Positions 1 through 64,000 of a stretch of 64,000 nucleotides of DNA are shown here, one piece after another. The DNA is from Octopus vulgaris (lineage: Eukaryota), in the NCBI GenBank assembly GCA_951406725.2, contig OX597815.1, positions 214,272,001-214,336,000 on the forward strand, read 5' to 3'. The position numbers were made by a program, and so were the translations under genes. Position 1 is the stretch's first letter, and every line of letters begins with the position of its first letter. The notes under the pieces were generated by a model. The model had not been told where the DNA came from. It made no database searches and saw nothing but the letters and a program-made list of their open reading frames with translations.

Positions 1-103
1 ATGAGTGTGTTTGTTTGTTCTTTCGGAGCAATTATCGTCCCACACAAGGAATTTCGAACACGTGAAAGAAAATCTTCAACAAAAATCTAATTACAAGTAC
101 ATG

Positions 104-210
104 TAGAAGAAGAAGAAGTGGAAGAAGAAGAAGTAGAAGAAGAAGAAGAAGAAGAAGAAGAAGAAGAAGAAGAAGAAGAAGAAGAAGAAGAAGAAGAAGA
201 AGAAGAAGAA
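104..210. repeat. (GAA)n microsatellite
   Basis: Direct reading; explains the poly-L and poly-F ORFs at 32-298. Confidence 0.95.
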
Positions 211-1297
211 CTCTATCCGTACTTGTAAGTACATATGGTCGTGGAACGCTGCACAAATATGCAGGTATGGATACACATGCATCACACATGATACTCATGA
301 TGTTAATGATATCAAATATAACTATGACGCTAAATGAGACAGCATAACTATCACAATAATACCAGTAATAACTACCATAAATTTAATAGTATTTATTTTT
401 AGTGGTGATGGTATTTCTGTAAGAGGGAGGCGGTATTATCCATTCAGTCAACTAATGTTGTTGTTTTTGTTTTTGCTGCTGCTACATTAGCTGTTGTTGT
501 TGTTGCTGTTGCTGTTGTTTAGTCCCGGGTTACCCCAGACTGGGTAGGCCTAAACTAACATCAGTAGTCTGGGAGTAACCTGTTTTGGGGTTGTTTTTTT
601 TTATGGTGGGGTGTTTGTTTTTTGTCCCTTTTTTTTACATCAAGGGCTTCATTGCCTAATGCATCTTTCGTTTTTTTAAGACAGTAAACTGTGGGTTGAG
701 CTTGATCTAGCTGCTATTTCTTGAATGTTAATTACACCGTGTGAGCTCCCCCATTGACTGTAGGGCCTGCTGATAATGGTTTCCGATTTTGGTACAAGGC
801 CAGCAATTTTGAGGAGAACGAGTTGACCACTTCATCTACAGAACCTGATCTCAGTAGGATTGGAGACCAGATCGTAAAGACACGGAACAAATACTGCAAG
901 ACCTTTTGATCGGCACTCTAACGTGTTTGCCAATCCAGCACTCGTGAGAGAAAATAAGTATTCTATAAGTCAACAAGTATTAAATATTTTCTCTTAAGCG
1001 ACATATTGTCTAGAAAAGAAGGATGAGTAAAGTCAAACAATGCAATCATGGCAGGATTTGTAATCAGAATATAAAGGAGTAACAAAATATAAAAGTACTT
1101 AGCGACAGACAGCATTCTAGCGATGATGTAATGACGCTACCAAACTACGGCCCCTGTAGGGATCCTTGAGCAAGTCTCCTTCGAAATCCTGAAGCACTTA
1201 GTATAGTCTGTGTGAGGAGTTAGTGGACTTGTTAACTCTCAGTTTTTGTCCTGTAGAACTTCGGGACAAAAAGCTCGTGTAAGTGATGCGCGCGTGC

Positions 1298-1331
<34 letters not shown>

Positions 1332-1345
1332 AAGAGCGAGAGACC

Positions 1346-1383
<38 letters not shown>

Positions 1384-1874
1384 GCAATGGAGTCGACAAT
1401 CATAGCATTTTTTGAGCTAACCCACTTGAGAATTTCCTCTCTTTGGTACAAGTGAGACACTGAGACAAGTAAATATCTAAATAAAAATATATCAAACCAA
1501 CTGCTCTAGATTCCAGCTGCTGCTGACTGAATCGGCTGAAAATTCCGTCTGCTGCAAACTCCGACTGCTAATCAAACAGACTGCACTGATGTAAAAATAG
1601 TCGTAAGTACTGAATTTAAGTGGAAAACCCTGCTTTCTTGGCAAGTGATTTCTAAAAAATAGTTTTTCTTCTTTGCTATGATATTTAGATATATAGTTTT
1701 CCAAAACACTTTTAAAATAGATTCTCAGCAATATACTTTGTTTTTTGCTTTTTCTTTTCGTCTGAAGAGCAAAACTGTTGGCAATCTTTGAAAGAATTAC
1801 AAGATGTGATTAAAAATATTTGCTACCATGCATTTATTCGTTTCCAGGTATTTAAACCGTTTTGTACTGTAAAT

Positions 1875-2642
1875 CAGGGGTTCCCAACCACTGGGCCCGA
1901 AGAGCAGTACCGGGCTGTGAATCATTTGCCACCGAGATGCACAGAAAGAATATAAATTTCTAAATTTTTATTTTTTACAATATTGTATTGACTTTCGCTG
2001 CGGGTTGTTTTTGCATTATATATGTATTATTATTATGTGAAAGTGCGCCACTTAGTGGTTAGGGTATTCAGTTAACGATCATAAAGTCCTAAGTTCGATT
2101 CCCGGTGGCGCCTTGTGACCTTCAGCAAAACTCTTTATTTCACGTTGCTGCAGTCCACTCAGTTAGCAAAAATGAGTTCTACCTGTGGTTCAATGGGTCA
2201 GCCTTCTCACATTCGGTGTGTCACTCTGAATCGCCTTGAGAACCACGTAAAGGGTACGCGTGTCTGTGGAGTGCTCAACCACTTTCACGTTCATTTCACG
2301 AGCAGACTGTTCCGTTAATCAAATCGACTTGAACATTCGTTGTCGTAACCGACAGAGAGCTAGGCCATGCATTATCTGCGACATGTATAACTATCATATA
2401 TATATAATAATCCTTTCTACTATAGGCACAAGGCCTTGATTTTATGGGCAGGGGTCAGTCGATCATATCGACCCCAGGACTTCACTGGTACTTAGTTTAT
2501 CGATCCCGAAAGGATGAAAGCTAAAGTCGGCCTCAGACGAAATATATATGTAATAATAAAATTATATATTATGCACTTTATTATATTTTGTTATACGCGT
2601 GATCCCCCAGTCTGTTGGAAAATTGCCTTGCATAAAACCGGT
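1875..2642. mobile_element. Degraded hAT-like MITE containing nested SINEs
   Basis: Starts CAGGGGTTCCCAACC, a hAT/Charlie-like terminus. The right end is lost and replaced by a SINE tail at ~2643-2720. Confidence 0.4.
2041..2365 (+). mobile_element. tRNA-derived SINE with CORE-like body (family D)
   Basis: A-box-like CTTAGTGGTTAGG, B-box GTTCGATTCC, then GTGACCTTCAGCAAAACTCTTTA resembling the CORE motif. Confidence 0.65.
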
Positions 2643-3397
2643 CTTGACTAAAGGCGGTGCTCCAGCATGGCCACAGTCAAATGACTGAAACAAGTAAAGG
2701 AGTGAAGAGTAAAGAGCGTAACTGCTTCTGAGTTGTTTGGTAAAATTTGATGTAAATATTTTGTAGTTTCCATAGCAATCGTTTCATCCATCTACTGAAG
2801 TGCTATAAACACAGCATTGTTCTCTGGAAAACCTTTACGGGGACTAGCACTGTCCTCAATAACAGTTATTGTTACTTCGGTCGGTGTGGTCGAACGCCAG
2901 GTGAATTATGATAAAGCATATCTATGAGCAAAGGGTCTTCCAGCTTTGACTGCTCCGTCTTTTGTGTATCTATGACAACATCGCCCTATATATCCTTCTC
3001 TTTGTAAAATGATAAGACGTGATTTTATGAAAATTTAGTTGCTATTTCTAGCAGTTCGAACGACCACACAATGGCCCTCTCACTGGTTCGTTTCGTTGAC
3101 TTAGCGGGTCTTAGTTGCATGTTTATTACCTGTCTTCCCCATGGTGCCGCTGTGCTACTGATACTATAGAGAATCCAGCCCAGTGAACTGAACATCAACC
3201 ACATCGATTTCACCCATGTGGGAGGGACCGGAAAAAGTCACGGGGATATCCCTTCTCCCTTTTTTCTCTAATTAAAATTAAACTAGTAGTGCTGTTGTTA
3301 TTCTTACTGTCTCCAGAACCTTTTAAGTATTAACTTAATTCTATGTGTATGTATGTGTGTTGCATATATGTGTGAGTGGCGTGTGTGAAGTGTCGTA

Positions 3398-3430
<33 letters not shown>

Positions 3431-4199
3431 TAATATGATGCTTGTGTATGCGTGTGTTATTTGTATCTGTATGCTGTGGTCTCATATGATATGATGTATG
3501 TGTTGTATATAGCTGTGTATATTTGTGTAATAAGTGTAGTGTTCTTTAATATGTGATGTGTGTATTCATCATATAATGTCTGTGTGTTCGTGTGTGTCAT
3601 GTGATGATTGTATTTGCGTGTGTATGTCATGGGATATACTTGCACGTGTGCTGCGATGTCATGTGTATATACGTGCGTGAGCGTGCGTGATTGAATAGGA
3701 GTGTTTCGTATACGATTGTTATGTAATGATACACACATATTGTGACATGTACATGTGTGTGTGTGTGTGTAGTGAATAACTACATATCGGTTTATCAGAT
3801 TTTCACGGTGCGAAACCTAATATTATTATTATTATTATTATTATTATTCTATCATTTCTTATGATTCCTCGGACTCATAATGCTAGTTTCCCATTTTCCG
3901 TGGCATATAAGTGAACGGGACACTAGTCTGTTGCAGGATTCAAGACTAGCTATATTGGAGGGAAGAGACAAGTCGATTACATCAACACCAACATTTAACT
4001 GGTACTTTATTTTATCGATCCCGAAGGAATAAAAAGCATGGTTGGCATCGGTGAGATTTGAACTCAGAACTTAAAGAGCCGGCACAAATACTGCTAAGCT
4101 ACTGATTCTGCCAACTCGCAACCTTTTGGTAGGTATTTGATGACATTTAGTTATCGGTATATTACTCTGTTTCAAACTAATTAAAAGTTTTATTTATAT

Positions 4200-4340
4200 A
4201 GGAGTGGCTGTGTGGTAAGTAGCTTGCTTACCAATCACATGCTTCCGGGTTCAGTCCCACTGCGTGGCACTTCGGGCAAGTGTCTTCTACTATAGCCTTG
4301 TGAGTGGATTTGGTAGACGAAAACTGAAAGAAGCCCGTTG

Positions 4341-4389
<49 letters not shown>

Positions 4390-4592
4390 CTGTGTTTGTC
4401 CCCCCAACACCGCTTGACCACCGTTGCTGGTGTGTTTACGTCCTCATAACTTAGCAGTTCGGCATGAGAGACCGATAGAATAAGTACTAGGCTTACAGAT
4501 AATAAGTCCTGGGGTCGATTTGCTCGACTAAAGGTGGTGCTCCAGCATGGCCGCAGTCAAATGACTGAAACAAGTAAAAGAGTAAAAGAGAT
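4200..4592 (+). mobile_element. tRNA-derived SINE family B (internal microsatellite, LINE-like 3' tail)
   Basis: Head GGAGTGGCTGTGTGGTAAGTAGCTTGC...GGTTCAGTCCC, central (TA)/(TG) tract, tail GGTGCTCCAGCATGGCCGCAGTCAAATGACTGAAACAAG. Many further copies in the window. Confidence 0.85.
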
Positions 4593-4679
4593 TCCCTATG
4601 GCAGATAAAAAGAAATGAAAAGACGGCCAGTCATTGTTGCCGCATGGGCGAAACTCAGCGACATTATATCCTTTGTCTT

Positions 4680-4810
4680 TTACATGTTTCAGTCACAAGA
4701 CTGCGGCCATGCTGGGGCACTAGAAGTATTTTAGTCGAACGACTCGACACCAGTACTTAAATTTTTTCGGCATGACGCATAAACACCAGCTCTCAAGCGG
4801 TACGGGGGAT

Positions 4811-4857
<47 letters not shown>

Positions 4858-5035
4858 TGCACACATATATATATATAGATAGATATATGTGACAGGTTTC
4901 TTTCAGTTTCCGTCTACAAAATCCACTTACTAGGCTTTGATCGGCTCGAGGCTATTGTGGAAGACTCTTGGCCAAAGTGTCATGCAGTGGGACTGAACTT
5001 AGTACCATTTCGTTCGGAAGCAAACTTCTTACCAT
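4680..5035 (-). mobile_element. SINE family B copy
   Basis: Diverged reverse complement of the 4200-4592 element. Confidence 0.75.
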
Positions 5036-5544
5036 CTATATTGCTAAAAATATGAGTCAGAGACTCTTAATGCGCTCTTCTTACAACTTTAAGAGTATTT
5101 AACTCTTATTTCTAGTAATATAGGTACTTTGGCACCCCCAAGCACATTTAGTGACGATAAAATTTTCCATCTATCTATCACTCAATCAATCTGTGTGTTT
5201 GTGTGTGTGTCATCCGTAGGCATGTCAGTGTAATAAGAAGTGTCTCTTCCCCAAAACATGGTTTCTGAATGAGGTCCACTGAGCAAGTATTTGATTTGTT
5301 TATGCCGTCATAACTTTGCAGTTCGGCAAAGGTAACCAGTAAAATAAGAACTGGACTTTTAAAAATTGGCACTGGGGTCGATTTGCTTGTCTAAAGCCTT
5401 CAAGGAGATGCCCCAGCACGACCGCAATCAAAATGGCTCTAAGAAGTAAAAGATGAAAACTGAAAGATATATATTCATCATTGGCGTTATGTTTTGTGAT
5501 CACAAGCAAAATTATATAGTCATCAATACATACATACACATTAT

Positions 5545-5926
<382 letters not shown>

Positions 5927-6190
5927 CTTTCAGTATTATTTGTTCAAATATCACATTCTTGCAGAGGGATGAAAGAAATTCTAGTCAATTTCCTTGTAAT
6001 TAGTTTTCTGGTATAGATTTTCTCTCACATGTTTGAAATTTCTTGTGTGAAAAGAAGTTTCATACAGGAGTGTGTGTGTGTGGGGGGGAGGGAGTCTGTG
6101 TCTCTGTGTATCTGTGCGCATGAACACGCATCTCTCCTCCTCTCTCTCTTTCTCTTTCTGTAGATATATATATATATTCCTTTAGACAAG

Positions 6191-6192
<2 letters not shown>

Positions 6193-6277
<85 letters not shown>

Positions 6278-6293
6278 TATATGTATGTATATA

Positions 6294-6373
<80 letters not shown>

Positions 6374-6387
6374 CATATATATATATG

Positions 6388-6422
<35 letters not shown>

Positions 6423-6465
6423 TTATATATATATATATATATATATGTATTTATATATATATATG

Positions 6466-6500
<35 letters not shown>
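6193..6500. repeat. Long imperfect (TA)n microsatellite
   Basis: Direct reading; source of the YIYI ORFs. Confidence 0.95.
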
Positions 6501-6501
<1 letters not shown>

Positions 6502-6570
6502 ACCTGTCTTCGTCTTTTGTTTTTTTTGGTGAATTCTCCATTCTATATGTGTGTGTGTGTGTGTGTGTGT

Positions 6571-6850
6571 GGAGGCGCAATGGCCCAGTAGTTAGGGCAG
6601 TGGACTCGCGGTCGTAAGATCGCGGTTTCGATTCCCAGGGGGTTTCTTGAGAGAAAGCACATAAAGCTCCACGAGGCTCCGGCAGGGGGTGGTGGCGTTC
6701 CCTGCTGTGCTCTTTCGCTGCAACTTTCTGCCAATCTTTCTTCTGTTGGCCTGCTCGCTTAGCCAGCGGGGTTGCGTCATTTGAACGCTAAAGCAATGCG
6801 CTTCGCATTGTGACCAGCGATGCGTAGCAACATCTGATAGCCTGGTCGGT

Positions 6851-6857
<7 letters not shown>
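6571..6857 (+). mobile_element. tRNA-derived SINE family C (internally deleted)
   Basis: Head GGAGGCGCAATGGCCCAGTAGTTAGGGCAG...GTTTCGATTCCC; 3' end GGTCGGTCACGTGA followed by (TA)n. Homologous to 29088-29585. Confidence 0.8.
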
Positions 6858-6883
<26 letters not shown>

Positions 6884-7074
6884 CGTATTCATATTTGTGT
6901 ATGGATGTTTATCCATTGAGATATATGTTTGTGCACTTGTACATACATATACGCACACACTCATGAGAACGTACAAACACACACACACACACATACATAC
7001 ATACATACATACATACATACATACATACATACATACATACATACATACATGCATGCATACATACACACATACAT

Positions 7075-7105
<31 letters not shown>

Positions 7106-7868
7106 TATATATATGTATGTATATGTGTGTATGTATGTACATAAACACACATACATACACAGGTATAGTTATCAAAGCAAGCAAATGAAAATGTACATTT
7201 GATCCGCTCGGATATATCCAACTAGACGCACTTACCTGCAACACTATTTAAAATCATATATGTGTCTGAGCACCGCTCACTTGCGTACAAACTTAATGTT
7301 TGTGTTTGTATGTGTGTGTGCGTGTGCTTAAGAATAATGTGTTAAGTTTCTAAGTTTCTATACTTGTGTTGTGTTATTAACAGGAAATATTTATTTGAAA
7401 TAGTTTCTTTCTGAGTTCACTTCTTGGTTTGATAAAAGAGAGACGGAACTTCGTTAGTCGCCTGCCCGTTTAACTACGGAATGGAATGCATTAGAATAGC
7501 ATTCTGCTTTTTTAGCTGGATTCAGTTGAAAGCTTGAAGTACTTGACATTCAGTAGTTGAACAGTTCCGGTATATCATCACAAGCGTACTTATACATACG
7601 TAAATTACATACATCCATCATACACATATACATACATATATACTTGCACGCGCATGCACACGCACATATTGTTGACGTAAGAATTTATAACCTTCCGGAG
7701 AATGTGAAATAGGCGGTGCTCCATCATGGCCCTAGCCTTTTACTGGAACCAGTTAAAGGTAAGAGATAAAAGATAATTTCCTTTTTGGAACTGTGGATCT
7801 CGAAACAGACAAAGCTATGCATAACAGCGTGTAAATTTTGGGTTTAAAATGATCCCTTGGATATATAA

Positions 7869-7925
<57 letters not shown>

Positions 7926-8091
7926 GAGAAAGACAGTAGGACAGAGAGAAGGGGAAGAGAAGTATTCAAAGAGACAGACAGGCAGGTGAACAGACGGACG
8001 GATGCGCAGATAAAGAGATGTCTAGCAGAAGATAGAGAGATAGAGAGAGGGTGAGACAAAGAGAGAGAGAGAGAGAGTGAGAGAGAGAAAG

Positions 8092-8129
<38 letters not shown>

Positions 8130-8601
8130 AGAGCACACGGTAGTCTTTAGACATCTATGTTGATATGACTAAGTATCACCTGCTCCCCAATTTCCGATAG
8201 CTGACCTTTCAAGGTTGTTAGACTGACTCTCAGAATTTCATGTCCTCTTAAAGGCTTGAAAATACTTCAGCTTTGAACAGTTGTTGAATCATTAGTAAAC
8301 CAAGTGTGCTCTACAGAACAATACATACATATATAAGCGAGAATATGTGCATGTGTACATGTGTGTGTGTGTGTGTTGTACACACGAAGTACATATATAC
8401 ACACATAGTGGTTAGCTCGGTGACTGTTTATTTCTTGGGGCGACATAAACTTTGTTGTGGAGATTTCGCCCTAATGACTAGTTGTGCTGAGGAGAGTTCG
8501 TTATGAAAGACTAACATAAGGAATTTCAGCTAGTTAATAAATGTATGTAGCCTATATTCTACATATTCCACTCCTTATAAATTTTGGATTACATATACAT
8601 A

Positions 8602-8660
<59 letters not shown>

Positions 8661-8666
<6 letters not shown>

Positions 8667-10112
8667 GAAATATTAAAATAACTAAGTCTCTCTAAAAGAG
8701 AACAGCGGCAGCGTTCCCGGAAAATAATAGTTATCGCCATACTAATATGGCATTCTTATAAAAATAAGAAAAAAGCTGTCCGCTTATTAGCTCCATGAGG
8801 CCATCGCCTTAAGTTAGCTATTTGATACACAAACTGTATCCATATAACCTTCGAACAAGGGAGGTCAGTCGCTCCACACTACTTGACCGGCAGCTACAGA
8901 CGCGTTTCAGGGTATTGCCCCTTTTCAATGCAGCGTAGCCAGCCAGTAGGTGTCGCTTCCGACAATCTCTGTTCGATGGTTTTATTTACCTAGTTTCGGT
9001 GGAATACATCCACTTGTTTTCAATAATAGAAATATTAAAATAACTAAGTCTCTCTAAAAGAGAACAGCGGCAGCGTTCCCGGAAAATAATAGTTATCGCC
9101 ATACTAATATGGCATTCTTATAAAAATAAGAAAAAAGCTGTCCGCTTATTAGCTCCATGAGGCCATCGCCTTAAGTTAGCTATTTGATACACAAACTGTA
9201 TCCATATAACCTTCGAACAAGGGAGGTCAGTCGCTCCACACTACTTGACCGGCAGCTACAGACGCGTTTCAGGGTATTGCCCCTTTTCAATGCAGCGTAG
9301 CCAGCCAGTAGGTGTCGCTTCCGACAATCTCTGTTCGATGGTTTTATTTACCTAGTTTCGGTGGAATACATCCACTTGTTTTCAATAATAGAAATATTAA
9401 AATAACTAAGTCTCTCTAAAAGAGAACAGCGGCAGCGTTCCCGGAAAATAATAGTTATCGCCATACTAATATGGCATTCTTATAAAAATAAGAAAAAAGC
9501 TGTCCGCTTATTAGCTCCATGAGGCCATCGCCTTAAGTTAGCTATTTGATACACAAACTGTATCCATATAACCTTCGAACAAGGGAGGTCAGTCGCTCCA
9601 CACTACTTGACCGGCAGCTACAGACGCGTTTCAGGGTATTGCCCCTTTTCAATGCAGCGTAGCCAGCCAGTAGGTGTCGCTTCCGACAATCTCTGTTCGA
9701 TGGTTTTATTTACCTAGTTTCGGTGGAATACATATTAGTATGGCGATAACTATTATTTTCCGGGAACGCTGCCGCTGTTCTCTTTTAGAGAGACTTAGTT
9801 ATTTTAATATTTCTATTATTGAAAACAAGTGGATGTATTCCACCGAAACTAGGTAAATAAAACCATCGAACAGAGATTGTCGGAAGCGACACCTACTGGC
9901 TGGCTACGCTGCATTGAAAAGGGGCAATACCCTGAAACGCGTCTGTAGCTGCCGGTCAAGTAGTGTGGAGCGACTGACCTCCCTTGTTCGAAGGTTATAT
10001 GGATACAGTTTGTGTATCAAATAGCTAACTTAAGGCGATGGCCTCATGGAGCTAATAAGCGGACAGCTTTTTTCTTATTTTTATAAGAATGCCATATTAG
10101 TATGGCGATAAC

Positions 10113-10118
<6 letters not shown>
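8661..10118. repeat. 362-bp tandem array (about 3 direct units) plus about 1.07 inverted unit; Penelope pLTR / non-LTR retrozyme-like
   Basis: Units start at 8661, 9023 and 9385 and look identical. Inversion at ~9731-9733 with CAT microhomology. (TA)n flanks both sides. Confidence 0.9.
9908..9949 (+). ncRNA. Minimal type I hammerhead ribozyme, U3-A8 core variant (minus-strand copies at 8893-8934, 9255-9296, 9617-9658)
   Basis: GCTGCA-TTGAAAA-GGGG caata CCCT-GAAA-CGCGTC-TGTAGC: stem I GCTGCA/TGTAGC, stem II, GAAA, palindromic ACGCGT stem III, GUC cleavage site. Confidence 0.75.
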
Positions 10119-10148
<30 letters not shown>

Positions 10149-10151
<3 letters not shown>

Positions 10152-10470
10152 ATTGCAGCGTGGAAGGTGTTTATAAGCCATTTAAAAAACGCACAAAAAC
10201 CGTTAAATTCACTTCAACATTTAAATTTAATCTGCCAAAATATTTTCGTCGCTTTGTGACCGCGACCTGATCACAGATAAAATTCCGTGCAGCACGTGAT
10301 CAAAGCGACGAAAATATTTTGGCAGATTAAATTTAAATGTTGAAATGAATCTAACGGTTTTTGTGTGTTTTTTAAATGGCTTATAAATACCTTCCACGCT
10401 GCAATTGTTTTTGTTTCAGCACACGATCTGAGATCAGGTCACTTGCTATGCAAGTACATCTCCGTAATAT
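10149..10470. mobile_element. Penelope-like terminal fragment with ~108-bp inverted repeat
   Basis: 10149-10257 is the near-perfect reverse complement of 10301-10408. Confidence 0.6.
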
Positions 10471-10764
10471 ATACACCTAACTGAGAGCAAGCCAGCAAAC
10501 GTTTGGAGTAATCCCTGACTATTTACAAACACACACACACGCATATATGTTTATACATATGTTGTGTATTTGATTCTAATTGACTGTTTGGAAACACACG
10601 GCACGCTACAAAGCTTTTCTGACCATCTTGTTTTCACAGCAGGAAACTAATTGCTCGAGTTTAAATCCTGCGTATATTAAATGATATTCATCTCTCACTA
10701 GCGTACTTTCCTTGTTGTTCCCGACAATAAAGGAGTGGAACAACATACAGCTTGTGTGTTTGTG

Positions 10765-10972
10765 TACGAGGTAGGTACTGGAAAGTTCCTGACTCTAGGT
10801 TCAAGAAAATACAAATGCATCAGATATTTTATTCAACATTTTCCCCTCTCACATTCACATACTAATTGCAGCGGACCCTCAATTTTTCTAAGTCCTGTAA
10901 AAGAACTTGGAATGTTGGGCATCCAAGCAGGCCTTTCGCGACACCCTTAAAGCCAGGAACTTTTCATCCCCC

Positions 10973-10976
<4 letters not shown>
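10765..10976. mobile_element. Mariner-type MITE
   Basis: Imperfect TIRs TACGAG...GAAAGTTCCTGACT and AGCCAGGAACTTTTC...CGTA. Homologues at ~36945-37300 and 41464-41684. Confidence 0.6.
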
Positions 10977-10999
<23 letters not shown>

Positions 11000-11004
<5 letters not shown>

Positions 11005-11828
11005 TATGTATGTTGGAAATTCTATCAGTGCGTGTGTTTGTAGAGTTGTTACCTAACTCCTCCTACATCGTTTTATCGATTTTCATGAAACTTGACACAT
11101 GAGTAGAGTTCATGTCTGGAAACCTCATGACATACTCAGATTGTTGAAAAATGTCGATAATAGGGCTCCTGGGAAGAATCCGTATATATAGCTAAGGTAA
11201 ATAAACCCTTTCATTTTCCTAAATTATTTGGTATAAATCAAATTGAGCATGCTTATTTCTTAGTATTTGAACTGTTCGATTTATTTTCACATTTTATCCA
11301 GTACAACCTTTAAACAAGTAAATAGTATTTTCCTAAACAATAGATCCACTTATTTCGCTTAGTGACTTATTATCCTGAGGGTAATATTCTCTGGGAACAC
11401 ACAAAAGCCATTTTCAGAGTTATTTACTTTGAATTGTTATTATCTCATATCTGATTAGCTTGAAATTACGTAACAAGCTTCACGATTTTAGTATATATAC
11501 CTTATTAGTATTTCCTCCAATTTCTATATACTCTGGGAATGCATTACAGCCCTTTTCGGGGCTACTTTATTTGAATTTATACTATCGGGTAACTAATTTC
11601 ATTTTTATTATGTAACTGACTTCACAATTTGGGTATTCATAACTTAGTTGGAATTTCTAAAGACAAGATCCTGTATAAGACAGTTCGGTATTCTCTGTAG
11701 ATGCACAAAAACTGTTTTAAGGGCTACAAATTTTGTATTGTTGTTACTGGATTAGCGAAATAATTATGAGAACGGAACCAAGGGATAAGCCCTGCTTTCC
11801 CGGGAATTACCGGGTACGTCAGCTAATA
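11000..11828. mobile_element. Non-autonomous Helentron-associated (HINE/DINE-like) element
   Basis: Terminal CCCGGGAATTACCGGGTACGTCAGCTAAT hairpin and end motif, mirroring the start of 12149-12688; set within (TA)n. Confidence 0.45.
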
Positions 11829-11836
11829 TATATATA

Positions 11837-11894
<58 letters not shown>

Positions 11895-11895
11895 G

Positions 11896-11946
<51 letters not shown>

Positions 11947-12148
11947 ATGTAAGATCCAAGATTGATATAATCATCCATGTGTTAACATGTATCTCCTTGC
12001 CACAATGCAAACTTTCGTTTAATCAAGACACCCTTGGCCTGACGAATAGCCTGCGGTATTCACCTCAATTGGATATTTATCACAATTACAAACACTATTA
12101 CAAGTTTTTCAAATTCAGGTGCATTTTCAACAACAAATTTATATATAT

Positions 12149-12688
12149 ACTAGCAGTATCGCCCGGCGTTGCTCGGGTTTGTAAGGGAAATAACTATATA
12201 AGCATTTTTAGAGAGTTACTTCCCTTATATAATAGCGAAAAAATGCATTAAAATGGAAAAAAACGATGGTAAATTTTTTTTAAATCGTAGACTCATGTAG
12301 ACGCTTTCTTAGCCATTTCTGTTTTGGTGTCTTCAAGCCATGAAGTCGTTGTTCTAAAAGAACACTGGTCTCCTTGACAACGCATTACGACGTTGATTTC
12401 CTTACACTCCCTTCCCCACAGGTGCAGGTGTGAGCGTGGACGCCAACTCCGCCGCCATCGACACACGAAAAATTATGCATTAAAATGGAATAAAAAATGA
12501 TGTTAAATTATTTTTAAAATCGTAGACTCATCGTAGACGCGCGCTAATACTCAGACGAGCTCGATATGAATCACGACTATAAGCTACCCGAATTTGGTTA
12601 AACTGCACCGCAAAATGTGGGAGTAGTTAGGAATCTAAATGGAAGGGGACAGACACTCACACAACTACAGTTTTATATATATAGATAT
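12149..12688. mobile_element. Non-autonomous Helentron-associated (HINE/DINE-like) element
   Basis: Begins ACTAGCAGTATCGCCCGGCGTTGCTCGGG (subterminal hairpin) and ends TTTTATATATATAGAT. Internal ~65-bp duplication at 12241 and 12475. Confidence 0.55.
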
Positions 12689-12759
12689 ACATAGCGCAGT
12701 AGTGGTGAGATGTGACAGCAAAGAAAAGCATACATTCACTCTCTGCATGCAATTAGACT

Positions 12760-13085
12760 CGGAAAGTTCGTGAGGAACCCATTGACCGAATTTGCTGACT
12801 TTTCCGATAGCACACAGGTCTCAATGAATGGTTGAATGACCAAATCCAAGCTTCTCTGCTAGTTCCTCAACAGTTACGATGAGATTTTGTTCCACCAGGG
12901 TTTTCAGGATGTCCTTGTCGAGTTCTACAGATCTTTCAGGATGAGGCTCGTCTTCTAGGCTGTAGTTTATGGCTCGGGATTTCTGGAACCACCATTGACA
13001 CTGCCTTACGCTTATTGTCCAATCCCCATATACTGCATTAATATTTCTTGTACTTTGCACACATTTATATTCTGTTATTCTTTTA
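12760..13085 (-). pseudogene. Mariner transposase N-terminal HTH fragment
   Basis: Translation ...NINAVYGDWTISVRQCQWWFQK...SLEDEPHPER...VEELAEKLG...STIH matches the mariner DNA-binding region. Confidence 0.75.
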
Positions 13086-13309
13086 TATGTTTCAGCCTTG
13101 AGGTTGTGGCCATGCTGGATCATGTGTGTGTGTGTGTGTGTGTGTATCTATCTGTCTGTCTGTCTGTATGTATATATGTATATGTATGTGTGTGAACAAT
13201 AATATTTTCAACAGATGTGTTGCAAATGTATCTGATTGTTCTCAAGCTTCAATACTGTGTGTGTGTGTATGTGTGTGTGTATGTATGTATGTATATGTAT
13301 GTATGTATG

Positions 13310-13341
<32 letters not shown>

Positions 13342-13387
13342 TGTATGTGTGTATGTATGTATGTGTGTGTATGTATGTGTGTGTGTA

Positions 13388-13418
<31 letters not shown>

Positions 13419-13485
13419 ATGTATGTATGTATGTATGTATGTATGTATGTATGTATGTATGTATGAGTGTATGTTTACTTTATTA

Positions 13486-13950
13486 CTAACACAAGCCACT
13501 ACGGTTATTTAATGTAAAGTCTTCCTCAAATCACTCTCTCTCTCGCTATTTACTCTCTTCCAAGAACATTTTCACTCACTCTTAGCTCTTAGCTTCCCAT
13601 ACATTTTACTCATGTATCTATCAGCGTCATAGACAGAATACTTTCAGCTTAGTCTTCCTCAAATCACTCTGTCGCTATTTACTTTCATTTTATTCGTTGC
13701 ACACTGTGTGTGTGCGTTTGCGTGTGGTGTAAACCAGACTAAGAAAAGCATTTGACACACACACCAGAATGTGAGTTTTCTGTAAATTTTGCTTAATTGG
13801 AGTTTAAATTTTAAAAACTGGACCTGGCATGACGCGATGCATTGTACTCTTAAAAATGCTAGGTAAATTGTAATTGAAGAAATCCTATATTGTAGATTTC
13901 TATAACTCCCAAAGGGAGGCAGATAAAATCTGCCTTTTATAATAAGATAT
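13486..13950. mobile_element. HINE-like non-autonomous element, degraded
   Basis: Ends CCTTTTATAATAAGAT, similar to 12149-12688. Internal duplication AGTCTTCCTCAAATCACTCT at 13518 and 13651. Confidence 0.35.
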
Positions 13951-14671
13951 ATATATATATATAATTAGACAGACAGATATATTTACTCATGTGTGTGTGG
14001 TATTCTTTTGTAGAACACTCTTGGACTTAATAATGATTCAGCAATTGTATAAAGTTGAAACGATTTCAAACCTTTAAGAGGACAGGCAGCCTTTTGAGAT
14101 TCAATGTTGTCTATATTATAGAGATATAACAGCCTTGAAATATTATCAGAAATGGTAGAGTAGGTCATACGCAGTGTTATCAATATTGATGTGTAAAGAT
14201 GTGTGTGTGTATGTGTGTGTGTGTGTGATATGCAAAACAGAATTACGATAGTCTGGTCTACATCGTTTCCATAACTTTGTAACATCAATGATTTGGCAAG
14301 AAACTATCTGAAACAATATTTAAAGTAATTACTTACCAGAATCGAAATAGAATTTATCCGCAGCCAATAAACTGTCTTTACTAAAGCTTCAACTTAATCA
14401 AAAAATGATTATTGAGTAATCTTGTTATTAACGAAACAACTACTAGGCGGATCATTTGATACGAAATCATCCAGATATAATAGTCAGACTGAATTACAAA
14501 AACGATTCATAACCAACGAAGTACTTAATATTTATTATTTAATATCTAATCTCCTAAAACGTTATTCAATATGCAGAAAGCATTATTTAATATTCAAATT
14601 CATTATCCTAATATAACATCCTTATCGATTTGACAGATAACAGCAACAACAACAACAACAATAATAATATA

Positions 14672-14726
<55 letters not shown>

Positions 14727-15227
14727 CATTTTACACGCATTTACGAACGCCGACGCAAATATCTCATATGTTGATTTATTTTTCTATTATAGCCATGAAG
14801 TCTTTGATACTCAAATTATATGTTAAGAATGAAAAGAAGATATCTAAAACAAATTTCAATAACAATACTCAAAACTAGCGTACATTATACTTAATGCATA
14901 TGCAATATCCACAAGATATTAATGGTCATAGCTCACTAAAATGATGCAAGCGTATGACATCTCTGACATATGCTTTTATTTCTGGCGAGGTTGCAGAATT
15001 GTTAGCACACTTCGAATTTCTTCCGTTTTACGTACCGAGTTCAAATGCTGCCAAGGTCGACTTTACCTTCCGTCGTTTTTGTCATCGATAATATAACTAC
15101 TAGTCAAGTACTGCCGTCAATGTAATCGATTTGACAACTCCTTTGACCCAATTTCAGGTCTTGTGGCTATAGTAGAAAGAATTTTATATGATAGCATAAC
15201 ATGGTGTTATTCTAATTTTATTATTTA

Positions 15228-15440
15228 GGGCGGCGAGCTTGCATAACAGCATGCTGGGCAAAATGCTCAGCGGCATTTCGTCCATATTCACTCTCTGAGT
15301 TCAAAGTCCGCCGAGGTTGACTTTACCTTTCACACTTTCAGGATCAATAAAATAAGTACCCGTTGCGTACTGGAGTCATTATAATCAACTTAATTCCTCC
15401 CTTGAAAATGCTGGCCTGGAGCCAAACACCGAATCCATAT
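15228..15440 (+). mobile_element. tRNA-derived SINE family A (diverged); neighbouring copy at ~14985-15180
   Basis: GGCGGCGAGCT head, GAGTTCAAA B-box, ACCTTTCA...AATAAAATAAGTACC body. Confidence 0.7.
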
Positions 15441-16084
15441 ATATATATTTTTTTTTTTGTAGAATACCGGTAGGTTTGTAACAATGTTGCTACTTTTTCA
15501 ACGGCTTTGTCTTACGCTTAATACTAGTCTTAATGAGGTTGTTGTCATAAGCTCCCAACGATCCAGATTTGTGACCAGGCGATGTGTTCTGGTGGAAATT
15601 ACTTCACTTTATCTAATTAAGAAACTTTTCTATTTTAGAAACTTCATTTATATCGAAACCTTTATTTTCCAGAAGTTTACATATGTCACATTCATTCTTT
15701 CGGTTATATTATTTTCTTTGCAATTGTCTTCCATTCAGAATTATACTATCTGACTGAAGAGCAGGAATGAAGTGGAACGTTATAATTGTTATATAGTTAT
15801 TGTTGTAGTTGTTTCACTCTATGTCAGCCCTGATCAAGCAGATCTATAATCGCCAACCAATGACAATTCTTCCTTATGCTCATCTATGATGTCAAGAATT
15901 ACTGTATCCATCACGAATTTTTAAGACAGTAGTTTAAGATTTGTTCCTGAGAGATTTGGTTGCTATTCTTTCTAACTTCGTTGAGGTTCCCTCATCTCAT
16001 GAAACTATGTATTAGGTTCAGTTGATTAAGAAAAGGGAAAATATGGTATTGAGATGTTTGTGTGTTCCTTAAAGTATATGTGAT

Positions 16085-16553
16085 ATAACCACCACAAGTT
16101 CCAGCCTTTGTTGTGTGGTGGCCTGTGTTCCTTAATGATCCTGATAGCTACTCCAGCAGGGCACAAGCTCCAAGTAGGGTCTTTTATGCTAGACGGGTCA
16201 AAGGATAGCAGACAGACTAATATGAACCCCCTCTTCCTAGAAATAGCAATGGGTTTGCGTAGAGCCAACAGCACTGCCTAGAAAAAAAAAGCAAAGTTAT
16301 AGAAACATTGAAAACAAACCTATAAGAGCCGGGAAAGGGAACCCTTCACTCAGGAGAAAAAATAGGAAAAAGAATTGAATAGAGCCCGCATAGAAGGGAA
16401 GAGAGTGGACGCTTTCGAGATACTGAAGCAGAGCTGAAAAAGCACGGATCCAATTAGAGGGAAACAAAAAAGACAACCCTGAGTCAAGAACAGTAGAGAA
16501 AAGCCGTCGATGCCCCCTATTCTCCGGAGGGAAAGAAGGGCTTAAGTAGTAAA
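16085..16553 (+). mobile_element. Bipartite RTE-derived non-autonomous retroposon (5' UTR fused to 3' end)
   Basis: RTE-like 5' UTR motifs (GCTAGACGGGTCAAAGGATAGCAGACAGACTAA) and RTE-like 3' end (GTCGATGCCCCTATTCTCC...GGGCTTAAGTAGTAA). Recognised by style only. Confidence 0.4.
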
Positions 16554-17939
16554 TATACGTTGCATAAGAGTAATTAAATGGTTTCAACAACGTCACAGAT
16601 TGAGTTCACAACAAACTTGTCACTTTCCGTAGAGTGCCATTATTTCTCATAATCTCACAACACTTTCTTGCTTTACATAACACTCCCCCCCCCACACAGA
16701 CAAGCAACCATACACGCACAGGCATGCACATACTCTGGATATTTTCAAGTCTAAATTGGTACTAATTGATAAAAAATTAGTTTATTTGTTCACTAAAAGC
16801 CAATGAACCTTTTCCTCAAACAGGTTCACATAGGCTTAAACGTTTGATTAGAATAGACTTTCTTTGACACTGCAGGAGCTTCCCTTAAGTCAGATGTAAT
16901 AAATTGTTTGTACTTATAATCACAGAAATTCACAGTGTGATGATATGATTAATACTAACACTGGAGTACATTCCGTTTTTGGGACGGAAATTCTGGTTTA
17001 GAAAGTAACTCAAGAGGTTTAATTATGTTGTAGAGGTATACTTCTATATTTGCATTTCAATAGCCAGTCTATAAAACTACCACTATCAAATAAATATTGG
17101 CGCCTATCTTTCCGCTTTCAAATATGCTCAAACACACACTTACTCACACACACAATTTCTCCCCCTCTTTCTCTCTTTCATTCTCTCTATTCCTCCCAAA
17201 CATATATGCATTATTATAAGAGATCATTTTTCTTTTTATTAAAGATCCTCATTGACCATTCTTCTACTCTGAGGCTCGATGCACAGTCAATATTTTGTAT
17301 TGCTATTTCCTGGGATCGACCGTCATACCAACCGTTATCTGCTCTGAACTTCAATTATCACTGACGCTAAACATTCCAGAGATGGGGTTGTGCAATATAA
17401 AACCTCATATTACAAATCTATTGCCCATACTGCTATAATAAAACAGTTTAATTTTCAATTACTTTAAGTAGTCAAGTAAATTTACATATTCGAAGAAAAG
17501 AAATGCCATGCATTCACAGTAAATGGTGCTTAACTTAGAATAACTTCAATAATTCATGGCAAATAAATAACAGAGAGAAGGAAGGGCGACAACTCTACCA
17601 ATTGCATCCTCAATCCGTTTCATATTTCTGTCGCTATTTCATATAGACGCCAACCGTTAATCCCCACGCATTATTTTCTCTCTGCATCTTGTTTTTCGTT
17701 CTCTCTCCATTTTTTCCTCTCAACTCTTTCTGTCGAAAAGCGTAGGCTCGAAGCGTCAAAGACTTTTTCATTCTTCCAGAGCGCCAAACTAATACGCACC
17801 CGCTTGTTCCCTCACCTGCTTTCGTCTTTTTTCTGTAAATTTGTACTATATATGTGCGTGTGTGTGTATGTGTATGTTGTAGTGAAAACGGTACATTCCT
17901 TCCCACGTGACAAGGTGGTATGAATTAGCCACTATAAAT

Positions 17940-19838
17940 TGAGACAGTCATTGTTGGAGGTAAGTAGTAGCAGAGTCGGAGAGTAGTTGACAGTATTATA
18001 TTTGGAGTTGAGTCGTTGATGACGGAGTGTTTTCTATGAGTAAGAGAGTTAAATAATTGTTCGTTTATTGCTGTTTGATTGTTGATGTTGTTAATTGTTG
18101 TTGTTTAATTTTTTTCCCATTGAAAGCAAAATGGAGAAAACACCAGCGGGCGTCCTTAACTGGAAAAGGATCTGAAGAGAAAACGTTGGAGATAATTGCG
18201 ATTAAGGTCGAACCAAGGAAAATGAAGGGATGTGAAAAGTTGCTGGAGAAGGATGGAGAGACGTTGAAGTTGACGCCACCTGCAGAGTTGACAAACAGTG
18301 TAACGGGACGAAGAGTTACGTATAAAACAATGAAAATAGGAACGAGAAAGATAGAGATTGCGACAGTGGAGGAAATCGAAGAGGTATTGAAAAGCATTAA
18401 AACATTAACAATTTATATAACAAGAAGAAGGAAGTATGCCACCATGGAGGTGCGCTTTGCGACAGAGGAAGAGACAATAAGATCGGAGGAGTGGGTACTT
18501 TTGCTGTCGTAATGTGGCAAACGTGTGGCCAGAGTGCGAGTAGGTAAAGTACTCCCAGAACAAGAAGAAGCATGGCTGATGACAGCCATAATGTTCAACA
18601 TGAAGGATGGGGCCAACATATTGAAGGCCATAAGGACAAATAGAATCAACTACTGGGGATACGGGATCGAGCTCACTATCCAGGCAACAATAGAAGACTT
18701 AAATCGGATTGCTGAGGAGATAGTGCTACCCGACGACTTGAGATTGAGAGTGGTGGTGGTGGTGGTGGTGGTGGAGGGCAGGCCGCCTGTATGTTTTGCA
18801 TGTGGGGAGAAAGGCCACATGAAGGCGAGGTGCCCACAGAGAGAACAGAAGGAGAAACAGGAAAGTAGAGAACAAGTAGTACAGGTAGAGATGGAAGAGA
18901 AAACAATGGAGGAAGGATTTACGGTGGTGGAAAGAAAAAGAAGTGGAAGAGCGAGCCCCCCCCCCCGCCTGGTAACCAGAAAAAGAAGAAAGAAGAGGTG
19001 GAAATGAAAGATGCGACCAGAAGGAAAGAAGACAAAATGGTGATGGAGAAAGAAAGTGAAAAAGTAATTGGAAAAGTGTGCGAGAATGAGTTACAGAAGG
19101 AGGAAACAGTGTTATTTCAGCGAGGGAGATAGATTCAGGAGTACAACTGTACGAGGGTGAAATGGAGAAATTGTTCAGAGTGGAGATAGAAAAGGAACCG
19201 GAAGTAGAAAAGAGAAAACCAAGGAAAGGAAAAAATAAATAGAACTTTGTAACATATGTAAAAAAACAAAGAGACGGAAAGAAAAATTGTAAAATTTAAG
19301 CATATCATAAGGGTAAGGTTACCCACGGATATATATTCCGAAAATGTAAAGGCCATTGTAGTCGACAAAGACACATACAAGAGACTGAGAGACATGTGCA
19401 GAAACAAGATTGACCCGGCCGGAGTGTTGGTGGAGTTCGATGAACTGCCACCCGTCGTTGAACTCAGAGACGTGGAGCCTTTCATGAGGTATTAAAATGG
19501 AAAAAAAAATGAGTAAGTAAAATTGTTTTGTTGAAAGAAAAAAGTAAAAGTGTTTCAATGGAAAGAAAAAAGACAAAAAAAGATGATTAAGAAAAAACAA
19601 TAGAAAATTAGAACGATTGTAAATAGAGTGTATAAACGTTCAAATGGTACTGCATGGGAATCAGGCCCATGCAGCAATTTCATTTTTATATAACATTTCA
19701 TTGTTATATAAATATAACATGTCATTCTCATTCGTTTTATGTTTTATATCCCCATTCACCAAGAACCACATGGCTGTAAAAATAATCTTCTTTTTTAACC
19801 ATACTGCAGTGTCACAGGTTTCTGAAATAAATAAAGAA
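17940..19838 (+). mobile_element. ORF1-only (gag-like) retroelement copy 1, near full length, decayed
   Basis: Broken ORF from ~18130 to 19494 with knuckle EGRPPVCFACGEKGHMKARC (18792-18833), an E/K-rich linker and a C-terminal domain. The 3' UTR ends AATAAAGAA and no ORF2 follows. Confidence 0.7.
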
Positions 19839-19843
19839 GTATT

Positions 19844-20062
19844 CCTTTCTACACTAGACATAAGGCCCGAAATTTTTCTTTCTTTGGTGGGGCGCAGTCG
19901 ATTAGATCGACCCCAGTACGCAACTGGTACTTAATTTATAGACTACGAAAGGATGAGAGGCAAAGTCAACATGCGCGGAATTTGAACTCAGAACGTAAAG
20001 ACAGACGAAATACCGCCAACATTTCGCCCAGCATGCTAACGTTTCTGCAGCTTGCCTCCTTG
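19844..20062 (-). mobile_element. SINE family A with target-site duplication
   Basis: Reverse complement of family A, flanked by TAAATAAAGAAGTATT and TAAATAAAGAAATATT. Confidence 0.8.
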
Positions 20063-20887
20063 TAAATAAAGAAATATTAGTGGAACAATAATTGCAGATA
20101 TCCACTCCAATTTAAAGTGTTTGCACTATCAACAAATGAATAACCTAGTCAATTATTTTTGTACAAAATTCACTCCTTATCAGCATGCTTTCTATGAGAT
20201 AATAAATTCCTCATTACTAAATGGGTCAGTGCGGAAAGAAAGATTTTATGCCACTCTTAAGAAGAAACAAAAGAAGACTTGTTTGGATTGACCTGCTCAA
20301 TTGTTATATCTAGGACTCTTTGAAATTTAATATTTAACACTAAATTCTTGTGTAAAATTTCCGTTTCCTCCTAAGTGTAGTAGTAAATACAATTGTCCTA
20401 TAAGGACCTCTCTTGTAATGTATATATTAAGAATATAAATAAAAACAAAACAATCATTACCGCCTGGCTTTAGGTTATCCACTCATTGATAGTTGTCGCT
20501 AGAACACCGTCGCGACATACAGTATACCTTGAACATTTGGACCTCATGGAGCCCATCTCTCTCTCTCTCTCTCTCTCTCTTTATCTCTCAATTAATCTAT
20601 TTCTATCTCACCAGGTCTGACGACAACCGGTTTCTCCCAGAAAGAAATTGAGAGAGACTAACTGGCAGACAGAAACAAAGAGTGAGTAAAAGAGAAGAAA
20701 TCAACTACAGAGCAAAATGAAATGTAAAGTGGACCTCGGCAGGATTTGAACTCAGAGCCTAGAGTCGGAGCGATTACGGCAAATCAATCTACCGTTGAAA
20801 TTAGCAAATGTACCAAGTCCATTGTTCATTCCTCACTTATAATCATTCAAAAATCAGCTGAGGTTTTGCAAAATTATTTCTCATACA

Positions 20888-23800
20888 AAAGATTGTACAG
20901 CAGCTGACCTGGCTTCATCAAACCCAAGCCCGCAGGTGGGACTACCCACTATATACCAGACCACCACAGCAAACAGACACAGGATGGACACCGCCGGCAA
21001 CAACGTACACCTCACCTCGATACTCCTACTGAACATCAGAGGACTGCAAACACTCAGTAACAGGACAAAGATCCCGTTCCTGAGAGACTTTGTTGCATGC
21101 AATCAAGCCATATGCATAGCACTTACAGAAACGCACCTGAAACCGGACATAGCAGATGCGGAGTTACACATACCACAGTATGCTGTACTACGGACCGACA
21201 GGAAAGAAAGGAGTCATGGAGGTGTTGCTATGTACATCCGTGAGGACCTCACACCCCAGGTCCTCTTGTCATACTCAAACTCGGTGTGTGACACACTAAT
21301 TGTACATATTAGGCAACTTGATGTAGTTGTGTGTGCTACATATCGCCCTCCAGATGCCCCAAGCCATGTGGGCAAGTTTGAAGACTGCCTTATAAAAATA
21401 GAAGAAATTCTAACCACATTAGAACAACACATAGGTGTGCTTCTTATGGGAGACTTCAATCTGCCCAATGTCAGATGGCCCGAGGGCCTTTCTCTCCCAG
21501 GAATGACAAGATGTGAACGAGGACAGGCGAGGTCCCTCCTGAACCTCACCAACACCCTGTACATGGAGCAGGTAATACTCCAACCAACCAGGGCAGGTAA
21601 CACACTGGATCTCTGCTTCACAAATGACATGGATCTCATCCATAATGTGAAAGTGACACCGACACTACTCTCGGATCACAACATGATAGAGCTGACCATG
21701 TACGGGCCAAAAGAGAGCACGGACATGCAGCCTACAAGAAACCCTCAAAATCTTTCCAGCTTGAACTACCATAAGGCAAACTGGAAACAAATTGAGAAAG
21801 AGATCCTCAAACAAAACTGGCCTAAATGTCTCTCCTCGCCAGACATCGACGTGAAACTTCAACAATTCATGTCTGTAATGCAAGCCATATGCTACAAATG
21901 TGTCCCAGAGAGAAAGGCCACTGTACACAAGAACAAAATCCCCAGAGAGAGGAAAATTTTAATGAGACGGCGTACGAAATTTTCAAATCGCCTAAACAAA
22001 CAGATTGAAAGCAGTGAAAAGTCCCGCCTAAAAATAAAACTGTTGGAAATCGAAAAATGTCTGCAACTCTCCCATGAAAAAGAAAGAGCAGACAAAGAAG
22101 CCTGGGCTATAGAAAACATAAAATCTAACCCCAGAGCTTTCTACAGGTATGCCAAAGAAACAGCTACAGTGCACTGTAGAATAGGGCCACTCCTCGAAAA
22201 GGATGGCACACTTACAGGGAAACCAATGAGGGTAAGTGAAATACTGAATGAGCAATTCAAGAGTGTTTTCACTCCACCCCTTGGGCATCTCCAAATCACC
22301 AATCCAACTGACTTTTTTACCACTGCAGATATAAAATCAGAGGCGGCGACGATAGATTACATCGATATAAAGGAAGACGATGTAACCAAGGCTATAGATG
22401 AAATGAAAACAGACTCAGCTACTGGCCCCGATGGATTCCCGGCAATCCTCCTAAAAGCATGTAAGAGAGTCCTAGCAAGACCACTGCAGTTCCTCTTTCA
22501 GAGCTTCCTTGCAGCTGGCAAACTTCCAGGAAAACTGAAGGAAGGTAAAATATGCCCCATTCATAAAGGAGGTAGCAGAGCGGAAGCCAAGGACTATAGA
22601 CCTATCTCTCTGACCTCACACATCAGCAAGGTCATGGAACGAATAGTCAGAAGGAAGCTGATCACCTTCCTTGAAGAGAATGACTTGCTGCCCGACACCC
22701 AACATGGTTTCCGACCAGGGAGAAGCTGTTTAACTCAGCTCCTACAACACTATGACTGGGTGCTGAAACGGCTGCTCAACCACTCAAATGTGGAAGTGAT
22801 ATATCTCGACTTTGCAAAGGCCTTTGATAAAGTCGATCATGGAATGATATGTCACAAACTGCGTGATCTCAACATAGTTGGAAAACTGGGAGAATGGCTT
22901 CATGACTTTCTGAAGGATAGAAGTCAGGTGGTAGTAGCCAATGGGGCCACCTCCATTAACACACAAATAGTGAGCGGTGTTCCGCAGGGCACTGTTCTGG
23001 GACCACTACTGTTCATAATGGCCCTCTCAGACATGCCCTCAGCCACGCAGAGAGCCACGATCACAAGTTATGCAGATGATACAAAAGTTTCACAGGCAAT
23101 ACAGAACCCTGAGGACACTAAACACCTGCAATGTGAGCTGGACGAAATATACAAGTGGGCTGAAAAGAATAGCATGCAGTTCAATGCTGGAAAGTTTCAA
23201 GCTTTATACTATCAGCATGCAAAACTGAATGCAATACCCAATGAATACACTGGACCCGGAGGGATTGCAATCCCAGAGGCACAATCAGTGCGTGACCTGG
23301 GTATTCACATGAGTGATGACGCGACCTTTCATGTACATGTTGCTAAACTGACAATGAAATGTAGACGGCTGGCTGGATGGATTCTTAGAACCTTTAGAAC
23401 AAGAGAACAAGAAACCATGATGGTTCTCTGGAAGACACTTGTCCTAAGCCACTTTGACTATTGCTCTCAGCTATGGTCACCATCCAGTGTCAAGTTGATC
23501 ACAGAACTTGAGGCGATCCAACGAAGCTACACAAAGAAGATAGCCTCTATGCAGAATGTAAGCTACTGGGAAAGACTCAAGAGATTAAAATTATATTCCC
23601 TGGAGCGTAGGCGGGAAAGATATGCCATAATATACATCTGGAAGATCCTGGAGGGAAGTGTCCTGAACTTTGGCATCGAGAGTTACGCAAATGCCAGAAC
23701 TGGGCGCCACTGCGTGGTGTCTAGGACTCCAAACCTGCCATCAAGATGTAGGACAAGATACTGTGATAGCCTGGGCTTCCGAGGCCCACAGCTCTTCAAT

Positions 23801-24070
23801 ATCCTCCCGAAGAACCTGAGAGACCTGCATGGGGTGGATACAGATGTCTTTAAAATGAAGCTGGATCTCTTCCTGTCAGGTGTCCCAGATGAACCAACTT
23901 CACGGCAGGAGGGGCAGATGAGGGCAGCTGCATCGAACTCTCTCATGCACCAAATAGCAGCTGCTAGAAAGCCTCCATGAAGTGAAACCAAGTAGCAACA
24001 CAAAATGGCGGTGCCCCAGCATGGCCACAGCTCATAAGCTGAAACTAGAATCAATCAATCAATCAATCAA
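20888..24070 (+). mobile_element. 5'-truncated CR1/L2-group LINE
   Basis: Candidate TSD TCATACA at 20881-20887 and 24071-24077; (AATC)n tail; probable ORF1 C-terminus at 20889-21032 overlapping ORF2. Confidence 0.9.
20936..23980 (+). CDS. LINE ORF2: APE endonuclease + reverse transcriptase (uninterrupted; first ATG at 20984)
   Basis: APE motifs NIRGL, LTETHL, YRPP, MGDFN, LDL, SDH. RT motifs YRPISL, QHGF, YLDFAKAFD, GVPQG, YADD. C-terminal LYSLERRRERY. Confidence 0.95.
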   Translation: MGLPTIYQTTTANRHRMDTAGNNVHLTSILLLNIRGLQTLSNRTKIPFLRDFVACNQAICIALTETHLKPDIADAELHIPQYAVLRTDRKERSHGGVAMYIREDLTPQVLLSYSNSVCDTLIVHIRQLDVVVCATYRPPDAPSHVGKFEDCLIKIEEILTTLEQHIGVLLMGDFNLPNVRWPEGLSLPGMTRCERGQARSLLNLTNTLYMEQVILQPTRAGNTLDLCFTNDMDLIHNVKVTPTLLSDHNMIELTMYGPKESTDMQPTRNPQNLSSLNYHKANWKQIEKEILKQNWPKCLSSPDIDVKLQQFMSVMQAICYKCVPERKATVHKNKIPRERKILMRRRTKFSNRLNKQIESSEKSRLKIKLLEIEKCLQLSHEKERADKEAWAIENIKSNPRAFYRYAKETATVHCRIGPLLEKDGTLTGKPMRVSEILNEQFKSVFTPPLGHLQITNPTDFFTTADIKSEAATIDYIDIKEDDVTKAIDEMKTDSATGPDGFPAILLKACKRVLARPLQFLFQSFLAAGKLPGKLKEGKICPIHKGGSRAEAKDYRPISLTSHISKVMERIVRRKLITFLEENDLLPDTQHGFRPGRSCLTQLLQHYDWVLKRLLNHSNVEVIYLDFAKAFDKVDHGMICHKLRDLNIVGKLGEWLHDFLKDRSQVVVANGATSINTQIVSGVPQGTVLGPLLFIMALSDMPSATQRATITSYADDTKVSQAIQNPEDTKHLQCELDEIYKWAEKNSMQFNAGKFQALYYQHAKLNAIPNEYTGPGGIAIPEAQSVRDLGIHMSDDATFHVHVAKLTMKCRRLAGWILRTFRTREQETMMVLWKTLVLSHFDYCSQLWSPSSVKLITELEAIQRSYTKKIASMQNVSYWERLKRLKLYSLERRRERYAIIYIWKILEGSVLNFGIESYANARTGRHCVVSRTPNLPSRCRTRYCDSLGFRGPQLFNILPKNLRDLHGVDTDVFKMKLDLFLSGVPDEPTSRQEGQMRAAASNSLMHQIAAARKPP

Positions 24071-25421
24071 TCATACACTAAGATACAACAGAACATTTCC
24101 ACATAAACTCTTAGGAGTGAACTCAAATAAATGTACCGAATTTGCATCAGCACTGCACGTTAGACAATAAATCACTGTGCTTCGGAGCCCATAGTGTGGT
24201 CCTTGACCAAATGGAGATGAATAAATATTTTGGATACTAAATCTGAGTATTATGGCCTGTCGTTTCACCGTCTACTTAAGTATCATTGGCCTGCTTACCA
24301 AAACTGACCTCTATTATGCAATAACTACTAACGCGTCTGTCCGAAACCAAGGTGCTATTTTTGCATTGTTCTAGTCATTCCAGTCTCTGGTGTTGTACCA
24401 ATGTCGCAGGGTCATAAGCATGTTTCTGTTTCCAATATGCTAATAATTTAATAGACGTTATTTTCAAGATCGGTGGTCAACCTATAACATACAATTCCTC
24501 AGAAGATACTTGTTCAGTACTTAACAATACGGTTATTAGCAGGAGACGGGCAAGTCATTGAAACTGTTAGTCAATACTTTCAAAACTAAAAGTAGGTATC
24601 TATTTACAGCTAGATCGCCAGAGCCATTGAGAGCCAAGTACTTTTGACACAGCTTCATATCAGCAAAAGTAGAATAGTACGATCAGCTGTTTTTTAACAT
24701 TCGTTCACCGTATTCTATCAACTCATTTGACTACACACTTTTTAGTGTCTTTGTATCGCTTTTAAATAAAAATAACACGAGGTCTTTTAATGTTCGGGTG
24801 TAGTTTAAAGAAATGTTTAATTCTGATACATGGATAACTATTTTAGTGTTTTGTACCAGAAATTTTGAATTTGTTTCGTTTTCCAGTAAAATAAACAATA
24901 TTTAAAACCATTTCAAGTAAGAAAAACATTAAGGCTATTGTTATTTATAAATCAAAGAACAGGCGAGAAAATAGAAAGAAACTGTTCAAAAGAAAAAATG
25001 TTTCACAAAAAGTAACCAACTTCAATAGTTATATTCGTCAACTTTTTACCTCTCCCTATCTGTTTGTATAATAGAGATTTTCCACAACATAGTTTTAGAG
25101 ATTCGCTCTTGTACGTGTCGTCAACAGCTACGTTTACTAAAACGCATTGGTTTCTACCGATAAACTTAAAGCTTCGATTTGGCCCAACCGAGTATCTTTT
25201 AATTGTTTCAATCCTTAGACTACAGTCATGCAGGGGCACCGTGTTGAAGAATTTTTAGTCGAATCCCAGTACATTAAAACCTGATACTTATTGAAACCTC
25301 TCTTTAGCCAAACCGCTAATTTACAGGGACGTAAACACACCAATACTGGTTGTCAAGCGGTGATGGGGGACAAACCCGCAGCTACAGACACATTCATATA
25401 TATATAGGTATATATATATAT

Positions 25422-26498
25422 ATAATCAAAATAAGCAACAAGAATGACTCCGGTAATTTGGTACGATCGTTTCGTACTACACATTTGGGAACTAAAAACA
25501 AATAATATAGAATTCAACCTAAAATGGGATATAGTTAGAAGGGTGCAACCTTATAGAAATAGTAGGGTTGGTTGTCAACTTTGTTCTATGGAAACTTATG
25601 AAATTTTAAAACATCAGAGTTATACAAATCTGCTGAATAACCGTCTGGAGTTGGGAGTATCTTGTATACATTGCACAACCCGAACGTTTAAATACTTTAA
25701 ATAATAATTTTGTGAATATTCCTATATTTTTCAAATTTTAATTCTTTATAATCAAATAAGAAGAAATATACTATACTAGCTTTCAATTTAACATTCATAG
25801 ATGACTAAAAAAAACTTCACTGCAAACTTGAAATTGGAATTTTTTTTCTAAATTTAATCTAGCTTTAAAATTAATAAGGCTTTCCCCCAGTTAAAAAATA
25901 CTATGCCTACTCATAATAATAAGTAATAGGGTTTTTTTCCTCTAAATTACACCTTCTGTGAATGGGATTAGGACCATTTGACATTGACCTAGTTTCTCTC
26001 ACCAAATAGCAGTAATTGGCATTTATTAGTGGAAATTGCTGTCTTCAACATGAATTCCTTTTATAGAGTTCTGAAACCTCCTTTACCCCATTTCTACAAT
26101 TAAAAAATCTTTATTGCTTCTAACCTTACATCAGTTAGGAACAACCATATCTTAGTCAGTCAGTGGAAGGACTTCACTACCTCATATGTTCTTGAAATTT
26201 AAATCCCGAACTTTGTCTGTATATCTACCTTCTCTATAATGTTGCCACTTGATTTGAAATTTTTGTATTGATGGAAAACCTCTATAATTGGCTGATGAGT
26301 ACTCAGCATCTTAAATCTGTTGTAATACTTACAACATTTAATAAAATGATGTAGTACGAAACGATCGTACCAAATTACTCAAGTCATTCTTGTTGCTTAT
26401 TTTGATTATAATCACCCCACGGATTTTATGGATAACACCATACAAAAGTTTGGTGCATCTAAATTAAGTACCATATTCATTTGAATCTAAATTTTTGC

Positions 26499-26502
<4 letters not shown>
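25422..26502 (+). mobile_element. 5'-truncated Penelope-like element (GIY-YIG C-terminus, inverted pLTR segment)
   Basis: HIWELK..IEFNLKWDIV..Y..CQLC.ME..I..LLNNR.EL..SCIH matches PLE (Naiad-like) endonuclease C-termini. 25422-25480 is inverted relative to 26351-26411. (TA)n flanks. Confidence 0.8.
26286..26376 (+). ncRNA. Type I hammerhead ribozyme with extended stem II
   Basis: AATTGG-CTGATGA-GTACT...(TGTTGTAA tac TTACAACA)...AGTAC-GAAA-CGATCG-TA-CCAAATT. Confidence 0.8.
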
Positions 26503-26535
<33 letters not shown>

Positions 26536-28158
26536 TACTATTAAAAAGGATGAAGTTTTTTTCTCTACAGAAAAGAATTCCATCAGGAAGTGTGGCAGTA
26601 TATTAAAAGAACCTTTACGGTTAAAAATTGTAAATATCTTATAAGCAAGGGCTAAAGAAGATTATTCTAAAGCCAATATATTTATATATATATATATATA
26701 TATATATCTCACATACAGACAGACACACACACACATATATATATGTATATATATGATGGGCTTCTTTCAGTTTCCGTCTACCAAATTCACTCACAGAGCA
26801 TTGGTCGGCTCGAGGCTATTGTAGAAGACACGTACCTAAGGTGCTTCATAGTGGCACTGAACCCGGAGCCATAGGGCTGGGAAGCAAGCTTCGTACCACT
26901 AAACCACGCCTGTAGATTTTAAATTAATAATTCATTCCATTTTCTTATATTTATCGGTACGGCTCAGAGTTCATATTCCACAACAGGCATTTATTCATGT
27001 CCCTGAAAAAGTGCAGCTTAATTCTATACACTTCGATTTTACACTTCTTGGCAACACACTCAAGAATCTCTGGGGTGTTACTTTTTATCGAGAGAAAATT
27101 TATTGCCGTCCACTGTAGGGAAATAAAAGTGAAAAGTCGAACTTTATGACCGTTTGTAAATTGTAAAAATGATTTATGTAACTACATTATCAATCAAAGT
27201 AACTTATGTGAGATATTTCTCAGATCATCTTTAATTTAGTCACGTATGGTTTCTTATCGTTTGGCTCGAAATAGATATTTTGAATAGAATCAGCATAGTT
27301 TAAAGTGGTCGTATGTGATGTATGGTTTCAAACTAAAGCTAGAATTTAATGAGCTGTAGATATAATAGCCAGAAACGTAGCATTGCTTTGCAATCTATTC
27401 ATCCAGTCTGCAATGGAGCAGTTTGTGGCAAATACCGCTTAAAATTTGTCACTACGTTTCTATTTCTATCGATACTAAATGGTTTTCTCATTGAAACAAC
27501 GCACAGGAGAGAGAGAGACACTTAAGTAAACCTTCAATGGCAAGACCCATTTAATATTTACAAACACACACACATATATATATAGTATGATGTAAACCTA
27601 TACACGCCCATATATTGTTGTTGGCTCATAGAAACTAAAGAAAGAATGTCCATTGATAGGAGTGAGGAAGAAAAGACACGGGACATAAATACGCCAGTCT
27701 ACATAAATATACATAGTTTAAATGATCAGCTCACTTGACTGATAAAATAACACGCACTTTCACATATATACGCCTTCCTCCACACACACACATATACGTG
27801 TGTGTGTGTATGCATATACATACATATATATATATATATATATATGCATGTCTGTATATGTGCGTATATGCATATCATTTTACGTATTCAAACAGGGAGC
27901 GAAGAGAGAGAGAGAGAGAAGTGAGAAAACTGAGCGAAAACGACTACACAAGTAGACAGGTGACAGAGCGTGCAAAATATTACAAAAATAAACAAAATAT
28001 TAAGTATAAACAATGAATGAAAAACGTCGAAGAAAGAGAGCAAAATATTAAAAAGTAAAAAAAAAAAAACGAGAATAGAAATATTTAAGAAGAAAGCGAA
28101 ATAAAAACAGCAGAATAATTCGTGATAGGAATAAATAAAAATAAGAGAAAATATTCTT

Positions 28159-28323
<165 letters not shown>

Positions 28324-28550
28324 TGTGTGTGGATGGACAATAGCCCAGTTGTTAGAGCAGCGGACTCCCGGACAACACAAAGATACGTAGACACAGATAT
28401 ATGTACATACGACAGGCTTCTTACAGTTTCCATCTACCAAATCCATTCACGCGACTTCGGTTGGTCTGAGGCGATGATAGAAGACACTTGCCCTAACTAC
28501 CATCTGAACCTGAAACCATATGGTTGTTTATATTCATACTCATGCGCATA

Positions 28551-28791
28551 TACAGAGTTGGCCAAAAGTCACCCGACAGTAAATCAAAAGCATTTAATTC
28601 CAAGATTTTTTATGTTTAACAATTGAATGAATTTAATAAAAACATCTAAATATGAAACATCATGGAAACTGTTCAAACTGAAATCCTTCTTGAGCGACAC
28701 ATTTTCTCATTCCAGTCAATACTGAATTACAGATAATATTTATAGAATATTGATTTATTATCGGGTGACTTCTGGCCAAAATGGGTGAGTA
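28551..28791. mobile_element. Tc1/mariner-type MITE
   Basis: TIRs TTGGCCAAAAGTCACCCGA and TCGGGTGACTTCTGGCCAA, with TA flanks. Confidence 0.65.
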
Positions 28792-28822
28792 TATATATAT
28801 ATACATATCGTATATTTATATC

Positions 28823-28871
<49 letters not shown>

Positions 28872-29030
28872 AATACCTGTATATAGATGTGTGTATACAT
28901 ACATACATATATATATATATAGCGTATATATGTACACATATACCTGTATATAGATGTGCATATATATATATATATAAAAACATATATATGTTATTTATTA
29001 TTTAATTGAACGCGACGCATCCATTTCCAA

Positions 29031-29087
<57 letters not shown>

Positions 29088-29094
<7 letters not shown>

Positions 29095-29202
29095 ATCACG
29101 TGACCGACCAGACCATCAGATGTTGTTACACATCGCTGGTCACAATGCGTTCGCATTGTTTTAGCCTTCGAATGACGCCACCCCGCTGGCTAAGCGAGCA
29201 GG

Positions 29203-29255
<53 letters not shown>

Positions 29256-29585
29256 GTGTGTGTGTGTGTGTACGTATGTAGGTCATTCATTCATTTCGCC
29301 CTTTTCAAGTCTAGCCAGGCACATTGTCCCGGTTTCCTGGTTTCTGTGGCGTATGTGTTCCCCTCAGCTGGACTGGACGCCAGTCCATCGCAGCGTTACT
29401 CAAGAAACAGGAAGAACGAGTGAGAGAAAGTTGGGGCGAAAGAGTACAACAGGGTTCGCCACCACCGCCTGCCGGAGCCTCATGGAGCTTGTAAGTATTT
29501 TCACTCAATAAACACACACAACGCCCGGTCTAGGAATCGAACCCGCGAGTCTGCTGCCCTAACCACTGGGCCATTGCGCTTCCAC
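29088..29585 (-). mobile_element. SINE family C, interrupted by (TA)n
   Basis: Reverse complement of 6571-6857 head and tail. Confidence 0.75.
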
Positions 29586-29984
29586 ACGTATATAGGTACA
29601 CATTATTTAAAATTATTTAAAGTACACAGTATGCAGTTACGAGCTACTTATTGCATCATGCATTGGAGATGTAGTCTAGGCAAGTTTTAAGAACTTGTGT
29701 CTCCAAGTTATCCTCGGAATCTGAGCACGTGACATATTCAATTTGAAATCAGGATGCTAGAATAAGAAATATCACGAGAAAATATTAGAAGAACGTGGAT
29801 GCCAAAAGTGGAAAAGTGAATCGCCAAAAAATGTCTCCCATCTCATCCGTCTCACGAGCTCTTCAACTTTCTCGAGTGGTTTCCGGAGGTATAAGTTTTC
29901 AATGGTGTACGTATATTCTTAGCAGAGTACAACTTTCTAGACTACATCTCCCATCTATGAAACTATTAGTAGCTCGTAACTCTA

Positions 29985-30600
29985 TACGAGGGGCGTTCAA
30001 TAAGTAATGCTCCTGACCCACTTGCAGTTGTTTGATCTAGCTGAAATTTTGCATATGCACTTATTGATATCTCTATAGATTACGTGGCGAATTACAGCTC
30101 TGAACTAATTGTGGTTTCTGATTTACAGGTGTTTGAACTGAGTCAAGTGTGAAATGGAGCCTGTTGAGTGTCGAGCAGTGATCCGGTTTTTGTATTTGAA
30201 AGGACGCACACCACGGGAGACTTTTGATGAAATGAAAGTAACTTATGGTGATGATGCCCCATCATATGACCTTGTAAAACGCTGGCATTGTGAATTCAAA
30301 CATAGTCGGAACTCTGTGGAAACAGCTCCCAGATCTGGTCGCCCCCTTCTGCCGTTGATGAGACGTCTGTCCGTCAAGTTGAGGCTGCCATTTTGGAAGG
30401 TCAACGCATAACTCTTCGCCAAATAGTCCATGAGGTCAAGATTAGTACCGGGTCTGTGGAAACTATCATTCATGACCATTTGCATATGCAAAAGGTGTCT
30501 GCCAGATGGATTTCCAGGTTGCTCACACCTTTCCAGAAGCAAGAACGCGTTGAGTGCTCGAGGATGAATTTGGAGATGTGCCAAGAAGATGAGTCAAAAT
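29985..30600 (+). mobile_element. Mariner transposon 5' half (frameshifted transposase)
   Basis: TIR start TACGAGGGGCGTTCAATAAG. Translation RAVIRFL..G..APSY..VKRW..EF..RSGRP then KVSARWISR (WVPR-like linker); breaks off at 30600. Confidence 0.85.
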
Positions 30601-30769
30601 CTTAATTTTGAACTGTTTAAGAGGTTTATTGCCTCATTGTGGTTTTTAAAAAAAAAGAAAAAAAGAACAATGTTTTAAAGAAGCGAAAGTCGGCGGGCGC
30701 TTTTCGTCTTCTCCCATCCTTATATCATCATCATTCATCTCATTAATGTCTCTGTCTTGGTTTTGGAAG

Positions 30770-31986
30770 GTAGCTCCTGCCAGGCTGCACTCAGCAACAT
30801 CGCTGAGAACTGATAAAGTGGTTCTTCTATCTGTATATTTTGAGAGACGTGCTTCCAGGGTTAGGGTGGAGGATATACCCCCCAGAAGTGGATGTAGCCT
30901 GGCTGGTAGCTGCCATACTGCTAGGCATGGAGGAGGAGGTGGTGGTACTCCAGGCCACCTGAACAACCCACAGGAACTGGCAAGGACAAAGTCTTGATAT
31001 GGTGGTACAAGTTGCCGCGGAAGATTTAGAAAATATGGTGGAGACAATCACGGTCGGAGACGCAACACTGAAAGTCATAGTGGAAGGGAGGATTCCGCGG
31101 TGCTATAAATGTGGTCTAAAAGGCCACATTAGAGCGGATTGTCCTCCAACACCTGAGAAGGCTAAAAAGAGACAAGAGCGTGAGAAAGTGGCTGGAACTC
31201 CACAATCCGCAGACGCTGAGGAAAAGAAGAGTGAAGCGGCATCACAGATAAAGACCAATACCAGCGTCGAAGAAGAGATGGACAACGAATGGGGAACAGC
31301 TGGGAAAAGAGAGAAGAAAGAGAAAAAAAGGTACACGCTGTAAAGGACGACCCCTCCATCTCACACCCACCCAGCTCCCACTCTAACCCAACCACTCCCT
31401 ACAGACACCATCTCCCTCCATGCCCTACCTGGCATAAACACAAGCTCAAATATACAGGAGCCCCAAATTCCCCCACGCTTGCCCTTGGAAAAATATGTTA
31501 TAGTGTACAAGTGGAGGCCATGAAGAAGTGCATAACGAAATTGACTCGTGTGACAGTATCATAAAAGTGGACGTCTCAGGAGTGAAAAGGATGCCTGAGA
31601 ACCTTTATTGTGTAGTGGCAGACACAGCATATATATATATATCAAAATTAAAGAACTTCGGGGAAAATCATGGCTATGAGTGCTGGGTCAAGAAATTGGA
31701 CACCAGCTCAATGCCTAAGCAAATAAGTGTTTACGATATTTCAAAGAAGCACAATGTAAACAACCTTCATAAGAATGATAATTATCTGTCGCTAATATTT
31801 GTGTCATAAACTAGTGTTTAAAAAAATGTATCAACTGGTTCAATGAAGTCGCTCGGAGGTGGGGAGGAACGGTTTCATTTCATCTTTCATTATATTAATT
31901 CATTCTTTCTATCCGTTTTGTTTTTTGTCCCCACCTTGTGCTGTCTCCTCTATGTCCGGCCTTCATGGCCAATTTCATAAAATAAA
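30770..31986 (+). mobile_element. ORF1-only retroelement copy 2 (5'-truncated, decayed)
   Basis: RVRVEDIPPEVDVAWL...EGRIPRCYKCGLKGHIRADC (31101-31142), C-terminal domain at ~31490-31809, 3' UTR ending AAATAAA joined to SINE B. Confidence 0.7.
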
Positions 31987-32127
31987 GAAGCTTGCTTCCA
32001 AACCACACGGTTCCAGGTTCAGTCCCACTGCATGGTAACTTGGACAAGTGTCTTCTGCGATATCCTCGGGCCGACCAAAGCGTTGTGAGGGGATTTCGTA
32101 GACAGAAACTGAAAAAAATCCAGTCAT

Positions 32128-32176
<49 letters not shown>

Positions 32177-32359
32177 AAAATAGTAAAGAGTGAAAAAACG
32201 ACAGAAGGCTTAAATGTTAAAAAATATATATTTTTGCGTCAAAATGTCTGGAGAATATTGGAAAATTTTTTTCCTCCTTAAAATGACATAATTTTATAAT
32301 TTTTAAAGAAACTGTCCCTCATATTCACCCACGTGCTTTACCAAACAAACTTTCTTATC

Positions 32360-32406
<47 letters not shown>

Positions 32407-32685
32407 ATGATATAGTATAATATAATATATATATGTATAATATAATATATATATATGTATGTATGTATGTGTGTACGTATGCATTTGTGTTTGTTCTCCA
32501 TCATCGCTTGACAACCGATGTTGATGTGTTTACGTCCCTGTGACTTAATGGTTCGGTAAAAGAGACTGATAGAATAAGTACTAGGCTTACAAAGAATAAG
32601 TCCTGGGGTTGACTTGTTCGACTAAACGAGATACTCCAGTATGGCCGCAGTCAAATGACTAAAACAAGTAGAAGAGTAAAAGGGA
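31987..32685 (+). mobile_element. SINE family B lacking its first ~20 nt, split at its internal microsatellite
   Basis: GAAGCTTGCTTCCAAACCAC... to 32130; the 3' half resumes at ~32480-32685. Confidence 0.75.
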
Positions 32686-32706
32686 ACATATATATATACA
32701 TATATC

Positions 32707-32772
<66 letters not shown>

Positions 32773-33239
32773 CTGATTGAAAGCAACGCATCCATTTCAA
32801 AGTAAGCTTATCTTTATTTTCTCTCATCCTTTATCTAATTCCTTTTTTCCTCCCCTTCACCGTTTTCTATCTCTCTGTCTGTCTCTCTTTCCCTCTTTTT
32901 CCGTTTCTCTCTCTCGTTGTTCACACGTGACCATCGTCCATCCTTCTCTTCCTCACGTGATCATCTTTCTTTTCTTTCACGATTGTCGTAAGGATAGCAC
33001 GTATCCTCTCTTTCGCTTACATCTTGTCTCTTGTAAAAAAATGTTTCTCCAGCATTCGCTACTTTTACTCTCGTTTTGGTCTAATGACTTTGTATAAGTC
33101 CCAAATTTTATTTTGGCACGTATAGGAGCAACTGTCTTCGAAGACTCATATTGTCGTTCAGTGCTCGAAACGAGGAGTAGATAGACAGCTGACATAGATA
33201 CATACATATATTTGCATGTATCTATGTGTGTATATATAT

Positions 33240-33427
33240 CATGAAAGATCGCTAGCCACTGCACATTATTTATTTTCTCTCCTTGTTTCTTTCTATGTCC
33301 CTTTCATTGAAAGAGCGTAGGCTCGAAACGTCAGAGACTTTTTCACTTCCCGAACGTAATACTAATACATCTATTTGTTGTCTACGCCACCTGTCTTCGT
33401 CTTTTGTTTTTTTTTTGTAAATTCTCC

Positions 33428-33430
<3 letters not shown>
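33240..33430 (+). mobile_element. Short Penelope-related repeat with degenerate minimal hammerhead; relatives at ~17660-17850 and 6500-6545
   Basis: TTGAAAGAGCGTAGGCTCGAAACGTC followed by the shared tail CCACCTGTCTTCGTCTTTTG and (TA)n. Confidence 0.5.
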
Positions 33431-33489
<59 letters not shown>

Positions 33490-33499
33490 GGCACCGATT

Positions 33500-33610
33500 A
33501 TTCTTATATCTATAAGAATGCCATATTAATATGGCGATAACAATTAATTTCCAGTGAACGCTGCCGTAATCTCTTTTATAGAGACTTAGTAATTTTAATA
33601 TTTCTATTAT
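33500..33610 (+). repeat. Diverged partial copy of the 362-bp array unit
   Basis: ATAAGAATGCCATATTAATATGGCGATAAC...GAGACTTAG...TTTCTATTAT; same terminus against (TA)n as position 8661. Confidence 0.8.
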
Positions 33611-33645
33611 ATATATATATATATATATATTATTTATATTCTATA

Positions 33646-34844
33646 CATCATCATCATCATTGTTCGACCGTGGTCGAGACAATGGAATTTACCATGTTAC
33701 GCCAGACTTCACGGTCCATCATGGCATTACGGAGCTCCTGTTGCTGGATGCCTGTATCCTTGGAGATTACATCAGGGAAGGAGAGTGTGCGCCCTCTGGT
33801 ATTGCGAGTAGATGGCTTCCAGAAGAGAAGAGTAGAAATTACCTCTTTTTCAGCTCTACAACAATGGACTCTCTTACCTTTCACAAGAGATGTCACAGGT
33901 GGTAGTTTCCCATATATTTGCATTTTGGTTGGATGGCGCTTCCACGAGAGATTTTGAGCTCTAATAAGGAGGCGAGTGTAGGTTCCATCCAACCGCCTCT
34001 CAAGCTTCTTTGATAACGTCCAGGTTTCTGAGCCATATAGTAGAATTGGTTCGACTGTGGCTTTGAAGATTTCAAGTTTGAAGTCTCTACTTAGATTTGA
34101 TGACCAGATTTTATGCATGTCATTACAGGCTGACCAGGTCATACCCTTTCTAGTTAGAAAGTCTTTTCCAGATGATGATATGTATGACCCAAGATATTTG
34201 TAATCAGAAACCATATTTAAGAGCGCATTGTTGAGAGTATGGATGATGCAATCACTGTTGGACAGGCACTTGTTTATGTATTCAGTCTTGGCCTCATTGA
34301 GGTAAAGACCTACACAATTTGAGGCTTGTTCGAGAGATTGTAAAAGAGACTGGGCATTGGAGAGAGAATCACTGATAAGAGCGATGTCGTCAGCAAAGTC
34401 AGTGTCTGTCAAGTACTCAGCTGGGTGTCTGGAACTTCTTCTTGGTTTTATTTCAAAGCCCTTGCCAGAGATGGTATCAACTGACATACGTAGCACATAA
34501 TCAACAACAATGAGGAAAAGAAATGGGGCGAGTGTGTCTCCCTGCAGTATTCCGGCTTTGATTGAGAAAGATGGTGTTTCTCCGTCAGGGGTTAAGATGG
34601 TTGAAGACGTATCTGTGTAGAGGACCTTGATGGCAGAAATGATCTTGTCTGGTATCCCATAGAGCTTAAAGATTTCAAACATCTTGTACCTATCTACAGA
34701 ATCGAACGCTTTAGAAAAGTCTACAAATACCATTGCAAGATCTCGATTAAATGCTTTTGATTCTTCAATAAGTCTGCGTAGGCATAGTATCTGGCTCAGC
34801 GTTGAGCGCCCATGTCTGAATCCATTTTGGTTCTTTCGGAACAT
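33646..34844 (-). mobile_element. 5'-truncated RTE-clade LINE (RT domain to stop, ORF 33657-34844)
   Basis: QNGFR, FVDFSKAFD, GILQGD, FADD, YKYLG, LLYGSETW. The stop codon overlaps a (TGA)n tail. Confidence 0.9.
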
Positions 34845-35069
34845 ATATGTATGTATTAATTGATTGATTGATTGATTAATTGATTGCCTTCCTGTGAAAT
34901 CTTCACACCAATTTATAGCAACTGATTCAGCTGAATTCTTTCCGAAAGCAAAGATACGAAGGTATTGATTCCTCTCCTATAGTTTTATCCATATACAGAT
35001 ATAGTAATTTTCTATGGACATATACATGTACTCGTATGTTTCCTGTTGTATTTCTACCATTGTGGACAT

Positions 35070-35275
35070 ATTCTCTTATTTGTTTCAGTCGTTTGACTGC
35101 GGCCACGCCTATAGTCGAACAAATCGACCCCAGCACGTATTCTTTGTAAGCTTAGTACTTATTCTATCGGTCTCTCTTGCCGAACCGCTAAGTGACGGGG
35201 TCATAAATACACCAGCATCTGTTGTCAAGCGATGCTGGTGGGAAAACACAGACACACAAACATATACAGATATAT

Positions 35276-35330
<55 letters not shown>

Positions 35331-35468
35331 CGACAGGCTTCTTTCAGTTTCCCTCTACCAAATCCACTCACAAAGCTTTGGTCGGCCTGGGGCTATAGTA
35401 GAAGACACTTGCCCAAGGTGCCGCCAGTGGGACTGGACCCGGAACCATGTGGTTGGTAAGCAAGCTAC
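35070..35468 (-). mobile_element. SINE family B lacking its first ~20 nt
   Basis: Minus strand begins GTAGCTTGCTTACCAACCAC directly after the AATAAA of ORF1-only copy 3. Confidence 0.85.
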
Positions 35469-36818
35469 TTTATTTCATAAAATTTGTCATCATAGACAGT
35501 ACAAAGAGTGTGTAGCTTTGCGGGCCGGACAAACACATTAATGAATGATAATGAAATAGAATGAATAAATGAGAGACGAAACCCAACACCCGCCGATTGG
35601 ATTTTTCTCGAAAACATATTTTCTCTTTTTAAAAAATCAATATGTTTCAAACCTCTTACAAGAAGGAAGCACTAAAACCTCTTACTTAACATGTTTTTTT
35701 TTAAACACACAATTGAGGTTATAAACCACTACAAATAATACAATAAGCTGAGGTTTCAAACCCTATAACGAGGGTCTTTCACCTCCTACTCTTCGATACA
35801 TCCATCGATATATTCATCATTATCTTCAATGCCGCTTGAGTTCCTGTATCCCGCCATTTCCCATGCCTCACTCATGTAGGACATGTAAGGGCATGTAAGG
35901 GTCACCCGGCCATTTGCGACACTCCTTCCCAAATCCTTTAAGCCTTTCCCACAAGGGAAACCTTATGACTTCCTCTGCTATCTGCGGAGGCCATTCGGGA
36001 TCCCGTGTGAAGGGCATATCTGCTGTCTCTTTATGTTCTTCTACTATTTTTCCACCTCCCCGCCCTTGTAGAAAAAGATAATTAATTGATCATCTTTAAG
36101 GGTGGGGGTGGTTTCTTCCACCGTGGGTGGCATAACTTCGGGACATGCAGACGGCACATCATATCCCCGCTGAGATGACCCGTTCTTCTTCCTTCTTTTT
36201 TTCTTTTCTTTCTGACTTCGGGAGAGTGGAGCTCTTCCGCTTTGTACGGAGACTCTCCCCCGCCTCCCGAAGCCTTAGGTTCCTTCGGCGGGCAACTATT
36301 GTTGCCCGCCTTCTGCCTTTTTAATCGTTTTTTAGTTGAGGAGGCTGAAGCCTCCTCGACCACATCCACCTCTCCCTTTGACCGGGTAGGGGAAGTGGCA
36401 TCTAGTGACTGTTCCATGACCTTACCATGGTCCTGAGGGCAGTTTCTTTTAATGTGGCCTGGCTGCAGGCACGAGTGACACTTGTATCACCGGATACCTG
36501 CAGCGAGCCATTTTCAAGAGATCTGGAAAAACCAGATCTGTTGCGGCCGATGGGGTCCACAGGGTCAAAATCGCTTTTGACCCTTCCCAATCGACCGCCG
36601 GCAATACCCTTACATTTAAGAGCCAGGGCCCGCCATCCCCCAGTCCCCATCGCATGGTATCTTCAATCCAATCCGCTTCGGTGCCTGGGAATAACCCACA
36701 TACCCAGGCTCGTATTAATTTTCTTCCACAATATGACGGAAGGAACAGAATTTCCTTGCCTTCTAAAGGCTGACTCGCAAACCGGAGAGCCTTTTCCCCG
36801 TTGTCAAACAGCAACCAT
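35469..36818 (-). mobile_element. ORF1-only retroelement copy 3 (5'-truncated, decayed)
   Basis: LFLPSYCGRKLIRAWV..PGTEADWI; knuckle CHSCLQPGHIKRNC at 36480-36439; basic linker; C-terminal domain; 3' UTR ending AAATAAA. Confidence 0.7.
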
Positions 36819-36944
36819 AGAGAGAGAGAAAGTGTATGTGTGTGTATGTGTGTTTGTGTGCATGCGTGTGTGTATATGTGTGTGAGTGAGTGACTGTGTA
36901 TCCGAAACTGTGAATATGCTTTCCAGAAGATAATACTCTATATA

Positions 36945-37301
36945 ATACCACGGTGTACTGAAAGGTCCCTGTGCTGAAAGGTTCCTGTGCCGAAAGGTTC
37001 CTTTCAGATTCACACACTTATTGCAGTGCTCCTTCATTTTTTCTAAATCCTGGAAAAAGACTCGGAAGGATTGGCCAGCAACCAGGCCTTTCGTGACATC
37101 CTTAAAACCAGGAATCTTTCAGCGGCCCCTTGTATAACAAACAATGCATATTGTATATAATAATATGAGACCGAATCAATTTTGGCAGAAAAACTAGTGT
37201 TCAGTTTCTCTAAGCCCTGTAAAAGAACCCGGAAAGTTAGGCCTCCAACAAGTCCTTTTGCGACACCCTTAAAGCCAGGAACTTTTCACTCCCACTCGTA
37301 T
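36945..37301. mobile_element. Rearranged mariner-type MITE pair
   Basis: Triplicated 16-bp TIR piece (GAAAGGTTCCTGTGC) and two right ends, at ~37134 and ~37300. Confidence 0.55.
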
Positions 37302-39046
37302 ATAATAAAGGAATGAAAGAATATAGACGATATAAAGCAGTAAAGTGTAAAAAGGAGAGAAGTGTGACGACTGTAAGGTAAGAATAAATAGAATCAAAGT
37401 TATTACGTTACAATGAAAAACATAAATAAAAGAAAAAATTTGAGGAATAATATAAAGTAGTGAAATGTAAAGTTCAAGACGAATGAACTATATATATGAA
37501 GAAGATGCAAACAAATTTATTACGAAGATACATGGAGAATAGATTTAGATGCTGTAAAACCATAAATGAACGTTGGGGAAACTATGGAAAGTATCTTCAC
37601 AGGAGCCAAGTTCTTTGAGAATTTTGAAAGATCACGTGAAATGTGATGGCTAGAAAACGGCATTCTTTTGTTCTTTTGATTTCAGATTCTTTATATCCAA
37701 AGATTGTTCTTAGACGTAGATAGACATATACGAAATATTTCTATAAATAAGTTTGTTTTGTGAGAGTTTTTTTTTTTTTTTTTTTGCTCTTTCCTTTATA
37801 TTTTTCAATAACAGTATCGTAATCTGAAGAATATTTTTCCCGGTCCGGAACAATGAAAGAGAAAACTTCACTGCTTTTACTATTTCTTTTGGAATCGTTG
37901 ATAATGAGACTAGCGGTTAGGAGCGCACGAGCAAGACAGACACTTCAAAAATATGTAGTCTGAGGTAAAAGCTTGCTCGTGTTACTTGGTGCGACGCATC
38001 TTGGCATCCATCTTAACTGCCTCGCGAGAAATCTGTCTAACTGCTGTTCTTGCCGCGACTGTCATTTAAATTCAGATCATCTTTAGTCGAGCAGTTCAGA
38101 CTAACAGTCAGAAACATCCCAACCGTGACCATCCTCTTTTTTTCACCTAGATACGGTGACATCTGGAACTACGTTATCTAATGCATTCATTTTTTTTCTA
38201 AAACGGTCAGGTATGATTTAATGCAGGTTTAGTTGGAGCACGTTGGTAGTTGTTGGTAGTTCTGTGCTAAAGCAACATGGTACCATTATGAGGAATCCAC
38301 TTATAGAATGGCATTAAGATATCTCCCCAGAAATAAACATTTTTAAGCTGCTTTGCATGACATATAAATCAACTCACTTCCGATATCGACTTGCCCAAGA
38401 CCGCCTTTGTTTTCATCATACACAATTCCTGCTTTAAAGTGCTCTAAATTAAAACCTTCCGCCATGTTGATTTATGTTCGAAATAAGGCAGCGAACTAAC
38501 AGAATCGTTAGCATGTCTTTACGTTCTGAGTTCAAATGTCATCGGTGTCGACTTTGCCTTTCGTCCCTTCGCAGTCGATAAAATAAGTACTAGTTGAGCA
38601 ATGGGCTCAATAAAAAATGACTTACCCACTCTCCTGACATTGGTAGCCTTTTGCCAAAATTTGTTCCAAATACCTGCTTAATAATGACACAGTTACTTTA
38701 CTAAATTTTTTATTATTTTCAAAATTTATGGAAACAACGACTGCATTTCAGCAGAAATACAGTAATAATAGCGTCAATGGGTAACATTTATCGAAAAGCG
38801 GGCCGTATGGGACACGGCTGTCATAAGGCAGGCTGCACTACTGAAAGGAAAAAAAATAGAAAGATTTTTTAAACTAAAGAAATGTTTCGTTAGTCATGCG
38901 ATTCAGAAAATCCTGTGGACCGGAGGTTGTCTATGACAGCTTTGAAGTTACTTTAGTAAGATGAATTTATTTAAGTTTGGCAAGTTCAAAGCAACAGTAA
39001 TTTAAACAATTACTTTTATACTAATGAACTTAATAACAACAACAAC

Positions 39047-39109
<63 letters not shown>

Positions 39110-39110
<1 letters not shown>

Positions 39111-39555
39111 GCTTCAAATTTGGCCACAAGAGCAGCCATTTAGGGGAAGGGGATGAGTTGATTACATCGATCCCAGTGTTTCAATGTTACTCAATTTATC
39201 GACCTAGGAAAGGATGAAAGGTAAGGTCGACGTCGGTGGAATTTGAACTCAGAACGTAGCGGCGGATAAAATGCCGCTAAGCATTTCGTGCCGCTTGCTA
39301 ACGATTCTGCCAACTAGCCGCCTTAAAATAATAATAATTATCCTTTTAACTATAGACATACGGTCTGGAATTTTGGGAGAGGGGAGTAGTCGATTACAGC
39401 GACCCCATTGTTTCACTGGTACCTAATTTATCGACCCCGAAAGGATGAAAGAGAAACTTGACCTTGGCGGAATTTGAACTCAGAACGCAGCAACTGGCGA
39501 AATGACGCTAAGCATTTCGTCCAGTGCGCTAACGAAACTACCAACTCGCCGCCGT
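39110..39555 (-). mobile_element. Two tandem SINE family A copies inside a (TAA)n array
   Basis: Copies at 39110-39325 and 39340-39555, bounded by (TAA)n. Confidence 0.85.
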
Positions 39556-39559
39556 AATG

Positions 39560-39606
<47 letters not shown>

Positions 39607-40798
39607 CAACAACAGCAACAACACTATATCGATAGAGTTTGAATTTAGTGTTTATAACTATGTGACTGAGTATAGCAACTCATATCAAATGCCTTAAAAA
39701 TGTCGAATAGAATTTAATGAATTAATTACATAATTTCGTTTATGTTCAATCAATCCGATAAATAGTAATTAGAAATGGATAATTAGTGAGTGATTGCATG
39801 GCTTACGTAGGTTCTTTTTTTAGTCTAATTTACCAAAATTTCTTAAAGTCATAAAACTTGCCAATCGTAAAAAAAAATATCGAATGCAATCTAGCTTCAC
39901 ATCCTGCCAGCTGGCAAATATAGAGGGAAAGAGGGATAGTGAGAGAGAGATAGAGAGAGAAAGAGAGAAAGAGAGAAAGGAGCAGAGTGGGGATAGAGAG
40001 AGAGAGAGAGGGAGAGAGGAGCAGAGTGGTGAGGGAGAGAGAGAGACAGAGAATTCTGACCAAATCAGAAACGTCGCAGCGTCCAATGAAATCCACATTT
40101 GCAATTCATACAGATTTCAATCAAAATATTCCATGAATATTTAATATTTCTTCTACTCTGCTTACTCACATGTTACAACGACACAGACACAAACACACAA
40201 ACAAACACATTCATATACATGCGTATACATACATACATACATACATACATACATACATACATACATGCATATAGAAAGAGAGATAAACATATACGCACAT
40301 ATATACATATATATGCATATATGTGTATCACACACACAGACACACACATATGTTACGATATCGACAAGAGTATCGGATGTTGTTATACATCGCTTGTCAC
40401 AATACGCTTCGCATAGTTTTAACATTCGTATGACGCCATGATGCTGGCTAGGCGAGCAGGCCTACATTAGCCCTGATTGGAAGATTATTCCGTCGCAGGG
40501 TAAGCCTTAGCTGAGTGAACTGGAGCAAGGTAAAATAGAGTAATCCCTCGCCCTTTCGCGGTTCACGGTTTATTATTTAAGCTGACGTCGATTCTTCTGT
40601 GGTGTTGTTTTGCATTTATAATAAAATAAATATATACAAATTCTAAAAATTACAGAAAAAATATACAGTGCAGAACAGTTTCTCCTAGTTTAAAGCAACA
40701 GACCGCGGATTTGCCGCGGCAATGTTTGGTGAGTTTTAACGGTACTCCTGCTTTTACGAGTACTTGCATATAACGGTCTAATGGTATTGATCTTTATA

Positions 40799-41031
40799 AG
40801 GCGGCTAGCAGGCAGAAACGTTAGTATGCTGGGCGAAATGCATAGCCGTATTTCGTCTGCCGCTACGTTCTGAGTTCAAATTCCGCCGTGGTCGACTTCG
40901 CCTTTCATCCTTTCGGGGTCGATAAATTAAGTACCCGTTACGCACTGGGGTCGATGTAATCGGCTTAATCCGTTTGTCTGTCCGTGTTTGTCCCCTCTGA
41001 GTTTAGCCCCTTGTGGGTAGTAAAGAAATAG
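40799..41031 (+). mobile_element. SINE family A, well preserved
   Basis: AGGCGGC..GGCAGAAACGTTAG head, GAGTTCAAATTCC B-box, GCCTTTCATCCTTTCGGGGTCGATAAATTAAGTACC body (Meta-SINE-like central domain, inference). Other copies at ~778, 2410, 3955, 38487, 43495, 46463 and 51750. Confidence 0.85.
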
Positions 41032-41044
41032 CTATTGATCTTCA

Positions 41045-41400
41045 TCTTTTGTTTCAGTCATTAGACTACGGCCATGCTGCAGCACTTCCATGAAGAATTT
41101 TTAGTCGAATGAATCTATTGCAGGAATTCTTATTCTTATTCTATAAGTTTCTTTTTACCAAAACCCTTGATTCCGGGGGCGTAAACACAAAGCAACACCG
41201 GTTGTCAAACTGTGATGGGGGTCAAACAGACACACACATACACACATATACAGGACGGTCTTCATTCAGTTTCTCTCTACCAAATCCACTCACAAGGTTA
41301 TTGGTTACAGCAGAAGACACTTGCACAAGAAGCCACACAGTGGGACTGAACCTGGAACAATGTGGTCGGGAAGCACGCTTCTTACCACACAGCCCCGTGT
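41045..41400 (-). mobile_element. SINE family B copy
   Basis: Diverged reverse complement of family B. Confidence 0.7.
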
Positions 41401-41463
41401 GCACCTGGTTTCATTTAGCGAACATGACACTAATGCAATATAATAAATTTAATGCATCTATTG

Positions 41464-41684
41464 TACGAGGGGTGGGGCTGAAAATGCCTTGCTTTGGCTG
41501 AAAGAAACAATGCAGGAGAATCAGTTATGATTTTATTCAATATAATCCCGTCTCAGATTCACACACTTATTGCAGCGCTCCTTCAGTTTTTCTAAGCCCT
41601 GGAAAAGGACTCGGAAAGTTGGGTCACCAATCAAGCCTTTCGCGACACCCTTAAAATCAGGAACCTTTCAACAGCTCCTTGTAT
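41464..41684. mobile_element. Mariner-type MITE
   Basis: Same family as 10765-10976; TACGAGGGG...CCTTGTA. Confidence 0.6.
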
Positions 41685-41778
41685 AACAAACAATGCATAT
41701 CATTGCATATTGTATATAATAATATGGGACGGAATCAATCCTGGCAGGAAAACTAGCTTGCATTTATGCATATAATGC

Positions 41779-41830
<52 letters not shown>

Positions 41831-41999
41831 GGTTGGACATAGCTAGCAAGCTGGATGGATGGGTGGATGGATGGATTGCCATAACCATAGTTTAGGCCCT
41901 CAGTTTCTGATGTAGTCTTACGAGCGCTGTTGTAAAGTACGAAGTGTCTCAGATCTGATTACTCAGCAATTATTCTACGGGGAAAGAGAATGACGAGAG

Positions 42000-42043
<44 letters not shown>

Positions 42044-42122
42044 AAAACAGAAAGAAACAGAGAGAGGATGTGTATTTATGTATTATGTATGCATGTATGC
42101 ATATATACGTGAGTGTACATAC

Positions 42123-42161
<39 letters not shown>

Positions 42162-42191
42162 GTGTGTGAGTGTCTATACTCTCACACACAC

Positions 42192-43005
42192 ACAGAGGGT
42201 GCGTCAGTTTTTTGAGGTCACTTGTAATATTTTCGAAAAGGACGCATAGTTCACCAAACAAAAGTAGTATTTGCAAACAAAATTGGTACAAATAATCTTG
42301 AGAATGCTTTTATCCCGCCTATTCACTGAATCCACCATTAACATCAATGACTGCTTCTATACAGAATTGGAAGAGTTGATACGATCGAATCAGATGATCT
42401 ATATCCATTTGTGACCTAGAGTTAATTATGGCAGACTTGAAAGATCGTATAGTGTTATGGGGAGTGTTGATTGGCCTCTCTACTACGCCCCATACGTAAA
42501 TGTTCAGTGGATTGAGGACTGGTGAGCTAGGTACCTGAGAGAACATAATCATGGAGGTTAATATGCATCCATGCTTGGACTGTCCGAGCCTTATCAGACG
42601 GTGCAGAGTCTTGTTGGAAGATTTTCGATCTTCCGTTGCATTTTCTGTCTAACCAGAGCCTCACAACTTTCTCAAACACATTTGTGTAGACAGTGGCATT
42701 AACTCTTACATCCTGTGAAAAAACATAAGGAGGAATGACATTCCCCTCGTTGCTGATGACTCCCAGAACTATCAGAGCTGCTGGGGATTTTGTATGCATG
42801 ACTGTTGAGCCCCAATAGGGTCTCTGCATAACCATTTGTCGTTCTTTCGGCTTTCTCTTTTGCTCTGATCAAATCTTTTCCACGTCGTTGAAAAACAAAA
42901 GCTTTTCAGCCTCTTAGTGTTTTAACTTGTTTAGAAAGCGCTTTGCATAGATTGAATGATTCTCTCTTGTCACATCTGACATAAGTTGATCATTACGCAT
43001 CACAT
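42192..43005 (-). pseudogene. Tc1/mariner (maT/DD37D-like) transposase relic
   Basis: LGVISNEG, FQQDSAP, PSSPVLNPLNIYVWG and EAVIDVNGGF, interrupted by frameshifts. Confidence 0.75.
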
Positions 43006-44792
43006 ATTTATTTCAATATTTCTTGTTAATACAGACAGAGCTGCTTTCTAACCTAGATCCAAGGCTCCTTCATTGGAATTTTAAAATCAACAACAGGGTA
43101 TTTTTGTTTTTTATATATGTATGTACGTATTCATATATGGATGTATGTATGTATGTATGTATGTATGTATGTATGTATGTATGTATGTATGTATGTATGT
43201 ATGTATGTATGTATGTATGTATGTATGTATGTATGTATGTATGTATGTATGTATGTATGTATTATGTATGTATAAATTGTGTGTGGATTAGATTGCTTTG
43301 AATTAATTTTCTCTTTATGCTCTTTACGCTCTAATCCCTTCGAGGTTAACTTTTCTTTTCCTCCTTTCGGAGTCGTTAATTAATGTAGCAGTCATATACA
43401 GGGTCGATTCCTGTCTATATATATATATATATTTTCTTTCATTTTCTGGAGAAAATTGACTGTGGGATGGCCTCCTCCAGTGTAAATAATTCTCTCTTAT
43501 ATAGACACAAGACTGAAACGTTAGGACAAAGAGCCGGTCAATTACATCTACGTCATTGCTAGACTGTTACTTATTTTATCGGCTACGAAATGATGCAAGG
43601 CAAACTCAACCTGGGTGAAATTTAGACTCAAAACGTAAAGCCAGAAAAAAGGCCGAGAAGTAGTCAGTCAGACTCTGCCAGTTCGCCTCCTTTTGCCGTG
43701 CTTAATAATGCCCAGAATGTCACGATGGTGCACCTGGAATTCCGTCCAAGCGTTTAAACCCAAGGAAATACATATGCATATGCATATGTATGTGTATACA
43801 TGGGTGTGTATGTATGTATAAATGTATAGATACGCCCGCATGAGTGAGTATGTGTATATGTATGCGTGTGTGTGTGTGTGTGTGTGTGTGCCAAGCTGAG
43901 TATTGAAAAAATATAACGTTACTTAACAACTACCACAGAGCTTCTATTCATTGGATGTTTACCATAGAGCTATGCAAGAGCTAACCTTTGTTTTGCTTTG
44001 GGGTTTTTTTCCTACACCCACCATTGCCGTCTATTAGATGTTTTCCGAAATGTGTAATATGATAGTATCATTGGGAAAAAAATGAAGAGATGTGTCAGTT
44101 GTGGCTCTGCTATTTCGATTGAAAGAACCTACAACGCTCGCTCCACAACGTTCCAAGAACCGCCTCGTCGCTGCGCAGCTAAAAGCCAACAGGCAATTAT
44201 GCAGATGGAATTTTGGAACTGGTTTTTATACCAAGAAAGAAGGGAAACAACTAGAAAAAATACACAACAGAAGCAACAACAATAATAAACAATAAAAGCA
44301 CCAGCAGTAACAACAGGCTGGCGATGTTCCTAGTTCCACATGGTGCCAGGAGGAGGAATCGAAACCTTATTAACTGATAGCCCAACTCTTATTCATTCAC
44401 ACGATACTTTATCAATTTAACTTATAAGCTAATTACATGGCTAATATAAAAATTACAAAGATAGTGAAATACGTTGTACGTTAGAGGTTTCGGAAATATA
44501 TAAACAAATATTTGGATCGCTTAAAATATTCGAGTAACTTACCAATACAACGCTACTGTATATCTCCTTCCTTTACGACACTCTAGTCTGCGATCGTTGT
44601 ATCATTCTCTACACATTAGATTATATTACTCTCAAAACACGCCAAAACAACGTCTCGCAGTTCTATCGTGCAGTAATATTTAACATATACCTAATCTATA
44701 AAACTGTTTTTGAGCAACAATAACAACAGCAACAACAACCAGAATGTATAAGACATCTTCAGTTTCCGGAACAGAAATTCAATACACATACT

Positions 44793-44834
<42 letters not shown>

Positions 44835-44875
44835 TATATATACATGCATAAATATACAAATATATGTATATATAT

Positions 44876-44910
<35 letters not shown>

Positions 44911-45186
44911 TATATAGTTGTATTTATATATATTTGTATATATATATATATATATTTATATACATACATGCATATATATATATCTATATATATATATATT
45001 CGCATATGTGTGTGCGTGTGTGCGCATATATATAGGTATATAGGCATCAGCACTGAAAACACATTCGTAGACATACAGACAGACACTTGTTCACATGTTG
45101 AAGCAGACAGACATTCCTCCACAACCAGCAAAAGCCGACAGCGTTGGAATCCAGACATACACACACGCACGCACACACTCACACAC

Positions 45187-45268
<82 letters not shown>

Positions 45269-45483
45269 ACAAGTACACACACAGGCACATATATATGCGT
45301 ATATGTAGTTGTGTGTGTGCGTGCGCACGTGTCTGTCCGAGTGTGTTTGTGTGTCTGTGTTTGTGTGCATGTTTATGTATAGAATAAAAGCGAATTATAT
45401 ATAGAATTGCATTACTTCCATAAGTCAGATATGTGTATACAGGAAACATGTGTATATGTGTCCTTGTGCATGTGCGTGCGTCC

Positions 45484-45561
<78 letters not shown>

Positions 45562-45569
45562 ATATATAC

Positions 45570-45602
<33 letters not shown>

Positions 45603-46922
45603 GACAGATAGATACATAGATAGATAGATAGATAGATATTGGAGAAAGAGAGACAAAGAGAGGGGGGAGGAGGCATCCTTCTTTTGGCCCTCTTAATGTC
45701 TTGACTCAGCCTATTACTTCGTGAAAGAATAAGAGAGGACGACTTTGAGATAAGGAGAAGAATCAACTCCCGTATAATGCTGGTACTTTATTTATGGACC
45801 CTGCTCGACACAGCAAATACAAACGTCCCTTTTACCTTGTGATACTGGTGGTTTTGTATCTACTAAATTGTTTGCGATTATTATGGTCTATAAGAAGAGA
45901 AACGATTGTCAAACTAATTTCCTTACTTCGACACCCAATTTCATTTACATGCCGCTTGGTCATGCGAATCTCAGGTATTTCTCAGCATTATATGTGTTTC
46001 AGAGAAGTCTGTGCAATTTCCGGTGAATCAATCGAGAACAAGTTCTACTTCATACGATACTTCTTAGGGTCTTAATTTTGATTCTTAATTTTGATCATTG
46101 TTCTGAAGCATTGAATGGTCACCACTTGAGGACAATCCTGTGTGCGGAAGGTTTCTCTTACATTTTCAGAGCTTGGATTATTTCAGTTCGGCCGCATCTA
46201 CTTCATGACCATTCTAAATTAGCTGTCTTAACAGTTTCAATTCGCATGATCCTATAGGGGGCCAATATTGCAGCAGTTAGATATATTGAGGGATATTTCA
46301 CTTCAACTGGGATACATACAGATCAATAATATCTGCATCATGGTGCAGGAGGTGAAAATTGAACAACTGAATACCTACCTTCAAAAATGGCCGAGATTCG
46401 TTTATTTCCTTGCTTATAGACGATGGAATAATTATTTATTATTATATATAACTGTCCTTTTAAGGTGGTGAGCTGGCAGAATCGTAGCACACCGGGGAAA
46501 ATGTTTAACAGAATTTCACCCGTCTTCACGTTCTGAGTTCAAATTCTGCCGAGGTCGATTTTGCCTTTAATCCTTTCGGGGTCGACGAAATGAGTACCTG
46601 CTCAGGACTGGAGTCGTAGTTGACTTACCCCTTCTCTGACATTGTTGGCCTTGTGCCAAAATTTGAAACCAATATATAACTGCCTGTTGATGTGTACATA
46701 CATGCACACGCTGTTGATTTTGCTGAAATTCTAATTAAGGATCTTTGGATCTAGGTTTGAAACCGGGTCTTTCTCTATTGGCAAGAAACCTTGAAATGTA
46801 ACTAAACAATGACATACATACATGCATAGTTCCCTAAACGCAGTGTGTGTATGTATGTACGTCATTTTGAATAATAATTGTTTATGGAATAAAATTTTAA
46901 GATTCGATATCTGTGTGCGTAT

Positions 46923-46958
<36 letters not shown>

Positions 46959-48702
46959 CATGTATGTATATATTGTTAGAGAGAGAAAGAGGGCAGCAGA
47001 TTCGAGTTGTGCATGTTTATTGTACAATCTTAATTCGTAACTTAGTCACTAGATCCCAAATACTCCATTAAATACTTTCTTATACTATGTAGTTATATAA
47101 CGCAAGGGAATTTTCCCGTTGTTCCGTTGAATCTGCCATCCACCGTCCTCAACATGCGATTATAATGAAGCTGTATTTTTTTCCGACATCACATTGCTAA
47201 CAACATATGTCAGAAATAATCCAGCTAGGTTTTGAACAGTTCTGTGCATGTTCACAAGTATATATATATATATAATATTATATTAACACCGAACAACTAA
47301 ATGAATAAAAACGCTAAGATATTCACTAGAGAATTCGAACACATATCCTTCAGCAATTGCAGAGTAGATCGTGAATTATGTAATTTAACTTTGTGCTACA
47401 TTACCATATTGTTTTTATACCCTTTTATTTTGAGTCAAAACAGTTGAAATAACAAATGCTCTTATAGCCGTCCATGTTTTTGTATTCTAAACTTCAATAT
47501 TTCGCATGTAACGTCATAATAATTTTAATATTCTCTCGAGATGTCATGCCCGTCTAAGAATAAGGAACCAGTATTAATATTATCTGCAGGAACTTTTACA
47601 TAAAGGAAAACACAGCCAACAGAAAACATTACTTCAAAAGAATACAGTATTATTATATTTCCAAAACGGGGACGAAATAGAATGTTTTAACAAAGCAGAA
47701 ATAATGATTAACATTTTAATGTTGTGTTCGCATTTCATTTATTCATATGTTTTTAAATATTATTTTAAATGTAGGAGACATCCATTCGTGTATAATATCA
47801 CAAAATATTTTGGTATCTCAAGAGAATTATAACATGGTTGCTTATGACCTTAGATATTTGTGTCTTTCTATGTTGGCTGCTGAGATACATTAAATAGGAA
47901 TTAAAATTTCATTAAGCAACGTGTAAATTTTGCTTAATTTTACATGTAAATTATCCCATATGGTGAATATGAATGGAAACGCCATTACTGGAAAGAGAAA
48001 CATAAGGAGACAACAAGGCAGTTTCCATGTAGTCACTGAATTTAACAGAAATAACAGCCAAATTTCCTTCAGTTCACACGTTAAAGACTGTAACGTTTGA
48101 ACTGAGGGTAATTGAGGGACGATATTGTGGATAATGCATCAAGTCTGAGGAAAAGAAGGGATGATCATATCTGGAAAGCCTCTGAACATAGATCTACTCG
48201 ATTAATTATAACCTGACGCTAAGAAACAACAAAAGCATACCATATTTTCCGGTATACAAGTCGAATTTTTCAGTTCAAAATTTATAACCAAAATAATATA
48301 GGTCGACTTATACACCAAGACGACTTTAGAGGAGGTAAAAATTCCATTAGAATGCAACAGGATTTGGAAAGATAGTGATAATGTTTGAATGTTTACACTG
48401 CATGTATACACTATATATTAAGTTAACTTGCATGCCGGAAACTTCTAGTGCAATTGCAACAATAACAACATTGAATTCTAATCTAGGCACAAGGCCACAC
48501 AATTTGAAGGAGGAGTAGTACTTATCCGGTATATATTGTACCACCCCACAAAACGATTAAAGACAGAGTGCACTTTGACGAGATTTAGTAGCATTAAATC
48601 GTAAGTAAATATTGTTGCCTGCAAGCCGACCTCAATCCTCAGAACTGAAAGCGTTTGCTAAACTTTTATTTAAGTCAACCGGGCAATCAGGTTTCGGGAT
48701 TT

Positions 48703-49067
48703 TATACGAGGGGTCTTGTTTCACCCAGACAATGTTCGAGCACATAAGTCCTTGCTCTCAATGCGTTACTGGCTTTGAACTGGCTGACCACCTTCCCTAA
48801 TCTCCGGATTGGGGCCCATCTGACTTTTATCTGTTCCTCAATATGAAAAAACACTTGACTGGGAAACATTTTGCAGGGATGTTGGCGTCATGTCTGCTGC
48901 TGATGACCAACAGAATTAAAGCTTCTTCACTAATGGAATCCAAGCACTGAAACACCCATGGAAGGAGTGTGTAGATCGCAAGAGTGACTGTTGAAAAATA
49001 AACCTCATTTGATCATATTCCATGAGCGCATTTTGGTCAGCCTACGTACTTTTCAGTCGATGTCGTA
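48703..49067 (+). pseudogene. Mariner transposase C-terminal relic with right TIR
   Basis: CACCTTCCCTAATCTCCGGATTGGGGCCCATCTGACTTTTATCTGTTCC is a degraded HPPYSPDLAPSDFYLF; ends ACTTTTCAGTCGATGTCGTA. Confidence 0.65.
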
Positions 49068-49560
49068 AAGGTCCCTGTGTCATTGAATAAGTAGCTTTCA
49101 TTTTAAAATCTCACTGGTCTCAAGAATTTCAACAGCCATTGTGTATAAACTTCTAATTTCTTCTTACCATAAACCTGTCAGCTGTCGCCTTCGAGACGGC
49201 TTGATCGATGCCTTATCTGGTTGTTTGCATGTTTCTAATAATTTAATATTACTCATTGGCTACCAACACGGCCGCCGCAACCACCAGCAATAACCCCACA
49301 CACAAACATACAAAATAATTCAGTGTTCACCTTTCGTAGAAAAGTGGTATTGAGGTGTTTGCCTATGAATTCTTGCCGTTGCTTTTGCAGTTATCGTTCC
49401 AACATTTTCTTTGCTTATTTTGTTGTTTTCATTCAGCTTATTCTGGTTAACCATGAGACTTTCTCTACTCTTGATGTTGTTGTCGAGGTCGTTTATGTTA
49501 TATTTGGTGGGTTTTCTTTTTTGTTTTTTCATGGTAACGGGCTTTAAAAAAAAAATTTAT

Positions 49561-49980
49561 AGGCACAGGAGTGGCTGTGTGGTAAGTAGCTTGCTTGCCA
49601 ACCACATGGTTCCGGGTTCAGTCCCATTGCGTGGCACCTTGGGCAAGTGTCTTCTACTATAGCCTCGGGCCGACCAAAGCCTTGTGAGTGGATTTGGTAG
49701 ACGGAAACTGAAAGAAGTCCGTCGTATATATGTATATATGTATATATATGTATGTGTATGTGTATATGTTTGTGTGTCTGTGTTTGTCCCCCAACATCGC
49801 TTGACAACCGATGCTGGTGTGTTTACGTCCCCGTAACCTGGCGGTTCGGCAAAAGAGACCGATAGAATAAGTACTAGGCTTACAAAGAATAAGTCCTGGG
49901 GTGGATTTGCTCGACTAAAAGGTGGTGCTCCAGCATGGCCACAGTCAAATGACTGAAACAAGTAAAAGACTAAAAGAGTA
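49561..49980 (+). mobile_element. SINE family B, full length and young-looking
   Basis: Complete head, CORE-like CCTTGGGCAAGTGTCTT, microsatellite and tail. Confidence 0.9.
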
Positions 49981-50893
49981 CTGTAGAAGTTGCGATGGTT
50001 TGGGTGATGGCAGGAGGGTTTGCACAATATTTAGTGTGGCTCACCAACCAAGGCGTGCTGTAATCTAGGCTCCCTTACATTGGTCATCTGACAAGAATCA
50101 GGAGAAAATGAAGAAAGAGGAGGAGGAGGAGGAGCGAAAGCTGGTTTGTCCATGTGCTTTCAGGTTCAGTGTCACTATGCGGCACATTGGGCAAGTATTT
50201 TCTGTTATGACTCCAGGCCGAACAAAGTCTTGTGAGTAGATTTGGTAGGCGGAAACTGGGAGAAGCTCATCGCATATATGTATACGTATATGTGCATGTA
50301 TATGTATAGGTGCATGTGCGTGTGTGTGTCTGCTGGCAGCCATATAGTAGTAGACTCTTGCCCAAGATGCCAAGTAGTGGAACTGAACACAAAATCCTGC
50401 AGTTGGAAAGCGACCTTCATACCATTCAGCCAAAAAGTATTAATTATCACATTTGTCGATCCAATCATATATTTAATTCACATAAGTCATCTATTAAAGT
50501 GGACTGTTTTGGAGGAAACACTAAATCGAAGAATACAAAAAATGTACATTCAAACTGTCTGGATGTAGCAATGTATGTTCCTAGCAGCTAGGGACAGTGT
50601 AAGAACGACATGGCATCGTTTTTCCTTACATTTCTCTAACCTACAAGAAATATCTCACTTCCGTTCCTAAAGCAACGACTTCCATATGCTGTCACGAATC
50701 AATGTGTCACAGATGGGGAACATCAAAAGCCTGCATAGCTCTTGGACCTGAAAGTTGGTTACCGATGCCATATTAATTCATCATCGTGTTATATCAAATT
50801 CTCGGCAACCAACTGGAAATATTCTCCATTGCAACTGCACTAACAGCAGAAAGCAGAAACAGTCGTCAGCAATTCTTTTCAGTATTTTAATTA

Positions 50894-50894
<1 letters not shown>

Positions 50895-50946
<52 letters not shown>

Positions 50947-51036
50947 GTAATTCTTCTTCTTCTTCTTCTTCTTCTTCTTCTTCTTCTTCTTCTTCTTCTT
51001 GTTCTTCTTCTTCTTCTTCTTCTTCTTCTTCTTCTT

Positions 51037-51067
<31 letters not shown>

Positions 51068-51099
51068 TTCTACTGCTTCTTCTTCTTATAATAATAATA

Positions 51100-51157
<58 letters not shown>

Positions 51158-51310
51158 TGTTTCTTCTTTTTCTTCTTCTCTTCTTCTTTTTCGTATTTTT
51201 CTCTTCTTTTCTTCTCCACCATCATCATTATCATCATCGCCATCGTCGTCGTCGTCGTCCTCCTCCTCTCCTTCCTCTTCCTCCTCCTCCTCCTCCTCCT
51301 CCTTCCCCTT
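50895..51310. repeat. Compound trinucleotide microsatellite (CTA/CTT/ATT/CAT/CGT/CCT)
   Basis: Direct reading; explains the 281-aa ORF. Confidence 0.9.
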
Positions 51311-51749
51311 CTTCCATATCTGTTTTTATTATTCAAATTTTATCACTGTATATGTATATGTGTGTGTGTGTGCTTGTGTGCGTGTGTGCTTGTGTGCGTG
51401 CGTGCTTGATATGTGTATGTGTGTGTGCGAGATACATATGTGTGTGTGATGTCTGTATGTGTGTGTGCGTCCCTGTGTCTGTGTTTGTTCTCTGTTACCA
51501 CTGCTTGACAACCGCTGTTGGTTTGTTTACTAGCCTGTATCTTAATGGCTCGACAAATGCGACAGGTAGAATAAGTACCAGGCTTTCCAAGAAAAGATAA
51601 TAATTACTAGGATCGATAAATACTGCTAAAATTCCTCAAGGCCTCTGCCTCTGCATGGCCGCAATCTAATGACTGAAACAAGTAACAGATGAAATATAAA
51701 TGATGTTGAAATTAAGAAAGGTATCCGTGTTTCTAAGAAAATATCTAAA

Positions 51750-51977
51750 TCTTTATTGCCCACAAGGGGCTAAACACAGAGATGACAAACAAGGACAGAT
51801 ATACGGATTAAGTCTATTACATCGACCCCAGTGCGTAACTGGTACTTAATATATCGACCCCGAAAGGATGAAAGGCAAAGTCGTCCTCGGCGGAATTTGA
51901 ACTCAGAACGTAAAGACGGACGAAATTCGGCTATGCATTTCGCCCGGCGTGCTAACCACTCTGCCATCTCGCCGCCT
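51750..51977 (-). mobile_element. SINE family A with TSD
   Basis: Flanked by TTTCTAAGAAAATATC on both sides (~51730 and ~51980). Confidence 0.85.
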
Positions 51978-52369
51978 TTTTTCTAAGAAAATATCAAAGA
52001 TTAAGAAAACTATTCAAGATTAAGAAGGATAATTAAAGTTATGAAGAATTTCCGAAGTTAACAAATGCTATATGAGAACGCTCTTACATTGTTATAATTT
52101 CTCTCACATTTCTTCCTTTTCCTTTTTGCTAGTTACGATGGGTGGACTGAAGGGTTTTAGTCGAAGAAATCGACCCCCTATCATAATAATTTTTTTTTAA
52201 AGTATGGTACTAATTCTGTCGATGTATTTTGCCGAAACGCTAATATAGGTGTAAAAAAGCCAACCCCCGTTGTCAAGCAGTCGGCGGGACAAACACAAGC
52301 ACACACACGCATATATATGTAGATAAACGCAAATGTATGTGTGTACATGTATGTAACATATATATATAG

Positions 52370-52451
<82 letters not shown>

Positions 52452-53329
52452 GCACACACATAAATTCATATTCTCTCCAACGCCGCCGGGAGCGCTACAT
52501 TATTTGTGTTATGTGGAAAATATTCCATCAATATTGTACAAATGATGTTGGCATCAATTTTAAAATCCATCCAAGACTTGGCCCCCGTGCTAAGCGCCCA
52601 TTACCAAAATCGAACTCGGTACACATAGCAACATTACGTCACAATTACTTTACCTCAGCTCTCTTTAATACCAAAATACGTCAAAACGGAAAAGGATTCC
52701 ATAAAATTCAAATGCTCACTGGACAAATTTCTTTAAAAAATCCCGGACCAACTTCCAACACCCGGATATGTCACCAACAATAATAAGTCTTTGTTGGAGT
52801 GGGCTATGGTGCCCCATATATGACTAAAAGACTTCACCAAGTGGTGCTATTGAGTTAGACATGTCCTGGACCTATACTGGCTGAAACCTATCAAAGTTAT
52901 CAAAGTTATATATATATAACACCCTAATGGGAGCCTTAACTCCCAAATTTTAGTCATTTCTTTTATGATCCAAAACTAGGTCAAAAGTACTGAATGGATC
53001 TTTATGAAATTTGGAAATTATATTCTATGCATAAGGGCTATAACCCCCATGACAATTCATATATTTCTGCTGTTGATGAAATTTTAACCATAGATATTTG
53101 ACACAAATGAAGTAATATTTATAAGATTTCATCTTCTTACTAGTTAGAAAAACCCCTCCATGGGGACTTAACACCCACAATTTTGTCATTTTATCTAAGC
53201 AAAAACGAATACAGTTATGCTCTTGGAAGCTGTAGGGTTACCCGAGCATAAAAGTTGGGCATTATTTCTAATTCAATGGTACAACAGTGTAACAGTTTGC
53301 TTTGACATACACTTACATTGTGATTTCTG

Positions 53330-53700
53330 CAATGCGGTGCATAAATTGTCAAGTAAATGAGAGGCATCTTTGCCTCCACTGATTCAATTGCAAAGTGTTG
53401 AGTAAAGTTATTTGATTGCAGACCTCCTTTCAGTCTTTTTATTATCACTCGGTCACATATAGTCCCCAGATGGTAACATTGATTACAAGGCCTCCCCAGA
53501 TGAGTGACTGGTTATTCAAAGACATTTATAGATTTTAAATTCATTCTGTCCAGTTACGTATCAGTATAGTGGTCATTTGCAAACTCCAGACGAGACACTT
53601 TAATTTCTCCTTAGCCCTCACGTCAAACAGTTGTTAATGTTGATTTCAGTTGGGTCACGCCCTTCCAATTGCTATAGATTCGTAATGCATCTTACGGGTG
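53330..53700 (-). pseudogene. Highly degraded LINE RT fragment
   Basis: Minus-strand GEIKVSRLEFAND (FADD-like) followed by YHLG. Confidence 0.35.
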
Positions 53701-53862
53701 AGCCTGTCACCTGGATGGTAAGGAATTTTACTTTGGGAGTGGTAGCGACTATGGTAGGGTAACTGACTGCTTATTGTGATCATTCGTCTTTTGGTTTCCA
53801 GTAGCTTTGCTCTCTTTTAAGTAGAAGAAATGATCACACACACACGCGCACACGCACACACG

Positions 53863-53894
<32 letters not shown>

Positions 53895-54711
53895 TTAGGA
53901 AGCGCATCCAGCCATAAAAATCCTGCGAAGACACACTAGCCTGGAGCAGTCTTCTACCGTCCTACCCCTGCATGCAAGAAAAACAGATGTTAAGCAATGG
54001 AAATGATGATGATGATGACAATGATGAGACACATACATGCACACACCCACACACACATAGATGCACACATACACATATATAGATGCACACACGCACACAT
54101 ATATAGATGCACGCGTGCGCTCACACACACACATGTATATATCTATAATATAAATTGGACATGGGCGATCGTTGTCTTCTTTCTTGTCTTGAGGTTCACA
54201 GCCAAACGGCTGGATTGATTTGCATGAAAAATAGCACACACGTGGAGAAGGGTGCATAGATTGGAATGTGGTTTGTATTTTTTTTTCCTAGCACCCATAC
54301 TTACCGAGAAAATCGATTAAAACTTTTCTAATGGAATTCTCTTTCAGTTGCTTAGAAGCTGTTTTTTTGATGGGGTGGGATCAGGAAATTTTTATATAGC
54401 TAGAGGCTCCAATCGAAACAGGGGACCCGAAAACATAAGGTTGAGAAACGCTGTTATAGATTATGCCTGACCGAAAACGATCACAGCCACATCATCCAAA
54501 CAGACCGGGTGAAACCGGGCTAAGCTGCTAGTATAGGATGAAAATGTTTTTCAAAAATTTCATCAAGTGACCAGCATATTAAAATACCTTTAAAGGTGAA
54601 AATTATAAACAATTATAAATAAGGGCAAAAGAAAAAATTTGTGTAGACGATTTAAAGTCTATTTCTCAGCATTTTGGCATAGAATTTTTTTCTTTTGCCC
54701 TTATTTATAAT

Positions 54712-54791
<80 letters not shown>

Positions 54792-54799
54792 TATATATG

Positions 54800-54946
54800 C
54801 GCAGGAGTGGCTGTGTGGTAAGAAGCTTGCTTCCCAACCACATGGTTCCGAGTTCAGTCTCAATGCGTGGCACCTTGGGCAAGTGTCTTCTGCTATAGCA
54901 GAAATGAGTGGATTTGGTAGACGGAAACTGAAAGAAGCCTGTCGTA

Positions 54947-54988
<42 letters not shown>

Positions 54989-55205
54989 TGTGTATATGTT
55001 TGTGTGTCTGTGTTTGTCCCCCTAGCATTGCCTGACAACCGATGCTGGTGTGTTTACGTCCCCGTCACCTAGTGGTTCGGCAAAAGAGACCGATAGAATA
55101 AGTACTGGGCTTACAAAGAATAAGTCCCGGTGTCGATTTGCTCGACAAGGCGGTGCTCCAGCATGGCCGCAGTCAAATGACTGAAACAAGTACAAGAGTA
55201 AAAGA
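54800..55205 (+). mobile_element. SINE family B, full length
   Basis: Head GCAGGAGTGGCTGTGTGGTAAGAAGCTTGC through the tail. Confidence 0.9.
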
Positions 55206-55258
55206 CTAATATATATATGTATATGTATATGTATATGTATATATATATACGTATGTAC

Positions 55259-55306
<48 letters not shown>

Positions 55307-55437
55307 CGACGTACGTACCCTCTCTCTTATATGTAAGTACACATTTCTCTAAACTTGGTACGACTCTGTCTCTCTCCTCCTCTCCTACATTTCTTCGCCT
55401 TTCTTACTTTGCACTTCACTTTGCCCCTGTCTCTTTT

Positions 55438-55473
<36 letters not shown>

Positions 55474-55744
55474 TCCTCCTTAATTCCTTGTTCCTCTATT
55501 TCTCTCTCTTCTCCCTTTCTTTAATTCCTCTGGCCCTCTTTTCCTCTCTCTTCTCTTCACACGTGACTGACTGACCAACTGCTGACCTTTTCGGTTCTAG
55601 CCGCAGTAACGGTAACATCGACATTTTTCTCTTTCCCCAAGGCACATTCCTAACATGCCAGCTGAGTATAATTCGTCTAGTCGAAAGACGCCAGTTTGTG
55701 ATGTCCTGCTATTGTTATTTTATTATTATTATTATTGTTTCTAC

Positions 55745-55797
<53 letters not shown>

Positions 55798-56214
55798 GTT
55801 TTTACGTATTATTTTTGTATTCATATTCGTGTAACATCGTCCGTTTTCCGTCCTTGTTTTGTATACATTCGAAGCTTTCTTTTCCTTGGGGCTGGCCAGA
55901 TTGGATCAATCTCAAGATTAATCAGCCTAAATTGCGAGGATGATCCGGTTCTTGACTGAAGATTGAAGGCTTCGAATGTCCTGTCGATGTTTTTTGTATC
56001 GTCTCCAAAATATTTTGCGTTCTTGTCCCAGTTTGTATTTTTATTCATATATATAGTTGGATAAATAGATACATAAATTGATAGATATAGATAGATAGAT
56101 GAATAGAGAGGCAGATAAAGAGACGGACATAAATAGATAGATAGACAGACAGACAGATAGATAGATGGATAGATGGATAGATAGATAGATAGATAGATAG
56201 ATAGGTAGATAGAT

Positions 56215-57482
56215 ATGTTTCTTTATTAGCCACACAGGGCTGCACACAGATAGAACAAATTACAAGGTAGAGCTTTTCTTTTGAAGGTTTAAGAAAGAAA
56301 AAAAAAAAAAAAGGAAGGGGGGTTTCGATCAAAAGGGATCGTAAAAGGAGAGAAAGAGGACAAAAAAAGGGGGGTTTAAAAAAAAGGGGGGAGGAAAAAA
56401 AATTGATCAATAGGGATCGTTATCACAGAAATGTCAATATGAAGTGTAAAGGGGAGGACAGGTGAGGTTTACCCGTGCAAAGAAAAGCCTACGGAAAAGA
56501 CCACGGTAACCTTGGTCAATGATGTCACATTTTATATTTCTTTTTTTTTTTTTTTTTGCAAATAAGCAACTCTCTGTTTTCGATTTCTGGGTTCATAGGA
56601 CTATGCTCAAGGTGGCTTCGTCATTCATACGTGCCATTCTTGCTACATTCACCCATCTTTTTTTAAAACATTCGCTAGACAAAACTTGCCTCTCTACTCT
56701 CACTTTCCTTTTCAAGTGGTACTTGAAGAAGTTGATGAGAGATTGACCAGAGAGGAAAGTGTTTGTCTCCAATCCTTTCAGACGCGTCCACCAGATACAT
56801 TCTTTCGCCATAGCCACAAGGATGATGAAAATAGCTCTTCCTTCCCGTTTGAAGGAAGGAGGCGTGACAATATTGACGATAGACTCAGCTGATAAACCGA
56901 CTCGTCCCACACGTGACAGCAGTTGTTCGACATAAGCCCACAGGTCGGAAATTGTTGGACACTGAACGAGTGCGTGCAGAACGGTTTCGTCGCTCTGACC
57001 GCATCTCGGGCAGGTCGGCCCCGTGTTTCTCGAGCCGTGTCTGTAGAGCTTATCCCGAACGGGTAGCGCTTCTCGGTAGCACTGCCAGGCCAGGGATCTC
57101 TGGAAGTTGTGCATGGGCCCTGGCCCGAAAGTCGTCCTGAACAGGCGGGTCAGGTACTCCTCGTCGACGTCCAGGTTCGCCCCGAGCTCGTCGTCGTACC
57201 TCCTCCACTAAACCCCTATAGAATGCTTTGGTTGTGTTGAAGTCACTTAAGGTCGACCCAGGACGGCAGAGTTGCTTGAGAGCAACGCGACACTCGCGGT
57301 GCCATTCGCCCTTCCTCGGCCTCTTTTTGATCCACGACTGCAGTTCGGTCATGGAGACGAGCTGCGGGAAAGCGTGCCTCACAAACGGCGACCACACCTG
57401 TTCACCGTCGTCTACATAGAGCCAGAGATGCCGCAGTCTCAGCGCGTGTCTGCGCATCATCAACCACGGCATGCCCAGCCCT
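56215..57482 (-). mobile_element. 5'-truncated L1/Tx1-clade LINE (ORF2 C-terminus with zf-RVT, plus 3' UTR)
   Basis: GMP..., [39 protein letters not shown]. Frameshift near 57200; stop at 56593; ends AATAAAGAAACAT in (TATC)n. Confidence 0.85.
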
Positions 57483-57569
57483 AGACAGATAGATAGATGA
57501 ATAGAGAGGCAGATAAACAGACGGACATAAATAGATAGATAGACAGACAGATAGATAGATGGATAGATG

Positions 57570-57643
<74 letters not shown>

Positions 57644-57727
57644 CAGATAGATAGATGAATAGAGAGGCAGATAAACAGACGGACATAAATAGATAGATAG
57701 ACAGACAGATAGATAGATGGATAGATG

Positions 57728-57782
<55 letters not shown>

Positions 57783-57783
<1 letters not shown>

Positions 57784-57923
57784 TGTTTCTTTATTAGCCA
57801 CACCGGGCTGCACACAGATAGAACAAATTACAAGGTAGAGCTTTTCTTTTGAAGGGTTAGAAAAAAAAAAAAAAAAAAAGGAAGGGGGGAGTTTCGATCA
57901 AAAGGGATCGTAAAAGGAGAGAA
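57783..57923 (-). mobile_element. Second, 140-bp 3' end of the same Tx1-like LINE
   Basis: Near-identical to 56215-56354, with the same 3' junction. Confidence 0.9.
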
Positions 57924-58009
57924 GATAGATAGATGAATAGAGAGGCAGATAAACAGACGGACATAAATAGATAGATAGACAGACAGACAGATAGATAGAT
58001 GGATAGATG

Positions 58010-58050
<41 letters not shown>

Positions 58051-58153
58051 GTAGATAGATAGATAGACAGATAGATAGATGGATAGACAGACAGATAGAT
58101 AGATGGATAGATGGATAGATAGATAGACAGACAGATAGATAGATAGATAGATG

Positions 58154-58220
<67 letters not shown>

Positions 58221-58356
58221 GGATAGATGGATAGATGGATAGATAGATGGATAGATAGATGGATAGATAGATAGATAGATAGATAGATGGATAGATGGAT
58301 AGATGGATAGATAGATGGATAGATAGATGGATAGATAGATAGATAGATAGATAGAT
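57924..58356. repeat. (GATA)n/(GGAT)/(GACA) compound microsatellite
   Basis: Direct reading. Confidence 0.95.
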
Positions 58357-58645
58357 GTTATATATCAATATGTGTAACATTGTCAAGCTGCGTATATATG
58401 AATTCGTCAATGCTTGTGCATATGCATCAGCATATCCTGCAAGAAGTGCCCAACGTTTTTCTTGTTCTTTTTCATCTCTTATTATTTTCTCTCTCTGAAA
58501 TAATTACAATATTGTCTATCGACTGATCATGTCTGGCAAATTACTAATGGAATATCATCGTTATGGGAGCGGTTGTTAAAACATATTAATGAAGACGATA
58601 TATTAATACAGACATTAGGAAAGAAGTAAAACATATAACTATATT

Positions 58646-58696
<51 letters not shown>

Positions 58697-59314
58697 CAGT
58701 ATATATATATATATACTGAACAATAAATGCTTATCTAATAAAAATAACTTCTATATGGTATTAAAAAAAAAGTCCAAATATATTCAGCAACTGAAACAGA
58801 TAATTCATTTGTAAGAGTCGGAAGGTCGTCTGAGTTGCCATTACAATTATTAAGTAATTGCAAAATGGCGTTTACTTTCTTTTATTTCCGCCATTTAGCA
58901 AATTCAGGTATTATAAAGTAGGAGATTAATCCATCGGCTAATTGAGATGTCTGTATTTTAATTTCCTGATCATTACTTGAGAATTTATTGATAATTGAAC
59001 TATCAATTAGACGTGGAAAAAAACTACACGCATCCCTTTCGCAGTCAATCAATATGTTCACTAACGTGCACTAGTTCGTTCGTAACAATAGACATTAATC
59101 GTTACACACATACATATTTACAAACAAACATGCATTTGTACTTTTGATACGAGTTTCTTTACGTACGTACGTACATGCAAATACACACATACATACAAAT
59201 ACACGCGCACACATAATACTGGCGTCATAAGAATTTTATAAACTTTCGAGAGGACGTGAAATAATTCTTTTAAAGAATAATAGTTCTTGAAGCTATAATA
59301 GTAGTGTCTACAAG

Positions 59315-59755
59315 GGATCTTTTCGGTTTGAACAGCAGTTTTTCTAGCGGTGGCATATGAAATTGTCACCCATAATTATGACCCTAGTATCGATCTATTG
59401 CATTTCAATCTGTTTTAGGGTTCGGGTTAGTTAGGGTTAGTTAGGATTAGGGTTAGGGGTAGGAGGAAGGGTTATTTTTTCTTCACAAATGTAAATAAAC
59501 CCAATCTGTTTCTTAAACGAGGGACATATTCATACAGCACAGAATGTTTTCACCTCAATAGACGTCATTGATTGGTTGAAATTGCAGAAATTGAAGAAGA
59601 AAAAACCACAAATATCTTACAAACTATAGAATTTTCTCAATAAAGCCAAGAGAAAAATATGTTTTATAAACACATTCTACCGGTATACGAAGTTTAAAAG
59701 TGTTTAGTTACGTGGACATTATTAAAAAAAACTGCCGTTCAAACCGAAAAGGTCC
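59315..59755. mobile_element. MITE with ~28-bp TIRs and 8-bp TSD (Merlin-like), internal TTAGGG-like tract
   Basis: TIRs GGATCTTTTCGGTTTGAACAGCAGTTTTT and AAAAACTGCCGTTCAAACCGAAAAGGTCC; TSD TCTACAAG/TCTCCAAG. Confidence 0.75.
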
Positions 59756-59989
59756 TCTCCAAGAGCTATAATAGTAGTGTCTACAAGATGAGAGCTCGGT
59801 TCTCACGAGCATCTTTCGATCGTTTCTATCCAATAGGAACTTTTACAATCCAACATTTACAGGATATTATTTATACTGTTATGTGTTCTTCGGTAACCAC
59901 TATTCTATAAAATTAATGTATATATATACGTATGTACGTGTGTATATATATATATATGTATGTATGTATGTGTGTGTGTGTGAGTGTGT

Positions 59990-60026
<37 letters not shown>

Positions 60027-60211
60027 AGTGTATGTGTGTATGAGTGTATGTGTGTGTGTGTGTGTATATGAGTGTGTGTGTGTATGAGTGTGTGTGTGTG
60101 TGTGTTAATAAATCCCGTCGATCGTCAATTTCGACGTATGAGTATTTGAAGGAGAGGATTTGTGAAAAATGAGAGAGAAAGAAAGAACATCTTTAAAAAT
60201 AAAAGAAGTTG

Positions 60212-60800
60212 CATCTATTTGCGATGGATGCATGAATATAATTTGAGTCGAGGGATGGATTTTGCTATGAAGTCACAATGGGGGCATTGATGAATTTTAT
60301 TTTTCCTGAGATTGAGCAAATGTGTCTGTTGATTGCAGGATATAATTCTTTTAATATTCTGTTTCTTCAACTCAAATTGTTTTGATACATCATGACACAT
60401 TTTTAATGCAATGCAATTCGTTCTAGGCAATGACTTTTACAAGATGCCAAGTAAATCTGTGATTTCTTCAACTTATCCTTATACTTAAGGATGGGTCTTC
60501 CTTTACCACGGTATCACTTCCTTTACTGTGGTATTCGCAATGCTATCATCTTTCATTCGAATATGTCCTATCCATCTGCACTGAATTCTCAGCATCATGC
60601 ATTTGGTACTGGAGATATCACACTTTTCTAAGATTTTGACATTTGATATTTTATCTTGCCATATCATGTTGCAGATATTGCGCAAACAGCACATGTGCAA
60701 TAATCCGGTCAATACAATATAAAGTTACGAACTCTAATAGTTTTTGCAATGAAAACAAGTGGCAAAGCAGGTTTCTATAAGGTGCCTTGTTTCTCCAAGC
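60212..60800 (-). pseudogene. Degraded RTE/BovB-type LINE 3' region
   Basis: HMCCLRNI..WQDKISN..IL...RWIGHIRM and a terminal CPHC...H zinc finger. Confidence 0.7.
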
Positions 60801-61012
60801 AAACGTCGGGCTCTGAGCACATGGTCCTGATTTTCAAATAGAATCGACCTTGTGCTCAGAGCCCTCAGATTGCTTGGAGACACAAGGATCGTTATAAAAA
60901 CCTTACTAGTTACGTGCCTTCAAAATAAAGATCTATTTGTATCTTTTATAATTTGGTGTACATTACATGGGCTAAACAACAGTATGTATGTACATATGTG
61001 TATATGTATATA

Positions 61013-61056
<44 letters not shown>

Positions 61057-61091
61057 CATATATATATATACATATAAACATATATATATAC

Positions 61092-61122
<31 letters not shown>

Positions 61123-61129
61123 ATTAATC

Positions 61130-61588
61130 AATATAGGGTGGCAAAAAATTCAGCAGAAATTATTTACCACCAGCGGCCGAGTGGGAAAAAAGTAAATAGT
61201 CAGAGACTATTAATAAATTCAACAGCAAAATTAAGGAACGGCCATATTAGGCCGCTAGAAATAGCAGCCAAGGCTTCAACCGCAAAACAATATTAATTCC
61301 GTAAACCAGGAGAAAATTAAAAAAACATTTACCCTGTAATACTTTATACAATGCATCGTTTCGTCTATTTTTTAATGGCAAATCAACCTGATTAAATTAA
61401 ATCAAGCTAATCTTCCATAGGCCAATAGATTCATCAGTAAAGTAAGCCAGACGGGACAGATATTTTCACGAGGCAGCACCACTACTGTCTCGGCTATATC
61501 TGACCTAAAATTTTCAAATCATCGTAAGCCTTGGCTGCTATTTCTAGTGGGTTGAACGGCCTATTATGGCCGTTCCTTAATTTTGCTG

Positions 61589-61590
<2 letters not shown>
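61130..61590 (-). mobile_element. Penelope-like pLTR fragment with inverted segment
   Basis: 61222-61276 is inverted relative to 61526-61588; contains a hammerhead; (TA)n flanks. Confidence 0.65.
61340..61444 (-). ncRNA. Type I hammerhead ribozyme with extended stem II
   Basis: Minus strand TACTTTA-CTGATGA-ATCTATT...AATAGAC-GAAA-CGATGCATTG-TA-TAAAGTA. The first stem II pair is an A-C mismatch. Confidence 0.7.
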
Positions 61591-61657
<67 letters not shown>

Positions 61658-61662
61658 TATAC

Positions 61663-61701
<39 letters not shown>

Positions 61702-61709
61702 TGTAAGTG

Positions 61710-61757
<48 letters not shown>

Positions 61758-63637
61758 CACAGATATATATATACTGATACACAAATTCATACATCAGACT
61801 GTCTGATGAAGGCAAAGCAGGCCGAAACTTCGACACACACAAACACGCGCGCGCACGCGCACAGAAGCCTATTCATTACTTAATAACGACAAAATTGGAA
61901 TCAGCGATCATTTACTTTCGCCAGGAGTGGCTAACTATCATTTCTGATCGTTAAATTGCTCTTTAGAAATAACTGAATACAAGATATACAAATCTCTTAT
62001 TTCTTTCTTTGTTCCCTGAAAGTACGTACAAAAATTTATGATTTACTGAACAGTAGCCCCCTTTATCAATTTACGTTTTTATCTTATATAATTTGAAATA
62101 TTTTCACATGATTACGCTCTCATTTGCATAACCGTACATAAAACTCAAAAGATTCCTGCTTCACTCACGCATATAAAAACACGAGCACATTCACACATGA
62201 ATGTCACGTGTGTGAGAGAAAGAAAGAAAAGTAATAAAATCATAAAACATTTTTCCTATTGTTACTTATCCCAGGATACTCACCGCCGTTGCGCATGTAT
62301 AGGCATTTGTTTATATTAGGTTGTGTTATGTGTTGTTCTTTATTGGAATATTTATATGAAAGAATCAGGCGGTGTTGTAGCCTGACTTTTTCAGGAGGTA
62401 TGTTATAGAATATATTTGAAGGAGAAATTCTTTTCTAGATTCTCTTTCAGTCACTCCACGTTAAAAGAAATTTATGAGTCGTCGTTAAGCATTGCACACT
62501 TTGATATCTGGTGATAATGATTTTAATTATTTACAGTTGTAGTCTGATGATACTTTGCAAATAAGTGCAAAACGCGCAAGTACAATGCGCATACTACTAT
62601 ATTTCCTCTTCAGATAATATGTAAGAAATTTGTGAAACGTAAATGAAATGTATTGCCCTAAACTAAATATAAGGGACAAGTATGTAATATATGAAAATGC
62701 TTAATAAAATATTCTTAAGTCGTATCTTCATAGCATTTCTGAAATGAAGCTGTTTCCTGGGTAGTACGGAGAAACAGAGACAAACAGATAGAAATAGACA
62801 GACAAACAGATACACACGCACTCACACACAGTCTCATTACACACACACACACACACACACACAACTGGCTTATATGAAATATATATTTCTAATCCCGAGT
62901 TTCAAGCTATTGCGCTATTTGGACAATAGCTATGTGTATATGTATATATATATATTAAAATAATAGATAAAGGAGTACAATTTTAGCTCGTCTGAGAAGG
63001 ATAGTTAAATATTTAAGCATCGAATGTGATTAATGACTTATCGGGTAACTGGCATTATGACCTTACTTCCATTTGATTTAAACAAAGAGAAAAGTGGAGC
63101 TTAAGATGTACAGCATAAAACATGGAATATTTGACACAAAGGTTACTTGTGGGACTTGTAGATATTTCCGTGGTCTTTCACGTACTTAGCCGCTATAGAA
63201 CTAAAGACAATCACATATGTAGCTGCGAAATATATAGTAGCCCTGGACATCATAATTTGTTGGTAAGTCAACCAGGAACGGAGAGATGAATGAAGTGAAA
63301 ACCTTGTGTCAAGAGAAAATGTCAAACATCTCAGAAAAGTAACGGAAAAGATAACTATTCTGATGCGCAAAAATACACACACACACACACACACACATAC
63401 ATATATACTTACCTACATACGTGGTTTTAAAATTCTTTTGTACCATTTACATATATATATGTAAATGCGGAGCAGATGAAACGGGGACAACTGAAGAAGG
63501 GGAATATTCTTTATGTTGCATGCCTCGTTTCTCATTGCGTTCAACGTTTTTTGATATCCTGTACCCATATATGCATGTATATATACATATATATGTAGGT
63601 ATGTACATATATGTATGTATATATTTATATATTATTC

Positions 63638-63723
<86 letters not shown>

Positions 63724-63734
63724 ACTATTGTAGG

Positions 63735-64000
63735 ATAACATTTTTTTCGAAAAAAAAAATTTTTATCAATGGCCAGCATATCAAAAAATACCTTTAAAGG
63801 TTAAATTTATAAATAACTTATAAAAAAAGGGCAAAAGAAAAATTCTAATGCCAAATATACCGAAAAAAGACAAAATTGTCAATAACCATTATAATGTATG
63901 CGTCTCGAAACAAGCCGATAGAAATTTCTAAAAAAATCCCTTATTACCGTATTGGTCCCAATTCCGGGGTTAATTCATAAGAATTTTCCCCTCCTCAGCG
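63735..64000. repeat. Dispersed repeat shared with 54545-54712 (probable Penelope-like terminus)
   Basis: Shared CCAGCATAT..AATACCTTTAAAGGT...AAGGGCAAAAGAAAAA. The 54545 copy carries a short inversion. Confidence 0.5.

Follow-up and report, generated by a model that had tools for sequence, protein, structure and literature searches.

Probable insertion of an L1/Tx1-type LINE and its ORF1-only passengers at a single base of an abundant octopus SINE

LINEs that insert into other transposons are known from the Tx1 clade, with Tx1 in Tx1D (Xenopus), Tx1-Mar in Mariner-N4_AMi, Tx1-9_AMi in Harbinger, and Tx1-8_Crp in LTR elements (PMC4494074). A SINE is absent from the targets described in the available text of that paper, and its supplements may list further ones. 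The octopus family described here resembles these Tx1-clade elements in that an AP-endonuclease LINE has an interspersed mobile element as its target and in that non-autonomous partners are likely mobilised to the same target. Whereas Tx1-Mar uses two regions, however, the octopus family uses one SINE nucleotide in nearly one orientation, and its passengers, unlike the partners in the available text of PMC4494074, encode ORF1 and are not SINEs.

Mutsu, which inserts into zebrafish 5S rRNA genes (PMC5340908), is like the octopus LINE about 5.5 kb long with two ORFs, likewise enters a Pol III unit ~20 nt in, and likewise has subfamilies that match target variants. Its target is an essential clustered gene, whereas the octopus target is a dispersed SINE, and the ORF1-only partners and target-complementary UTR motif of the octopus family are not described for Mutsu in the available text of that source. 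R1 of 28S rDNA (PMC2718515) shares with the octopus family a fixed 3′ junction and tandem arrays spaced by one duplication (14 bp in R1, 13 bp here); annealing of the 3′ read-through, and in one R1 group also of RNA from the 5′ flanking target, has been proposed. R1 differs in clade and target, the octopus 5′ homology lies inside the duplication and overwrites it, and a foldback UTR motif, for which the octopus family offers a candidate, is not described in the part of PMC2718515 available for R1. Finally, the non-autonomous LINEs HAL1 (L1), HeT-A (Jockey), and Ag-Sponge (CR1) consist, like the octopus passengers, of ORF1 and a LINE-derived 3′ end, with no ORF2 (PMC5786205). No Tx1-type example is among the ORF1-only LINEs listed in the available text of that paper, and the octopus passengers differ from the three in that they are sequence specific and that several lineages share partner and target.

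We analysed a window of 64,000 nucleotides of Octopus vulgaris DNA (contig OX597815.1), the relevant features of which are collected in Table 1. The preliminary description had two ORF1-only elements joined to the same nucleotide of one SINE family, and this held: copy 2 (+) has its last base at 31986, with the SINE sequence GAAGCTTGCTTCC from 31987; copy 3 (−) ends at 35469, with GTAGCTTGCTTAC from 35468; and in the intact SINE starting at 49567, both junctions map to base 20. The shared position in the SINE head thus stood, but its placement at the A box did not, as 3 nt separate the cut from the A-box-like TGGCTGTGTGG upstream of it, a distance that shrinks to 1 nt when the shared AA is assigned to the target. 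The cut therefore separates the A box from the B box and leaves the A box itself uncut, a separation by which insertion would abolish the Pol III promoter function of the SINE. At the DNA level, copies 2 and 3 are similar only over ~40 terminal bases, and their ORF1s are homologous; that of copy 2 is decayed, with a CCHC knuckle (zf-CCHC match). A search for the SINE head 5′ of the two copies found it at neither, as had been described, and both proved 5′-incomplete, by ~545 nt (copy 2) and ~713 nt (copy 3) relative to natural full-length relatives. The remnant joined to copy 2 stops 54 nt before the 3′ end of its relatives and is likely a collapsed tandem neighbour. Copy 1, which had been said not to share the junction, indeed belongs to a family whose 3′ end differs; the copy itself is short of its last ~70 nt.

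Table 1. Elements, target duplications, and SINEs in the window
Feature	Position	Strand	Remarks
Further intact SINEs	4200-4590 and 54803-55208		
Copy 1, related ORF1-only family	18000..19756	+	Different 3′ end, without SINE junction
3′UTR remnant of another ORF1-only family member, joined to copy 2	30602..30757	+	~90% identity to L376/L382/L387
Copy 2, ORF1-only element, lineage N1	30760..31986	+	5′ part missing; 84% identity to full-length L139 over 1,240 nt
Terminal hairpin of copy 2, GGCC-n5-GGCC	31958..31970	+	Predicted ORF2p recognition signal (putative function)
3′ copy of 13-bp target duplication at copy 2	31987..31999	+	Oldest SINE haplotype, GA..TCC
Headless SINE body 3′ of copy 2	31987..32685	+	From base 20 of the SINE
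Headless SINE body 3′ of copy 3	35069..35468	−	
3′ copy of 13-bp target duplication at copy 3	35456..35468	−	Middle-aged SINE haplotype, GT..TAC
Copy 3, ORF1-only element, lineage N2	35469..36819	−	First ~713 nt missing; 93.5% identity to full-length L163
Terminal hairpin of copy 3, GTC..GAC	35486..35497	−	Two-sided change from GCC..GGC
3′UTR motif of copy 3, AAGCTAC	35512..35518	−	Reverse complement of target GTAGCTT
Intact (empty) reference SINE	49567..49980	+	Target base 49586

The two junctions of the window were borne out across the genome. A 20-mer junction gave 107 exact matches (2 for the reversed control), and AATAAA followed by the 13-nt target gave 1,474 (control, 0). We also drew 120 element 3′ ends blind to their flanks (30 each from four sets of 53, 56, 40, and 166 matches): 111 adjoined the same SINE base and none carried poly(A), a share above the >20% of flanks of one type by which a LINE is counted as target specific (PMC4494074). 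Chance microhomology, or gene conversion from repeat to repeat, could draw on the abundance of a SINE with >100,000 copies and 114,132 exact target sites; that site density, however, predicts at most roughly 1 in 10,000 per random end. The enrichment that the preliminary description had asked for beyond SINE density is thus present, and the flank-blind ends at one base rule chance out, leaving it a negligible probability.

A composite retroposon, in which element, SINE body, and tail are moved together by the SINE's partner LINE, had been proposed beside targeted insertion. It agrees with the lack of a visible SINE head at copies 2 and 3 and with the SINE tail, which matches the 3′ terminus of a different LINE in the window at 82% over 50 nt. 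The SINE head and the 13-bp target duplication, however, flank full-length copies of four families, and the head is present 5′ of 18 credible truncated copies (28-1,254 nt) among 22 listed, the other four (L061, L081, L083, and L224) being left out because their head matches were spurious or mis-anchored. The duplication is internal to the SINE, with only the element between its repeats, and copies in tandem arrays are spaced by one duplication with no SINE body in between. The SINE bodies come from several subfamilies and are more diverged (92.5% and 87.5% alike) than their elements (98.8% and 95.9%); the comparison used a cleaned set of 43, since the selecting 20-mer also matched other families. 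Duplications enclosing element plus SINE tail, with a shared age, were not found. The head upstream, the duplication within the SINE, and the more diverged SINE bodies together indicate site-specific insertion, every prediction of which was found (5′ head, target duplication, heterogeneous SINE subfamilies), and we see only a very slight chance that the elements are composites.

Site-specific insertion is further characterised by the following details. As in empty SINEs, the AAC duplication is linked to a SINE body variant, which marks the 3′ copy of the duplication as real target sequence. Truncated copies with a head keep −9 to +15 target bases. Those keeping 12-15 argue for a top-strand break further downstream and against a symmetric double nick on the pseudo-palindrome GGTAAG-n7-CTTACC. 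One insertion has the reverse orientation and lies at the symmetry-related GGTAA^G in this pseudo-palindrome; insertion sites outside the SINE begin GT, GTAG, GTAGCT, or GTAGCTT. Three near-full-length copies, L278, L279, and L281, begin slightly internal to the element, by a few bases. In four public sequencing runs compared with L281, no joint across the element was found, a result that says nothing about empty orthologous sites because contigs break within the SINE. Among the runs containing the element, none is recorded as RNA.

The A- and B-box-like motifs of the SINE scored 39 against tRNA genes, of which 30 only were used (shuffled median 26, maximum 41 of 200). Neither ARAGORN nor Rfam gave a tRNA match for the SINE, the Rfam scan of the SINE returned chance microsatellite matches only, and the target motif occurred in 0 of 30 genuine tRNA genes (four amino-acid classes plus Cys and Glu sampled). 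The segment 3′ of the B box may be CORE-like. By description alone, the SINE is similar to the OR1 CORE-SINE of octopus, named in the available text of PMC4824008, in being tRNA-like and octopod.

The autonomous family is 5.4 kb long, with open ORF1 (488 aa) and ORF2 (1,140 aa, EN-RT-zf); in L197, ORF1 carries zf-CCHC and ORF2 carries Exo_endo_phos, RVT_1, and zf-RVT. When compared with LINE proteins with solved structures, which few clades have, ORF2 matched L1 ORF2p best (E 1e-66 over residues 13-877; R2 proteins, E 1e-20). On sequence grounds, the autonomous driver is an L1-like non-LTR retrotransposon of the L1/Tx1 group, and it likely belongs to the Tx1 clade. It has sequence-specific insertion into a repeat, a trait common but not universal in that clade; no named Tx1 reference was among the 120 listed of 797 ORF2 matches, where the named matches are hypothetical proteins, or in the 10 clusters examined.

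A terminal hairpin and an AATAAA end without poly(A) are common to the element families. Full-length N1 (1.7 kb) and N2 (2.07 kb) copies have ORF1 and no ORF2 and are bounded by target duplications; N1 is 79-83% like the autonomous family over the last 53 nt, and N2 has its hairpin and end in common with that family. At least two deep ORF1-only lineages (ORF1s ~29% identical), with many subfamilies, thus share one autonomous partner and one target, and copies 2 and 3, judged by their sequences, are members of two among several such lineages. The dN/dS of ORF1 between ORF1-only subfamilies (0.11-0.40) indicates purifying selection. ORF1, with its CCHC knuckle, resembles ZCCHC3-like clusters (score 0.90), and a search for ORF1 homologues by sequence found none. 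We describe these elements as HAL1-type in organisation and do not file them as HAL1 proper.

Old, middle, and young element families (75%, 82-96%, and 99%) sit in old, middle, and young SINE variants (79%, 90%, and 95%), likely because both ends of the element RNA base-pair with the target. At the 5′ end, the duplication ends in CTAAC in 35/35 full-length young copies (from the full set and not from the 26-row set, which required CTAAC and merged identical contexts), and CTAAC, the haplotype of the element itself, is kept in all 7 young full-length copies whose 3′ duplication copy is not AAC, so the 5′ duplication contains bases derived from the element. Young truncated copies also prefer the AAC variant (~6/11), so 5′ annealing alone is insufficient to explain the preference. 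At the 3′ end, a 3′UTR motif complementary to the target covaries with it in the discovery set (112 concordant, 2 discordant, exact motif missing in 69 of 184 junctions) and in the held-out set (18 concordant, 0 discordant, 22 of 40 without the exact motif); the motif occurs at two different positions, switching with the target, and L377 has one degenerate motif, discordant with its target. Independent pairs were concordant in direction in ~2.8 of 3 and 2.0 of 3, with none opposite, numbers for which significance is unreachable after phylogenetic correction. The folding probabilities for the motif are partly circular, because the motif itself is defined by complementarity. A complementary motif of at least 7 matched bases occurred in 0 of 21 members of lineage N1, and since these insert equally precisely, the motif is not required. 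A sister family with another target has no complementary motif by eye.

We consider it likely that L1/Tx1-type LINEs and ORF1-only passengers insert at one SINE base by target-primed reverse transcription, with pairing of RNA and target at both ends. Reverse transcription would start from a nick made by the ORF2 endonuclease at GGTAA^G. Element RNA would read through AATAAA into the duplication, and this read-through would anneal to the nicked bottom strand, fixing the exact start, while ~5-7 target-like bases at the RNA 5′ end would anneal to or overwrite the top strand. The 3′UTR motif may fold back on the read-through or bind the displaced target strand. Such homologies would bias each family to the SINE variant holding its master copy, so that element families would track SINE subfamily turnover, and ORF1-only elements would produce ORF1p themselves and depend on ORF2p provided in trans. 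We put forward only tentatively, as a possible but doubtful extension, that the target-complementary RNA module (3′UTR motif, read-through, and 5′ bases) is a self-updating guide, rewritten as the active SINE subfamily changes, with which LINE and passengers may have chased the SINE for at least three generations, disabling its promoter copy by copy.

The ORF2 protein could also account for the whole of specificity and its shifts, in which case the RNA homologies would be by-products or would only fine-tune the junction. The precise targeting of N1 without the motif fits such a protein, as do the reverse-orientation insertion, whose shared sequence is limited to GGTAAG and a weakly matching stretch downstream, the literature view that the endonuclease chiefly determines the target (PMC4494074), and the association of each Mutsu subfamily with its own 5S variant (PMC5340908). 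The overwritten 5′ bases and the UTR motif that switches with the target at two positions, however, are left unexplained, and we regard a wholly protein-based specificity as unlikely. Alternatively, sequence may set the base and age the variant preference, with young, Pol III-bound, or open SINEs more accessible in each period. The common age order of variants and families is in keeping with accessibility, but the youngest family was found in the oldest variant in 0 of 42 cases, although that type makes up 17 of the first 100 exact sites listed, and the covarying motif and 5′ overwrite would require another cause; we find this account quite improbable.

These results add a dispersed SINE as a nucleotide-precise LINE target and show long-lived, sequence-specific ORF1-only lineages. 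Its compact size and ~20-bp target make this AP-endonuclease LINE interesting for targeted insertion. Because ~1.3% of exact sites are occupied (1,474 versus 114,132), SINE activity is probably little affected, unless insertion favours master copies. Target variants of three ages, with matching element families, occur in one genome together with intact autonomous copies and naturally occurring mismatches between RNA and target, so RNA- and protein-based targeting are separable by swap assays, which bears on how site-specific LINEs switch targets.

Both element/SINE junctions named in the preliminary description were present in the window, and both fell at base 20 of the SINE as read in the intact copy at 49567. 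That description proposed counting such junctions across the genome; among exact matches in the whole 2.8-Gb assembly, AATAAA joined to the 13 nt of the SINE beginning at base 20 (the 13-mer) occurred 1,474 times (control, 0). A 20-mer junction sequence occurred 107 times (reversed control, 2), and the SINE head plus target 114,132 times, a total that includes a few 5′ junctions. We then considered element 3′ ends sampled blind to their flanks, in four sets of 30 (30/53, 30/56, 30/40, and 30/166 matches). The 13-mer adjoined the element end at offset 0, with at most 3 mismatches, in 111 of the 120 ends, and poly(A) was found in 0 of 120. Two of the 9 off-target ends were in SINEs, with a deletion or an offset of 2 nt; 4 were at non-SINE sites starting GT, GTAG, GTAGCT, or GTAGCTT, and 3 resembled the target over a few bases at most. 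It was also correct that no SINE head is visible in the window upstream of copies 2 and 3: it goes unseen because copy 2 lacks its 5′ part, abutting a 3′UTR remnant of another family member, and the first 713 nt are missing from copy 3. Copy 1, described as not sharing the junction, represents a related ORF1-only family whose 3′ end differs, and none of its 19 relatives examined showed a SINE junction.

A protein search recovered many copies of the autonomous family (~5.4 kb) with long open ORF2 frames. One intact copy (L197) encodes an ORF1 of 488 aa, which contains a CCHC knuckle, and an ORF2 of 1,140 aa with AP endonuclease, RT, and zf-RVT domains, for which the nearest solved structure is human L1 ORF2p; among the named matches listed, the reverse transcriptase is nearest to an Argonauta hians hypothetical protein (64% identity). 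The lineages of copy 2 (N1, 1.7 kb) and copy 3 (N2, 2.07 kb) are ORF1-only, with ORF1s ~29% identical to each other and 43% and 25% identical, respectively, to the autonomous ORF1. N2-type elements form many subfamilies (ORF1s 43 to 70% identical), and their ORF1 dN/dS was 0.11 to 0.40 at a dS of 0.9 to 3 in 12 open frames picked because they were open. A Watson-Crick terminal hairpin was present in 101 of 166 distinct 3′ ends (92 GCC/GGC, 6 GTC/GAC, and 3 GCT/AGC); 15 others had imperfect hairpins and 50 had none by the pattern used. At the 5′ side, CTTCCGG or GCGCATG motifs, which we take to resemble ETS and NRF1 promoter sites, open the full-length ends of many families (e.g., L163, L139, L333, and L241), and in N1 this motif overlaps the duplication.

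The preliminary description offered two readings of the shared junction, namely, targeting of the SINE, which predicts a SINE head or duplication at the 5′ flank, and a composite retroposon that captured the SINE body and tail. In full-length copies, the SINE head is followed by the 13-bp duplication, the element, the second copy of the duplication, and the SINE body (junction pairs tabulated for 14 N1, 18 N2, 4 older autonomous, and 35 young autonomous copies). The head also lay upstream of truncated copies (28 to 1,254 nt; target bases kept, −9 to +15; 18 credible out of 22 rows). A private variant was common to both duplication copies at two loci (L285 and L150), and tandem arrays had a single 13-mer as the spacer between copies. 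Elements of the young family were 98.8% alike versus 92.5% for the surrounding SINEs, and N2 elements 95.9% versus 87.5% (25 bodies compared in each case). The targeting reading thus held, and the composite was rejected, since the head and the duplication flank the element inside the SINE and the elements are less diverged than the SINEs around them. These results leave very little doubt that insertion of these elements into the SINE is site-specific. One insertion (L300/L317) had the opposite orientation and lay at the symmetric GGTAA^G within the target, which is nearly palindromic; the reverse-orientation pattern had only 2 exact matches, 1 of them outside any SINE. At locus L223, the inverted duplicate may have arisen by priming on each strand of the palindromic target.

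The 13-mer of empty SINEs has three main variants: the first 100 listed comprised 53 GT..TAC, 21 GT..AAC, 17 GA..TCC, and 9 mixed. SINE bodies were 79% alike for GA..TCC, 89.6% for TAC, and 95% for AAC (25 each), and element ends were 74.5% alike in N1, 81.7% in the older autonomous (mixed) set, 95.9% in N2, and 98.8% in the young autonomous set. N1 occupied GA-type sites in 26/30 cases, while TAC sites held 27/30 N2 and 20/30 older autonomous ends; the cleaned young set (n = 42), 13 loci of which were picked for open ORF2 independently of flank, had 30 AAC, 10 TAC, and 0 GA sites. By site type and by similarity of bodies and ends, element families track SINE variants.

The 3′UTR carries a motif, AGCT[A/T]C, that is the complement of the target, ~65 to 85 nt from the end of autonomous elements and 40 to 55 nt from that of N2-type elements. 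Of 184 junctions, 69 lacked the motif, 112 had a variable motif base that agreed with the target, 2 had one that disagreed, and 1 fell in none of these classes. With the prediction fixed beforehand, 40 new junctions gave 18 concordant, 0 discordant, and 22 without the exact motif, 1 of which had a degenerate, discordant motif. Complements of at least 7 bases occurred in 22/31 autonomous and 30/56 N2-type ends (controls, ≤2) and in 0/21 N1 ends. On motif-masked trees, target and motif each changed five times in the N2 lineage, and three times and twice, respectively, in the autonomous lineage; neither tree had opposite-direction changes, and the three independent pairs per tree are too few for significance of the covariation. 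The motif itself is genuine and is absent from N1; we infer a role for it in targeting, and pairing of the RNA with the target most likely explains the junction patterns.

The 5′ duplication ended CTAAC in 35/35 full-length young copies, including 7/7 whose 3′ copy differs from AAC; an extra T at the joint was seen in 5/7 of these mismatched-target copies versus 5/28 others (P value = 0.012). In the simplest reading of the fixed CTAAC, the element RNA would start a few bases inside the upstream duplication. Elements end, tailless, at AATAAA, and in standard polyadenylation geometry transcripts run on beyond this signal, so that element transcripts would extend into the downstream duplication. 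L223, a single case in which the SINE head is followed by an inverted element end carrying 8 target bases, fits a read-through RNA template.

Elements and neighboring features, by position in the window or by locus in the same assembly (G000)
Location	Strand	Feature
8661-10118		Exact direct repeat, 362-bp period, then exact 388-bp inverted copy
18000-19756	+	Copy 1; ORF1-only family, 3′ end AATAAAGAAA, often tandem, flanks varied
20843-24048		LINE with open 1,045-aa EN-RT frame
~30140-30600		Decayed transposase-like sequence, presumably mariner-like, adjoining the remnant upstream of copy 2
30760-31986	+	Copy 2
35469-36819	−	Copy 3
~56210-57481	−	Third L1/Tx1-like LINE (3′ fragment; 59% identity to ORF2 of the SINE-targeting family), continuing into an (ATCT)n microsatellite
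L223:1420-1540		Inverted duplicate of the element 3′ terminus, flanked by SINE head and SINE body
L333-L336 (G000:C1:29.27 Mb)		Four ORF1-only copies in tandem, at least 2 subfamilies, ~2-kb spacing, one 13-mer between
L211-L216 (e.g., G000:C5:29.18-29.20 Mb, C9:59.2 Mb)		Young sister LINE; ORF2 1,148 aa, 65% identical; tandem arrays, 5.28-kb period

The SINE tail resembles the 3′ end of the LINE with the EN-RT frame (82% over 50 nt), and that LINE is the likely partner of the SINE. At the sister LINE, one 15-nt motif from a different repeat, which is AT rich, stands at both junctions in 5/6 loci, and the element therefore probably has a specific target of its own. The 100% identity of the repeats at the start of the table points to an origin in the very recent past or to an artifact of assembly.

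In searches of the freely accessible literature, we found no paper on the present LINE family and none on a LINE targeting a SINE at one nucleotide; prior annotation in Repbase, Dfam, or subscription journals is possible. Published studies name DNA transposons, LTR elements, snRNA genes, and microsatellites among Tx1 targets (PMC4494074), pair Mutsu subfamilies with 5S variants (PMC5340908), report features of R1 elements that parallel the present SINE-targeting family (PMC2718515), describe annealing for SART1 and R1Bm (PMC7265360), and catalogue ORF1-only LINEs (PMC5786205). An octopus repeat annotation reports 13 recently active L1-Tx1 families, and the words "target" and "nested" have zero occurrences in its main text (PMC13282606). 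The site-specific LINE/SINE system is a real and well-supported variant of already known site-specific retrotransposition.
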